Shown: in pieces, positions 1 through 64,000 of the stretch
Numbering within the stretch: position 1 is the stretch's first letter
Layout: every line of letters begins with the position of its first letter
Position numbers and translations under genes: made by a program
NCBI GenBank assembly: GCA_963514005.1
Contig: OY740784.1
Coordinates: 25,544,001-25,608,000 of the forward strand
From: Raja brachyura
Taxonomy: Eukaryota
Length of the DNA stretch: 64,000 nucleotides
Reading direction: 5' to 3'
Notes under the pieces: model-generated
The model's input: only the letters and a program-made list of their open reading frames with translations
Told to the model about the DNA's origin: nothing
The model's database searches: none

Positions 1-74
1 CACTATGTTAAGTGTTTCCATAGTTTTGTGTCAATATTACTCTTTAAAACAAACCTCTCAATTTAAGAATTGAA

Positions 75-642
75 AGTGAGAAAAAGAGAAAGAGTGAGGA
101 AAAGAGAAAAAAATATGAGAAAAAGAGAAAGAACAAGAGTGAGAGAGAAANNNNNNNNNNNNNNNNNNNNNNNNNNNNNNNNNNNNNNNNNNNNNNNNNN
201 NNNNNNNNNNNNNNNNNNNNNNNNNNNNNNNNNNNNNNNNNNNNNNNNNNNNNNNNNNNNNNNNNNNNNNNNNNNNNNNNNNNNNNNNNNNNNNNNNNNN
301 NNNNNNNNNNNNNNNNNNNNNNNNNNNNNNNNNNNNNNNNNNNNNNNNNNNGAGAGTGAAGGGAAAGAAAGAGNNNNNNNNNNNNNNNNNNNNNNNNNNN
401 NNNNNNNNNNNNNNNNNNNNNNNNNNNNNNNNNNNNNNNNNNNNNNNNNNNNNNNNNNNNNNNNNNNNNNNNNNNNNNNNNNNNNNNNNNNNNNNNNNNN
501 NNNNNNNNNNNNNNNNNNNNNNNNNNNNNNNNNNNNNNNNNNNNNNNNNNNNNNNNNNNNNNNNNNNNNNNNNNNNNNNNNNNNNNNNNNNNNNNNNNNN
601 NNNNNNNNNNNNNNNNNNNNNNNNNNNNNNNNNNNNNNNNNN
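75..642. other. GA-rich simple repeat interrupted by two assembly gaps (N 151-351 and 374-642)
   Basis: Purine-only GA/GAAA tract on both sides of the first N run; the ORFs here are artefacts of the Ns. Confidence 0.95.
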
Positions 643-1661
643 GTCAGCACAATGTAAACAGACCCAGAGTGGAATCAACCTTTGATCTGTGCCACGTGTC
701 TCTAGGCAACGGGGACCAGCAACGAGTTGAGACAATATCTGTGCAATACCCTCCATCCTGTGTGGCTGTATAACTACATTCTAAGCAGCTAGGCCTGCGG
801 CAATGTAAACACCGTTGAGACTCCGGGCTTTATCTGACCATTGGAGTAACACTTTGTACAAACATGTGTAAACGCAGCTTAAATCTTTTCAGCCATGATA
901 CAGTACACTGGTTCTAAACCTCATTGTCATTCTCTTTTCACCAGCTAGGACAAGTACAAAACAAAGGTTAAGCTTTGACCTTGAATTCTCTGAGCTCCGT
1001 GAATTTGTTTGACTTTAGGTTTTCTCCCGCAATTCAACCTTGGGTGTCGCCTGTACCATTCTAAACATGTGGCAGGAATGGTCTGGTCTAGATAGGATTA
1101 TCTGCCTCCCACCTGGCTGATCAGAGTTTCAGATACGTTCCTGATAACATGGAAATATCAATTCATCTCTGATGACTTGACTCCAGCTTTAAGAAATAAT
1201 TGCTTGAGATTTGGACTGTTGTTCCAACCAATCTTTGTTCATTTGTCTACAAAAATAAAATGATCTTATTAGATTCTGCAAGCGGATGCTTTCTAAGCAT
1301 TTTCTACAAAATTATTATTGAATGACAAGCACATGCAAAAACACAATGAAAACCTGAGCTGTCCTTTCAAAGTGGATCCCGCCCCAAAATGTCACCCATT
1401 CCTTCTCTCCAGAGATGCTGCCTGTCCCGCTGAGTTACTCCAACATTTTGTGTCTGGCTTCTTTCAAAATTTGTATGTGTTAGCCAGAACTCTTCCACCA
1501 GCTCTCATCCACAATGCCCATCAAATGTTTATCATTTCAACTGTTTGAAAAAAACAAGTTTCAAAATGGATACTTTCTCCTTCAGAATATAAGGCAGTTG
1601 CAGTAAAATCCACCAGGTAAAACTGATTCAATTTGGATCATTGTTCAGGCAAGCATTAATA

Positions 1662-1962
1662 TGGCAGAGTGGCGCAGTGGTAGAGCTGCTGCCTCTCAGC
1701 ACCAGAGACCCCGGTTTGATCCTGACAACTGGTGCTGTCTGTATGGAGCTCGTACGCGCTACCTGTGAGCACGTGGGTTTCCTCCGGCAGTTCCAGTTTG
1801 CGACCACATCCCCCACAATCCATGCAGGTTGGAAGGCTAATCACCTTTTGTAAAATCGCCCCTAGTGTGTAGGGTGCGAAAATGGGAAAACATAGAACTA
1901 GTGTACAACATGGACTCAGTGGGCAGAAGGGCCTGTTTCCACACTGTATCACTAAACTAAAC
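1662..1962 (+). mobile_element. HE1-type tRNA-derived V-SINE
   Basis: A-box GTGGCGCAGTGG, B-box-like CGGTTTGATCC, V-domain GTGGGTTTCCTCCGG, CR1-like tail GGGCCTGTTTCCACACTGTATC plus (CTAAA)n. Confidence 0.85.
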
Positions 1963-2416
1963 ATGCAAAGGATCCTATTGCAGGTTCTATCTGTTCCCAG
2001 TATCATGCTCTATGCATCCCTGCCAGAGATATTACACAATGCAGAGGAAAATCAGGCCACAGTGCTTCCTCTGATGAAATGTTCAAAGCCTGAAATTTGG
2101 CCTAGAACTTGGATTTTGCTTTGTATTATGAACTAAAGGTGCATATGATGATTGATCCCAATCAGATCACTTGCAATAATTCATTCAACGGTGCAAAATT
2201 GCATTGAAACGTACTGTGATGTACAGACATATTATGTAAAAAGAGGCCAGTCCAGATCCCATCAGGAGCTACATGAAGAGCTCTTGTCTGCCAAACAATT
2301 GCCGAGCTCAATGTTGGGAGGCATGTCACTGCATACAGGAACTTTCACTCGACCTGCCACAGAACCACTGCAGGTCAAGGTTGCCACGATAGCAAGGGAA
2401 ATGCAGTGGATGTTAA

Positions 2417-2784
2417 TGTCCCTGTCCCACTTAGGAAACCTGAACGGAAACCTCTGGAGAGACCTCTGGTAAGACCACCCTGGTGGAATAAAACTGGGTG
2501 AAAAAAAGGTCTTACCTTCCACTACCTGCAACCCCCGGCAACCACCTTCAACTAGCATCGCAACCGGCTTCGACTAAAAAATTACCGATTTTTTAAACGG
2601 CAACCTATTTTTAGTCACAGCTGGTTTTGAATTTTTTGAAATAATCGCTGGAACATAGAAGAAGCGGAAACCACTTTCAACCATTAGGGAGACTGACAAA
2701 AACCTCCAGGAACCTCTGGGAAATTCACAGAAACATTGGATGGGGCGCAAAGTCTCCAGAGATTTCCTAAGTGGGACAGGGGCA
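2417..2784. mobile_element. PIF/Harbinger-type MITE
   Basis: TIRs TGTCCCTGTCCCACTTAGGAAA ... TTTCCTAAGTGGGACAGGGGCA (1 mismatch in 22); TAA target duplication at 2414-2416 and 2785-2787. Confidence 0.85.
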
Positions 2785-3484
2785 TAAGGCTCTGTTCTGG
2801 GCACCTCCAATATTAAAGTCTACTCTAAGTGACTCCTATGCCACCGATCACCCTACACCACAGTAAGGTGTGACCTGATCAAGAGTTCATTTTGCATCAG
2901 GCAATCTGGTCATAATGGCTGTGATCGGCCTGGGAAGTACTACAGTCAGCTATTCCATAATTGTGACCATAGACAACTGAGGCTAGCAGATTGACAATGA
3001 TGTCACAGTACCATCTCCTTTCCTATCCCTTTACAGTGTTCTCCAATATTTATTTGTGAAACATCAGCATGCACACATTGATCCAATTTCAAGGCTTTCG
3101 TTTCTTATTATGGCTAAATGTCATCATTTTGTATTTGGGCAGTAAAAGAGAGTTGGGCTAATTGAAGAAAAGATGGAAAAATTGCACAAATGATTTGTCC
3201 TATTTTCCCCTGCCTGTTGGATCATTTGTTTTATGTCCAAGTGTATTTAGAGGGAAACCTAATCTATAGAAGGAGGAACCTAGAGAGAAGCTATATACTG
3301 CATATCTTCCTTTATGTATATCTTACTGGATAGGCATCCTGAACTTTCCAAACAGCTAGTGACACCACGTTTGAAAAATTAACTCTTGACGTCCTGCATT
3401 GTTTGCTCCAGAGCTGTTTCTTTCACTGTCTTTTGATTTTTTGATCACAAATCTTTTGATTTTCTTTCCGATTTAATCGTCTTA

Positions 3485-3792
3485 GAGCGGTACAGTGGCG
3501 CAGTGGTCGAGTTGCTGCCGTACAGCACCAAAGACCCGGGTTCCAACCAGACTATGGATGCTTATCTGTACGGAGTTTGTACGGAGGTCTCCCCGTGAGC
3601 TGCGTGGGTTTTCTCCGGGAAGCTCCGGTTTCTTCCCACATTCCAAAGCCACACACGTTTGTAGGTTAATTGGCTTGGTAAAATTGTAAATTATCCCCGG
3701 TGTGCAGGTTAGTGTTAGTGTGTGGGGATCGCTGGGTGTCGCAGATTAGGTCGGCCAAAGGGCCTGTTTCCAGGCTGTATCTCTAAACTAAA
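3485..3792 (+). mobile_element. HE1-type V-SINE
   Basis: GTGGCGCAGTGG head, GGAGTTTGTACG..CTCCCCGTG..GCGTGGGTTTTCTCCGG V-domain, GGGCCTGTTTCC..TGTATCTCTAAACTAAA tail. Confidence 0.85.
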
Positions 3793-3827
3793 AGATAACT
3801 AAAAGTTATCAACCAACCCTGCGTACT

Positions 3828-3920
3828 GAGTCTGAAGAACGGTCTCCACCCGAAAGGCACCCATTCCTTCTCGCCAGAGATGCTGCCTGTCCCGTTAAGC
3901 TAGTCCAGCTCTTTGTGTTT
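3828..3920 (+). mobile_element. Penelope pLTR fragment with degenerate hammerhead core
   Basis: GAGTCTGAAGAACGGTCTCCACCCGAAAGGCACCC followed by the family motif AGAGATGCTGCCTGTCCCG. Confidence 0.75.
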
Positions 3921-4117
3921 AATCCGGAGTACTAGCCTGCTCTCAAACACATTAGGCTCATTGTTACAGGACCCCCACAAAGAAAAGGAGCACAAAAAAC
4001 AGAGCCCTGGAGTTATAAATTCTGCACTGCTGTCTTGGTGGGAGTTTATGATCTGATGATCTCAATGCTTAAGTGATGCTCTCCCTCTCTCCATCTCCAC
4101 CACCCATGGATGCATAC

Positions 4118-4309
4118 CTGAGAGAGCAAGGACCAGTAGTCTATGCCGAGAGGTTATGATGAAGAGTATGTTGGGATCATGGAAAACCCATTTGATGTAC
4201 AAACCGTTGGTCCGGACCCACAGGGCATAACAGTCCGATTTTTTGTGCCTTATGTTCAATGAAGTCCCACGTGATTTTCTTTTCAAATGATTTTGAAATG
4301 AATGACATT
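4118..4309 (-). other. Candidate 192-nt exon (phase 1-1), product unknown
   Basis: Pyrimidine tract plus CCCAG acceptor, CAG|GTATGC donor, length divisible by 3, one open frame (ECHSFQNHLKRK...LLVLALS). No recognisable homology. Confidence 0.2.
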
Positions 4310-6103
4310 CTGGGATGTTGAAATCAATAAAGCAGAGAAAGCAAAACAAAATTCTCCCTTTTGATTAAACGCTCCAAAAGGCAGAATTTTAGATGTTTAT
4401 TTTACCATCCAAAGTAAGATAGTAAAATAATTAAATCTATCCTTTGTGAGATTGAATTCTGGAGACCATCAAGCAGAGCTGCAATAAGTGTTTATAAAGT
4501 GTTAATGGGACAGCATTTGGTGGTAGCCGAGGTGAACGCAAGCAGAGGTTGAGGCAAGGATGTGGTATTTTAAGGTCTGCAAGGACACAAATAGCTGGAG
4601 TAGCTCAGCAGGTCAGGCAGCATCTCTGGAGAACATGGATAGGTGAGGTTTTGTGTTGTGACCCTTCTTCAATGCTCAACGCCTTATCATCTTACTGGAA
4701 CCGACTGAAGATAAGAGTTAAGGTGGAAGATGGACCAGGGTATACAGAGTTTCTGGTGAGGACATAGCTCGTTGTGCTTAATCTTGCCAATGTGGACCTA
4801 AAATAACTTATTTGATGGTCCAGAACTTGAGTAGAACAGTGTGGAATGTGTGAAACCAGACAATGATAATCAGTGTACTTGGCAAAATTATACCCATACA
4901 TGCAATGACATCACCACGTTTATACACAACAATAACAACAAATATTAGATGTGCTACTGTGCAAATGAGATGGAGCGATATAGAAAATCAATTCTTGTTT
5001 ATGACTAATGGTTAATTTATTTTACGGCTTTGGCCAGCCACGTCATAGCCATCATTGACCGTTATTTGACTTGGCAACTATCCTGGTTCTCTTTGCCTTC
5101 TACTTAGGTGCCTCCTTGTTGCCAGAGCTTGAGTGAAAATCTGAACTTTTTGCTTCACTCCACAACGGCTGAGGTTTTGTAAATGCTTTAGTTGCAGACA
5201 GCTTGGCACTGAATTAGCAAGTGTCATAAGCAGTTACCATTGATATGATAAAATAGCTTCAAAAATTAAAAATGTTTATAAATTCACTCCTAAGTATAAT
5301 ATTTTGTGCTAACAACATATTGTAAACCTGAAACGTAGACATTGCATAAGGAATCATTGCCTATTTTTCACAACTTTTTTAGATCAACTCTTCATGGATA
5401 AAGGGAGGTTTTGAAATGGCAATGAAGATGGACTATTGAGTAAATCTGAATTTATATATATCGAAAATTACTGAATGATTTTCCCAAATATTTTCAATGG
5501 GAACCCTTTACAAGTCTAAGAAGTGGCAAAAACATTCACAAAGAACACTGCAGTGTACACAATGCTCATCTGGGGGGATCTCAGCGAAGTTTTGTCCATT
5601 GATCTATTCTGGTTACTCCAGCAGGAAGAATAACCCCCAAAATAATTACTTTTACATTTCTTGTGTTTATGCCCCTGGATATTAACTCGAAGACAAAGCC
5701 AGCGTCACGGGGAAGTTTCGCTGCTGAGCATGATGCAGAGGAGATAATTAAAAGCAATTGTTGAAGGAACGATGCAGACCACAAGTGTTTTTTGTTGTCA
5801 TCAGAGGATGATGGATTCCACAAAAAATGTCCATTTATATTAATTTCAAATAAAGCAGAATACAGATGGTTTGGATTCTGATTTTTCCATGGAAGCAGAA
5901 AAATCAAGGAACACATTAGTAGATTGCTGGAGGTTTGGCACAAAAAGCTGGAGTAACTCAGCAGGACAGGCAACATCTCTGGAGAGATGGAATGGGTGAC
6001 ATTTTGGGCCGAGACCCTTCTTTTGAAGATTAAAAAATAACCCCTTTCCATAATTTCAGTTGGGAATTACAGTGTGAAAACTCAAAATGGATCTCAATGG
6101 GTG

Positions 6104-6349
6104 ACATAGAAACATAGAAACATAGAAAATAGGTGCAGGGGTAGGCCATTCGGCCCTTCGAGCCTGCACCACCATTCAATATGATCATGGCTGATCATCC
6201 AACTCAGTATCCTGTACCTGCCTTCTCTCCATGCCCCCTGATCCCTTTAGCCACAAGGGCCACATCTAACTCCCTCTTAAATATACCCAATGAACTGGCC
6301 TCAACTACCTTCTGTGGCAGATAATTCCAGAGACTCACCACGCTCTGTG
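6104..6349 (-). mobile_element. CR1 (HER1-type) LINE 3' fragment
   Basis: (CATAGAAA)n tail; encodes VVSLWNYLPQKVVEASSLGIFKRELD; closely matches 39200-39446. Confidence 0.9.
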
Positions 6350-7995
6350 ACGAATCGGGTCGAGACACTTCTTCAGAAGAAATGTCACCCATTCCTTCTC
6401 TTCAGAGATGCTGCCTGTCCTGCTGAGTTACTCCAGCATTTTGTGTCTAACTTCAGTTTAAATCAGCATCTGCAGTTCCTTCCTACACATAGTACATTAA
6501 TGGGGTTAGTGGTTGTAACTATCAAAGGGAGAGAACGAAAACTAACAACAAGAACATTTTGACACTTAAGAATCTGTAGATGTTGAAATCTTGAGCAAAA
6601 CACCAAGCGCTTGAAGAACTTAGAGGGTCAGATAGCATCTGTGGAGGGAATGGACAGGAGACATTTCTTCAGAATCCTCCTCCTCCTCTCTCCAATGGAG
6701 TTTTGCAAAACTTTCTTACTTCTCCCCGAACCTGCTGTTCGACCATGTTCAGACCCATACAGTATAAAGACCCATTGAGTTCCTCTGGCACTTTGTGTTT
6801 TGAATGAGAAAATATGTCACAATATGGGAGAAGAATGCTGAATAATGTTACTGGTACCCATTTGGAATACTCAAAGGAAAACTGAGCAAGTAGGTTGAGT
6901 GAATTATTAATTCTCTGTCAGATTCTCATTTCGTGGATTGAGATGCATTTTTTCCCACTGTAATTCCCAACTGAAATTATGGAATGGGGTTATTTATGCA
7001 ATGGTTCAAGAAACATATATCCATTATCGTTCCCCAGCCCCTGCACTGCCTGCTTCTACCTCCTCCTCAAAATCCACAAACACTACTGTCCCCGCAGACC
7101 CATAGTTTCAGCCTGCTCCTGACCTACAGATCTCCAAATACCTTGATTCCAGCCGATCCATCCCATGTCCAGTCACTTCTGACATATATCCGAGACAACT
7201 CACACGCCCTTCAATAACTTTCAACTTGAAACCCCCATTGCCTCATCCTTACCATGGCCATCTACGACAAACCCACCGACTCCCACGATTACCTGGACTA
7301 TACCTCCTCCCACTCTGACTTTTGCAAAGATGCCACCCACTAATCTCAATGTTTCCGTGCCGACACTGCTCCCAAGGTGAGGCTTTCCATTCCCGGGTTC
7401 CCAAGATGTCCTCTTCCTTTAGTACACGTGATTTCTGCCCTGCCATTAGAGATGGCTCCAACACTCACGCCTCCTGTTTGTCTCGTACTTCCGCTTTCAC
7501 TCACCCACCCTTCAGACGGAACAAGAATAGAGTTCCCATGCTCCTCAACTTTCACCCCACCAGCCTCCACATCTTTCTCTGATGTGACATTTCTGTCACC
7601 TCCAACACGAGGACTCACGTTTTCTCATACCCACCCCTTTCAGACTTTGCAGAGACTGCACCTTACACAACTCCATAATTCCATCATCCTTTCGCACCCA
7701 AACCACTCCCTCCCCAGATACTTTCCCCTCAACTGCAAGAGATGCAACACTTGCCACTATACCTCCTTTCTCACCTCCATCCAGGGACCCCACCAGTTAG
7801 TCTTGGTGAGATAGAGGTTCATGTGCTTCTCCTCTAAGCTCATCTACTGCATCCGATGTTCCCGACTTGGCCTCCTGTACATCTGCGAGACTAAGCGTGG
7901 ACGCAGTGATCATTTTGCCAAATGTGCTCAGTCTGCCAAGGCCCGCTGCATTTCCAGGCTGCTAACCATTTTAACACCCCTTCCCATTGACATAC

Positions 7996-8246
7996 TATAA
8001 CCATATAACCATATAACAATTACAGCACGGAAACAGGCCATCTCGGCCCTTCAAGTGTTGCTACACCTTTCCCACTTCTCAGTTCCACCCAAATAGCCTC
8101 CCTAGATGAGCCCTCCAATCTATCCTGCCAAAGCACTGCTGTAATATCTTCCCTGACTAGCAATGCAACACCTCCACCTTTTGCCCCTCCAATTCTATCA
8201 CACCTGAAGCAACAAAATCCTGGAATATTTAGTTTCCAATCACAGC
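7996..8246 (-). mobile_element. CR1 derivative: APE endonuclease fragment fused directly to the CR1 3' tail
   Basis: WKLNIPGFCCFRCDRIGGAKGGGVALLVREDI..EAIWVELR is joined to the tail GGCCTGTTTCCGTGCTGTAA..(TATATGGT)n. Confidence 0.8.
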
Positions 8247-8307
8247 CCTCTTTTTGTACTGGGCCTCCTCCATTGCCAGATTGAAGCCGCACGTAAACTG
8301 GAGGAAG

Positions 8308-8595
8308 CTGCAGCGATAGAGTTGCTGCCTTACAGCGCCAGAGATCTGGGTTCAATCCTGACAATGTGTGCTGCCTTTAAGGTGTTTGTACATTCTCCTT
8401 GTGCTTGTGTGGGTTTTCTCTGGGTTCTCTGGTTTCCTACCACATTCCAAAGATGTGCAGGTTTTTAGATGAACTGGCCTCCGTAAAATCTTTCCCAGTG
8501 TGTAGGATAGAACTAGTGTACAGGTGATCATTGATCGGTGCAAACTTGGTGGGCTGAAGGGCCTATATCGACACTGCATCTCTAAACTAAACTAA
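8308..8595 (+). mobile_element. HE1-type V-SINE
   Basis: tRNA-like head, V-domain and (CTAAA)n tail; inserted in Penelope GIY-YIG sequence. Confidence 0.85.
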
Positions 8596-11558
8596 CCTCA
8601 TAGCTCACAACCCAATGGTATGAGCACAGTATTCTCCAGTTTTAGGTAACTACCAACTCACCCCCTACTTTCTTTTATCCCCTCTCCCCCCCCCCCCCCC
8701 GTGACCCCACCTGTACTCACACCTATTTTTCCCCTCCCCCTCCCAACTACATTCCTTCCTCTAGCTTCACAATTCACAGTACTTTAATCCTTTTGTCTTA
8801 TACCTTCAGTTTTTTCATCTTTGACTTTGTCCATTCATTTACCGACCTAAAAAAATCCCCTAACCAGTATCTGCCTATTTTGCGCCTGGCTTGGTCCTGC
8901 CTCCCCTCTTTTCCAACTTTCTCCCCCCCCCAGTCTCACAATCAGTCTGAAGGGTCCCAACCCAAAATGTCACCTATCCATGTTCGTCAGAGTTGCTGCC
9001 TGACTCAGAGTACTCCAGCACCTTGTGCCGTTTTGTTTTGCATATCGGGTCGTGGCATTAAAAATAGTTTTCGTGTGACAAGAAAGAAATCGAAGAATAT
9101 TTCACACACTGATGGAAATGATGCAGAGATCCTATGGTCTTCAATGTTATGCTGCATATCACTGATACTAACTTGACAATCAACTGAATCGACCACTAAC
9201 TCTTCATCCCACCTCATGGTAATATGGCAGCTTATTATGACAGAAGAAACTCATGGAAACAGATTCATTTCATGCCAGAAGGAAACCATGGTAACACCAT
9301 AATAAGCACTTGGTCTACCTGCCTCCAGCAGGCGGTTCTTTCAAGAACCAAAGCAATTATCGCAAGAGTAGCTGCAAATGTCCTGCATATAATCCATCAT
9401 CTATAATTTAGGTTCTTTTTATAGAGAGTGCCTTTCACTTTCCGTAATTTATGACACAGTCCCAGTGTTCGAAGAACTAAACTGGTTACATCCCTGTTAT
9501 ACACGAACCCCAGGATCCTTACAAATATCAACATGTGAATAGTTTCAGAAATGCATTTTCAGTAAATTGCAGTGTTTTCTTCTAAAACGCTAGCAGAGAA
9601 CATATCCTCATCTGTTCTCCCCTCCTCCACTGAAGGTAATGACTTATGTCAGGTACAGTTCATGAGAACATGCAGCCCTTTGACATTTAGACTTGTAGCC
9701 GTTCTCCCTCCTGTACAAGTCGAGAGAAAATCAAACCTGGTGATGGAGTGCCCTAAAGCAGTCCCTTTATGAACCCCTGGTTAGACTGCTCAACAGCTGG
9801 CACCAAACATCACTAAATATCACTTAGTGGTCTTTGGACTGTAACGGGCTCTTATCTGCTGTGGATGAACTTATATTTGGCCTCAAGGTATCCTGGTTTT
9901 GAACTGTTCAAAATGGAAATCTAACTTTACTTGAAGTGTCGCCTTTATCATATTGAATTAGTCAAGAATGTTCGAACAATACACTAAGAGGTCATTTGGC
10001 ACGTCAAGTCTATTTTAACTCTCAAGGGACTAATCCTATTAATCCATTCTCCTTATTTTTCAGTGCCCATTCAATTTACGGTTTCACACAAGCCCCTTAA
10101 TTTCTCTTTTGATTCTTTTTGTTCCTTATCTACATTAAGGAGTGATTTATAGTGGCCAAATAACCTATTAGCCTATCATTTGGAATGTGGGAGGACACAG
10201 AAGGACCCAGAGGAAATCCAGATGGACCAGATGATTGAACCTGGATCACTGGAGCCGTAAACCAGCAGCACTAACTGCTGCAGTTAATTTATTATATATT
10301 TATAAACATGAAGCCAGCTACCTTTTCTCCAAAAGGAATCAAATGATTCCACATCTGCACAGTATAAACAAGGAAAAGAAGTAGCAACTGAGAAATCCAC
10401 ATCTGCAGGATAACTATTTATACTCATAAAGTGTTAAAAAGGGTTTATTACTTAAATAAAATTACAGAGCCACATAAGACCAACATCTTGGTTATGGATG
10501 TTGGTTTTCGGGTATGTCTTCAATGAGAGAGGGGAGGTTGAGAGATGAAGAGATTAAGGGAGGGACTGCCAGGCCAGAGGTTTCAACAAGACATGGGTCT
10601 CATTTGTGGGGCAATTAAAATCAGTGATGCTCAAAGAACCATAACTGCTGACTTATTGGATGGAATAAATCAGGATGCCTCCAAGGAGCGACTTCAAAAG
10701 AAATGTTATGATGGCCACATTTTTTAACATGTAGCCAATAGCTTGATCAGAAATCCAAAAGCAAAATACTGCAATTCACAAATCACAATAGAAAATGCTA
10801 CAATACCAAGCTGATCAGGCAGCACCTTTCATCAGAATTAGCCCGCACCTTCTCAACATTTCCCAGAATTTTTCAAGTCTCCAAACCTAACTTTACGCAG
10901 CTGAAGACACCAGTGATAAAGCAATTAAAGCTTTTGTGCTCAAGAAAATAGAAGTGGATGAGCCAAGAGTTGGGAGGGAGTGGGAGGCCGAGTGAGCTGA
11001 GGGTAGGGTCTGCATGCATGGAGAGTTGGCGAGACCATGAAGTGGTTTGAAAATAGGTCTCGGATCATTTCAGATGAAGTAGTGAACACAAGGACAAAAG
11101 CCAATTCACGGGCATTTCCTCCCCACTGCTTCCTCCCTTCATTTACCACTTCCTTTTTCCCTCATTTAACCCCAGTCTTCCTAAACATTCTCCACCCACA
11201 AGCGTCCATCCCTTGCGTGACTTACAACTTCAAGCTCTCAGCTGCCGAGGTTTTGTCCTTCCTTTCAGCATGAATGTCTGTGGCTGTTCATTTCTTCAAA
11301 CACTCTGGCCTCCCACTTTCCATATGTCCCTCCCCAGCGGAATATTAATTCTGGTTTTCAAGCCACACTAAAGGTTTCCGATGTAATGACTGCAGCAATG
11401 ACTGACCATCTTCACACCTGCCATGAAGAGTGATTCAGAAACTGGATCTGTACTCACCTGTGTGTTCAGGTGAATAACCGGTGATCTTATTGAAAGTTAG
11501 GTACCCATGAGGTTTGACAGGACAGAGGTGTGGTTAATGCTTCTCTGTGTGTTCAGAA

Positions 11559-11877
11559 GGGTGGCACAGTTGAGGAGAACTGGTAGAGCTCCAACCTCAC
11601 AACATCTTAGACCTGGTTTCAACCTGACCTCAGATGCTGTCTATGTAGAGTTTGCCTGTTCTCCTAGTGACCATGTGGGTATCCCTCAGGTACTCAGGTC
11701 TCCTCCCAAGCTCCAAGGACATGTGGGTCTGTAGGTTAATTGGACTCTGTAAAATTGCCCGTAGTGTGTAGGGAGTGGATGAGAACATGGGATAAAATAG
11801 AACTAGTGTGAATGATTGATCTCGGCATGGATGCAGTGGCCGTAGGGCACGTTCCATGCTACACCTCGAAACTAAAG
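11559..11877 (+). mobile_element. HE1-type V-SINE (diverged)
   Basis: GGTGGCACAG head, degenerate V-domain, GTAAAATTGCCCGTAGTGTGTAGGGAG body. Confidence 0.75.
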
Positions 11878-12500
11878 TAGAGGTCACAATCTGTTTAGGA
11901 GTGCAATATGAAGAAAGAAGGTAGTGGTCCTTTTTAACCCTCTTCTCTTGAGGTTCGGTTGCTGAGCATATTCAAGGCAGAGATTGATTGATTTTAAGAT
12001 AATGAAGGAATCAAGTGTAGGTCAATGACAGTGTCACAGAGGTTAAAGATCACCCGTGGTAAAGGTGATGGAGGAGCAGGGTGGTGAAGAAGGTGTTCGG
12101 CACCGAAGATAGACACAAAATGCTGGAGTAACTGAGAGGGTCACACAGCAAGGAACTATTCTTTTTCTTTAGAGATGCTGTCTGACCCACAGAGTTACAC
12201 CAGTATTTTGTGTCTATCTTTGGTGTAAACCAGCATCTGCAGTTCCTTCGTACACAAGGTGTTTGCCTTCATCAGTCAGGACATTCCAAATTGAGATGTC
12301 ATGTTATAACTGTACTTGATGTTGGTGAGATTCAACTTGGCAGTTCTTGTTATCCACCGATAGGACTGATGTCATTAAATTGGAAAGGGTGCAAAAAAGA
12401 TTCACAAGGACATTACTGAGATTGGAATGCTGCAGTTGCAAGGAGCGAATGCACAGTCTGAGGCTTTTTCCCCTGTAGCTTTGGGATGACCTTAGAGGTA

Positions 12501-12894
12501 CCGTATTTCCCGGCAAAGACGCTATTTTTTACCCTAAAATAAGGCCCAAAAAATTACCTGCATCTTGGAGGCCGAATGCTAGGCTGTTCATAGGCCCATA
12601 GCGGGTGTGTCAAACTCTTTTTACCTCATTTTAGGTCACGGGCAAAATGCGACTTCTTGCCCGCTTTGGCATCGGGGAAATCATCCCGCGGGACGGATCG
12701 GACTCCTTCGCGGATTGGATGCGGCCTGCGGACCGCGTGTTTGACACCGCTGGCCTATAGGAAGCATTTCACCACGGTGAATGGAAATAGCTACCATCAT
12801 GGCGAATATCTGTTTTTAATTTTTCAAAATTTAGCGACTCAAAATGGGGGGGTGTCTTTGACGCAGGTATGACTTCATTGCCGGGAAATACAGG
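12501..12894. mobile_element. Tc1/mariner (pogo-like) MITE inserted at TA in an old CR1 fragment
   Basis: TA|CCGTATTTCCCGGCAA ... TTGCCGGGAAATACAGG|TA; flanks rejoin as CR1-like CTTAGAGGTA-TATAAAATCAT. Confidence 0.8.
12602..12752. mobile_element. hAT-type MITE nested in the pogo-like MITE
   Basis: Ends CGGGTGTGTCAAAC ... GTTTGACACCGCTG (11/14 complementary); 8-bp TSD GCCCATAG/GCCTATAG. Confidence 0.7.
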
Positions 12895-13803
12895 TATATA
12901 AAATCATCTTTGCTGGTGTAGAAAAGTTGGGCCGCAGGGACTGTTTCTGTGCTGTACACCTCGCTGGTGTTGCAAGCTTAGCAACCAAATTACCTCTGGG
13001 TGAATGTAAATGCATTATTTCTATCTGTAATCTTCATTATATGAGCAGTCCAAAGCCAAACCTATTTCCCCTTACATCACAAAGAAATGTCAGGTCAATT
13101 TTAACACAAAGCCTTTAAAATAAAAATGCAGATGTCAGTTTATACATACAACAGTTTATTCCAATTTATTCCAATTGTACAAGTCCTATATGGAAGTGAT
13201 TTTTATTTTTCCCGAAGAGTAATGGAACAAAAACTATTTCAGTTTCTAATAATAATTAGAAATAATACTACAATAATATAACTTTTGAGGATGTAATAGT
13301 TTCAGATTTAGAAATTCTTACATCAGAAATGGTGCATTTTGAGACACTCCCTCCACTTAATCCTGCAACAACATGAGAAAGTTCCAACAGTGCCTCCACA
13401 AATCCTTCAATACGCTTTCAGGATAAGTGAACCAACATCAGTGTCTTCTCCCTGGCAAATGTGCACAGAGCCAATGCACTAACTACAGGCACTTGGCTCC
13501 AACAGATAGGCCTTATTAGATATATACCAAACATCTGATTTCCAAATCAGAACACTCTATTCCGAGCTCTTACAGAGCAAGAGTTAATCAGGCAGGAAAA
13601 TAATTCAAAGAAGTTCTCAAAGTCTCAGTGGAAAAATGCAAGATTCCTACTTACTGCTAGGAATTCCTGGCCCATGAATGTTGAAAAACAGTGAAGCAGC
13701 ATTTGGGCTGGCACTGATCATCTTTAGTCTATGCATTGTGAGAGTTAAACTATGAAGGATTGCACCATCTCCTAACCCACTCATCCAAATCTCATGAAAG
13801 CAT

Positions 13804-13991
13804 GGGTACACAAAAGGCTGGAGAAACTCAGCGGGTGCAGCAGCATCTAAGGAGCAAAGGAGATAGAAAGAAGGGTTTCGACCCGAAACGTTGCCTATCT
13901 CCTTCGCTCCTTAGATGCTGCTGCACCCGCTGAGTTTCTCCAGCCTTTTGTGTACCCTCGATTTTCCAGCATCTGCAGTCCCTTCTTTAAC
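13804..13991. mobile_element. Fold-back Penelope pLTR mini-element
   Basis: Inverted arms of about 60 bp; hammerhead 3' half AGGGTTTCGACCCGAAACGTT; 14-bp TSD TCTCATGA(A/T)AGCAT at 13790-13803 and 13992-14005. Confidence 0.85.
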
Positions 13992-14397
13992 TCTCATGAT
14001 AGCATCTCCAGTCCCAAATGTTTCTCATCAGCCACCTCAGAATTGGAGTGAAAGTCATTGTCAAACCCCAGGGGCTGCCATCGAAGAGTGTCAATTAGTG
14101 TATTCTGGATCAAGTCCCAACTCAGAAATGGATTGAGGCAATCTGAACTCACAAAATCTTTTGAGGGCGTATTTTCTTCATTATAATTCCTGGAAATTTA
14201 GCTAAGAAAATGGTGGAGATTTCAAACCACACACATTGCTGGATTTTGGTGGCTTTGGGGAGGCTGGGTATACAATTTACCCTGGGCATGTAACTGGTAC
14301 AGGCGGAGCCGTGATGTGTAAGCAGTGAGATCCCTACCTCATTCTGGAACAAGTGTAACACAGAGATTGTTTTTAATGTTTTTGCTCATTTGTACAG

Positions 14398-14550
14398 CTG
14401 GACAGCTCTGCATCCAATCCTACTGCTCATCTAACAGCATCTGAAGAGAATGCAGATACAGAATTTACAGATGCCTTTGCACAAACAGCTGGGCGAATCT
14501 GGACAGCCTGTTTTCATAACAGCCTAGTGCTATCGCTGCCAAAGTTGACA
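14398..14550 (+). other. Candidate 153-nt exon (phase 0), product unknown
   Basis: T-rich tract plus TACAG acceptor, ACA|GTATGT donor, open frame LDSSASNPTAHLTASEENADTEF...LPKLT. No recognisable homology. Confidence 0.2.
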
Positions 14551-15971
14551 GTATGTGCTATTATTCTTTTAGGAGAGGGTTATCAATGGTCTTATAACTT
14601 TTAGCATTTTCAACAATGTTGGACTTGGAGATTGAAGGATAACATTTGCTGCTATAGATTGCAACAATAGTGTGGCACAGCTGAGCTTGGAAGAGGGGCA
14701 GCAATCACCAGGTGTTAGGTTGGATAGGTGTTAAATACATTTACTTCACCCTGGACACAGCAAGTATAAGGTGCTCTGCTGCAGATAATGAATACTTCCT
14801 TTCACTGCCTGCTCCAACAGTCTGCACTATTAAGGGAACCTCCCCTTTCTCCTATTCCTCAATCATTGTTTATTATCTCAACATACTGGATCCACCATTA
14901 TTAATTGGCACTTTGGGAATAGCTCGTTCCAAACACTTGTTCCAAATTGCCAGGAATCCTGCTGCAGTGCTAATACTGCCTTAGGATGAGTAAAATGATT
15001 CAATCTTTTCTCATCTCTGCAAAATAAATCTGAAGCTTTTTCCTTTAAATCTGTGACTGCTGAATGAATCCAACGTGGAATGACTCCCCTTGCTTCAGTT
15101 TGAAAAATCACTCAATTATTACAACCTTGCACACAAGAAGTAACTGGTAATGTGCGTGCATTTTAAAAGCTCAATATACAGATTAGTAACAGTAGATAGT
15201 GAATTACCTCACAAAAGGTTAACATAATTTTCCCCCCACAGAACTACCAAAGTTGTATTGTTAAACGTTTCTCTGGTAAATTGAGAAGTTGAGAAAATCA
15301 CAATGAGTTTCCAGGAATGCTTTCCTTTAACCAATACTCATAATAAGCCCCAGTGTCTGCTCATTGCATGCCAATGGTATTAAAATAGGCGTAAAGAAAG
15401 TTTGGATGCTGAGATCATGTGCCTGGTATGACATATTCCAGCATGTTCTTCCCAAACTACTCAACAGTTACGAGCGAGGAATACAGGTTTATAATTTGAA
15501 GATTTTAAAGTCATTGGTAAATTAAAGAAAACTACAGTTGACCTTGGATAGACAAAATATAAATACAAACAATTTTCTTAAGAGGTTTCTGTGGTCTTTT
15601 AATGCCTTACCATCAACAACTTATACAATGGGCTAAAAAAATTTCTATGTGCTACAACAATTTTGTAAATATTTCCTGACACACATTTGTTAGAGACAAC
15701 GAAGGAAATAGTAGAAGGATGGAAAAATCCTCTTAATTTGGATGTGGCGAAGTTGGTGTACAAAGGTTATGGGTTAAACTCCCCCACTTGAGAGGCTTGT
15801 GGCTTATCTTGTGCCCCTCCTAACCTTGGCTCACGCATAGGATTAATGTCTTCCTGCAGTCCAGAATGGATGCCAATTCAGTGGATTACTAACCAGATTC
15901 CACACACTGAAGATAGACACAAAATGCTGGAGTAACTCAGCAGGAGAGGCAGCATTCCGGAGAGAAGGGAT

Positions 15972-16008
15972 GGGTGACGTTTCGGGTTGAGACCCTTCTT
16001 CAGACTGA
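15972..16008 (-). ncRNA. Minimal type I hammerhead ribozyme in a Penelope pLTR (element about 15905-16060)
   Basis: Minus strand TCAGT-CTGAAGA-AGGG-TCTCAA-CCC-GAAA-CGTC^ACCC: CUGANGA and GAAA cores, stem II, palindromic ACGU helix III, GUC cleavage triplet. Confidence 0.7.
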
Positions 16009-18999
16009 TGTCAGGGGAGAGGGAGATACATAGATAAGGAAGTGTAAGGTGTGAAAACAGGACAAACACACTGAAGTCCAGTCGACAAAAGCTCAAAAGG
16101 TAACTGTTTGAAAGTGCAGCCAGAAGGAGTTCAACACTTCTTCGTCTCCCCATCAATGGCCCATCTCTTTGCCAACTGCAAGTGGGTTGTGCCTTCCAGG
16201 GTACGGAATCTAGACGGAATCTAAACTTTCTTTCCTAAACCTCTCCTCATCCCACTTCCGCAATGATCCCCTCAAAAGTTATTTTTTGACCAAATTTATA
16301 AATCACTAGAACACTATTCTGAAGAAGAGTCCTGACCTGAAACATCCACCGTCTATTCTATCTGCAGATGCTGCCTGACCTACTGATTTCCTCTAGCACT
16401 TTATGTTTTGCTCAAGATTCCAGCATCTGCCATTTCTTGTGTCTCCAACTAACATTATTCTTTTGAATAGTCATTTATTTTCCTTTTTCCCAGTCATCTT
16501 CCCTTTTATCATAATTTAGTGAAGCACCATAAAATGATTAAAGTGAGTATGGTTGTCAGTTTGAAACAATTTTCATTCTTATTCTAGACTTATGGCACTT
16601 AAATATTTTATTGAACTCTGTTGGTAGCTTCGAGATTGACTTAACTGTTCCAGAGAATGTAATTAGGAATTTTAAAGATCAATCTGGGGGCCTGCAGTAA
16701 ATTTGCATGCAAACTTAGGCAACTGAACAAACAAAATCTATTTCAGGCAGTTTGCAGGCTGGATCCAGGCACTAGTTGTATTACTCTATCAGGCACTTTA
16801 TCACGAGCTCGAAATGCTCAGCTTCAAGCTAACACTGAAGTATTCATCTAAATAAAGTCTAACGTCAATGTAGAGACTGTGAATTTAATGGCTCCGTTTA
16901 TACTGGTTACAAATCTAAAAATCTGCTTCATAATACAAATGTTAAGACTATTTCATGAATAATAGTTTATATACTTTTCCTGCCTATTTTTTAGAAAATA
17001 GATTTAGCATATGTAATATGAAAAGCAGTCTCAAGTAGTTAGATATTCACAGAAATAACACAGATTATAGAAAAAAAAAAGAATTGGGAAGTCACTAACT
17101 TCCTAGCTCCACAAATAAAAGAAGCATGATTCACAGAGCTGGACAAAGAACAAACTGCTAACAGCTTCTGAAAAGAAATGAATCATTTCATGACATTTGT
17201 TAACAGTCCCATCAAGATTTTCCGGCCCTCGAGGTTAGCTGTCAGGATCTTCTCTCTAGCTGCACCAACCACCAGAATTCTCCACTTTTATTCATGTTAC
17301 AGTCCCAGCATAACAGAAACAAGCGACAGAATAGAGTAACTTTCATACCTCTCGGCAGCTGCAGACTATATCAAACACAATAAACTTTGTTATTGGAAGA
17401 AATACTTCAGATCCTGCCAAACATGGCTGTGGTGCTGCTGTTGCTGCGATTGTTCAACTTGCATTGAAATACAGCTGTTTCTGTTAGCCTCGATCTTTTG
17501 TACTGCACATCTGACGCACAGCCAGTCCTTACTCAGGACGTGCTTGCATATGCATGATGCAGAGTGGGGAAAAAAAAACCTTCTTCCACTATTATTTAAT
17601 GCTCCCTGAATTCAGATGTACATTTTCAGAAGCCCTTTAATTAGCACTCATTGTTCCCTGTCCACCGGGATGTCTTCTATCTCACTTCAGGAATCTAAAC
17701 TTTGTAACTGAATCAATCAGCAAACACCGCATGTCGTGTATATTCAGTAACGAGGAGACGACAGGAAGGGAAGCTAATATGCTTTGCTTACTCCCGAGTT
17801 AAGGAGACTTTTGCTCAATTACAAAGTGTCAGCTTTGGTCTCGTTCTCTTGCTTGATCCATGAGACTAGTTTTGTCCCCCCCTCCCCCCAATCTATTCAG
17901 GTGGGGCAGCACACTCTGCGGTTTGTGGCTTGTGCTCCTACAATCGAGCACACTTCTTGAAGTCGCCACACTGTTATCAGGCGACCAAAGGAAGACGGAT
18001 CCTTTTTACTTTAAAGTGCCAAAGGGGCATGTGGACTGCTGGAAGCAAAAAAAAAAGCATTGCCGAGAAAGGAAGCAGATTGTATAGAAAATGAAAAACG
18101 TGTTACTCATTATTGTATACCACTGAAGATCAAAACACTATGATCACAAAATTGTTCAAAATGTCTGAATTAATGCAGGCGAGATGAAAGAATTTCTAAC
18201 TCTTAAAATGTGTCCAGTTTTCTAATAGTACGATAAAAGGCTGTTCTTATCAGTTCAGCATCTCTCAGCACCTGGTAATGAGAACATTCTTTGTTCACCC
18301 TAATTCACTGAATTACACAGAGAGCGAGAGACAGTGAAAAGGTTTACTGTTTGCTATATAGACTTGCCTATTGACTGCCATCAATTGACTGAAACTCCAT
18401 CAGATAACAGGCTTGCATTGCCTCTTGTATCATTGAAAACCAAGCAAAAGCACACACATTGAAGCAGTTCTACCCAGCCTTTGGGCATAAATAGACGGGG
18501 CATACTTCAGAGTGACTGCGATTTTTAATTTTTTAATATACATTGATGACCTTTAGTTAACCATAACAAATCAATATAGGTCAAAGAAATCAGTTAAAAT
18601 ATAAGCACATAATAACTAAATTGCTCTCAGTATTAATAGTCAGCAAAGACGTAGGCATGCGGTGTGGGGGACTATGCAATTTTAGGAGGACAAGATGGCT
18701 TAAATAAAGTAAAATTAAACACAAAACATCAGGCAACATGTTTAAATATGCTAAATAAGGTTTAAATATTTCATGGAAAATACTAATAGTTTGGATTATT
18801 TATTATTTTTAATTCTGGAACCAATGGGTAAATTTTGGTTTGATTGTGCTAATCTACTGTAGTCAAGACTGAGTTATTTATCCACGTGTTTACATTTTAC
18901 TGCATTGCTCCCAATGTACCCTCATAGATTCAGGCAGTACAGAACTAGGCCGTCAGCCCAACATGTCCCTGCCAACCACCAATTCCTATCTATACAGAT

Positions 19000-19135
19000 A
19001 GGGTGTCAGAGGTTATGGGGAGAAGGCAGGAGAATGGGGTTAGGAAGGAGAGATAGATCAGCCATGATTGAATGGTGGTGTAGACTTGATGGGCTGAATG
19101 GCCTAATTCTATTCCTATCACGTATGATCTTATGA
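19000..19135 (+). mobile_element. CR1 3' tail fragment
   Basis: GGGGAGAAGGCAGGAGAATGGGG..GATCAGCCATGATTGAATGG..GGGCTGAATGGCCTAATTC with CTTATGAT-type tail. Confidence 0.8.
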
Positions 19136-19189
19136 TACAGATCCCATTTCACAGCACTGGGTATGTAGCCTTCTATGTTTATCTTCTTT

Positions 19190-19613
19190 CTTTATGTCTA
19201 CAAAGCTTGCCCCCAGCTACATCAAAAGTCTGCTTTCCCACCACACCACCTCCAGGTCCCTCAGATCGGCCGACTTGGGGTTACTGAACATCCCGCGGTC
19301 TAGGCATAAGCTCAGGGGCGACCGCGCCTTTGGGGTTGCAGCCCCTACACTGTGGAACAGCATCCCTCTTCCCATCATAACTGCCCCCTCCATCGACTCT
19401 TTTAAGTTGAGACTTAAAACTCAGCTTTACTCTCAGGCCTTTCTTGACGTCCTCTGAGGGAGGGCTACATGCATGTATGTATTTATGTATGTACTTCATC
19501 TATGAACCAATGTTGTATAACATTAGTATCTCCACCAATGTAAAGCACTTTGGTCAACGAGAGTTGTTTTTTAAATGTGCTATATGTGCTAATAAAAGTG
19601 ACTTGACTTGACT
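19190..19613 (+). mobile_element. L2-clade LINE 3' fragment
   Basis: C-terminus RSLRSADLGLLNIPRSRHKLRGDRAFGVAAPTLWNSIP..SFKLRLKTQL; 3' UTR TGTAAAGCACTTTGG..AATAAA..(GACTT)n. Confidence 0.85.
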
Positions 19614-21454
19614 TCTTATGCCATTGCTATTCAAGTGCTCTTCCAGAGAAGAACAAACTTTCGCAACTCCAATCTTGTGGTTTGTTGCACCATTTGGACT
19701 TTCCCAATAATTTGTGTCTGGCAGCCATAACCAGCAATTTATTATTGAACATTTAGTTTAATGAGAAAAACGTTAGACTATCTATTTTCTTAAGTAAACA
19801 TTTAGGATAAGATGTCTAACAGATAAGGAGAAAGAACCTAACATTTCTGGTTGAGAGAAAATAATACTGAAATATTACAAAGATCGTCTTGCAGTTCAAC
19901 AGAAATCAAATACTTTGGTAGTTATCCATCACCAAATTGTTATTTATTTGAAAGATTAGCAGGGAAGCACCCGAGGCAGAGCACTTTCCTGAAAAAAAAA
20001 CATATATTGAATTTTTTCCTCATCCTTGATTGTGAGCTCACAAACAGTTGGCCAGTAATGACTGAATCTGATATTGTTATATGCCCAAAATGCCACTGGC
20101 TGTTACAATTTGAATGCTTATCCTGGCCAAATGTCTTAATCTGAATGACTGTAATTTTGTTAGATTTCTTGACAAAATAGAACTTAAATTGTTTATTGGC
20201 TAAGTTCAACCGTCCCTTGCCAAAGCTGCATTCTTTTTAAAGAAAAAAAAATACATTTAGGATTGAGCAAAGCACAAATTGCTGGAATAATTTAGCAGGT
20301 CAGGTAATGGAGGTTTTGGGACAGAACACTTCTCCAGTATGAAGGAGGGTTCTGACCTGAAATGTTGCCTGTCCATTCCCTCCATAGATGTTGCCTGACC
20401 AATGGAATTGCCCCAACGCTTTTCATTTTGCTCATGATTCCAGCATCTGTAGTTCCTTGTGTCTTTGTCTTATATTTAAGATTGCTTATTTATTTTAAAA
20501 TGTAGAAGCTATAAAGTCAACAACTTGGTGCACTGGATTTTGACATATAATGTTAGATCTTGGGCTCATATTCTCTGTGATGTCTAAGCTCTCCAAATGC
20601 AATGCTTAGGAAACATTGTCAGAACCTTAATTAAGCAAATCTGGATTGAAGTTTCCCAACACTTAACTGACTGTCACAGCTCCCCTAACGCAGCACCAAC
20701 TATGCTCAGGCCTCACTCAGTACCAGGAGTGACGGTCGTCGCTGGCACCCGTCCAACCAGTGAACCTGCCCTCAGCCCAGGGACATTTTTTTAACCCCAT
20801 GAAAGTATAATCCCATTCAATGGCTTTGAGGTAAAGTCTGTGGCCTGCTGCTGCCACAATCATCAAGTGCCAAAAGGAATACCTCAACTCTGTGTAGAGG
20901 CAAGAGAAACAAGAATCCTCCACTCCTGGCTCCGCAAATATTCTGCAGTCCAAATGCGGCCCCTGCTCAGAGGTGCTCCCGCATCCTCCTTCATCAGCAG
21001 AACTACCAAATGGCTGACACTTTGTCTTGTCCTGTCCTTCAGTAAATGAAGGGTTGCACCAGGGCCAGTCCCTGTAGCTCACCAACAGCATTCATGTGAG
21101 GCTTGGTTTCCCTGCTGACGCTGCTTTCATCTTCGACAGTTACAAACTGCTGCTCAGGAGGCAGAAGATGATTTTGAAGGCCTAATCACAAAGACCTTTG
21201 CAAAATTGAACAGCCAAACCAGATGTTTGTGGTGTTGCTTTGCTGAAGAGGCTGTGCACCTTCTGCTTGACCCAGAAGGTTTTTTGGCCTGGGTTGGTCT
21301 TGAAGTTCTGCAGTCAAGTTGGGTGAGTGGTTTGCAGGTGCAGAGGCATCAGCAGTAATCAGAGGGATGATGCTATATCCACCTCAGCACTGATGCAGAG
21401 GAAGAGACAGAGAGAAGGCAAAGACTCTCCTTCACGGATAACTATTCAACAACT

Positions 21455-22080
21455 CTTTTCGCAGACCGATGGAACTTCCAGCACGTCACGAGCAGTCCCA
21501 AGTATCCACAGAGTAATGGACTCGCTGAACGCACTGTCACTTGCTGGAGCGAGCACAGATTTCAAAATCAGACGTTTACCTCGATCTCCTGAATCTCAGA
21601 AACATTGCCAGGGACAGAACCTTGGGATCGGCGGCACAGTGACTGATGTTGAGATTGACGAGGCCTCCGGTTCCCATCACACAACAGCAACTGGTCCCTC
21701 GGGTGCTGAAGCCTGCCACCATCCAGAAACGTCTCCAAGAGAAGCATGACATCCAGAAACGGTCATACGACAGTTCCAGCAGACATCTCAAGCCTCTACT
21801 TCCGGGCCAGGTCATCCGTCTTCGAACTTCAACTGGACATTCCTGTCTGGGCACTGTGGTCAACCCGATTGACGAGCCACGGTCCTACCTGGTAGACTGT
21901 GAGGGAGCGGTGTACCTCATGGGGCCTCACCCACCGCATGTTTCACCACAATCCTCCACCGCGCCATTCTCGCCTCCAGGTTCTCCGTCTCATCTTTCAG
22001 GTGAGGGAGGGGAGGATTTGGTCCGCACGCGCTCGGGCCGTGTTAGTAGACCACCAGACAGATATGGCGAGTATGTTTAA
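21455..22080 (+). pseudogene. Ty3/Gypsy integrase core and C-terminal remnant
   Basis: FADRWNFQHVTSSPKYPQSNGLAERTV, then DVYLDLLNLRN, ..QKRSYD..LKPLLPGQVIRL..PRSYLV..RTRSGRVSRPPDRY; stops and frameshifts present. Confidence 0.85.
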
Positions 22081-22127
22081 CTCAATGGTATGGGTGCTCT
22101 TCCACACTTAATCTTTAGGGGGAAGGA

Positions 22128-22359
22128 TGTAGATTGATGTTGCATGTTAACCAATCACACACAAGCCAGCATTTCTAACTCCGCCCCACTGTAACACTTA
22201 TACCAACACTTGTTTCCAGGACGGGCAGTTGGAGCAGCCAGGATGTACTGACAACTAATCATCCTCAATGCTGTTACGTTTCAGTGCTGATTAAAGATGT
22301 ATTTGAATCATGTACTGAGTCTGGAGTCTGTTTACACCTCCCCATCGCACAGACCAACA
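22128..22359 (+). mobile_element. 3' LTR of the Gypsy element
   Basis: Polypurine tract AGGGGGAAGGA immediately upstream; TGT...ACA ends; ATTAAA signal near 22290. The right end is inferred from the ACA. Confidence 0.7.
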
Positions 22360-22883
22360 AGTTGGACTGCAACAGGTTGCAACCTTTGAAATGACATCCT
22401 TTGCTACTTTCTCTCCAATGTATGCTTGCGACCTTTCTGATTTTTTCCATGAAACTGACCTTCTGCTTTCTGCAATTTTTTTGCCGATTATATACTCATC
22501 ACCCCAAATCCAATTAACCCCTTAATAACTCTTCCTGTTTAAGTCAACAAAAGTCTTCTCCTACTAACCTAAACTGGCTCCTTACTGAAGCAATGTATTG
22601 ATTTTAAAGTTCTGACAATTGTTGCCAAACTCCCCAGCTTTACCCTTCCCTACCACTGATCTTTTTTTCTGCCATAGGCTTATTTATTTGATCTTCGCCA
22701 GAATCATTGAACTATTGACGCCCAGACCACACTGATACAAACTGCAGAATTCCTTAGTTACATTACTCCACCATCTTATCTTTTTACTCCTTTATGGTAT
22801 TGCCTAATGTTACCGCAATGAGCACATTTTGGGTCATTTTCCCGAAATTCTCCTCAGGTGTTGCACGTCTTTGGGGTGTTGGA

Positions 22884-23402
22884 GGAAACCGGAGCACCCG
22901 GAGGAAACCTGTGCACCCAGAGGAAACCGGAGCATCTAGAGGAAACCGGGACACCCAGAGGAAACTGGGACACCAGAGGAAACCGGAGCACCCAGAGGAA
23001 ACCGGAGCATCCAGAGGAAACCGGAGCATCTAGAGAAAACCGGGACACCCAGTGGAAACCGGAGCACCCAGTGGAAACCGGAGCATCCAGAGGAAACCGG
23101 AGCATCTAGAGAAAACCGGGACACCCAGTGGAAACCGGAGCACCCAGTGGAAACCGGAGCATCCAGAGGAAACCGGAGCACCCAGTGGAAACCGGAGCAT
23201 CTAGAGGAAACCGGAGCACCCAGTGGAAACCGGAGCACCCAGAGGAAACCGGAGCACCCAGTAGAAACCGGAGCACCCAGAGGAAACCGGAGCATCCAGA
23301 GGAAACCGGAGCATCCAGAGGAAACCGGAGCATCTAGAGGAAACCGGAACACCCAGTGGAAACCGGAGCACCCAGAGGAAACCGGAGCACCCAGAGGAAA
23401 CC
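22884..23402. repeat. 19-bp minisatellite (27 units, consensus GGAAACCGGAGCACCCAGA) expanded inside a minus-strand V-SINE
   Basis: The unit is the reverse complement of the V-domain core GGGTGCTCCGGTTTCC; the SINE continues on both sides (ACGTCTTTGG.. and ..CACAGGGA). Confidence 0.9.
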
Positions 23403-23859
23403 AATGCTGCCACAGGGAAATAACCTCAGGCAATATCGTAAAGGAGTAATGCGATAGGGTGGTGGAGAAATGTAGCTAAGGAAGTCCACAGTTTGGCTTT
23501 GAGGAATGTACACCAATAGTATAATGATAACATCTGGGGGAAGAATAAATTGCCAAAAATAAAAGAGCACAAGGCAGGAAAAGCTTAGTGGTCGGGAGAG
23601 GTAAAGCCAGGGATTTGGGTATTTTTAAAGTGAAGATTAATAAGTTTTTGATTGGCAAGGGCATCAAAGATTACAGGGATAAGGCAACATTTTTTTTTAA
23701 TGGGGTTGAGAGGGTAATATAGATCAGCCATGATTGAATGGTGGATTAGACTTGATGGGGCGAATTGTTTGATGATTTTGTTTGATAATAGCAATAATAA
23801 ATTTATTGATCCAATTTCAGTAATGTGTCATACAATGGGATCCTGCATTTCCTTATGAT

Positions 23860-24895
23860 GCAGGAGGAGACCTTTGACCAAGTCTAAGCCAGCTCCTTGT
23901 GTCACCCATCATATGCATTCCCCCACATCTCCCAGTAATTGTTCTTCCTCACATGCCCAACAAGTCACACCCACCACTCACTTATATTAGGAGAAATTTA
24001 CAATAGCCAATTAACTTACTGACCACACTTCTTTGGAGGAAATTGGAGAACCCAGGGTCACTGGGAAAGCATGCAAGCTCCACACAGAAAGCAACAGAGG
24101 TTGGGATTGAAGCCAGATCCCTGGAGCTGTGAGGCAATGTCTCTACCTACTGCAGCACATTTGATTTTAACTGAGTAAGAACAGTGGCACAGCTGGTAGC
24201 GTTACAGCTTCACAGCGTCAGTGATCCAAGTTTGATCCTGACCTTGGGTGGTGTCTGTGTGGAGTTTCCATGTTCTTCTTGTGACTACATGGGTTCCCTC
24301 CAGGTGCTCCAGTTTCCTTCAGGTACTCTGATGTTTCCTTCCACATCCCAAAGACAGGTGGGTTTGTATGTGAATTAGCACCTGTAAATTGCCACCAGTG
24401 TGTAGGGAGTGGATGAGAAATGGGAAAACAGAGCATTGGCATTAATGGGTGGTTATTGTTGGTCACCATGGAATCGGTGGGTGAAAGGACCGCTTTCCAT
24501 GCTGTATTTCCAAACTCGATAGTTATTGTAGCTTCAGAATGAGATAAGTCCCTTTCACTATTTTCTTTTACAAACAACAAGGGCGGCACGGTGGCACAAC
24601 AGTGGAGTTGCTGCCTTACAGCGCTTGCTGCACCCGAGGCCCAGGATCGATCCAGACTACGGGATGCTGTCTGTATGGAGTTTGTACGTTCTCCGCATGA
24701 CTGCGTGGGTTTACTCCGGGATCTTCAGTTTCCTCCCACAATCCAAAGACGGGTATGTGGGTAAATTGGCTTGGTATGAATGTAAATTGTCCCTAGTGTG
24801 TGTGGGATAGTGTTAATGTGCGGGGATTGCTGGTAGGTCCTGACTCGGAGGGCCAAAGGGCCTGTTTCTGTGCTGTATCTCTAAAATAAACTAAA
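23860..24895. mobile_element. Cluster of three V-SINEs (about 23860-24160 minus, 24181-24516 plus, 24581-24895 plus)
   Basis: tRNA-like heads (GTGGCACAGCTGG, GGCGGCACGGTGGCACAA), V-domains and CR1-like tails. Confidence 0.8.
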
Positions 24896-25479
24896 AGATG
24901 GAATGAGGAATGACTTCTTGGATGGTCAAGCCTGACTTATTTGAAATTAAAATTTTGTGCGCAGCATCAACAGACCAAACATAAAAACATGAAGAGGACA
25001 AAAAGCAGAAGATAATATAAGGGAATAAACTCAGGAAATTCATCTTCTGCCTCCCACCCTTCTCCCCTCCCCTCCCCCCCCCCCCCCCCCCGGAAAACCA
25101 ATGTGTATTCCAGGAGCTTATAGTAACTGATACAGATAGTATTACGAACCACCACCCACCTCCTTATTCTCCATATTCTATAACTTTTGGAAAGCCAATT
25201 ACTCAATCTACCTCCCTTTAAAGACATGCCAACCATTTGACACATTCAAAGGCAAGCTAATGTAGAGTTAGATGACTCTCTGAGAATAAAAGTACTTTCT
25301 GGCAGCAAGCCTAAATGTGCTTTTGTACCAAAACCCCGAAACATCGCATGCCTCTCTGGCTCAAATAATCCATTCACTCAGACAGAACTAATCTCTTCAT
25401 ATCACCATTGTACTGCTTTTCAAGAGTAAAACACCCACAATCCCCAATAATTAAAGTGATATCTAAAAGTCCATTGAAA

Positions 25480-26500
25480 AAGAAAGATTTGTATTTATAT
25501 ACAACCTTTCATGACCATAACAGCTAATGAAGTGGCTTAAATACAGCCCCATGTGCAGCAATGTAATTATGATCAAATAATATGTGTTTTTAATACTGCT
25601 AGAAGAAAGCATGTTGGCCAAGACACTAGAGGGAACTCTATTGATAAACTCTATTGCTAAATTTGCCATTGGATTTTTAATGTCAAACAGAGAGGGTTCA
25701 TGTGTTCTTGCTTTAATAGCACATTCCACAGAAGGCTCCCCTGTCACTGCAGCATGCACTCAGAGAAATGTTGGCCCAAGGTAGACACTCAAAACTGGAG
25801 TAACTCAGTGGAGCAGACAGCATCGCCGGAGAAAAGGAATAGGTGGATTTTCAGGGAAACACCCTTCTTCAGACTGAGAGTCAGGGGAAAGGGGAAAGAG
25901 AGATATAGACGGCGTGATAGATAAATATGGAACAAATGAATGAAAGATATGCAAAAAAGTAACGATGATCAAGTAAATAGTCCATTGTTAATTAATTGTG
26001 GGCTAGATGAAAACGAGTCATACAGACTTCACCATCGTGTCGTGTCTTCACCATATGCCCCCTGACCTCTGTCGGATTCAGGACAATCTGTCCTCAACAG
26101 AGACCTCACCTTCGTTCCCCTCCTCCCCCACCTCAACGAGCTTTTCCTCCATCTGTATAAGTAGTTTTCACACATCTAACAGCTAACAATGGGTGGTTTC
26201 CTTGATCATTGTTACTTGTTTGCACATCTTTCATTCATTTGTTCTATATCCCTCTATCTCACCATCTATATCTCTTGCTTCCCTTTCCCCTGGCTCTTAG
26301 TCTGAAGAAGGGTCATGACCCGGAACATCACCTATCCCTTTTCTTACTCCTGCTTATAATGTCTACCTTCCGTTTAAACCAACATCTGCAGTTCCGTGCT
26401 ACAAAAAAAATTGGGCCAGTTATTTTGTCAAGTCTTTGAAATGGACCTTGAACTCTCAATCTTCTAATTCTGAAAAATTAGCTACACAGAGGCATAGCTA
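25480..26500 (-). mobile_element. Old DeuSINE/SacSINE1-like SINE interrupted by an inverted Penelope pair (about 25780-26400)
   Basis: Remnants such as TTGTATTTATATACAACCTTTCATGACC, GTTGGCCAAGACAC, TGCCATTGGATTTTTAATGTC and CAAGTCTTTG..CCTTGAACTC resemble my recollection of that consensus. Confidence 0.5.
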
Positions 26501-26555
26501 ATAAGACTAGTTATTAATCAAATGGCCGTTAACTGTCCATTTCCAGGCTCATTTA

Positions 26556-26935
26556 ACATATAAGATTGTTAAGGGTTTGGACACGCTAGAGGCAGGAAAC
26601 ATGTTCCTGATGTTGGGGGTCCAGAACCAAGTGCCACAGTTTAAGAATAAGGGGTAAGCCATTTAGAACGGAGAGGAGGAAACACTTTTTCTCACAGAGA
26701 GTTGTGAGTCTGTGGAATCCCCTGCCTCAGAGGGCGGTGGAGGCCGGTTCTCTGGATACTTTCAAGAGAGAGCTAGATAGGGCTCTTAAAGATAGCGGAG
26801 TCAGGGGATATGGGGAGAAGGCAGGAAAGGGGTACTGATTGGGGATGATCAGCCATGATCACATTGAATGGCGGTGCTGGCTCGAAGGGCCGAAAATGGC
26901 CTACTCCTGCACCTATTTTCTATTGTCTATTGTCA
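26556..26935 (+). mobile_element. CR1 (HER1-type) 3' fragment
   Basis: ORF2 end (RKHFFSQRVVSLWN..) and 3' UTR hairpin GGCTCGAAGGGCCG with (TCTATTG)n tail. Confidence 0.9.
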
Positions 26936-27679
26936 TTTAATTGTGAAGTAACCAAAACCAGTTACAGTATTTTCACTTCAGTTAAATCAAGGTCCTGTGC
27001 AATTGCACTTCTAGTTTTATATTTAGGTGTTTATGTTGTGCAACATAATTTTCTACTTGTTTTTGCTACAGCTGGTAATATATTTCATCAACTTTAACCC
27101 ACAAATCTACTCCCACTCAGCAGCATGGAACAGGAAGTCCAACACAAAGCTAGAATACACCAGTCGAAATGCATCAAAACATCACTTATTCACCATGCTT
27201 GAGCCAAATACCCCAACTTACTTGGCTTCATCTGTGTACTGTATATTCTGTCGAACTTATGTCATCAACAAATGTGTGGAATATTGCCCAGATTCCTTTA
27301 CCCAGATCATTAATCAAAAAGGTTGAAATCAGCAAATAGCTCAAGAAACTGCAAACTCTTCCAGTGATCAGCCTCGTCAGAACTGCTGTCTTTAATGATC
27401 ATCTTCCTTCTAAACAAGTTCAAGTTCAGATTTGATTCACAAAAGCATCCTATTCCATATTCCAACCTTATATCATCCACAGTTACACAAAACGCAGCTA
27501 TATTTTGTAGTAATTTGGACAGCATCTAATCAGAGGAAATAATTGATGTTATATTTGCATAATCCACTGATAATATTCAGCCATTGAACCCAACATCTTG
27601 AACCTCCTTTCCCAGAAATCATGCCGTTTTTTTCATAATAACCTCTACTCTTTCCAAACCAATGATTCCTATTATTGAG

Positions 27680-27767
27680 GGTTACACAAAAAGCTGGAGA
27701 AACTCAGCGGGTGCAGCAGCATCTAAGGAGTGAAGGAGATAGGCGACGTTTCGGGTCGAGACCCTTC
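27680..27767 (-). mobile_element. Penelope pLTR mini-element, hammerhead truncated within CUGANGA
   Basis: 14-bp TSD TTCCTATTATTGAG (27666-27679 and 27768-27781); minus strand AGGGTCTCGACCCGAAACGTC. Confidence 0.85.
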
Positions 27768-29009
27768 TTCCTATTATTGAGTTCCCTAAAAAGGAAATAA
27801 AATTAAAAAGCTATAAACGTTCCAAGAGCCTGATTTTGATTTGCTGCTTATTTTTTATATTGGTATCACATGGGATATATTACAATTCATAGAAACAATA
27901 ACAGATTTCAAGAAGGTGCAAGTCATTCTCATAATGCCGCTCCTATTTCTTTCATGAGGCCCAGCAGACAAGTCTGCTGTAGCACCTTTAATTCTAATAT
28001 AAATTATTTATCACTTCTACCAATTCAATTTTAGTATCATTCCCAAGTAGTAACTCCAGCAACTGTGAGGAAATGATGAAGACTAATAGAATTTAGGCAC
28101 GTCACATCAACAAAATCCGCCCAAAATCTACTTTGTACAACCCTCAATGGCTCTTTTTCTTCAGATATAGAGATTTGGGTTTTGCTGCCAATGCCTCACC
28201 AATTCACAATCCCTTTTTACTTTGCTCTTCTGTTCAATCAGGGAGTAAAATTTGCTGCCTACAATTAAATCTGATACAGTACCTACTTCACTTCAGATGT
28301 GATTATTTTGTACCTACTCAAATATTTTCTCTTTGATTGAATTTCTCTGCACATCCTCAGCTAACCATTGGTTTTGTTTTTGTTGTGTGCTCACAGGGTT
28401 CTAAATGTATCTCTCATGCAAAATAATGATGGTGAAAGTACAGTTATTCATTCATATTGAAATAAGCCCCTCCAGCCTTACATCCTCACAGATTCCCCAT
28501 TGCGCTATGCAAGGGGTAATCTGTTACAAAGAATTAGATTCCTTCCTTAGGGGATTTGACTGGCTGATAATGCTCTGCTCCACTCTTGTAGAAATCCAGA
28601 GCACCCCATTACTGGCTATACTGGTCACCATTGATGGATCAGGTCCTGTTTGAGTCAAAGGATAGGGAATTTTTCTTTTGGCGTGTTTTTCCCAAAGCTG
28701 TCTGGGTCTTGTTTTATACAGACACATTTAGAAGTGGGACTGCAATTTCACTATGACAGCCAGGGCAGGAAGCCAGGGATCTGAACAGGTCTAAACGATT
28801 AATTTGTTTTATTTTCCTTCAGGGCCAGGAAGATCAGAATTCTCGGCTGCATAATTATTTACTTACATGCAAACCGGAACTGGGACACACCTGGGTGCTT
28901 TAATAAATGTGTATTTCAAATTTAAAATATCCCAGTACACTTCTGCAAGTAGGGCAAAATGATGTATAACAAGTAAGCACAAATGTCAGGTGTACCCTAT
29001 AGTTTGTAT

Positions 29010-29657
29010 GATGTGGACGAGTCAGAGTGTAGAAGGGAGATCGACCGACTGACCAAATGGTGGCAGCACTATAACCTGGTTCTCAACACCAGAAAAACCA
29101 AGGAACTGATTATGGACTTCGGAAGGGGTAGGATGGGGTCCCACAGTCCCGTTTATATCAACGGGTCGATGGTGGAAAGGGTTAAGAACTTCAAATTCCT
29201 GGGCGTGCATATTTCCGAAGATCTCTCCTGGTCCCAGAACACTGATGCAATGATAAAGGAAGCACATGAGCGCCTCTACTTCCTGAGAAGATTACGGAGA
29301 GTCGGTATGCCAAGGAGGACTCTCTCGAACGTCTACAGGTGCACAGTAGAGAGCATTCTGACCGGTTGCATCGTGGCTTGGGACGGCAACCTGAGCGTCC
29401 AGGAGCAGAAAAGGCTGCAAAAAGTCCATCATCGGTTCCGACCGCCCTACCATCGAGGGGATCTATCGCAGTCGTTGCCTCAAAAAGGATGCCAACATCA
29501 TCAAGGACCCACACCATCCTGGCCACACACTCATCTCTCCGCTGTCATCGGGTAGAAGGTACAGAAGCCTGAAATCTGCAACATCCAGATTGAGAAACAG
29601 CTTCTTCCCCACAGCCATCAGACTATTAAACACAACTTCAAACAAACTCTGAACTAT
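29010..29657 (+). mobile_element. Rex1/Babar LINE 3' fragment (RT C-terminal part)
   Basis: LNTRKTKELIMDF..ERVKNFKFLGVHISEDLSW..RLYFLRRLRR..SFFPTAIRLLN; highly similar to 40680-41290. Confidence 0.9.
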
Positions 29658-29959
29658 AATAGTAAGATTAAATGAGAACTTACCAGTTTGAAGTTAGATC
29701 TTTATTTTATGAGGAGTTACGATGCGGGATTACGTGAAGAAGAGCCCACCAGGCCGCATGCGCGTCAATCTTCAAAGCAGCGGTGTGAAGTCACAGATAC
29801 CAGTTATTGAACTGATGATTGTAAGATTCGAGAACTAGAGCTACCAGCTGCATTTTATAAGGAGGGTTGGGAGCGGAGGGAACGTAATCCCTCATCGTAA
29901 CTCCTCATAAAATAAAGATCAAACTTCAAACTGGTAAGTTCTCGTTTAATCTTACTATT
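29658..29959. repeat. DIRS 3' terminus and internal complementary region (78-bp inverted repeat)
   Basis: 29658-29735 is the near-exact reverse complement of 29882-29959. Confidence 0.85.
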
Positions 29960-30164
29960 TTACTTCAGAGTCACGTGAGTGACTACGTGAAGATTTTGAA
30001 GCTCTGTGACTTTGTGCCGTGGAACGGGTCTATGCGTCACACACTGCATCGTTGACCTAGGTGGAGTGGAAACCAAGTATTGAGACATGACATAAATTTT
30101 GAACATGCTGAAAATATTTTAATGGACAAAATAATAATAGAAACCTCTCTCACCCGAGAGGAGA

Positions 30165-31044
30165 TTACAAAACAGAACTTAAAATAGGTTTATTATAAAA
30201 CGTCTGGAACGTGCGTTCTGAGGACCATCCTGCGGCTGCTAGGATTTGGTCCAACGGGACGTCCAGGACCCTTGCGGCGGACGTAACTGCAGCCCTGGTA
30301 GAATGAGATTTGAATATTTCAATGTCTATACCAGCATCAGCCAGAACCTGAGCTGAACCAGATGGTCTGAGCTGAAACCTTTTTATATTAGTTTCTTGTG
30401 ACTAATAAATAATGTTAGTTCTGACCCCCTAAGACCGTTGGTGACATTAATATATTGCTGGAGGTGTGTGACCACACATAATCGGGGGTCCAAGGGGTAT
30501 GCCATAAATTGTAGCTTGAGACCGGAAACACCAGGCGGAGCTTCTGTAATGACTGGACCCGTTGAGCTGATACTAGTGCCACAAGCATCACTACTTTGTA
30601 AGTGACCCGGAGAAGGGACAGGGATGTAGCTGGAGCCCACTGGCGAAGTAGTGTTAGAACCACACCTACATCCCATATTTCGATATATCTGGGCATGGGA
30701 GGGTTTAGGTTAAAAATACCCCTCATGAATCTGGATATTAATGGATGAGACCCAACAGAGTGTTGACCTGAGCTTGGCAACAAATATGATGACAACGCAC
30801 TTCTGGCACAATTCAGAGCACTGTAGCTCAACCTCTCGTCAAAATGAAGTTTTGAAAGAGATTCCAAAATGTTGGTTACGTGCGCTGTCTCATACGTGAT
30901 ATTAGTTTGCAAACAGAACTCTTCCCATTTCTTTATGTAGGAGATATATTGTTTTTTAGTGCTGTCTCTCCAGACCGTAGTTAGCACATCCACTGTATGG
31001 TCAGCTAGTCCAATCCCGAGAAAAGGTCTTCTTAGAATCTGCAA
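30165..31044 (-). pseudogene. DIRS tyrosine recombinase (frameshifted)
   Basis: SAM-like N-terminus (STKKQY..SYSALNCARSALS), catalytic R in SAQRVQSL, C-terminal FKSHSTRAAVTS..AAGWSSERTFQTFY. Confidence 0.9.
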
Positions 31045-31460
31045 ACCAATAAGTTTAGCCGATCATGTAGAGGATGTTCTTCCCCAGTGATGGGGTGGGT
31101 TAGCAGATTCCTGAATTTGTGAACCGCCATGAAGGGTTCTGTGATCATACCCAGAATGAGTGGATACCATGGCTGAGTGGGCCAGTCGGGGACTATTAGA
31201 ATGCCCGAGGCAGAGTCTTGCTTAATTTTAAGCAGGCATCGACTGACAAGGCAGAATGGGGGAAAAGCATAGAAAAACATTCATCCCCAATGCAGCGAGA
31301 ATGCATCTATCGCTACTGCCCCAGGGTCTGGTTCCCAAGCAATATAGTTTGGTAATAGATGATTAAGTCTGAATGCAAACAAATCTATATCCGGTGTTGC
31401 ATACCTAGAGATAATATCATTAAACACTCTATGATTCAACATCCATTCTGTGTTGTCATT
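31032..31460 (-). pseudogene. DIRS Dam-like DNA N6-adenine methyltransferase domain (one in-frame stop)
   Basis: PDIDLFAFRLN..WEPDPGAVAIDAFSLHWG*MFFYAFPPF..GILIVPDWPTQPWYP. Confidence 0.85.
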
Positions 31461-32660
31461 GAATTTGCATGACCTGGTGTCCGACACCGTATTTAACCTA
31501 TCTAGCAGGTAGATAGCTGAAACCCAAGTATTCCTTGGATGCACCAGTGCCAAATGAGATTTCCAATCTATCACAGGATACTGACTTGATTCCACCCATG
31601 TGATTAATGTATGCCACCACTGTGGTGTTATCAATCTATAATTTGAACATGCAAATGATGCATATTCCCACAATAAGCCCTTAGTCCGTAAAGGGCTGTC
31701 AGTGATTCTAAATAATTAACACCCTGTAATTGCAGAAATAACCGTTCATGCATGTTCCATCTGCCTCTGCAGCTAGAGATGGTGTCAGTAGTGTCCCATC
31801 CCAAAGCACTGGCATCAGTTTGTAAAGTTAGGCTGGGAAAATTTTGTGGCTGGGAAAGCTGCCACCAATTTGGATATGAAACTGGCCACTTGTCGAATAG
31901 GAGGCTTTGTAATGAGGACATTGCAGACTTCCAATAACTCCAATTATTTGCGACAAGGCAGAGTTACAGACATGTAAACAGAGTTAATAGTGAATCCTAA
32001 ATAATCCATAACTTGGGATGGTGTCAACTTAGATTTAACTGGATGGATGAGAAACCCCAATCACTCTAACAAGAGCTTGGTGGCTGAGACTGCTGAAATA
32101 GCCAATTCTGGAGTTTTGCCTATGATAAGGATATCATCCAAGTATGCCATTACTATATGTTTTTGAGCTCGTAATAGTGCAAGTACGGGTTTCAATAATT
32201 TGGTGAATAATCTGGGAGCTGAAGTTAACCCATTAGGCAATGCTTTAAACTGCCATAGCTGCTCCATCCAGTTGAATTTTAAGTATTTCCGGTGATCCTT
32301 ATGAATAGGCACCAAATAGCATGCATCTTTGAGATCGATGCATGCCATGTAACAACCTTTGGAAATTAATTGTTTGGTAGTAACAAAATGTTCAATTTTG
32401 AAGTATCTGTACTGCACAAACGTGTTGAGTTGGGTCAATTCACCCTTTTTTGAATATAATGACTGAATTTCAGCTTGTACATCCAAACTTTCTTGTTGTG
32501 AACAAACAAAGGTTCGGTTTGGAGTATGCTGCGTTGGTGGAAATGAATCTGAAACTCAATTTGGAATCCATCTATACTGTGCAGTATAAACAAATCTGAT
32601 GTTATCCAATGCCATTCATTCAAAAGAAACGTAATCTCCCACCAACATGTGATTGACCCA
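31460..32660 (-). pseudogene. DIRS reverse transcriptase and RNase H (disrupted)
   Basis: IDLKDACYLVPIH..LPNGLTSAPRLFTK..AYLDDILI; RNase H TLQTDASALGW..NYLESL. Confidence 0.9.
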
Positions 32661-32725
32661 CACACCGCATGTTCATTAGAGAACCAGAACCACCTACCTC
32701 CATGGTTGCTGGTGATATGCGGTGT

Positions 32726-33357
32726 TTACTGTGTGAGCCAATTGTGCATCTTAGATGTCTGTCGGCTTGAGCTTTGCCCTGGACTTGAGCTGGTAATGGC
32801 TCCTGCAGACCATCTGCTGCTAGCAGAGGCATATGGGTGCTGCCGTCGGAATGAGGAAGGTCTGTCTGCTGGTGGAGCTCTGAGTAGCCCCACCACCATT
32901 GACTCGTCATCCAAATCTTTAACTTGTTTGGACAAGTCCTTCCCAAATAAATAATTGGGCGGCTGCACATTTCTGTATTTATAAAATCCCGCAAATTTGG
33001 GATTGAGTACTAGGCGAATGGCGTTCTTCCAAAAGCAATTTATCTGAAAATGTGCATTGGAAATCAGAGCCAATGTGTCCTGTTGAACCTCCGACAGGGA
33101 GATTGCATCTACTGACCTGGTGAAGGCAGTGACTCCAGAAGCTAGTAGGCTCAGGATTCTTTGGAGTTTGACCTCCTGAGTCTTGATGCCTCCTCCCATG
33201 TAACTCCAAATGGAGCTATTGATGGTCGGGACTGAGCGAGGCGCAGTTGCTGGGCGTCTGATATTTCATAGCCGTTTCCAGTATTACCTGTTCCTGTAGC
33301 TGGTGAGAGGTCAGGTAATTGATACTGGCCACCAATTCTGCGTTCAACGGCTCACCC
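32726..33357 (-). pseudogene. DIRS gag-like ORF remnant
   Basis: GEPLNAELVASINYL..YQTPSNC..IWSYMG..KLQRIL..YLFGKDLSKQVKDL, upstream of the RT. Confidence 0.7.
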
Positions 33358-33600
33358 TACATATGGATGATGTTGCCCACTTTTGCTCAGATCTACAGTC
33401 AGTCTGCAGATTGATCAGCATCTGCGACCAGTTTGAGTTGGCTCTGGGTGCCAGAGTAAACTGCAGGAAGAGCAAGAGCATGCTTTTTGGAAGCAGGTCC
33501 CGACCGATCTTCCGTCCACTTCACCTGAAGGTGCTGGGGAACTGGTTCAGAGTGGCTGAGGCATGCAACAGGCATTGGTTGAAGTGGATCGCCAAGGCCA
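33355..33600 (+). mobile_element. Tx1/L1-clade RT fragment
   Basis: LHMDDVAHFCSD..CDQFELALGARVNCRKSKSMLFG..LKVLGNWF..WIAK (YMDD region). Confidence 0.8.
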
Positions 33601-34834
33601 CAATCAGTCTGAAGGAGTATCCCAACCCAGGTTCTCCAGCGATGCTACCTGACTCACTTAGTTGCTCCTGCACTTTGCATTCTATGCACGATTCCAGCAT
33701 CTGCAGTTCTTTGTGTCTCTCTGAAACTTACCTTGTTGATTACTATCTCTTCTCATGTCAATGGAACAAACATTTTAGCAGCAGAATCAAGACGTGTGCT
33801 GCTACCTTTCACATTTAGTACACGCAACTGCAAAGGAATCTCAAACTCTGTTATTCCTACAGTCCGCAATACCTTCCATCTTTCAAAATAAATATGGTGC
33901 CTTTCTTTGCTAGGCAATTTATATGACACAATCAAGAAAAGCAAAATGGAAGATTCCCAGGCATTTCACCACAGTGTTATCAAACTAAATTGAACCGAAT
34001 CACATAAAGAGAAATTCCCGTTGATATCTTGGTCGAAGCGCTAAATGTATTTCAATGGAAGAAAATTAAGAATTCTCGATAGTGGTGAAATGATAGTTGA
34101 TGTTATCAGGCAACTGAACCATCCTCATGCAACCAAAGAGCAGTCCTGAACTACGATCTACCTCATTGATGACCATCTTTGATCGGACTTTACTGGCTTT
34201 ATTTAGCATTAAACGTTATTCCATTATCATGTATCTGTACACTGTGAATGGTTCGATTGTAATCGAACTGTCTTTCCACTGACCGGTTAGCATATATTAA
34301 AAGCTTTTCACTGTACCTTGGCACATGTGACAATAAACTAAACTGAACTGAGTAAAAAAGACATCTTTAAGTGATGGAATAAGTAAAAAGAGGATGGCAC
34401 AAGAGGCCAGAATTAGAAGGGCACAGATACATTGAGGGGTAGTAAGGCTGGCAGAAATCACAGAGGTAGACATGAAAGAGACAATGCAGGATTTGACAGT
34501 GAACGTCAAGACTCACAAGTATTTATTTGACAATATGTACTGAAACGGATCAATGGAATTCTTACTTGCAGCAGCACAACAGGTCCGTAAACACCGAAGA
34601 TAGACACAAACTGCTGCAGTAACTCAGCGGGACAGGCAGCATGTCTGGGGAGAAGGAATGGGTGACAGACACAGTACTCGATAGATAACATAATCAAACA
34701 AACAATTAGGATGCAAATTAAAATGAGGACTTGTTTCACGGGTGCCAGTATGAGTCAGCAAGCATCAAGTGCACCATGGAAAGATACGTTGGACGTGGCC
34801 CAGTAGAAGAGGGAAGGCGGGCTGGATCTGGAAA

Positions 34835-35212
34835 CTCATAAGATCATAAGATCATAAGAGATAGGAGCAGAATTAGGCCATTTGGCCCATCAAGTCTACT
34901 CTGCCATTCAATCATGGCTGATCTATCACTCCCTCCTAACCCCATTCTCCTGTCTTCTCCTCATAACCTCGGACACCCATACTAATCAACAATCTATCTA
35001 TCTCTGCCTTAAATATATCCACTGACTTGACCTCCACTGTCTTCTGTGGCAAAGAATTGCACAGATTCACCACCCTCTGACTAAAGAAAATCCTCATCAT
35101 CTACTTAAATGAAGGTCCTTTAATTCTGAGGCTATGACCTCTAGTCCTAGACTCTCCCACTAGTGGAAACATCCTCTCCACATCCACTCCATCCAAGCCT
35201 TTCACTATTCTG
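34835..35212 (-). mobile_element. CR1 3' fragment
   Basis: (ATCATAAG)n tail and ORF2 end on the minus strand. Confidence 0.85.
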
Positions 35213-37392
35213 AGGGACACAGAGAACAAGAAAATATTTCATATTTTGCTTGGGCAGCTTACAACCCTGCGGTAAGAATATTGATTTCTCCAACTTCAAG
35301 TAACCCTTGCTTTCCCTCGCTCTTTGTCCCTCCTCCACCCTAGTTCTCCGACTGGTTTCACTGTCCTGATTATTTTTCCTGATCGTATGCTTTGTTGTCA
35401 CCTTCCCCTCAGCCAACAATCAACCATTCTACATTTCCTTAATCAACATCTGCTTTGATCTGACGTTTTCTCACCTTACCCTTCCATATCTCTAGATTCC
35501 CTCTCCCCCGACTCTCACTCTCCAGAGATGCCTGTCTCGCCGCGTTACTCCAGCATTTTGTGTCTATCTTCACAAAAAAAAATTTACTGCCTGATTGAAA
35601 ATGTACTAGACTGTTGATGGTTTTCACAGAAGCTGTTCAATTTTCTTTCCAGATGCTTGTGTTTGATTTTAAATATGCAGAATCTGTTGTCTGTCCTTTG
35701 AGTTATTAAGAGCGATTATAACAGACATCTGCAAGTGGATCATGTTCTTTCTTGCTGTAAACAGACACAGTAATGCTCGCTTATATAAATGCAGATGACA
35801 TTTCAAGGCTCTGGAGTGTTTTGTTTTAGACTTCTGCACAATACTCTGTTTCCTGCCTTGCTTAAGAGCTCATTACATTCAATACACCCAATTAATGTTG
35901 AAAGGAACTGCGAAGATGAAAATAAAACACATGCTTTGAATACTGTCTTTCCTCACACGAGTCTTTTTAATTTTAGACACTTCGGGTCTGAAAGACAAGA
36001 AGGTTTGCCAGCACTAAACATATGTAAGAATATTGGCATCCTTTTAAACTGACCTCTGTGCATTTAGTTGTAAACAGTTCAGTGATCCGATCAATGGGCC
36101 GAGGGTCTGTCATCAAGTGATGATCAATATCACCAGATATTTATCTATCACAAAGAAACTTAAAGAACTCAACTCTGATTTCAGCAATAGCTAATTAGAG
36201 TCATCAGATTAAACTGTTTGGAGCAGGTAGAATACTTTTTGATACATCTTACACTGGTACCTTTCATGGTACAGTGGTCCCCAATAGCTTTCCTGCATTA
36301 TTTATTATATCTTGTTCTAATGAGGTGTTCCCAGTTGCCATAGCTTGAGAGTTGGAAGTTTGGTGAGTTTCCACTCTGGACACTAATCATCATTGATTAT
36401 CCCAACTACCTTTGGACCTGAAGGTTCTGACTATGGAGCATGGCTTTGGAAAGTTTGGCTGGGTGGTCACATGGTTGTGACAAGGACCACATCTGGTAGA
36501 GGTTGGGCAGAAGGCAAGCTCTCATCCTTAACGAGGAGAGGGTATGCCTTGTTCATATTATGTGGGCGCTCCAATTTCCTCCAACATTACAAAGGTTTTT
36601 ATGTTATTGGATTCAGAAAGTTGCAAAAAATTGTTCGTAGTGCGTAGGATCATGTTAGTGTACGGGGTGATCATTGGTCGGTGCAGACTTGGTGGGCCAA
36701 AGGACCTGTTTCCACATTGTATTTCGATTCCAATCTTGGCATAACCATAATTATAAGAGAGACTAAGCCTGAATTTACCACATGACCTGCAACAAAAGGA
36801 AAACTCTGACAATTCAATGCCACTACAACTAATTCAACCATAATATTGGGCATTCGATTTTCTATAACACAATTTCCTTAAACAGTGATTAAAATGCCCA
36901 ATTTGCAAGCTTGTTTCCACATATTTTGGATTTGGATTAAAATTCTTTTTGTTTTATCCAAGATGGCGCCTACCTGCGGCGACATTTTGCCAGCACTACA
37001 GAAAACCTTCAAATATAGTATTTCTGAGCTCACCTGTATTAAAGAACCTGCAGAAACCAGCGATGTAAGTAGTGAGCTGCTAACGCATTTAAATACATTA
37101 ACGCTACTGCGATCTCCCGGAGGTAGCAACTGTGAGGGCATTCCCGATCACTGTAAGTACTGTACCTGTAAACACCAGGGAGGTCTTCATGGAGTCCGGA
37201 ATCGAGGCCATCGGGCAGCAACGGAGCTGGAGGTGCCAACTGTAAGGGAATTTCCAATCACAGGAGAATCCCCGACCTCGCGGGGGCTCGCAAGTACTGT
37301 AGGCCTTCATGGAGTACAGAAATGTGGTAGTCGGGCAGGACTACAAGTGAGACTAAAGCACAGGGGACTTCGGCCCTCTCTCCTTACCATCC

Positions 37393-39446
37393 AGGGAAGG
37401 TTGTGCATCCATGGATAACAAGGAAAATCAGGGATAGTATAAAAACAAAAGATGAAGCATACAAATTAGCCAAAAAAACAGCCTACCAGAGGACTGGGAT
37501 AAATTCAGAGTTCAGCAGAGGAGGACAAAGGGCTTAATTTGGAAAGGGAAAATAGATTATGAAAGAAAACTGGCAGGGAACATAAAACTGACTGCAAACT
37601 TTTTTATAGATATGTGAAGAGAAAGAGATTAGTTAAAACAAATATAGGTCCCTTGCAGTCAGAAACAGGTGAATTGATCATGGGGAACAAGGACATGGCA
37701 GACCAATTGAATAACTACTTTGGTTCTATCTTCACCAAGGAAGACATAAATAATCTGCCGGAAATAGCAGGGGACCGGGGGTAAAATAAGGTGGAGGAAC
37801 TTAGTGAAATCCAGGTTAGCCGGGAAGTGGTATTGGGTAAATTGAATGGATTAAAGGCCGATAAATCCCCAGGGCCAGATAGACTGCATCCCAGAGTACT
37901 TAAGGAAGTAGCCACAGAAATAGTGGATGTATTAGTGATAATTTTTCAAAACTCCTTAGATTCTCGAGTTGTTCCTGAGGATTGGAGGATAGCTAATGTA
38001 AGCCCACTTTTAAAAAAAGGAGGGAGAGAGAAAATGGGGAATTACAGACCAGTTAGTCTAACATCGATAGTGGGGAAACTGCTAGAGTCAGTTATTAAAG
38101 ATGGGATAGCAGCACATTTGGAATGTGGTGAAATCAATGGACAAAGTCAGCATGGATTTACAAAAGGTAAATCATGTCTGACGAATCTTATAGAATTTTT
38201 TGAGGATGTAACTAGTAGAGTGGATAAGGGAGAACCAGTGGATGTGTTATATCTATATTTTCAGAAGGCTTTCAACAGGGTCCCACATAAGAGATTAGTA
38301 TACAAACTTAAAGCACACAGTATTGGGGGTTCAGTATTGATGTGGATAGAGAACTGGCTGGCAGGCAGGAAGAAAAGGGTAGGAGTAAACGGGTCCTTTT
38401 CAGAATGGCAGGCGGTGACTAGTGGGGTACCGCAAGGCTCAGTGCTGGGACCCCAGCTATTTACAATATATATTAATGATTTGGACGAGGGAATTGAATG
38501 CAACATCTCCAAGTTTGTGGATGACACTAAGCTGGGGGATAGTGTTAGGTGTGAGGAGGATGCTAGGAGGCTGCAAGGTGACTTGGATAGGCTGGGTGAG
38601 TGGGCAAATGCATGGCAGATGCAGTATAATGTGGATAAATGTGAGGTTATCCACTTTGGTGGCAAAAACAGGAGGGTAGACTATTTTAATGGTGGCCGAT
38701 TAGGAAAAGGGGAGATGCAACGAGACCTGGGTGTCATGGTACACCAATCATTGAAAGTAGGCATGCAGGTGCAGCAGGCAGTGAAGAAAGCAAATGGTAT
38801 GTTAGCATTCATAGCAAAAGGATTTGAGTATAGGAGCAGGGAGGTTCTACTGCAGTTGTACAGGGTTTTGGTGAGACCACACCTGGAGTATTGCGTACAG
38901 TTTTGGTCTCCTAATCTGAGGAAAGACATTCTTGCCATAGAGGGGGTACAGAGAAGGTTCACCAGACTGATTCCTGGGATGTCAGGACTTTCATATGAGG
39001 AAAGACTGGATGGACTTGGCTTGTACTCGCTAGAATTTAGAAGACTGAGGGGGGATCTTATAGAAACGTACAAAATTCTTTAGGGGTTAGATAGGCTAGA
39101 TGCAGGAAGATTGTTCCCGATGTTGGGGAGGTCCAGAACAAGGGGTCACAGTCTAAGGATAAGGGGGAATTCCTTTAGGACCGGGATGAGGAAAACATTT
39201 TTCACATAGAGAATGGTGAGTCTCTGGAATTCTCTGCCACAGAAGGTAGTTGAGGCTAGTTCATTGGCTAAATTTAAGAGGGAGTTAGATGTGGCCCTTG
39301 TGGCTAAAGGGATCAGGGGGTATGGAGAGAAGGCAGGTACAGGATACTGAGTTGGATGATCAGCCATGATCATATTGAATGGCGGTGCAGGCTCGAAGGG
39401 CCGAATGGCCTACTCCTGCACCTATTTTCTATGTTTCTATGTTTCT
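37393..39446 (+). mobile_element. 5'-truncated CR1 (HER1-type) LINE; RT reading frame 37791-39083
   Basis: KSPGPD..NYRPVSLTS..SQHGF..SGVPQGSVLGP..KFVDDTK..RPHLEYC; (ATGTTTCT)n tail; ATCC duplicated at 37389-37392 and 39447-39450. Confidence 0.95.
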
Positions 39447-41319
39447 ATCCTACTGGCCAATATACAGTCCCTTGAAAACAAAGTGGAGAACTTAAGGGCA
39501 AGGCCGGTTTATCAAAGGGAGCTGAGGGAATGCTCTGTGTTCTGTTTCTCAGAGACGTGGCTCATCCCCAGCTCCTCAGACTCCGCAGTCGAGCCTGAAG
39601 GTTTCTCCATCTATCAAATGGACCGTACACTGGCAACGGGGAAAGAGAGAGGAGGGGGCGTCTGCCTCATGGTCAACTCTGCGTGGTGCCCAGACGTGGC
39701 AGTCCTTTCCAACTCCTGCTCTCCACACCTCGAACATCTGGTGGTGAAGTGCCACCCCTGCTACCAACTGAGGGAATTCACCTCCATCATCCTGACCGTG
39801 GTCTACATCCCACCCCAAGCAGACGTCCGTCTGGCAATGGGGGAGCTGCACGCCGTGGTCAATAAGCACCAGACGGCTTACCCCGATGCATTTACCACCA
39901 TAGCTGGGGACTTCAATAAGGCAAACCTAAAGAAATCACTCCCCAACTTCCACCAACATGTCTCCTGCTGCACCAGAAGACCAAACACCCTCGACCACTG
40001 CTACACCACCATTAAGAATGCCTATCGCTCTATCCCTCGCCCTCACTTCGGTAAATCTGACCATACTGCGGTGCTGCTTCTTCCTGCCTACAGGCAGCAA
40101 TTGAAGAGCGCACCCCCAGAGGTGAGGAATGCACAGAGCTGGTCGGGGAGGCAGAGGAACAACTCCAGGACTGTTTCGAGTCTGTAGACTGGGCAATGTT
40201 CAAGGACTCAGCAACGGATCTGAATGAATACGCCACAGTCATTACAGACTTCATTTGGAAATGTGTGGAGGACTGCGTCCCAATAAAAACCTTCCGAGTG
40301 TTTCCTACAGTGATATCCGCAATCTTCTGAAGACCAGATCCCGGGCATTCAGGTCTGGAGATGCAGAGGTCTACAAGAGGTCCAGATACGACCTTGGTAA
40401 GGCCATCTAAAAGGCCAAAAGGGACCTCTGCTCCAAGCTGGAGGATGAGACGGATGTTCAGCAGCTGTGGCGGGGCTTCCTCATCCACAGACCACAGTCT
40501 GTCCGTATTGGTGGAAACGTGTCATCCTTGATAACAATCAGCACAGGAGCACCTCAAGGCTGCGTGCTCAGCCCCCTGCTGTACTCATTCTATACTTATG
40601 ACTGCGTAGCCAGACACAGTGGGAACTCCATCATCAAGTTCATGGACGACACCACTGTTGTGGAACGAATCACTATTGGTGATGAGTCAGAGTATAGAAG
40701 TGAGATCGACCGATTGACCAAATGGTGCCAGCACAACAACCTGGCGCTCAACATGAGCAAAACCAAGGAACTGATTGTGGACTTTGGAAAGGGTAGGATA
40801 GTGACCCACAATCCCATTTATATCAAAGGGACGATGGTGGAAAGGGTCAAAAACATCAAATTCCTGGGCGTGCATATTTCCGAAGATCTTTCCTGGTTCC
40901 AGCACACTGATGCAATTATAGAGAAGGCACATCAGCGCCTCTACTTCACTCTCTCGAACGTCTACAGGTACACAGAGCATACTGACTGGTTGCATCGTGG
41001 GTTGGTTCGGCAACTTGAATGTCCAGGAGCAGAAAAAGAATGCAGAAAGTTGCAGCCACAGCCCAGTCCATCATTGGCTCTGGCCTTCCCACCATCGAAG
41101 GGATCTATCGCAGTCACTGTCTCAAAAAGGCTGCCAACATCGTCAATGACCCACAACATCCTGGCCACACACTCATTCCACCGTTACCATCGGGAAGAAG
41201 GTACAGGAGCTTGAAATCTGGAACATCCAGGTTCAGGAGCAGCTTCTTCCCCACAGCCATCAGGCTATTAAACACAACATTAAACAAGCTCTTAACAATA
41301 AGTCTATTATTAATAATAA

Positions 41320-41982
41320 ATAATAATAATAATAATAAATACTTTATTGATCCCCTCAGGGAAATTCAAATGTCCAGAAGCACCCAACCAACAAACCCAC
41401 ACATTCAAAACTAACGCAGACAGAAAATACATAAAATACAATGTGGACATTACCTGTGAGCAATAAATACTTAAAAAAAAAACAAACAATAATTAACAAT
41501 TAAATTTTTTTTTAATGCAAAAATGCATCCCCCTACAGCCTAGCGGTCCAAATTATAAAATCTAATGGCTGCAGGGGTGAAGGATCTCCTGAAGCGCTCC
41601 GTTCTACAGGGCAGGGAGACAGTGCTGGACTTACCTATAAACTAAATAAGCTATAGCTTAGGGCCACACACCCTCGGGGGCCTCATTTTTTGAAATATAT
41701 TTTAATTTTATCATTTTTTACCCAAATTTTTTTAGAGAAGGGCGTCAAATTTCATACAGCTTAGGGCCTCAGCAGGTGAAAGTCCGGCCCTGCATGGAGA
41801 GGAGCCGGTTGTTGTTCCAAGTGCTCTTTTGACTCTCCAGAATTACGTGGGGGGGGGGGCCCGGGGTTTTCTAGGATGACTTGCACCTTGCGCCTCATAC
41901 GCCTCTCAAGAAGCACATCCATCCCAGAGTCCACTCTCCCCTCCAGCACTGAGCCAGCTCATTTAACCAGTTTGTCCAGCTT
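41320..41982 (-). mobile_element. Second Rex/Babar-like LINE 3' fragment, antisense, in the Rex1 3' UTR
   Basis: Minus strand LDKLVK*AGSVL..RTERFRRSFTPAAIRFYN; GGGATCAATAAAGTA plus (TTA)n tail. Confidence 0.75.
41620..41792. mobile_element. hAT-type MITE
   Basis: TIRs CAGTGCTGGACTT ... AAGTCCGGCCCTG; 8-bp TSD CAGGGAGA/CATGGAGA. Confidence 0.8.
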
Positions 41983-44663
41983 CTTGTTGTTTTATTATTG
42001 CACTTTATCAGTTTATTTATTGTGTATATATATGGTCTATGGTATATGGACACACTGAACTTTTATCTCCTGTTCTTCTTTACGTTTACATATTCTGTTG
42101 TGCTGCAGCAAGCAAGAATGTCATTGTCCTATCTGGGGCATATGACAATAAAACTCTCTTGACTCTTGACTTGGATCAAAGGTTGGTTAGATTCAAATAC
42201 TCCGTTCACACAAAACCTTATTAATAGGAAATTTATTTTTAAAGTCTGTATATGTAATGTGGTGCATACTCAGTTGGAATACAATGATTCATATTGGTTA
42301 CAATGTCTTCTGACCAACACAGATGAGTCCAATATAATTTACTGCAATGGGTTCCCTCGATGCCTCGAGAAATCTTATGTACATTACATTACATACATTA
42401 CTGCCTTTCTCCATTATTATTGGCTGAAAGTGGGGCTGAATCCTTGGGCACCATTGCCATGTTGCCAAAATAAATAGCTGAAGGAAGTAACCTCTTAATG
42501 CCCAGAAGAAGAAAAAAATCAATCAACCTTAACACACTCCTTGTGAATTCAAAGAGTTGATGTAATGAAATGTCAGAAAAATTTCCCCCGAGGAGTTCAT
42601 TGCTACATTTAAGTTTCAGAGATCCTGTTCATTCCTGACAGATTTCAAACATAATGACGATTGTGATCTTGGTATTAGCTAATTCTTGCCAGAGCATGAT
42701 TCCAAACATTGACCGGTATTCCATTTTAACTGTTCTAATGAGCTTTGAGATATATTTATCTGGTCACCTTGTACCACACTGATTCTAATGCTTCACAGAA
42801 AGCATGTCTGAGAGATGGCAATAGATTTAAATCCGTTTCACATTGATTTCCCAATGTATTATAAATAATATGACTAAATACATTTTACTGGTAATTCCCT
42901 CAGTGTTTATTATTGGATCTGATCTGTTGTACTGTTTATGCCAAGTTTTCAGATGAACACCAAAAAAATGCAAGGATTTTGCACAATCTTTCCTTTAACT
43001 TGTCTTTTGCAATATAGTGGTAATTGCTCATTCTGTGCGTCATTTTCCTCCAGGAAGCATAATCTGTTCCAGGTTTTCCCTGGCTCACTCCAGGGACAGC
43101 TTTGTTACACGACAGGAGAGGAATCTTTACTCTTCCCAGAAGAGATCTATCCTGCCTAGATTATCAAGCAAACTAATCCAGAAGTGGTTGATTCAGATAA
43201 ATATATTGAGACTTGAAAGCCAAATTTTAGGAGATGAAAGATTAACTATGATTGTGACATTACTTTTACAAGAGAAAATGCACATACCTCTGTGAAGTAA
43301 TGGATATTAATATGTGAGGTAATACGTGAGTTTATATCAGTGCCGTATATGTGGTGACTCTTTGCAAACTTTGTGCATGGCATACGAAGCAAAGAACTTC
43401 ATTGCAACATGTCACATGTGATAATAATGTATCATTCATACATCAAGAAGTTTACATTGTTAATTCTTAATATTCACTGAAACTCATCAAAAAGAGTGGG
43501 AAAAGATCATCTAGTCTGTCCGATAGGCTTCCAGCCACAGAAGGATTGTCTCCCTTCAGCACCAATCTACTTGTACTCTTTGAAATGATGCTTTGAAGGC
43601 AGCTCCCACCTCTTCACATCTCTTCACTGTACTCTTGGAAACATATCTGCATCAAGCAATACCAATGTGTTACAAACTGTTACAGCTTGCATCTGCAAAG
43701 GACAGTGGACACAGAGGTCTGGATTTTTTTAAGGCAGAAGCGGATAGATTCTTAATAAGCAAGGGAACGAGAGGTTACAAATGTTGATAAGGAATGCCAA
43801 GTTGAGGTTACATCCTTTACACAATAAGAGTTATGGTTTTATTAAATGCTAGACGAGGGTCTACTGCCTAATCCTATTCCTAATTCATTTGATTATAAAT
43901 TGGAACTCATTCAAACATCTACAGCCTCTATTCAGACTAACAGCAATTCACTCATGCTCCTGAGCTTTCTGAACACCATCAGCTTCTGGTCCAGCATGTC
44001 TCAGTTTTAAAATTCTCCATCCATATTTCCAACCTCTCCATAGCTTCATTCATCATCTGTGTAACATTTTCCAGTCCTATGACCAGCAGATTTCTATGTT
44101 CTTCCTATTATAATCACCCATGCCTGTTATCAACTTCCTGTTGAGGAGACGTTGGAATCACTCAGCATCTTTGACTCTATCCTCTATTTAAAATGCTCCT
44201 TAGCACCCAAGACCAAGACCAGTCTGAAAAAGGGTCTCAACCCAAAATGTCACCCATTCCTTCTCTCCAGTGATGTTACCTGTCCCGCTGAGTTACTCCA
44301 GCATTTTGTGTCTAGTATTAAAATATCTTTATGTTGCTAAATTTCATTTGTTATCCTGACCTTGAACCTTTCAGGAAGCAGGCTCCATGGAAGTGCATGC
44401 ACATTTGTGATTTTCTGATTTGTGCAGTTCTGATTTGCCACAGACTTGGTTTTACTACCAAGTCCCCTTCCCTAGACCATTTTCATTAATTAATGAATTC
44501 TGGATCAAATCTAGAGATGTCCCAATTGTGTTTAGGAATATTTATTTGCCTCACCTTGAATGGTTTTGCTCAATTTCTATGCCCTTGTGCAAATTGTGAT
44601 GGCGCTGATAAATCTCATTATTGCGGAGAATTATTATTTTTTAATGTCAAATATAAATAAAGA

Positions 44664-44668
<5 letters not shown>

Positions 44669-44703
<35 letters not shown>
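44669..44703. repeat. (AT)n microsatellite
   Basis: About 17 perfect AT units. Confidence 0.98.
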
Positions 44704-44706
<3 letters not shown>

Positions 44707-45564
44707 AATAAAGGAAAATATAAAGTATTTAAACATTCACTGTTAAGCAAAGGGGAGGAATGATCATAGGGTAAATTGAACATATCTGGGGAATTGGCAT
44801 TGCGGGACATCACAAGAAAACGCCACAGACTGATCCCTGCAGAAAGATCTTGCCTCATATTGAGATCCGCTGCCAATTAGTTTTTGAGATCTGCTTTTCA
44901 TGTGCGATGGAAATGAAGAAATGGGCACGTCACCAAGTGTTGGGCAACAGGAAGACTTATTCAGATTGCGCAAATGATCAAATACTGTTCCGGACTGCTT
45001 GTCCGTAAACATCAGCAGCGTCATCTGGCCAACATATGCATCCTTTGTGTGTCACAGAGTCATAGGGTCATATATCAGGGACATTGGGCCTTCAGCGCAC
45101 TGTTCCATGCCAACCATAAAGTATTTATACCATTCCCATTTACTCAGCACTCGGTCCCTTGCCTTATATGCCTTGGTGATTAGAGTGCGTCCAGATAAGT
45201 TTTAAATGTTGTGGGAGTACCTGAACTTACAAGTCATTCAGCCAATACCTTCCCGGTTCCAACCACCATCTAGATGAAAAACAAAATATTCCACAATCGG
45301 TTCCCCTCAGCCTTGTCCACTTCAAGGAAAACAAACCCTATCCATCCAAGCTCTCCCCTTAGCTGACGTTCTTCATCCCAGGCTACATCCTGGAGGATAC
45401 TCTATACACTCAGTCAATAGCATGGCGAGTGTGACTTTGCAACAAATAGGAAAGTCCAGGATTGCTGGTGCATGGACCTCACAATGATTCTTTATAAAAT
45501 GTTTTTCTACACCAGGGATGGATGAGTAGATGATAAGAATAGATTCCTTTTTTTTTTTAAAGAC

Positions 45565-45887
45565 ACAGCATGTAAACAGGCACTTTGGCACATCGATTCC
45601 ACGCCGACCATCGATCACCAGTTCACAATGGTTTTATGTTATCCCACTTTCTCACTCAATCCCTGCACATTAGGAGCAATTTTTTGTAAACATGTTTTAA
45701 GCAATTAACCGACAAACCCACACATCTTTGGGGTTACAGAAGGAAACCAGAGCACCTGTAGGAAACCCACATGGTCACAAGGAGAATTTGCAAACTCCAC
45801 ACACACAGCAACCAAGGTCAGGATTGAACCCAGGACTCCGGTGCTGTGAAGCAGCAACTCTACCAGTTGTGTCACTGAGTCACCCAC
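45565..45887 (-). mobile_element. HE1-type V-SINE
   Basis: Reverse complement of head, V-domain (GGAAACCAGAGCACCTGTAGGAAACCC) and tail. Confidence 0.8.
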
Positions 45888-46989
45888 CTTTCTTTCAAAT
45901 GTTACAATCTTGTTTTGTTTTGGGAGGAACCAACATTTTTACAGTCAGTAGCTGCAGTGTGTAAATTCTGTATGATGTGTTGCACCGTCATTGATGTTGA
46001 TTCAGCACAGTCGCCCTTATTTGTGACTCTATCATTGAGAAGACAAGAACAACAATATCATGCAAACACCAGTATCTACAGGTTCATCTCCAGATCATGT
46101 GACTTGTTAACGTTGACATACATCATTCTTCTTCTTCTACTTTCCAGGACAGAATCTTAAAATTCCCAAATACTGTTTTAGGGATCTTCACAAAAATTGC
46201 ACGTGTTTCAAGGCCAGTGAGATTGGTGATAAATCCTGCCTCACTAGTTTCATCCTCAACCCCAAAAGCATACTTTCTAAGAAGATTGAGTAGGTTTAGA
46301 TTACAGCTCCTGTACTGAATTAGAGTGCGAGCTTAAGATGGAAAATAAACCTCCCCGCGTACAGGGGTTATGTGATTAGTCCATTACTGTAGCGGAATGG
46401 GATTAAATTGATAGGCCCGGGAGAATCACAATAGTCTTGTTTCCCTTTTTAATTAATGACTGAAATCTATAACTAATTCATTAATTTAATAAATGGACTT
46501 GATTAACATAATATAACAATTTATACCTGCAGAAAGGCAAAGAAATAAATGTTGAGTTTGCTACTATTTTAGTTTCATTTCATTAATTATAAATCACATA
46601 TCATATATCACATAACATTTTTATGATTTGGCAAAAGAGCGAAAGGAGATGTGGTGACGTGGATCATGATATGTTTGCAATCTAGAAAAAAAATGTAAGA
46701 ATAAAAATCTGCGTCTCAGACTGCAAATATGTGGTAAGTTGAGCATTTGCTACTGGAACCGTAAAAAGATACCTTAAATATAATTGAAGGAACAATATCA
46801 GGATTTGCTGAAAATCAAAATAACAACTTGTGACTCTACAACAGTCAAAGTTAGGCCACAGAAGAGAAAATGTGCAATAATCATACTAAGTGGTAATAAA
46901 TGAAAGTACAGTGTTTCATATATTTCAGAGAAAAACAATAACAATTTTAAATACCTAGACATTTCACAGAAGTTTTTATAAGGTATAAT

Positions 46990-47700
46990 GAAAATAGAAC
47001 AGTATTTCACAGGAACAGGCCCTTCGGTTGACAATATCTGTGCCGGACATGATGCCAAGATAAACTAAATTAATCTGCCTGCAAATGATCCAAATCCCTG
47101 CATTCCCAGTATATCCACATGTCTATCCAAAAGACTCATATGCTATTATCATATCTGCCTCCACCACTACACCAGGCAGCACGTTCCAAGCACTCACGAT
47201 TATCTGTGGAAAAAAAAAACTTGCCTTGCTCATCTTCTTTAAACTTTATCCCATCTCAGCTTAAAGATATGCCCTCTAGCCTTTTATTCACCCTGGCAAA
47301 ATAGTTCTGATTGTCTACCTTATCTATCCCTTTTATAATGTTATACACTTCTACCAGATGTCTCCTCAACCTCCAGCATTCCAGAGAAAACAATCCAAGC
47401 TTGTCCAATCTGTCCTTGGAGCCAACACATGCTAATCCAGGCAGCATTCTGGTCACATCTGAACCCTGTCCAAAGCCTCCCATGTCCTTCCTGTAATGAG
47501 GTCACCAGAACTGCACGCAATATTTCAAATGCAGCCTAACCAAAGTCGTATAAAGCTGCATCATGACCTCCTGGCTCTTATATTCAATGTCCAAACCAAT
47601 GAAGGCAAGCATTCATATGTCTTATTTGCCACTCTACAAGTGTCACTTTCAGGGAGTTATGGACGGGAACCCCAAGATCCATCTGTACATCTATGTTGTA
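46990..47700 (-). mobile_element. Older CR1 3' fragment
   Basis: RMLPGL..RLDKLGLFSLECWRLRRHLVEVYNIIKG. Confidence 0.8.
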
Positions 47701-48730
47701 AGAGTAAAGGAACCCTGATAGTCCATTGAGAATGAGAGGAGATCAATAGCTGTCGGCAGAACAAAAATATAAAGAAGAAAACCTGGCTTTTCCTGGCTTG
47801 CTCTGAGCCAAGGGCTCAGAATTCAGAAAAAATGAAGTTGAAGTTGAATGAAGTTGAACTAGTTAAGACCAAGGTCTCAATAAGATTGAATACAATATTG
47901 TGTAAATTATGACAATTCCTTGTCATGGTACAAAAACAAAGAAGAATATAGTGCAGTTTTGTCCCCCCACAGGTTTGAGCATAGAGGAATAGAGCGCAGG
48001 TTTTCTTAGAATGTGGGCTTTGGTGAATCAGGGGGGAGTTGGAGCAACCAAACTTTGACATTGTTTTACAAATATGGCATCAGTGTATGTCAGATAGCTG
48101 TTTGACAAGCGGCTAGTGAACATTTTCCAGCAGACATCTGCATTATGAGATATCAGTAAAGATGGGCACAGCTTTCTGCAGAGTGCAGGGATTTGGGAAA
48201 ATAATAATTGGAATGTTGCCTATTTTATTCCAGTAGTATAAATAGTACAAAACTGATGGCCAAGTATTAAAAGTGTATAAGAGGAAAATAAGTAATTGTA
48301 TTAAATTATAGTGCAAGCAAGGAACTACGGATGCTGGTTTTCCAAGGAAAGACACAAAATGCTGTCTACTCAGAGTAACTCAGCACGTCGGGCAGCATCC
48401 CTGGAAAACATGGATAGGTGACATCTTCAGCCTGAAGAAGGGTCCCAACCTGAAATATCACCTTTCCATGTTCTTCAGGGATGGTGCCTGACCTGCTGAG
48501 TTACTCCAGCTATTTGTGGCTTTCTCTGAATAAAGGTACAGAGCTGAAAAAAAATGGAATGCTCATGTGAACCCATCGCAGAAATGAGAGCATTTACAAT
48601 AAAGAATAAATAAATGACAGTGGAATTAAATAAATACTTTGCATTTTTCTTCACAGAAGAAATAACAAGCCTTTCAGAAATAATTGGGAACTAAAACTCC
48701 AGTGCAAATAAGGAAATCAATGAAATTAGT

Positions 48731-48940
48731 CACAAAATGCTGGAGTAACTCACTGGGTCAGACAGCATCTCTGGAGAAAAGGAATAGGTGACATTTCGGG
48801 TCGAGACCCTTCTTCAGACCTTCTCAACCCGAAACATCACTATTTCTTTTCTCCAGAGATGCTGTCTGAACCGTTGAGTTACTGCCACATTTTGTGTCTA
48901 TCTTCGGTTTAAACCAGCATCTGCAATTCCTTTCTACAAA
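48731..48940. mobile_element. Fold-back Penelope pLTR mini-element
   Basis: Inverted arms meet at the hammerhead; 12-bp TSD AATGAAATTAGT at 48719-48730 and 48941-48952. Confidence 0.85.
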
Positions 48941-49139
48941 AATGAAATTAGTGCCAGTAACAAGTGTAACAGCAATTTGGCTGAAGATCAAATGTTTAAT
49001 TTTCACGTTTGCTAATGACATGGAACTAAAGTGAATGTGAGTGTTGATGAGGATGCAAAGATTCTTTTAAAGCAATTAAGAAGGCAAGTGGTTTATTTGC
49101 CTTTATTGCAAGCAAGGATGTCTAACTATAATTATATAG

Positions 49140-49332
49140 TTTTAAAGAAGGAACTGCAGATGCTGGAGAATCGAGGGTTACACAAAAAGCTGGAGAAACT
49201 CAACGGGTGCAGCAGCATCTAAGGAGCGAAGGAGATAGGTGACGTTTCGTCTCGACCCGAAACGTCGCCTATCTCCTTTGCTCCTTAGATGCTGCTGCAC
49301 CCGCTGAGTTTCTCCAGCTTTTTGTGTAGCCC
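49140..49332. mobile_element. Fold-back Penelope pLTR mini-element
   Basis: Near-perfect inverted arms; 12-bp TSD ATAATTATATAG at 49128-49139 and 49333-49344. Confidence 0.85.
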
Positions 49333-49689
49333 ATAATTATATAGAGCCTCAGTGAGAACACACCCAGTGGACCAGAGAGAAAACAGAAACAAAATGCTGG
49401 AATAACTCAGCGGGTCAGGCAGCATCTTTGGAGAGAAGGAAAGGGGGATGTTTTGGGTCCAATTTTAGTCTCTTTTTTTGAAAAAAGGAAATACTTAGAG
49501 GGAATTCTGCAAAGTTTCATCAGACTGGTTTGAACAATGCCTGTCTGTAATTTGTATATAGACCAGCCACAATCCTGTTGCAAGGCAGAACAGAACTCAG
49601 GGGTTTTACATTGGACTCCTGATTCTATTTCTTATGTTCTTACGTGAGAACTGCTTTTAGCATTATATATATGGGACACTTTATCTGAT

Positions 49690-49906
49690 TGATAAAAATA
49701 CATCTATTGATGCTCCTGAACACATCATCAGTGATGGGGTCATGGGGTGTTTCGGATCTTTCAACATCAGACACCCTCGCCCAGGCGAACCAGCCGTGGT
49801 TGATCAGACCACGACTTGTGTTCAGGTGGCATTCGCTCCTCCCCATGGACCTTCTCTCCTGATCCAGAGCCATCTCGAGGCCATCTCCACTGCCTCCACT
49901 GTCGTG
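49690..49906 (-). mobile_element. HERO (R2-Hero, RLE-type) non-LTR 3' fragment
   Basis: Minus frame EAVEMASRWLWIRREGPWGGANAT* resembles the HERO C-terminal ASRWLW motif as I recall it; 3' UTR GGGTGTCTGATGTTGAAAGA..GAAACACCC..ACTGATGATGTG. Confidence 0.65.
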
Positions 49907-51055
49907 TAAACAATCATTATTTAATACTATTGCATTTAGATTTAAACTTACTTTTAATTACTTTATTGTCTCATTTTATAATCTAAGAGTGTTAACTAAG
50001 ATTATACTTCAGTAGGAGTGGAGGAATTGAAACCGCCAGCAAGATATGATTATATTAACAGCCTCGTTCCGGTAATCATAGTAGGTACTATAATGGAACA
50101 AGTTCACAATGTTGTGCTGCAGAATCAGAAGACTTTATTCCTATATTACAAATTAATGACTGAAGTCCTGTGGCAATTCATTAATGTTACCCATGCACAT
50201 TCAATGAAGCAATTTAACAGTATGAATGCAGCAGTTAACGACTTGTAACATTATTTTACATAATTAAGAAAACCTTGATAATATCATGGGAACGAACCAA
50301 TCTTGCATTCATTAGCTGGGAAGACTTTGACTGTTCCATCTGTTGCAAGCAATTTAAATGCCATAGATTAGAATTTTATAACCTGCTCTTTCTTACTTAA
50401 TTTACAGCTCAAATTATTATTCATGTGCATATGTGCTTACTTGTATTTACACCATAAATAAAGATTGCCACTACACCACATTTTAAGTGGATAATATATT
50501 GTATATACTATGACAGCTCAATAAAAGGGCAATGCAGAAGAAATACTGGGTCTCACATTCAATCAAGTAACATCTGGGAGAGTGAATATAATACTGTAAC
50601 CAGGATTGTTATATAAACACATTTTTTTGAAGTGAAGAGCACAGCAGTGAGCTTTTACATCTGCGTAACACATCTAAATTAATTTATTTAAAAAACCCTT
50701 CACAATAGTTGAATGGTGACAGTAAATGTTGGTAGCTAGGGCTCATGGGGATATGGTCAGGAGATTGGTTTTTCAATCTGCTGATTGGATGATCAGACTG
50801 AAAGTGGGTGAGGTTCATAAAACTGCAAGGATTAGTGGTCATAATCAAGGATGGAGCAGTTAAGGAAGAATAAGGAAAGAACACTGAATCACTGAAAGAG
50901 TATCTAACCAAGACAGGATCCTGATAGTGGACGCCACAGGCAACATCGCCAGGCCCGACCTACCACTACATCACCGATCCGTCACCTCCACAGGGACTGA
51001 CATAGAATGCTGGAGTAACTCAGCGGGACAGGCAGCATCACTGGAGAGAAGGAAG

Positions 51056-51090
51056 GGGTGACGTTTCGGGTCGAGACCCTTCTTCAGACT
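51056..51090 (-). ncRNA. Intact minimal hammerhead ribozyme heading a 93-bp Penelope pLTR insert (50998-51090)
   Basis: Minus strand AGT-CTGAAGA-AGGG-TCTCGA-CCC-GAAA-CGTC^ACCCC; direct repeat CCACAGGGAC at 50988-50997 and 51096-51105. Confidence 0.72.
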
Positions 51091-51611
51091 CGCCACCACA
51101 GGGACAATGGGCTTGATATTTTGAAGAAATTGATACTTGAAAGCTACTAGATGGTGCCAGAAAACATGAGGACTCTTTGTCCACTGCCTCAGAAGAAATC
51201 ATTAAAAAAAAAAAAATACTACAATCATTACACTACATTAAATATGCATGGTTGTGCTCATGTATAGTGTGTTTTTACTCGATTGTAAACCAAACAGAGC
51301 ATTTCATTGCATCTCTGTGCATGTGACAAGGTGACTATTGAAATAATACTGAAACAAGCCTCACAAACATTGTAAAGACCTTCTACTGCACCTGTGCCCC
51401 AATGTTTGAACAATAATCCCATGATTTCCATGGTACTGGATATCATTGTGCACGTTAAGTACTCGCTAATGACTAGCTCATCAGATATAAGGAGGACCTC
51501 AGAGTTTGTGTAACTTACAGCAAGTCCACAATTTTCAATTATGTTTACAAAAAAAGATGGAATAATACAAATCATCCCATTTAATGCATGTAATATTGTT
51601 TTGTGCCAATA

Positions 51612-52012
51612 CACACAGAGGGTGGTGGTTTGTATATGGAACAAGCTGACAGAGGAGGTAGTTGCGGCAGGTACTATAACAACATTTAAAAGACATTTAG
51701 ACAGGAATATGGAGAGAAACTGTTTAGAGGGAATAGACCAATTGCAGGTAGATGGGACTAGTATAGAGAGGATAGACACAAAATGCCAGAGTAACTCAGC
51801 AGGGCAGGCAACATCTCTGGAGAGAAGAAATAGGAGACGTTTCAGGTCAAGACTCTTCAGTGTCTTCAGACACTCCTGCATTTTGTGTCTATCTTCGGTT
51901 TAAACCAGCATCTGGAGTTCCTTCCTACACTAGTATAGAGAGGGCATCTTGCTCGGCATAGAGAAGTTGGGCTGAAGGGCCCGCTCCTGTGCTACATGAC
52001 TATGACTCTAAT
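51612..52012 (+). mobile_element. CR1 3' fragment containing a Penelope pLTR insert (51772-51928)
   Basis: TQRVVVCIWNKLTEEVVAAGTITTFKRHLD; insert flanked by 15-bp TSD ACTAGTATAGAGAGG. Confidence 0.85.
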
Positions 52013-53669
52013 GACTTGACAATATGTGATCCAATTTCTCAACAGCCTTTGTCAGCACAGAGCAGACACAATGTAAAGTTGTCTTCCATCCATTTTATAT
52101 CCTATGTAATCTGAATGGGACTTTTAATAATGTGTGCTCTGGACATACAGAGACTGTCCTCCATGTTTTCCTCGGAGGATAATCTTTTCCATTAGATTGA
52201 AAATGTAGTGGAACAGGCAGAATTAACATTGAAATCCAAATATTTATTTTCTTTCTGAAACAATTGCCTGTAATAATTTGTAAGGATGTTTGCTATCAGT
52301 GGTTTGGATTTGATAGTACAAGCAAGAACCCAAATAAGACATAAATGTCTTCAGTTCAGCAGCATTACTGTGGTTGCTTTTAACTTCTCCACAATGAATA
52401 GCTGTTCCCAGCCAGCAACAGGCTAGATATTTGAAACCACCTTTCACTTGTACAAACACATGAAGGCCTAGTTTCCACTTGTAAAAACAGATGACGACCC
52501 ATGTGCTTCCCCTATTTAATATCAACAGAAAGCTTCCACCAAATGGCAGGACCCTTGGGATTCCTCCTCTCTGTTCAGTTTGTTTTTAAGGCAACTGAAA
52601 AACAGACCTGGAATTAGTTATGTCAGGTATAACAGTGGGTCTCAAGCTACACTGATTTTCAGCATGTAAACTGCTGTGAATCAATCCATTTTAAAAGTAC
52701 AGTGCTAAAACAAAATGGGCCTACTGCAGACAGAAATTAAAATTGCACCTAAAGTTAGGCTCACCATATGGATGTGATTTGGAAATTACATCTTTTTCTT
52801 CAACTAAAATAAACAGAATAATATAAAATAAACAGAATTTTTTTTTTTTTTAAATGGTAAAAAAAATATGGCCTCAGCAACAACATAATAATTGTATAGT
52901 TTTGGTCTCACACAGTTTGATTTAAAAACCGTGATAGCACCTTCAGGCTATTAAAAACCTCACATTCTTAACACACTCTCTCAATGAGCTCATTGGCCCT
53001 TTTAGTCTCATCATCTGCCTGTGATTTCCATTACTTCAGAATGATGAAATCCCCTAGGAAGAGATTCCCATAAAAGATCTGTCACCTGAATGTACCGATA
53101 CTGTGCAACAGAAGATTGCCACTCAATATTCTCAAAAGTTTACCAATGTGGATGTACCCACAGCAGCCACATAATCCTCTCCCATTGCGAGACCACAGTC
53201 AAGAGAACGCAAGTTTTCACCTCAGAACAGATGTCAAGAATCGAGACTGTTTTATTGCCATATGTCCCAGGTAGACCAATGAAATTCTTACTTGCAGCAG
53301 CATGTCAGAATTTGTAAACAATATAATAAATGAGAAAAGAAAGTTATACACACACACAAACTAACAAATAATAAGTGCAAAAAGACAAAACCAATGTCCC
53401 AAGTCTATATAGCTCAGAGCTTCGCAATATCACCAATGCGTTTAATGCTTAGCAGCTTGTTAGTTACAGCACTGAATTTTGCTGTTTCTTTTATCCAGGT
53501 AAGCTGAGAACTACTATATTTGATTATTTGCTTGCAACACGTCACCACAGACAGGCACCATCTTGACTGCCAATGTGAAGATTTCAAGACCTTTTTGGAG
53601 AGTGACTTTAAGAATTTAAGGTTCACTAGAGTATTAGGGTTTTTTCAACAGTGCAAATGTTTTCTGTGG

Positions 53670-55340
53670 GGACAGTTAATGGCACTGTCACTCTGAGACA
53701 GTCATGGATTCAAGTCCTACTTGGAGGTTTGAAACCAAGAAATGCATCTGTTGCTTCAGTGCAGTGCCATGGGCCCTATCTGCTGGACGAGCCATTAACC
53801 ACATCTGCTTTCTCAGTTGAACACAAGATGCTGGGAGTTTTACTGTTTGAATAAACAGTCTGGTTGTGGGAAATAGGAGGTTTGATTAGTAAGCTTGGCA
53901 CAAAAAATGGGGACATTGCTTATAATGTGGCAGATATTCATAGACCACAGGAAAATATTGATCAGTTGGCAAAATGCAACAAGCAAAGGCAGGTGGAAGG
54001 TATTCCTGATAATGGTGAAGTCATGCATATGGGACGATTAACAAGGGCAGAACATACGCAACAATTTGTAACCCCAAGGTGTATTGAGGAACTGGGGGAC
54101 CTTGATGTACAGGCCAGGGAGCCTTGAAGGTGGCAGCACAGGTAGAAAGGTGGTTTAGAAGGCATATGGGATATCAGCCATCATTAGCTGAGGCACACAA
54201 CATGAAAGCGTGGAGGTTATGGTATAGCATAGAAAACATTGTTTTGGTCATAGCTGGAAAACTGTGTACAGTCCTGCTCACAACACTATAGGATGGGTGT
54301 GATTGCAGTGTGGAGAGTGCAGTGGAGATTCACTAGCATTTTGCAAGGGATGGAGCATTTCATTCATAAGGTGAGATTGGATAAGATAGATTTGTTTACC
54401 TTGGAGTAGAGAAGGCAGAGGAGGGACTTGAAATTGGAGAATTCAGTGTTCAGACCTTTGGGTTGTAAACTATATGTATGAGGTACTTCTTTTTTCCATT
54501 TTATATGTGACTCATCTTAGAAATGGAGGAGGCCAAGGACAGAAAAGTTGGTGTGGGAAAGGGAAATGGAATTAAAATGGTTAGTAACCAGGAGATCCAG
54601 CAGACCTGGGTGGATAGAGTGCGTGTTCAGCAAAACAATGGCCTCGTTTATGCTTGGTTTTGCTGATGCAAAGGCCACATTGGGAGCAACAAATGCAATC
54701 GACAAGGTTGAAGGAGGTGCATGTGAACATCTACCTTGCCTGCCTCGCATAGAAGGGTTGCTGGGGACCCTAGATTGAAGTGAGAGGAGGTCAATGAAAG
54801 TAAGCATGCAGGTACAGCAGGCAGTGAAGAAAGCGAATGGCATGTCGGCCTTCATAACAAGAGGAGTTAAGTATAGGAGCAAAGAGGTCCTTCTGCAGTT
54901 GTATAGGGCCCTAATGACACCACACCTGGGGTATTGTGTGCAGTTTTTGTCCCCTAACTTTTGTTCACAAGGTTAATTCCCAGGATGGCGGGACTGTCAT
55001 ATGCTGAGAGAATGGAGCGGCTGGGCTTGTATACTCTGGAAATTAGAAGTATGAGAGGGGATCTTATTGAAATATAGAAGATTATTAAGGGTTTGGACAC
55101 ACTAGAGTCAGGAAACATGTTCCCGATGTTGGGGGAGTCCGGAACCAGGGGCCACAGTTTAAGACTATGGGATAAGGCATTTAGAACGGAGATGAGGAAA
55201 CACTTTTTCACACAGAGAGTTGCGAGTCTGTAGAATTCACTTCCTCAGAGGGCGCTGGAGGCCAGTTCTCTGGATACTTTCAAGATTCAAGATTCACGAG
55301 AGTTTATTGTCATGTGTCCCAGATAGGACAATGAAATTGG
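53670..55340. mobile_element. Mosaic of old SINE, old CR1 (+), Penelope GIY-YIG (minus, about 54430-54790), younger CR1 (+, 54794-55285) and a Rex-type tail
   Basis: MKVSMQVQQAVKKANG..LLQLYRALMTPHLGYCVQF matches the CR1 at 38750-38900; minus-strand ..HFNS..SVLGLLH is Penelope-like. Confidence 0.7.
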
Positions 55341-56315
55341 GGAGGGAGCAGGTCGGGTGGGAAGGGATGAGCAAACCAATGAGCTGCAGAGAGATTGGAC
55401 TCTGTGGAAAGTGGAAAGGGATACGGATGGGGAGATGTGACTGCTGGTGGGATCTTAAAGAACAGCCCATATTCTGCTTAGGTCAATTATAATACAATGG
55501 CATGAATGCTCCAATTCCAAGTAATACTTCTCCAGTTAAATGAAACTGTCCTGAATTTCAACCAGAACCATTCGTGCATGGCTTTGAGTAGATTGTCACA
55601 CTATAGGAAAGGTGAGGTTCCACTATTGAGGGTGCAGTGGTGTATCATGAGGATTCTATGTGGGATGGAGCATTGCATTTATGAGGAGAGACTGATAAGA
55701 TGGGTTTGTTTTGCTTGGAGTTGAAGAGGCAGAGAGGGGACCTGATAAGAGGTATACAGTATACAATAAGTGACATAGACAGGGTAGATAATATGAAACC
55801 TTCCCCCAAAACCTGGGGGAAGGTTTAGTGCATTGATTTGAGTAGATTGTCATAATTCTGCATAATTTCTTGAATTATTTGCTTCAGATTACATATGAAT
55901 TAAATATGGAATTCATATTTAATTCATAATGAATTACATATTTAATTCATTTGTAATATCAATTACATAAGACCTGCGTATAATTCATATCACATGAACA
56001 TAATGTCCGTTTGCTCTGATGCCTTGATATCCTGAGCTCCTGATGTAAGAATCGCTCAGTCAGCAATCACTGACGGCCCAGTGTTGGCCACTTCACACTC
56101 GGTTAAGCACATGCTACAGTATATTTAATCATCAGATCATGTGCATAATAGACCTGGGAAGGTATTCCACAGGGATAGTATTCACTTTTTGGTCAACCTG
56201 GACAATGACGTTTACTTAATCATCTATATCCTCAGGGAAACTCTACTGCGCCAGTAACATCAGTCACATAGGGACATGGCTGCTCTCAGAATGGAGAGAT
56301 CCTGGCATTGAAAAA

Positions 56316-57481
56316 TCTATCTATACATAACTAAAACTCTGATCTTGTTATCTTCCGGTTTGCGCGGTCTTTCTATTTGCGCAAAAACAGTTTGCGATAG
56401 CGCTACGATTTTTCGCCAGTTCACTCACCGTTCTCCTGTGCTGCGATTGCACCAAGTTTTGTTCCGATCGGTTAAATGCCACAACAGTTAGCAAGGTTTA
56501 AAAAATCTTAAAAAATGCCCGTGCACAGATCGATCTCTTCTTCTGCCGTTCAGCGCTGCGCAGATTAGTTTCTTCCCCTGTCACTCACCGGGACGGTCCG
56601 CCCCTTCCTGCGCCATCGCATCTTTACTAGATATGAGGATGACTGGCGGAGGTTTCCAACCAGCACAATTTTCAGGGGGACCCAAAGCATCCCAGCCCCA
56701 AGCAGTCCAGCCCCAAGCAGCCCAGCATAGGCGACCCAGCCCAGTGTCGGAGACCCGACCCAGCCCAGCGTGGGAGATCCAGCCCAGCCCAGAGTCGGAG
56801 ATGTCGCCGCTATCGCCAAACGGAAAGTGGAGGCTCTAATCCCGGCGGAGGAAAACGACCAGCGACCAGCGCCCACTGCGAGTTCCCATCACACCGCCAA
56901 TTGCAGCCACTATCCCTCTGGTTCCCCTCGCTGTCTCCCTCCCCCCCCCCCACCTTTTCTCCGAGTTCACTCCCCCAAACCCCTCTCCCCCCACAACTCC
57001 CTCCATCCCACAACCCCCCGCCCCCACACACACCCCCGCCCCCACACACATCCTCCACCACACATCCCTCCTCCCCCTCCCACATCCCTCCTCCCCCTAC
57101 CACACCCCTCCTGCCCACATACACATCTCCCCCCACCATACACCCCCCTCCCCATCACCCTCTTCTCCCCCATACACCTCCCTGTCCACACACACCCCTC
57201 CTCCCCTCCCACCCCACACCCCCCCCCGCCACACACCCCATTTCCCTCCCCCCCTCCCCTCCCACACATGAAGAGGAGGGGGAGGGAGTGCTCGGGGATG
57301 AGGGTAAATGAGCCGCGCCTGCGCAGTTAGGGGCTATGGGTAAGTGGTGGAATATTGCGTTGGGGGAACGGTTTATGTTGGGGCAACAGGTGAGTGGTGG
57401 AACATTGTGTTGGGGAATGGGTTGCGTTGGGGGACTAGGCCTCCCATGTGTCTGGGACCCAACGGATCCCACTTAGTCTAG
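56316..57481 (+). mobile_element. Non-autonomous Helitron
   Basis: A|TC 5' end (TCTATCTATACATAACTAAAA), subterminal hairpin TGGGACCC-AAC-GGATCCCA (57453-57471), CTAG|T 3' end, no TSD; internal 15- and 24-bp tandem repeats and a C-rich tract. Confidence 0.85.
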
Positions 57482-59438
57482 TTATAAATAAAAATGGAAT
57501 AAAGTGTCCGAAAAAATTCTGTGCTGGCAATGGAGGCACAACCCTGTGTTTAGATCCCAATGATGATATTTATGGCTTTCCATCAGTGGGATTACAGAAT
57601 ACTTCCGTCACTTCTTCATGCTAAATGTTAGGCACAGAATGAACCCCAGGCATCGTATTTTTAACTGTTCTGATGAGAGGTCATGAACATGAGATGTTCA
57701 CCCTTGCTTCAACTGTGCTGCCTGACCCTGATGAGGCAACGCTTCTGCCTGACCTGATGAGGATTTTCAGCATTTTGGTTTATTTAATGTTTTCTCAATT
57801 GCTGTGTCATCATGTAAGGTTCATTGTGAACATTTTCAGTCAGATTCCCAGTAGCTAGGACTAAACACAAATTGCTGAGGTAACTCAGCGGGTCAGGCAG
57901 CATCTGTGGAGGAGATGGATGATGTTGCTGACCCTTCTCCTCCAGAGATGCTGCTTGACCCGCTAAATTACCCCAGCAATATGTGCTTTGCTCAAGATTC
58001 CAACATCTGTAATTCCTTGTGTCTCCCTGTAGCTGGGGACCATTACATTTTGCAGGATGAAACAAACTGCTACGCACTTGGATCTTGTCAGGAAAGGCTA
58101 TATCCCTTGTAATGGCTCCTAAGAAATTCACAAATGTCTGCAAGAATTTAAATTAATTCATTATAATTCTTTTGATTTACAGTTCTTTGGAGTGAGCAAT
58201 TATATGCCATTCAGCCTTTCCATGTTTAGTGAAGATATACAACATCTCTCTATCCTTCAGAAAACATTTCAGAAGTTAGGGGACATGAAATGGTAATTTC
58301 TGCATTCACCAAACTATGTACTAAATATTTTTATTTGATCTTTCAACCAAATTAACATGGTACATTAGATGTGGCTTTTCAGATAGATCTGCACTCCGAG
58401 TTAAAAAAAATACCCTGGCAATCAAGCCTGCAGTCGATTTCCGTCTTTTTAATGCCGCTTTTCTCAGTGTGCTCTTTACTTTGTCAAATCAGTTAAGTTC
58501 ACCAGATGTTTCCTAACTGCAAATAATTAAATAATAAACCGGAGTGGGATATGAAACTAAAAATATACCTTTATGTGTAACATATGTGACTTGGCTTTAT
58601 GCAAATTGCTGGCACAGCTGAAACCTATTGCCTACAATTATAGTGCAATGTTGTTCCTGAATATTGCCGAGTGTTATTACATCTCTTGGAGGTGCAGTAA
58701 AGTGTTCATCTACAGGATGCTAAGCATGTGATTGACTGAGGTTGGATGACACAGCACCACAGATTATAAGGAACATGACAGTAAACAGAGTAAACAAGAA
58801 TTATTTTGCAAGCAGAAGTACAGTGTCAGAATATGATGATGATTACCATGCTACTTTATTGTCGCTTGTGCATTGACCAAACTATGTGCAGTGGTGCAGG
58901 GAAATTATTCAAAATTAAAAAGCCCCAGCCTATGCAGTCCCTCCTTTTAACTCCAGCCTTGGTAACATCCCTGTGAATCTTTTCTCACCCTTTCCAGCTA
59001 AATGGCATCTTTCATATAGCTTGGTTATCAGATCTTCCTACAATACTCCAAATGTGACCTCATCAACATCATGAATATCATGAACAATAGCAACAAGATG
59101 TCTCAATTCTTGGACGAATGTCCTTTTCGGAGCTAAAAAATTTACCCAGGAGATCAAACCTGCAGAATATTTGGTTGTTTAGCTTTAAATACAGTAGTTA
59201 TTCATGGAGTTCGTTCCCCACGGACAGACTTTATTTTTACGATGCCACAATGTACTTTGTTAAATTCAGAACACCGTTATCTATGTTTGGTATGAAAATG
59301 CCTTTCAGATCTCCGACTCCATGCGAGTCTTGCAATTCAAAACCATTCAATATTGCTTAATTTCTAAGTAATCACAAATTCATGCACGATATCCATATCA
59401 GATAAGCTGGAAATGTTAATGCTTGATGTGTCACTTAC

Positions 59439-59498
59439 CGTTACCTCTTTTACATTTTCCATTACCCGACTTGGATTTCTTTCCAAGTGTTCCATTAT
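59439..59498 (-). other. Candidate 60-nt exon of an unidentified host gene
   Basis: TTATGTGTTCAG acceptor, consensus ACG|GTAAGT donor, purine-rich body, two open frames (IMEHLERNPSRVMENVKEVT or xNGTLGKKSKSGNGKCKRGN); lies in non-repeat DNA. Confidence 0.4.
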
Positions 59499-60944
59499 CT
59501 GAACACATAAGACATTTTTTATGGATTACACATCTACTCTTGCAAAATGTAATAAAATGTTATTCTTAAAGCTTAAGCATTTCAATCCAGTTACTACATT
59601 CAATCCAGTCACCATATCCTACTCGCCCATTCTACACAGTTGCCCTAATATCTACTGATTGCCCCAGCTCTTACCTTTCTCTTTGATTGTTCCTAGCCCT
59701 GAGCCACCCATCTACCTGGACTGCAAATGACACCAAAACATTCCCCTTCTACCTCCTATCAAGGAACACAAAATGCTCAAGTAACTTAGTGGGTCAGGCA
59801 GCACTCTGGAAGACATGGGTAGGCGACGTTTAGGGTTGGGATCCTTATTCAGACTGATAATGGCAAAGGGAGAGAGTGATGGGACCAGGACAAAGCCTGG
59901 CAAGGCTAGAGATGAAAAGAAGATAGGGGTGGGTTTGTCAGAGAATGGGTGTCCACCAATTGAATTCTCCAATTTTAGGTAACACCCATCATCTTTTTCT
60001 TCTCTTCTCCCTCCATGCACAACCATTCTCCCACTATCCCACCCTCTTTCTCAACCACCCATCCCCTTCCTCCTATAGCCCTGCCCCAGGCTTTACATTT
60101 CACTCCTCTTCTCTCCTTATCAACACTCTTTTGTCAACTTGTTGTTATTTTTTCCTTTCTAGTCTTTGTCCACCCATCTGCCAGTGAAAACAAAAACCCT
60201 CACCTGTATTCACCTATCACTTGTCAGGCTTTGTCTCATCCACACCTCTTTTCCAGCTACACTACAATCCCACTACAATCAGTCCGAAGGGTGGTCCTGA
60301 ACTGAAACGTTGCCTATCCATGTCCTCCAGAGATGATGCTGGATCCACAATTATTCCAGCACTTTGTGTCCTATGCAAGATTCAAGCATCTGCAGTATTC
60401 ACCTCCTATTGAACCTGGCCCACACATTTTGATTTCTCCCTTCTTTGTCCACCTCAAAAGGAGGCCGTTTGGCCCTTTGGGATAATGCAAGCTCCTTGGG
60501 CATTTCCATTCCTCACTGATTTTCCCTGTAACTTCTCCTGCTCACATTCTCACAAACTTTCCTCATCCAGATTCCACCACTCATCTACACCAGTAGCCAA
60601 ATAACATACCGACCAGAATTTCTTTGTGGTGTGGGAAGAAACCAAAGTGCCCAGAGGAAACATATTGTGTGCTCGGCTTGCTGCATACTTTGTTCCCAGA
60701 AACAAATCAAACTTTTGATTTGTGAAAGTGAAGAATATATATTGACAGCAATGTTCAGTTGCATTGGGTTCCTGGAAGATAGGTTCTTTGTAAGATTTGA
60801 TCAGCATGTTAACCCTGTCTTATGGAATTAATTTTGCAGCATATTACTTTATAAATGTAAAAATAGAATTCTAAACAGTCAATTGATAGAAAGTAACCCA
60901 GCTCATTGAAATGTGCATTGAAATGATCAGATGCTTAATATATT

Positions 60945-61705
60945 TAAGAATGATCTACAGATGCTGGAAAATCGAAGGAAGACAAAAATGCTGGAGAAAC
61001 TTTAAGGGTGAGGCAGGAAGGAAGGGAATAGGCAACGATTTGGGTCGAGACCCTTCCTCAGACTGATGTGGGGGTGGGGGGGGTGGGATGAGGAAAGGAA
61101 GAGGCGGAGACAATGGGCTGTGGGAGAGCTGGGAAGGGGAGGGGAAAGCAGAAGAAAGCAGGGACTATCTAAAATTGGAGAAGTCAATGATCATACCGCT
61201 GGGGTGTAAGCTGCCCAAGCAAAATATGAGGTGCTGCTCCACCAATTTACGGTGAGCATCACACTGGCCATGGAGGAGGCCCAGGACAGAAAGGTCGAAT
61301 TTGGAATGGGAGGGGGAGTTGAAGCGCTGAGCCACCGCGAGATTAGGTTGGTTATTGCGAACCGAGCGGAGGTGTTGGGCGAGGCGATCGTCAAGCCTAT
61401 GCTTGGTCTCACCGATTTAGAGCAGCTGACACCTAGAGCAGCGGATGCAATAGATGAGGTTGGATGAGGTGCAGGTGAACCTCTGCCGCACCTGGAAAGA
61501 CTGCTTGGGCCCTTGGATAGAGTCAAGGGGGGAGGTAAAGCCACAAGTGTAGCATTTCCAACTTCTTTCCCCTCCCCTTCCCAGCTTTCCCACAGCCCAC
61601 TGTCTTCGCCTCTTCCTTTCTTCTTCCCCCCCCCCCCACGTCAGTTTGAGGAAGGGTCTCGACCCAAAACGTCGCCTATTTCCTTTGCTCCATAGCTGCT
61701 GCCTC
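60945..61705 (-). mobile_element. Penelope-like element: GIY-YIG endonuclease (61165-61558) and pLTR, with an inverted partial pLTR at its 5' end
   Basis: FQVRQRFTCTSSNLIYCIRCSRCQLL*IGETKHRL..LSVLGLLH..EQHLIF..GMIIDFSNFR; 61560-61700 is an inverted copy of the 61020-61150 region. Confidence 0.9.
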
Positions 61706-62255
61706 AGATACTTAATATGTGCTCCCTTCCTGTGAATGTCTGCAGCAGTAGAGGTACATCAGTGTTTGTTCCTTTGTAGTTTACCCCATTATAGCTTTTC
61801 CAGCAGGTGATTAGATATGGATAAACAAGTCTGATGGTGATGTATGAATATAAATTATATGATTCCTCTTTTTCTTAAAATAAAAATTGGCAAAGTAGTC
61901 TTGATATCAAATTAATTAATATTCCTTCATGTTTATATCCATAAACTGTCCTATGACAAAGACTGTGGTGAAACAAGTCCACCTTGGCCAACTCGATCTC
62001 CTGGTTGCCAAACATTTGAACTCCCTTCCCATTCCGACCTTTGTGTCCTGGGCCTCCCTGTCAGAGTGAGGTCTCATGCAAATTGGAGGAACAGCATCTC
62101 ACATTTTGCTTGGGCAGCTTACAACCTAGATGAACGTTGAGTTTTATCTAATTTCAATCAGCTCCTGCATTCCCACCCCCTCCTCTCTCCCACCCTAGTC
62201 ATCCTACTGGTTCCACTCTTCGCATCCTTGTATCCTTCTCATTAGCACATCTTCC

Positions 62256-62309
62256 GGGGTGGGAGATTACAACCTTCACGTGGTCCGCCCTGTTTCGACT
62301 AATGCAATC
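62256..62309 (+). ncRNA. Minimal (54-nt) HDV-like self-cleaving ribozyme
   Basis: P1 GGGGTGG/CCGCCCT with G1-U wobble; P2 GATTACA/TGCAATC (one mismatch); P3 ACC/GGT; L3 TTCACGT; P4 reduced to a UUCG loop; J4/2 C-TAA with catalytic C at 62299. Confidence 0.85.
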
Positions 62310-62398
62310 AACTCGACGTGCACAAACGGAAGATCAAATAGAACAAGTTGTCCAACAACTTTAGGCTGTGCACGCCACACGAAAGAAGAAGAAGGAGA
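62256..62398 (+). mobile_element. 143-bp non-autonomous retroposon with HDV-like ribozyme head and (GAA)n tail
   Basis: Perfect 12-bp TSD AGCACATCTTCC (62244-62255 and 62399-62410); tail ACACGAAAGAAGAAGAAG; no Pol III A/B boxes seen. Confidence 0.9.
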
Positions 62399-63098
62399 AG
62401 CACATCTTCCACAGCCATCAAGGAGCCATTATAGACTCCATCCTTCAAGACATCATCTGTTGTCAGCCCTGATTTGTTCTGACCTTTTTTTGCCTTTTTT
62501 TCCCCCATCCCCCCACCACCCCTCTCTTTCAGTCAGAAAAAGGGTTCCTACCCGAAATGTCACCCATCCCATTTTTCCAGAGATGTTGCCTGACTCGTTG
62601 AGTTTTTCTTCAATTTTGTGCCTATCTTCAGTTGATTCATTTCCATATTTCAGTCTGCAAAATGACACAAATTTACTTCAATTGCCCAAAAGCCTCTCGC
62701 GGACCAAAACGCAGACTCAATCATACTGCATAGTTCGGTACTACCCTTCATCAACTTTAGTCGTTGATAAAGCATTTGATGATGCCAACATTGTCAGATT
62801 TAGCATCACATGTTTATATTCAAAATGCTTTTAAGAAAAGCAAGCTATCACATTTTGGCATTCCTGAATGAACAGTTAAGCTATTACAGTAGTTTTCGCA
62901 AACAGGAATGTACTCCCATTTCACAACTTCTACTTTGTATGTTCTTGTTTGAGCTTTTCAATTTTAGCAGCGGTTCTTTAATGCATTGCCCTTTTCTTCA
63001 CATGTTCCGCAACAATGACATTATTTTGTCTGTAATTGGTAATATAAATTAGATCATTAGATTTTTGGCAGAGTAGTGTTCAAGTGAACAGTTTGGGT

Positions 63099-63402
63099 TA
63101 GGGTGACACAGTGGCGCAGCAGTAGAGTTGCTGCCTTACAGCGCCAGAAACCCATGTTCAATCCTGACTACAGGGGCTGTCTGTATGGAGCTTGTCCGTT
63201 CTCCTCCGTGACTGCTTTTGTTTTCTCAAGGTGTTCCGGTTTCCTCCCACATTCCATATATGTGCAGTTTTGTAGGTTAATTGGCTTCAGTAAAATTGTA
63301 AAATATTGTCCCTAGTGTGCAGAATTTAGTGTATGGGGTGATAACTGGTCGGTGCGGACTCGGTGCACCGAGGGACCCGTTTCGCACTGTATCTCTAAAC
63401 TA
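63099..63402 (+). mobile_element. HE1-type V-SINE
   Basis: GTGGCGCAGCAG head, V-domain, TGTATCTCTAAACTA tail. Confidence 0.85.
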
Positions 63403-63799
63403 GAGGGTAAAATAGACTTGGGACCATGGAAGGAGTTCAGTTCCCATTTTATGGCAGTGTGGCTATATTACTGGACTAATAATCCAGACCTCTTGACTAA
63501 TAACCTATAGATATTCAACAATGGTCATCTAAAAACCTCCAGAAATGCAATGTTAGTATTATATTCATAGGTAATAGGAGCACAATTAGGCCATTTAGCC
63601 CATCAAGTCTACTTTGATATTCAATCATGGCTGATCTATCTACACTTAATTCCTCTTTTTAATAGTAAAAATAAAAGATTACTGTGAAAAGATGACATCT
63701 TCATTGAGTAAGGTTTCTCAACCTTCCTGCATCTTGGACCACTCACTGCCAACTTGGACCTAATACAATTTCTAATAATTCCCTGACGAGCCCATCACT

Positions 63800-63866
63800 G
63801 GTCCCATAACAGAAGCGTCCACGTCGCGGGGCTGGTAACTGGAAGTATCCCGAGTTAATTCTGCTA
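63800..63866 (+). ncRNA. HDV/CPEB3-like ribozyme fold; catalytic C position reads T in this copy
   Basis: P1 GGTCCC/GGGGCT (G1-U); P2 TAACAGAA/TTCTGCTA (one mismatch); P3 GCG/CGC; L3 TCCACGT; P1.1 CC/GG (63819-63820 with 63834-63835); J4/2 G-T-TAA. Confidence 0.8.
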
Positions 63867-63995
63867 CCACCATCATCTATTGCGCCAAGTGATGGCTCCC
63901 ACTGATTGTCGCCGGAAGCTTGCGTCCTTTTCACGATGGACGATGACAGCGATGTCAACATTTGAAACATGGGAGATGGACACGATAGAAGAAGA
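63800..63995 (+). mobile_element. ~195-bp retroposon with CPEB3/HDV-like ribozyme head and (GAA)n tail
   Basis: Tail ACACGATAGAAGAAGAAG; the putative TSD starts AGCC on both sides (63789 and 63996) but the window ends before it can be confirmed. Confidence 0.75.
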
Positions 63996-64000
63996 AGCCG

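Follow-up and report, generated by a model that had tools for sequence, protein, structure and literature searches.

The window, a stretch of DNA of 64,000 nucleotides, carries a 143-nt insert at positions 62256 to 62398 that is flanked by exact 12-bp direct repeats, as seen by sequence comparison (Table 1). The insert begins with a predicted HDV-like ribozyme, ends with a microsatellite tail, and represents a dispersed family, here called family A. A copy of a second family, family B, lies 1.4 kb downstream. The first-pass annotation had fixed the ends of the insert from its target site duplication (TSD). Both ends were confirmed by the exact duplication and by a contig of sequencing run X23 (organism H, a related species) that carries the empty site, in which 62243 is fused to 62399 with the 12 letters shared. 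Elsewhere, the window contains members of a ~300-nt repeat family (63100-63400, 3492-3798, 8310-8589, and 24580-24888), which we take to resemble the tRNA-derived SINEs of sharks and rays, and a tandem array with a period of ~76 nt (22882-23402).

Table 1. Features of the insert, its flanks, and related families
Feature	Position	Strand	Remarks
Upstream host stretch, complementary throughout to element nt 2-11	62186..62195	+	Predicted competitor of P1 in window copy
Left TSD, 12 bp	62244..62255	+	Exact repeat; run X23 has the empty site
Predicted minimal (P4-less) HDV-like ribozyme	62256..62309	+	Predicted cut 5′ of G62256; catalytic C62299
Part from 5′ end of LINE VA, element nt 1-72	62256..62327	+	L222 match and further copies
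5′ arm of predicted end-to-end pairing	62317..62324	+	From LINE 5′ UTR
Junction: short duplication of last 5′-UTR letters plus ~5-8 further letters	62328..62347	+	By eye
Part from LINE 3′ end, element nt ~93/100-139	62348..62394	+	Last codons, 3′ UTR, tail start
3′ arm of predicted end-to-end pairing	62367..62374	+	From LINE 3′ UTR
(GAA)n tail	62385..62398	+	
Right TSD	62399..62410	+	Exact repeat of 62244-62255
Family B copy, 198 nt, 10-bp TSD	63800..63997	+	Tail as in A; HDV-like head resembling CPEB3; T in place of the catalytic C here
Family C, ~165 nt	L156-L161, L167		TSDs, P4-less head, 12-bp end pairing
Family D, short derivative with V3 head, 11-bp TSD	L124:380-575	+	One copy seen

Copies and ends of family A

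An exact-pattern count of the 29-nt head of family A gave 7,091 copies in which nt 14 is G and 125 in which it is A, while reversed-pattern controls gave 0 matches. These counts (~7,200) are lower bounds and partly include heads of the LINE described below, for which the same kind of count in the window's genome gave 320 exact LINE-type junctions. A DNA search of the window's genome returned 406 candidates, and all 40 that were scored aligned from nt 1 or 2. An exact TSD of 7 to 15 bp abutted G1 in 12 of 30 sampled G14 copies, the rest being degenerate or interrupted. A precise 5′ end, as the first-pass annotation had expected, was also apparent in sequences unselected for their ends: in 193 reads of run X24 and 169 contigs of run X23, heterogeneous flank started at the equivalent of 62256 (agreement, 0.35 to 0.37). 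The unrelated flanks and the variable TSD lengths are those of independent retrotransposition events.

Family A splits into two subfamilies, A1, which includes the window copy, and A2, which looks older. A1 copies are ~95% alike, a value biased upward by selection, and 91% alike in 4 incidental copies. Family-A-related sequence was listed for 24 sequencing runs of eight organisms; 4 runs from three of these organisms were examined. Copies with identical flanks or clustered identical junctions at two places (L056-L060, G000:C1:14.57-14.95 Mb; G000:C6:102.4-105.8 Mb) are segmental or tandem duplications carrying the element. One copy (L044) has its own 3′ end inverted directly upstream of its head, possibly through inversion during insertion.

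The predicted ribozyme head

Nucleotides 1 to 54 contain the parts of a nested double pseudoknot in the required order (P1, P2, P3, L3, and P1.1), and a structural descriptor located them where the first-pass annotation had placed them. P1 (62256-62/62285-91) is opened by a G-U pair, P2 (62265-71/62303-09) encloses one A-C mismatch at 62269, and P3 (62272-74/62282-84) is capped by L3 (62275-81). G62292 provides the P1.1 G, a 7-nt stub replaces P4, and C62299 corresponds to the catalytic C. The descriptor, which was designed with the family-A element already in view, gave 1 match in the window and 1 match in a 1.92-Mb Markov control, both strands being searched in each case. Rfam model RF02682 aligned to exactly the same coordinates, but its score of 16.2 bits (E 5.6) lay far below the cut-off of 44. 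Two further family-A copies gave no Rfam match at E≤0.5, and on these scores family A falls below the curated threshold for HDV-like ribozymes.

A catalytic C as the first J4/2 residue is used to recognize HDV-like ribozymes (PMC10879173; here and below, citations refer to excerpts of the papers), and this residue (C44) was present in 64 of 66 family-A copies. Families A and C both lack P4. In this they resemble the minimal P4-less HDV-like and theta ribozymes, which also have a short loop for P4 and a C first in J4/2 but have been reported almost only from gut phages, whereas family A is the head of a high-copy animal retroelement; the excerpt reports no theta ribozyme matches in the eukaryotic genomes searched (PMC10879173).

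Covariation in P1 and P2, proposed earlier as a check on the fold, was found between families. Within family A (66 copies), no two-sided covariation was seen because the family is too young. Across six families (A, B, C, D, V1, and V5), 99 of 100 P1/P2/P3 pairs were standard despite differing letters; single columns show as many as four types of pair, and pairing is preserved through changes on both strands. All six families also have a G after P1 and C-N-(A/G)-A ahead of P2. This comparison used one copy per family, chosen for fit, with registers set by the author and the V2 row, which did not anchor, left out. Within family A, the frequent head variants sit at unpaired nt 8, 42, and 45 or preserve pairing (U-G to U-A at nt 32). 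Folding energies did not rise above chance (z, +0.70 for the whole element and −1.07 for the 3′ part), by a method that cannot model a pseudoknot. A looser ribozyme pattern had fewer matches than its own control and carries no weight as evidence; its one use was to lead to family C.

Self-cleavage of nt 1 to 54 at G1 is thus a prediction from fold and conservation, and RNA reads were compared with it. Poly(A) RNA from organism H (run X24, ~6% of the run; strandedness off record) provided 715 reads on the element stretch. Of these, 707 lay only partly on it, and therefore the element is mostly transcribed inside longer transcripts. The 193 reads with upstream flank cross G1. There was no pile-up of molecule starts at G1 or elsewhere among the 715 reads of this poly(A) RNA from another species, and no selective fall in depth near G1 in either mate orientation, antisense copies not being removable. 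First mates numbered ~245 and 139 on the two strands. These reads count mildly against efficient cutting of most transcribed copies; they neither show nor exclude cleavage.

The same origin would also accommodate a ribozyme that is a passenger, in which case the exact 5′ end would come from an internal promoter, as for Pr77 of L1Tc, and the fold would cut poorly. The lack of a start pile-up at G1 and the 193 read-through reads suit such an arrangement, as do the double role of Pr77 as promoter and ribozyme (PMC3383444; PMC8256844) and the inactivity of certain well-folded SIDER ribozymes (PMC4035085). However, copies that are uncut, mutated, or antisense are overrepresented in steady-state poly(A) RNA. 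Pairs are preserved across six families, including those of P2, whose 3′ strand lies past the catalytic C, and the variants frequent in family A avoid breaking pairs. A passenger ribozyme is therefore quite improbable in our judgment, and cleavage by typical family-A copies is predicted with considerable confidence.

The window copy is a less favorable case. The A at 62269, which the first-pass annotation had recognized as a damaged P2 pair, is the rare letter at nt 14; this sporadic G>A change breaks one P2 pair, leaving 6 of 7. Together with the competing host flank (Table 1), the mismatch has likely weakened the ribozyme of this copy.

The parent LINE and its relatives

Judged by its sequence, the 143-nt element is a bipartite, internally deleted Vingi-like LINE that has kept both ends, and its origin from such a LINE, here called VA, is nearly certain. 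One LINE copy (L222) matches element nt 2 to 72 at 90% and then runs on into a 5′ UTR and ORF, and 11 more distinct copies (12 rows, of which L246 and L259 are the same) diverge at nt 72 and continue into the LINE 5′ UTR. The 3′ end of the element (nt ~93 to 139) was matched at 83 to 89% by 4 of 7 extended LINE copies, and the LINE stop codon corresponds to 62362-62364 by a reading frame set by eye in L266. Both ends occur together in a single natural copy (L240/L265) that measures 3,095 nt from head nt 8 to the tail. Between the two parts, the junction at 62328-62347 supplies the outer left arm of a small hairpin, an arm that the LINE appears by eye to lack. The structured 3′ domain described in the first-pass annotation accordingly does contain an inverted repeat and an inner hairpin; it is, however, a fusion of LINE 5′ UTR and 3′ end and not a separate domain.

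Vingi elements are compact single-ORF APE-type elements without RNase H (PMC13708176), and the ~3.1-kb parent has this compact single-ORF APE-type form. In VA, the endonuclease (PF14529) starts within ~200 nt of the head and is followed by a reverse transcriptase recognized by tblastn likeness. The C-terminal pieces of VA and V5 gave no Pfam match to RNase H, a weak absence given that the copies are broken. By tblastn, VA was closer to V1 and V5 than to loci that we take to be CR1-, L2-, Nimb-, and RTE-like. The clade is assigned to Vingi provisionally, by its architecture and by its similarity to a single published 5′ end. The top 30 PF14529 matches in the search belonged to another clade, with neither a ribozyme head nor homology to family A or B; among 17 lower matches that were fetched, 1 was Vingi-like, the one that led to L222. 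One family-A copy with a TSD (L244:1364-1502) has inserted into a copy of its parent LINE, within the part that corresponds to the endonuclease.

These results favor the Ingi/Vingi-like source that the first-pass annotation had offered and disfavor its RTE-like alternative: a DUF6451-bearing RTE family (150 of 847 candidates scored) has nothing in common with family A beyond the tail and a short ribozyme core. They also revise the idea of an independent SINE-like parasite into that of a deletion product of a LINE. No tRNA was found in the element by ARAGORN, in line with the earlier remark that no such head is visible, and a SINE in the strict sense is excluded by the lack of a small-RNA-gene head (tRNA, 5S, 7SL, or snRNA). 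The family-A Rfam score, far under the cut-off, and the nonsignificant folding z-scores might be taken to suggest a conventional Pol III SINE, or else a miniature DNA transposon, with an HDV-like fold arisen by chance. Against this stand the absence of a tRNA, a head that is the LINE's own 5′ end, the variable TSD length with a microsatellite tail, and a descriptor chance rate of ~1 per 1.92 Mb on both strands. LINE homology at both ends refutes such an element, and we assign it a negligible probability.

The genome contains related families of both long and short elements. Family B has 2,736 candidates in the genome; by eye, its middle looks like the beginning of a Vingi ORF. The catalytic C is present in 26 of 30 family-B copies. 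The P3-L3-P1 core of family C is nearly equal to the Rfam CPEB3 consensus. Parent LINEs of families B and C were not found, nor was the 3′ end of long V3 copies in the stretches examined. At least five Vingi-like LINE families (V1 to V5: L174, L186, L203, L214, L216, L224, and L226) each carry a different HDV-like head. An RTE-type family (L122, L123, and L124) of ~3 kb with an (AAG)n tail begins, by eye, at an HDV-like P1 whose first letter is C and has a P2-P3-L3 core nearly equal to that of family A. The V2, V4, and RTE heads were identified by eye only, and the V4 and RTE heads fail the HDV descriptor.

Copies of VA have a mean pairwise identity of 86% (best, 91%), and every one seen is broken; by these values the parent copies are older than subfamily A1. 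All parent copies seen being broken and older, none of them is an evident source of the protein for the youngest A copies. The recent spread of family A may thus have been driven by another LINE, either a younger Vingi or the (AAG)n-tailed RTE, an addition that is compatible with descent from VA. V4 and V5 copies are ~91 to 95% alike, compared with at most 91% for VA; a similar ACG/TCG-(AAG)n terminal motif is common to all these families, and the RTE family has both an (AAG)n tail and an HDV-like head of its own. On the other hand, the RTE has at its 3′ end nothing but the tail in common with A, RTE copies are also only ~88% alike, and a young VA master may be unseen, given that 40 of 60 VA candidates were scored and that 320 LINE-type junctions exist. 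Another driver is accordingly a possibility that we do not favor.

Probable pairing of the ends and likeness to the CPEB3 ribozyme

The arms at 62317-24/62367-74 form an 8-bp inverted repeat around the inner hairpin. Pairing between element ends was tested in fixed windows, 30 nt after P2 against 30 nt before the tail motif, in all eight families with both ends available (short family D taking the place of V3). The cognate assignment had the lowest summed duplex energy of 40,320 assignments, and for 7 of the 8 columns and 6 of the 8 rows no partner was better than the cognate one. In 5 long elements, in which the arms are 1.3 to 3 kb apart, only the pair of windows adjacent to P2 and to the tail ranked 1 of 120; 15 shifted window pairs ranked 10 to 120. 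Thirty family-B copies averaged −15.8 kcal/mol, compared with −7.7 kcal/mol for shuffled sequence (aligned positions; the copies are not independent). Pairing was strong in A, B, C, D, and V4. It was weak taken alone in V1, V2, V5, and one VA pairing, for which 62, 90, 239, and 64 of 1,000 shuffles, respectively, were as good.

From these comparisons, the two ends likely pair, and the pairing probably constitutes a functional panhandle. The complementarity could instead act at the DNA or cDNA step, through second-strand priming or a template jump, or could only protect the RNA. The evidence consists of sequence complementarity and is weak in three families, which leaves room for such roles, but the arms occupy a constant position within the ends, directly after P2 and directly before the tail, in 3-kb and in 140- to 200-nt elements alike, an arrangement that suits an RNA structure. 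We therefore consider action at the DNA or cDNA step, or RNA protection, unlikely as compared with a handle for the protein.

Taken as a whole, the element is best explained as a LINE deletion derivative with a self-cleaving head and paired ends that is copied by a Vingi protein, to which we give a probability of roughly 0.75. Transcription of a copy would start either in host DNA, as read-through, or at an internal promoter, and the ribozyme would remove everything upstream of G1 to produce an exact 5′ end. The stretch after P2 would pair with the stretch before the tail and so present a handle for the Vingi protein, which would copy the RNA in trans by target-primed reverse transcription. 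In the full LINE, the same pairing would join ends 3 kb apart. End pairing is the proposed reason why both ends and little else have been kept.

Several of the heads resemble the CPEB3 ribozyme. Against Rfam model RF00622, family B heads scored 31.7 to 41.4 bits, with 2 of 6 above the cut-off of 35; family C scored 26.9 to 28.2 bits (2 of 3 copies), the V5 LINE head scored 24.1, and family A gave no score at E≤0.5. The fold and L3 of the CPEB3 ribozyme are nevertheless equal to those of family A. The mammalian ribozyme differs from family A in being single-copy, intronic, and conserved and in having P4. The 5′ end of the crocodilian Vingi-2_Gav, as printed in the supplement of Kojima 2018 (PMC5786205), matches the Rfam CPEB3 consensus by eye at 38 of the first 40 nt, including P2, and at 13 nt around the catalytic C, and in the same supplement SINE2-1_AMi also shares the P4 stem with that consensus by eye. 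These likenesses suggest that the CPEB3 ribozyme is a domesticated Vingi head. We also lean toward a wider reading in which the Vingi group begins with an HDV-like ribozyme and forms a panhandle required by its protein, and in which the CPEB3 ribozyme descends from a Vingi 5′ end by domestication; under the same reading, ribozyme head and panhandle would be why Vingi sheds tiny two-ended parasites such as the present element.

Elements of this kind are already known. Bipartite nonautonomous LINEs include the Vingi-1_EE derivatives, RIME (Ingi), NARTc (L1Tc), and Bov-A and RTESINE (RTE) (Kojima 2018, PMC5786205); as in family A, an internal deletion joins LINE 5′ and 3′ ends in dispersed, many-copy elements without an ORF. 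The design of ribozyme head plus 3′ end has likewise been described for R2 SIDEs and NARTc/SIDER. In R2 SIDEs, an HDV-like ribozyme is joined directly to the 3′ recognition end, as in family A, but these elements are rDNA site specific and rare (PMC3414825), whereas family A is dispersed in ~7,000 copies and has an APE-type parent. In the sister clade, the cut site of the L1Tc/NARTc/SIDER Pr77 ribozyme is the element's first nucleotide, and short derivatives keep the ribozyme (PMC4035085, PMC3383444). One 5′ stretch of 77 nt there is both ribozyme and promoter (PMC3383444), a precedent that bears on the promoter-less state which the first-pass annotation proposed for the element, and NARTco and SIDER ribozymes are active in vitro (PMC4035085); the L1Tc ribozyme is trypanosomatid and has P4, unlike that of family A.

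End pairing and the link between CPEB3 and Vingi are absent from the papers searched. The literature search found no paper on end-to-end pairing and none joining CPEB3 with Vingi, and papers on Vingi and ribozymes did not link the two in the text examined. The main text of Kojima 2018 does not mention CPEB3, and neither "origin" nor "transpos" turned up in a word search of Bendixsen 2021 (PMC8233481). A review notes ribozymes related to CPEB3 in lamprey and in lancelet and mentions retrotransposition as a general means of spread (PMC8256844). Priority for these observations is uncertain.

If the predicted cleavage holds, HDV-like ribozymes would extend to Vingi, thousands of introns and intergenic transcripts in the genome would carry a potential self-cleavage site, and the 54-nt P4-less form, hitherto reported mainly from phages, would head an animal retroelement. 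Why two-ended derivatives arise in only a few LINE clades was called unknown by Kojima 2018 (PMC5786205), and end pairing offers an explanation. The pairing is relevant, too, to how templates are designed for gene-writing tools based on Vingi, in which both UTRs flank the payload (PMC13708176). The human genome contains the Vingi relic X12_LINE (PMC5753468). The importance of the finding lies less in a single, probably weakened copy than in the predicted ribozyme of Vingi, the pairing of its ends, and the connection with CPEB3. The last of these, if true, gives a concrete candidate for the source of the CPEB3 ribozyme, a ribozyme that has been associated with memory.
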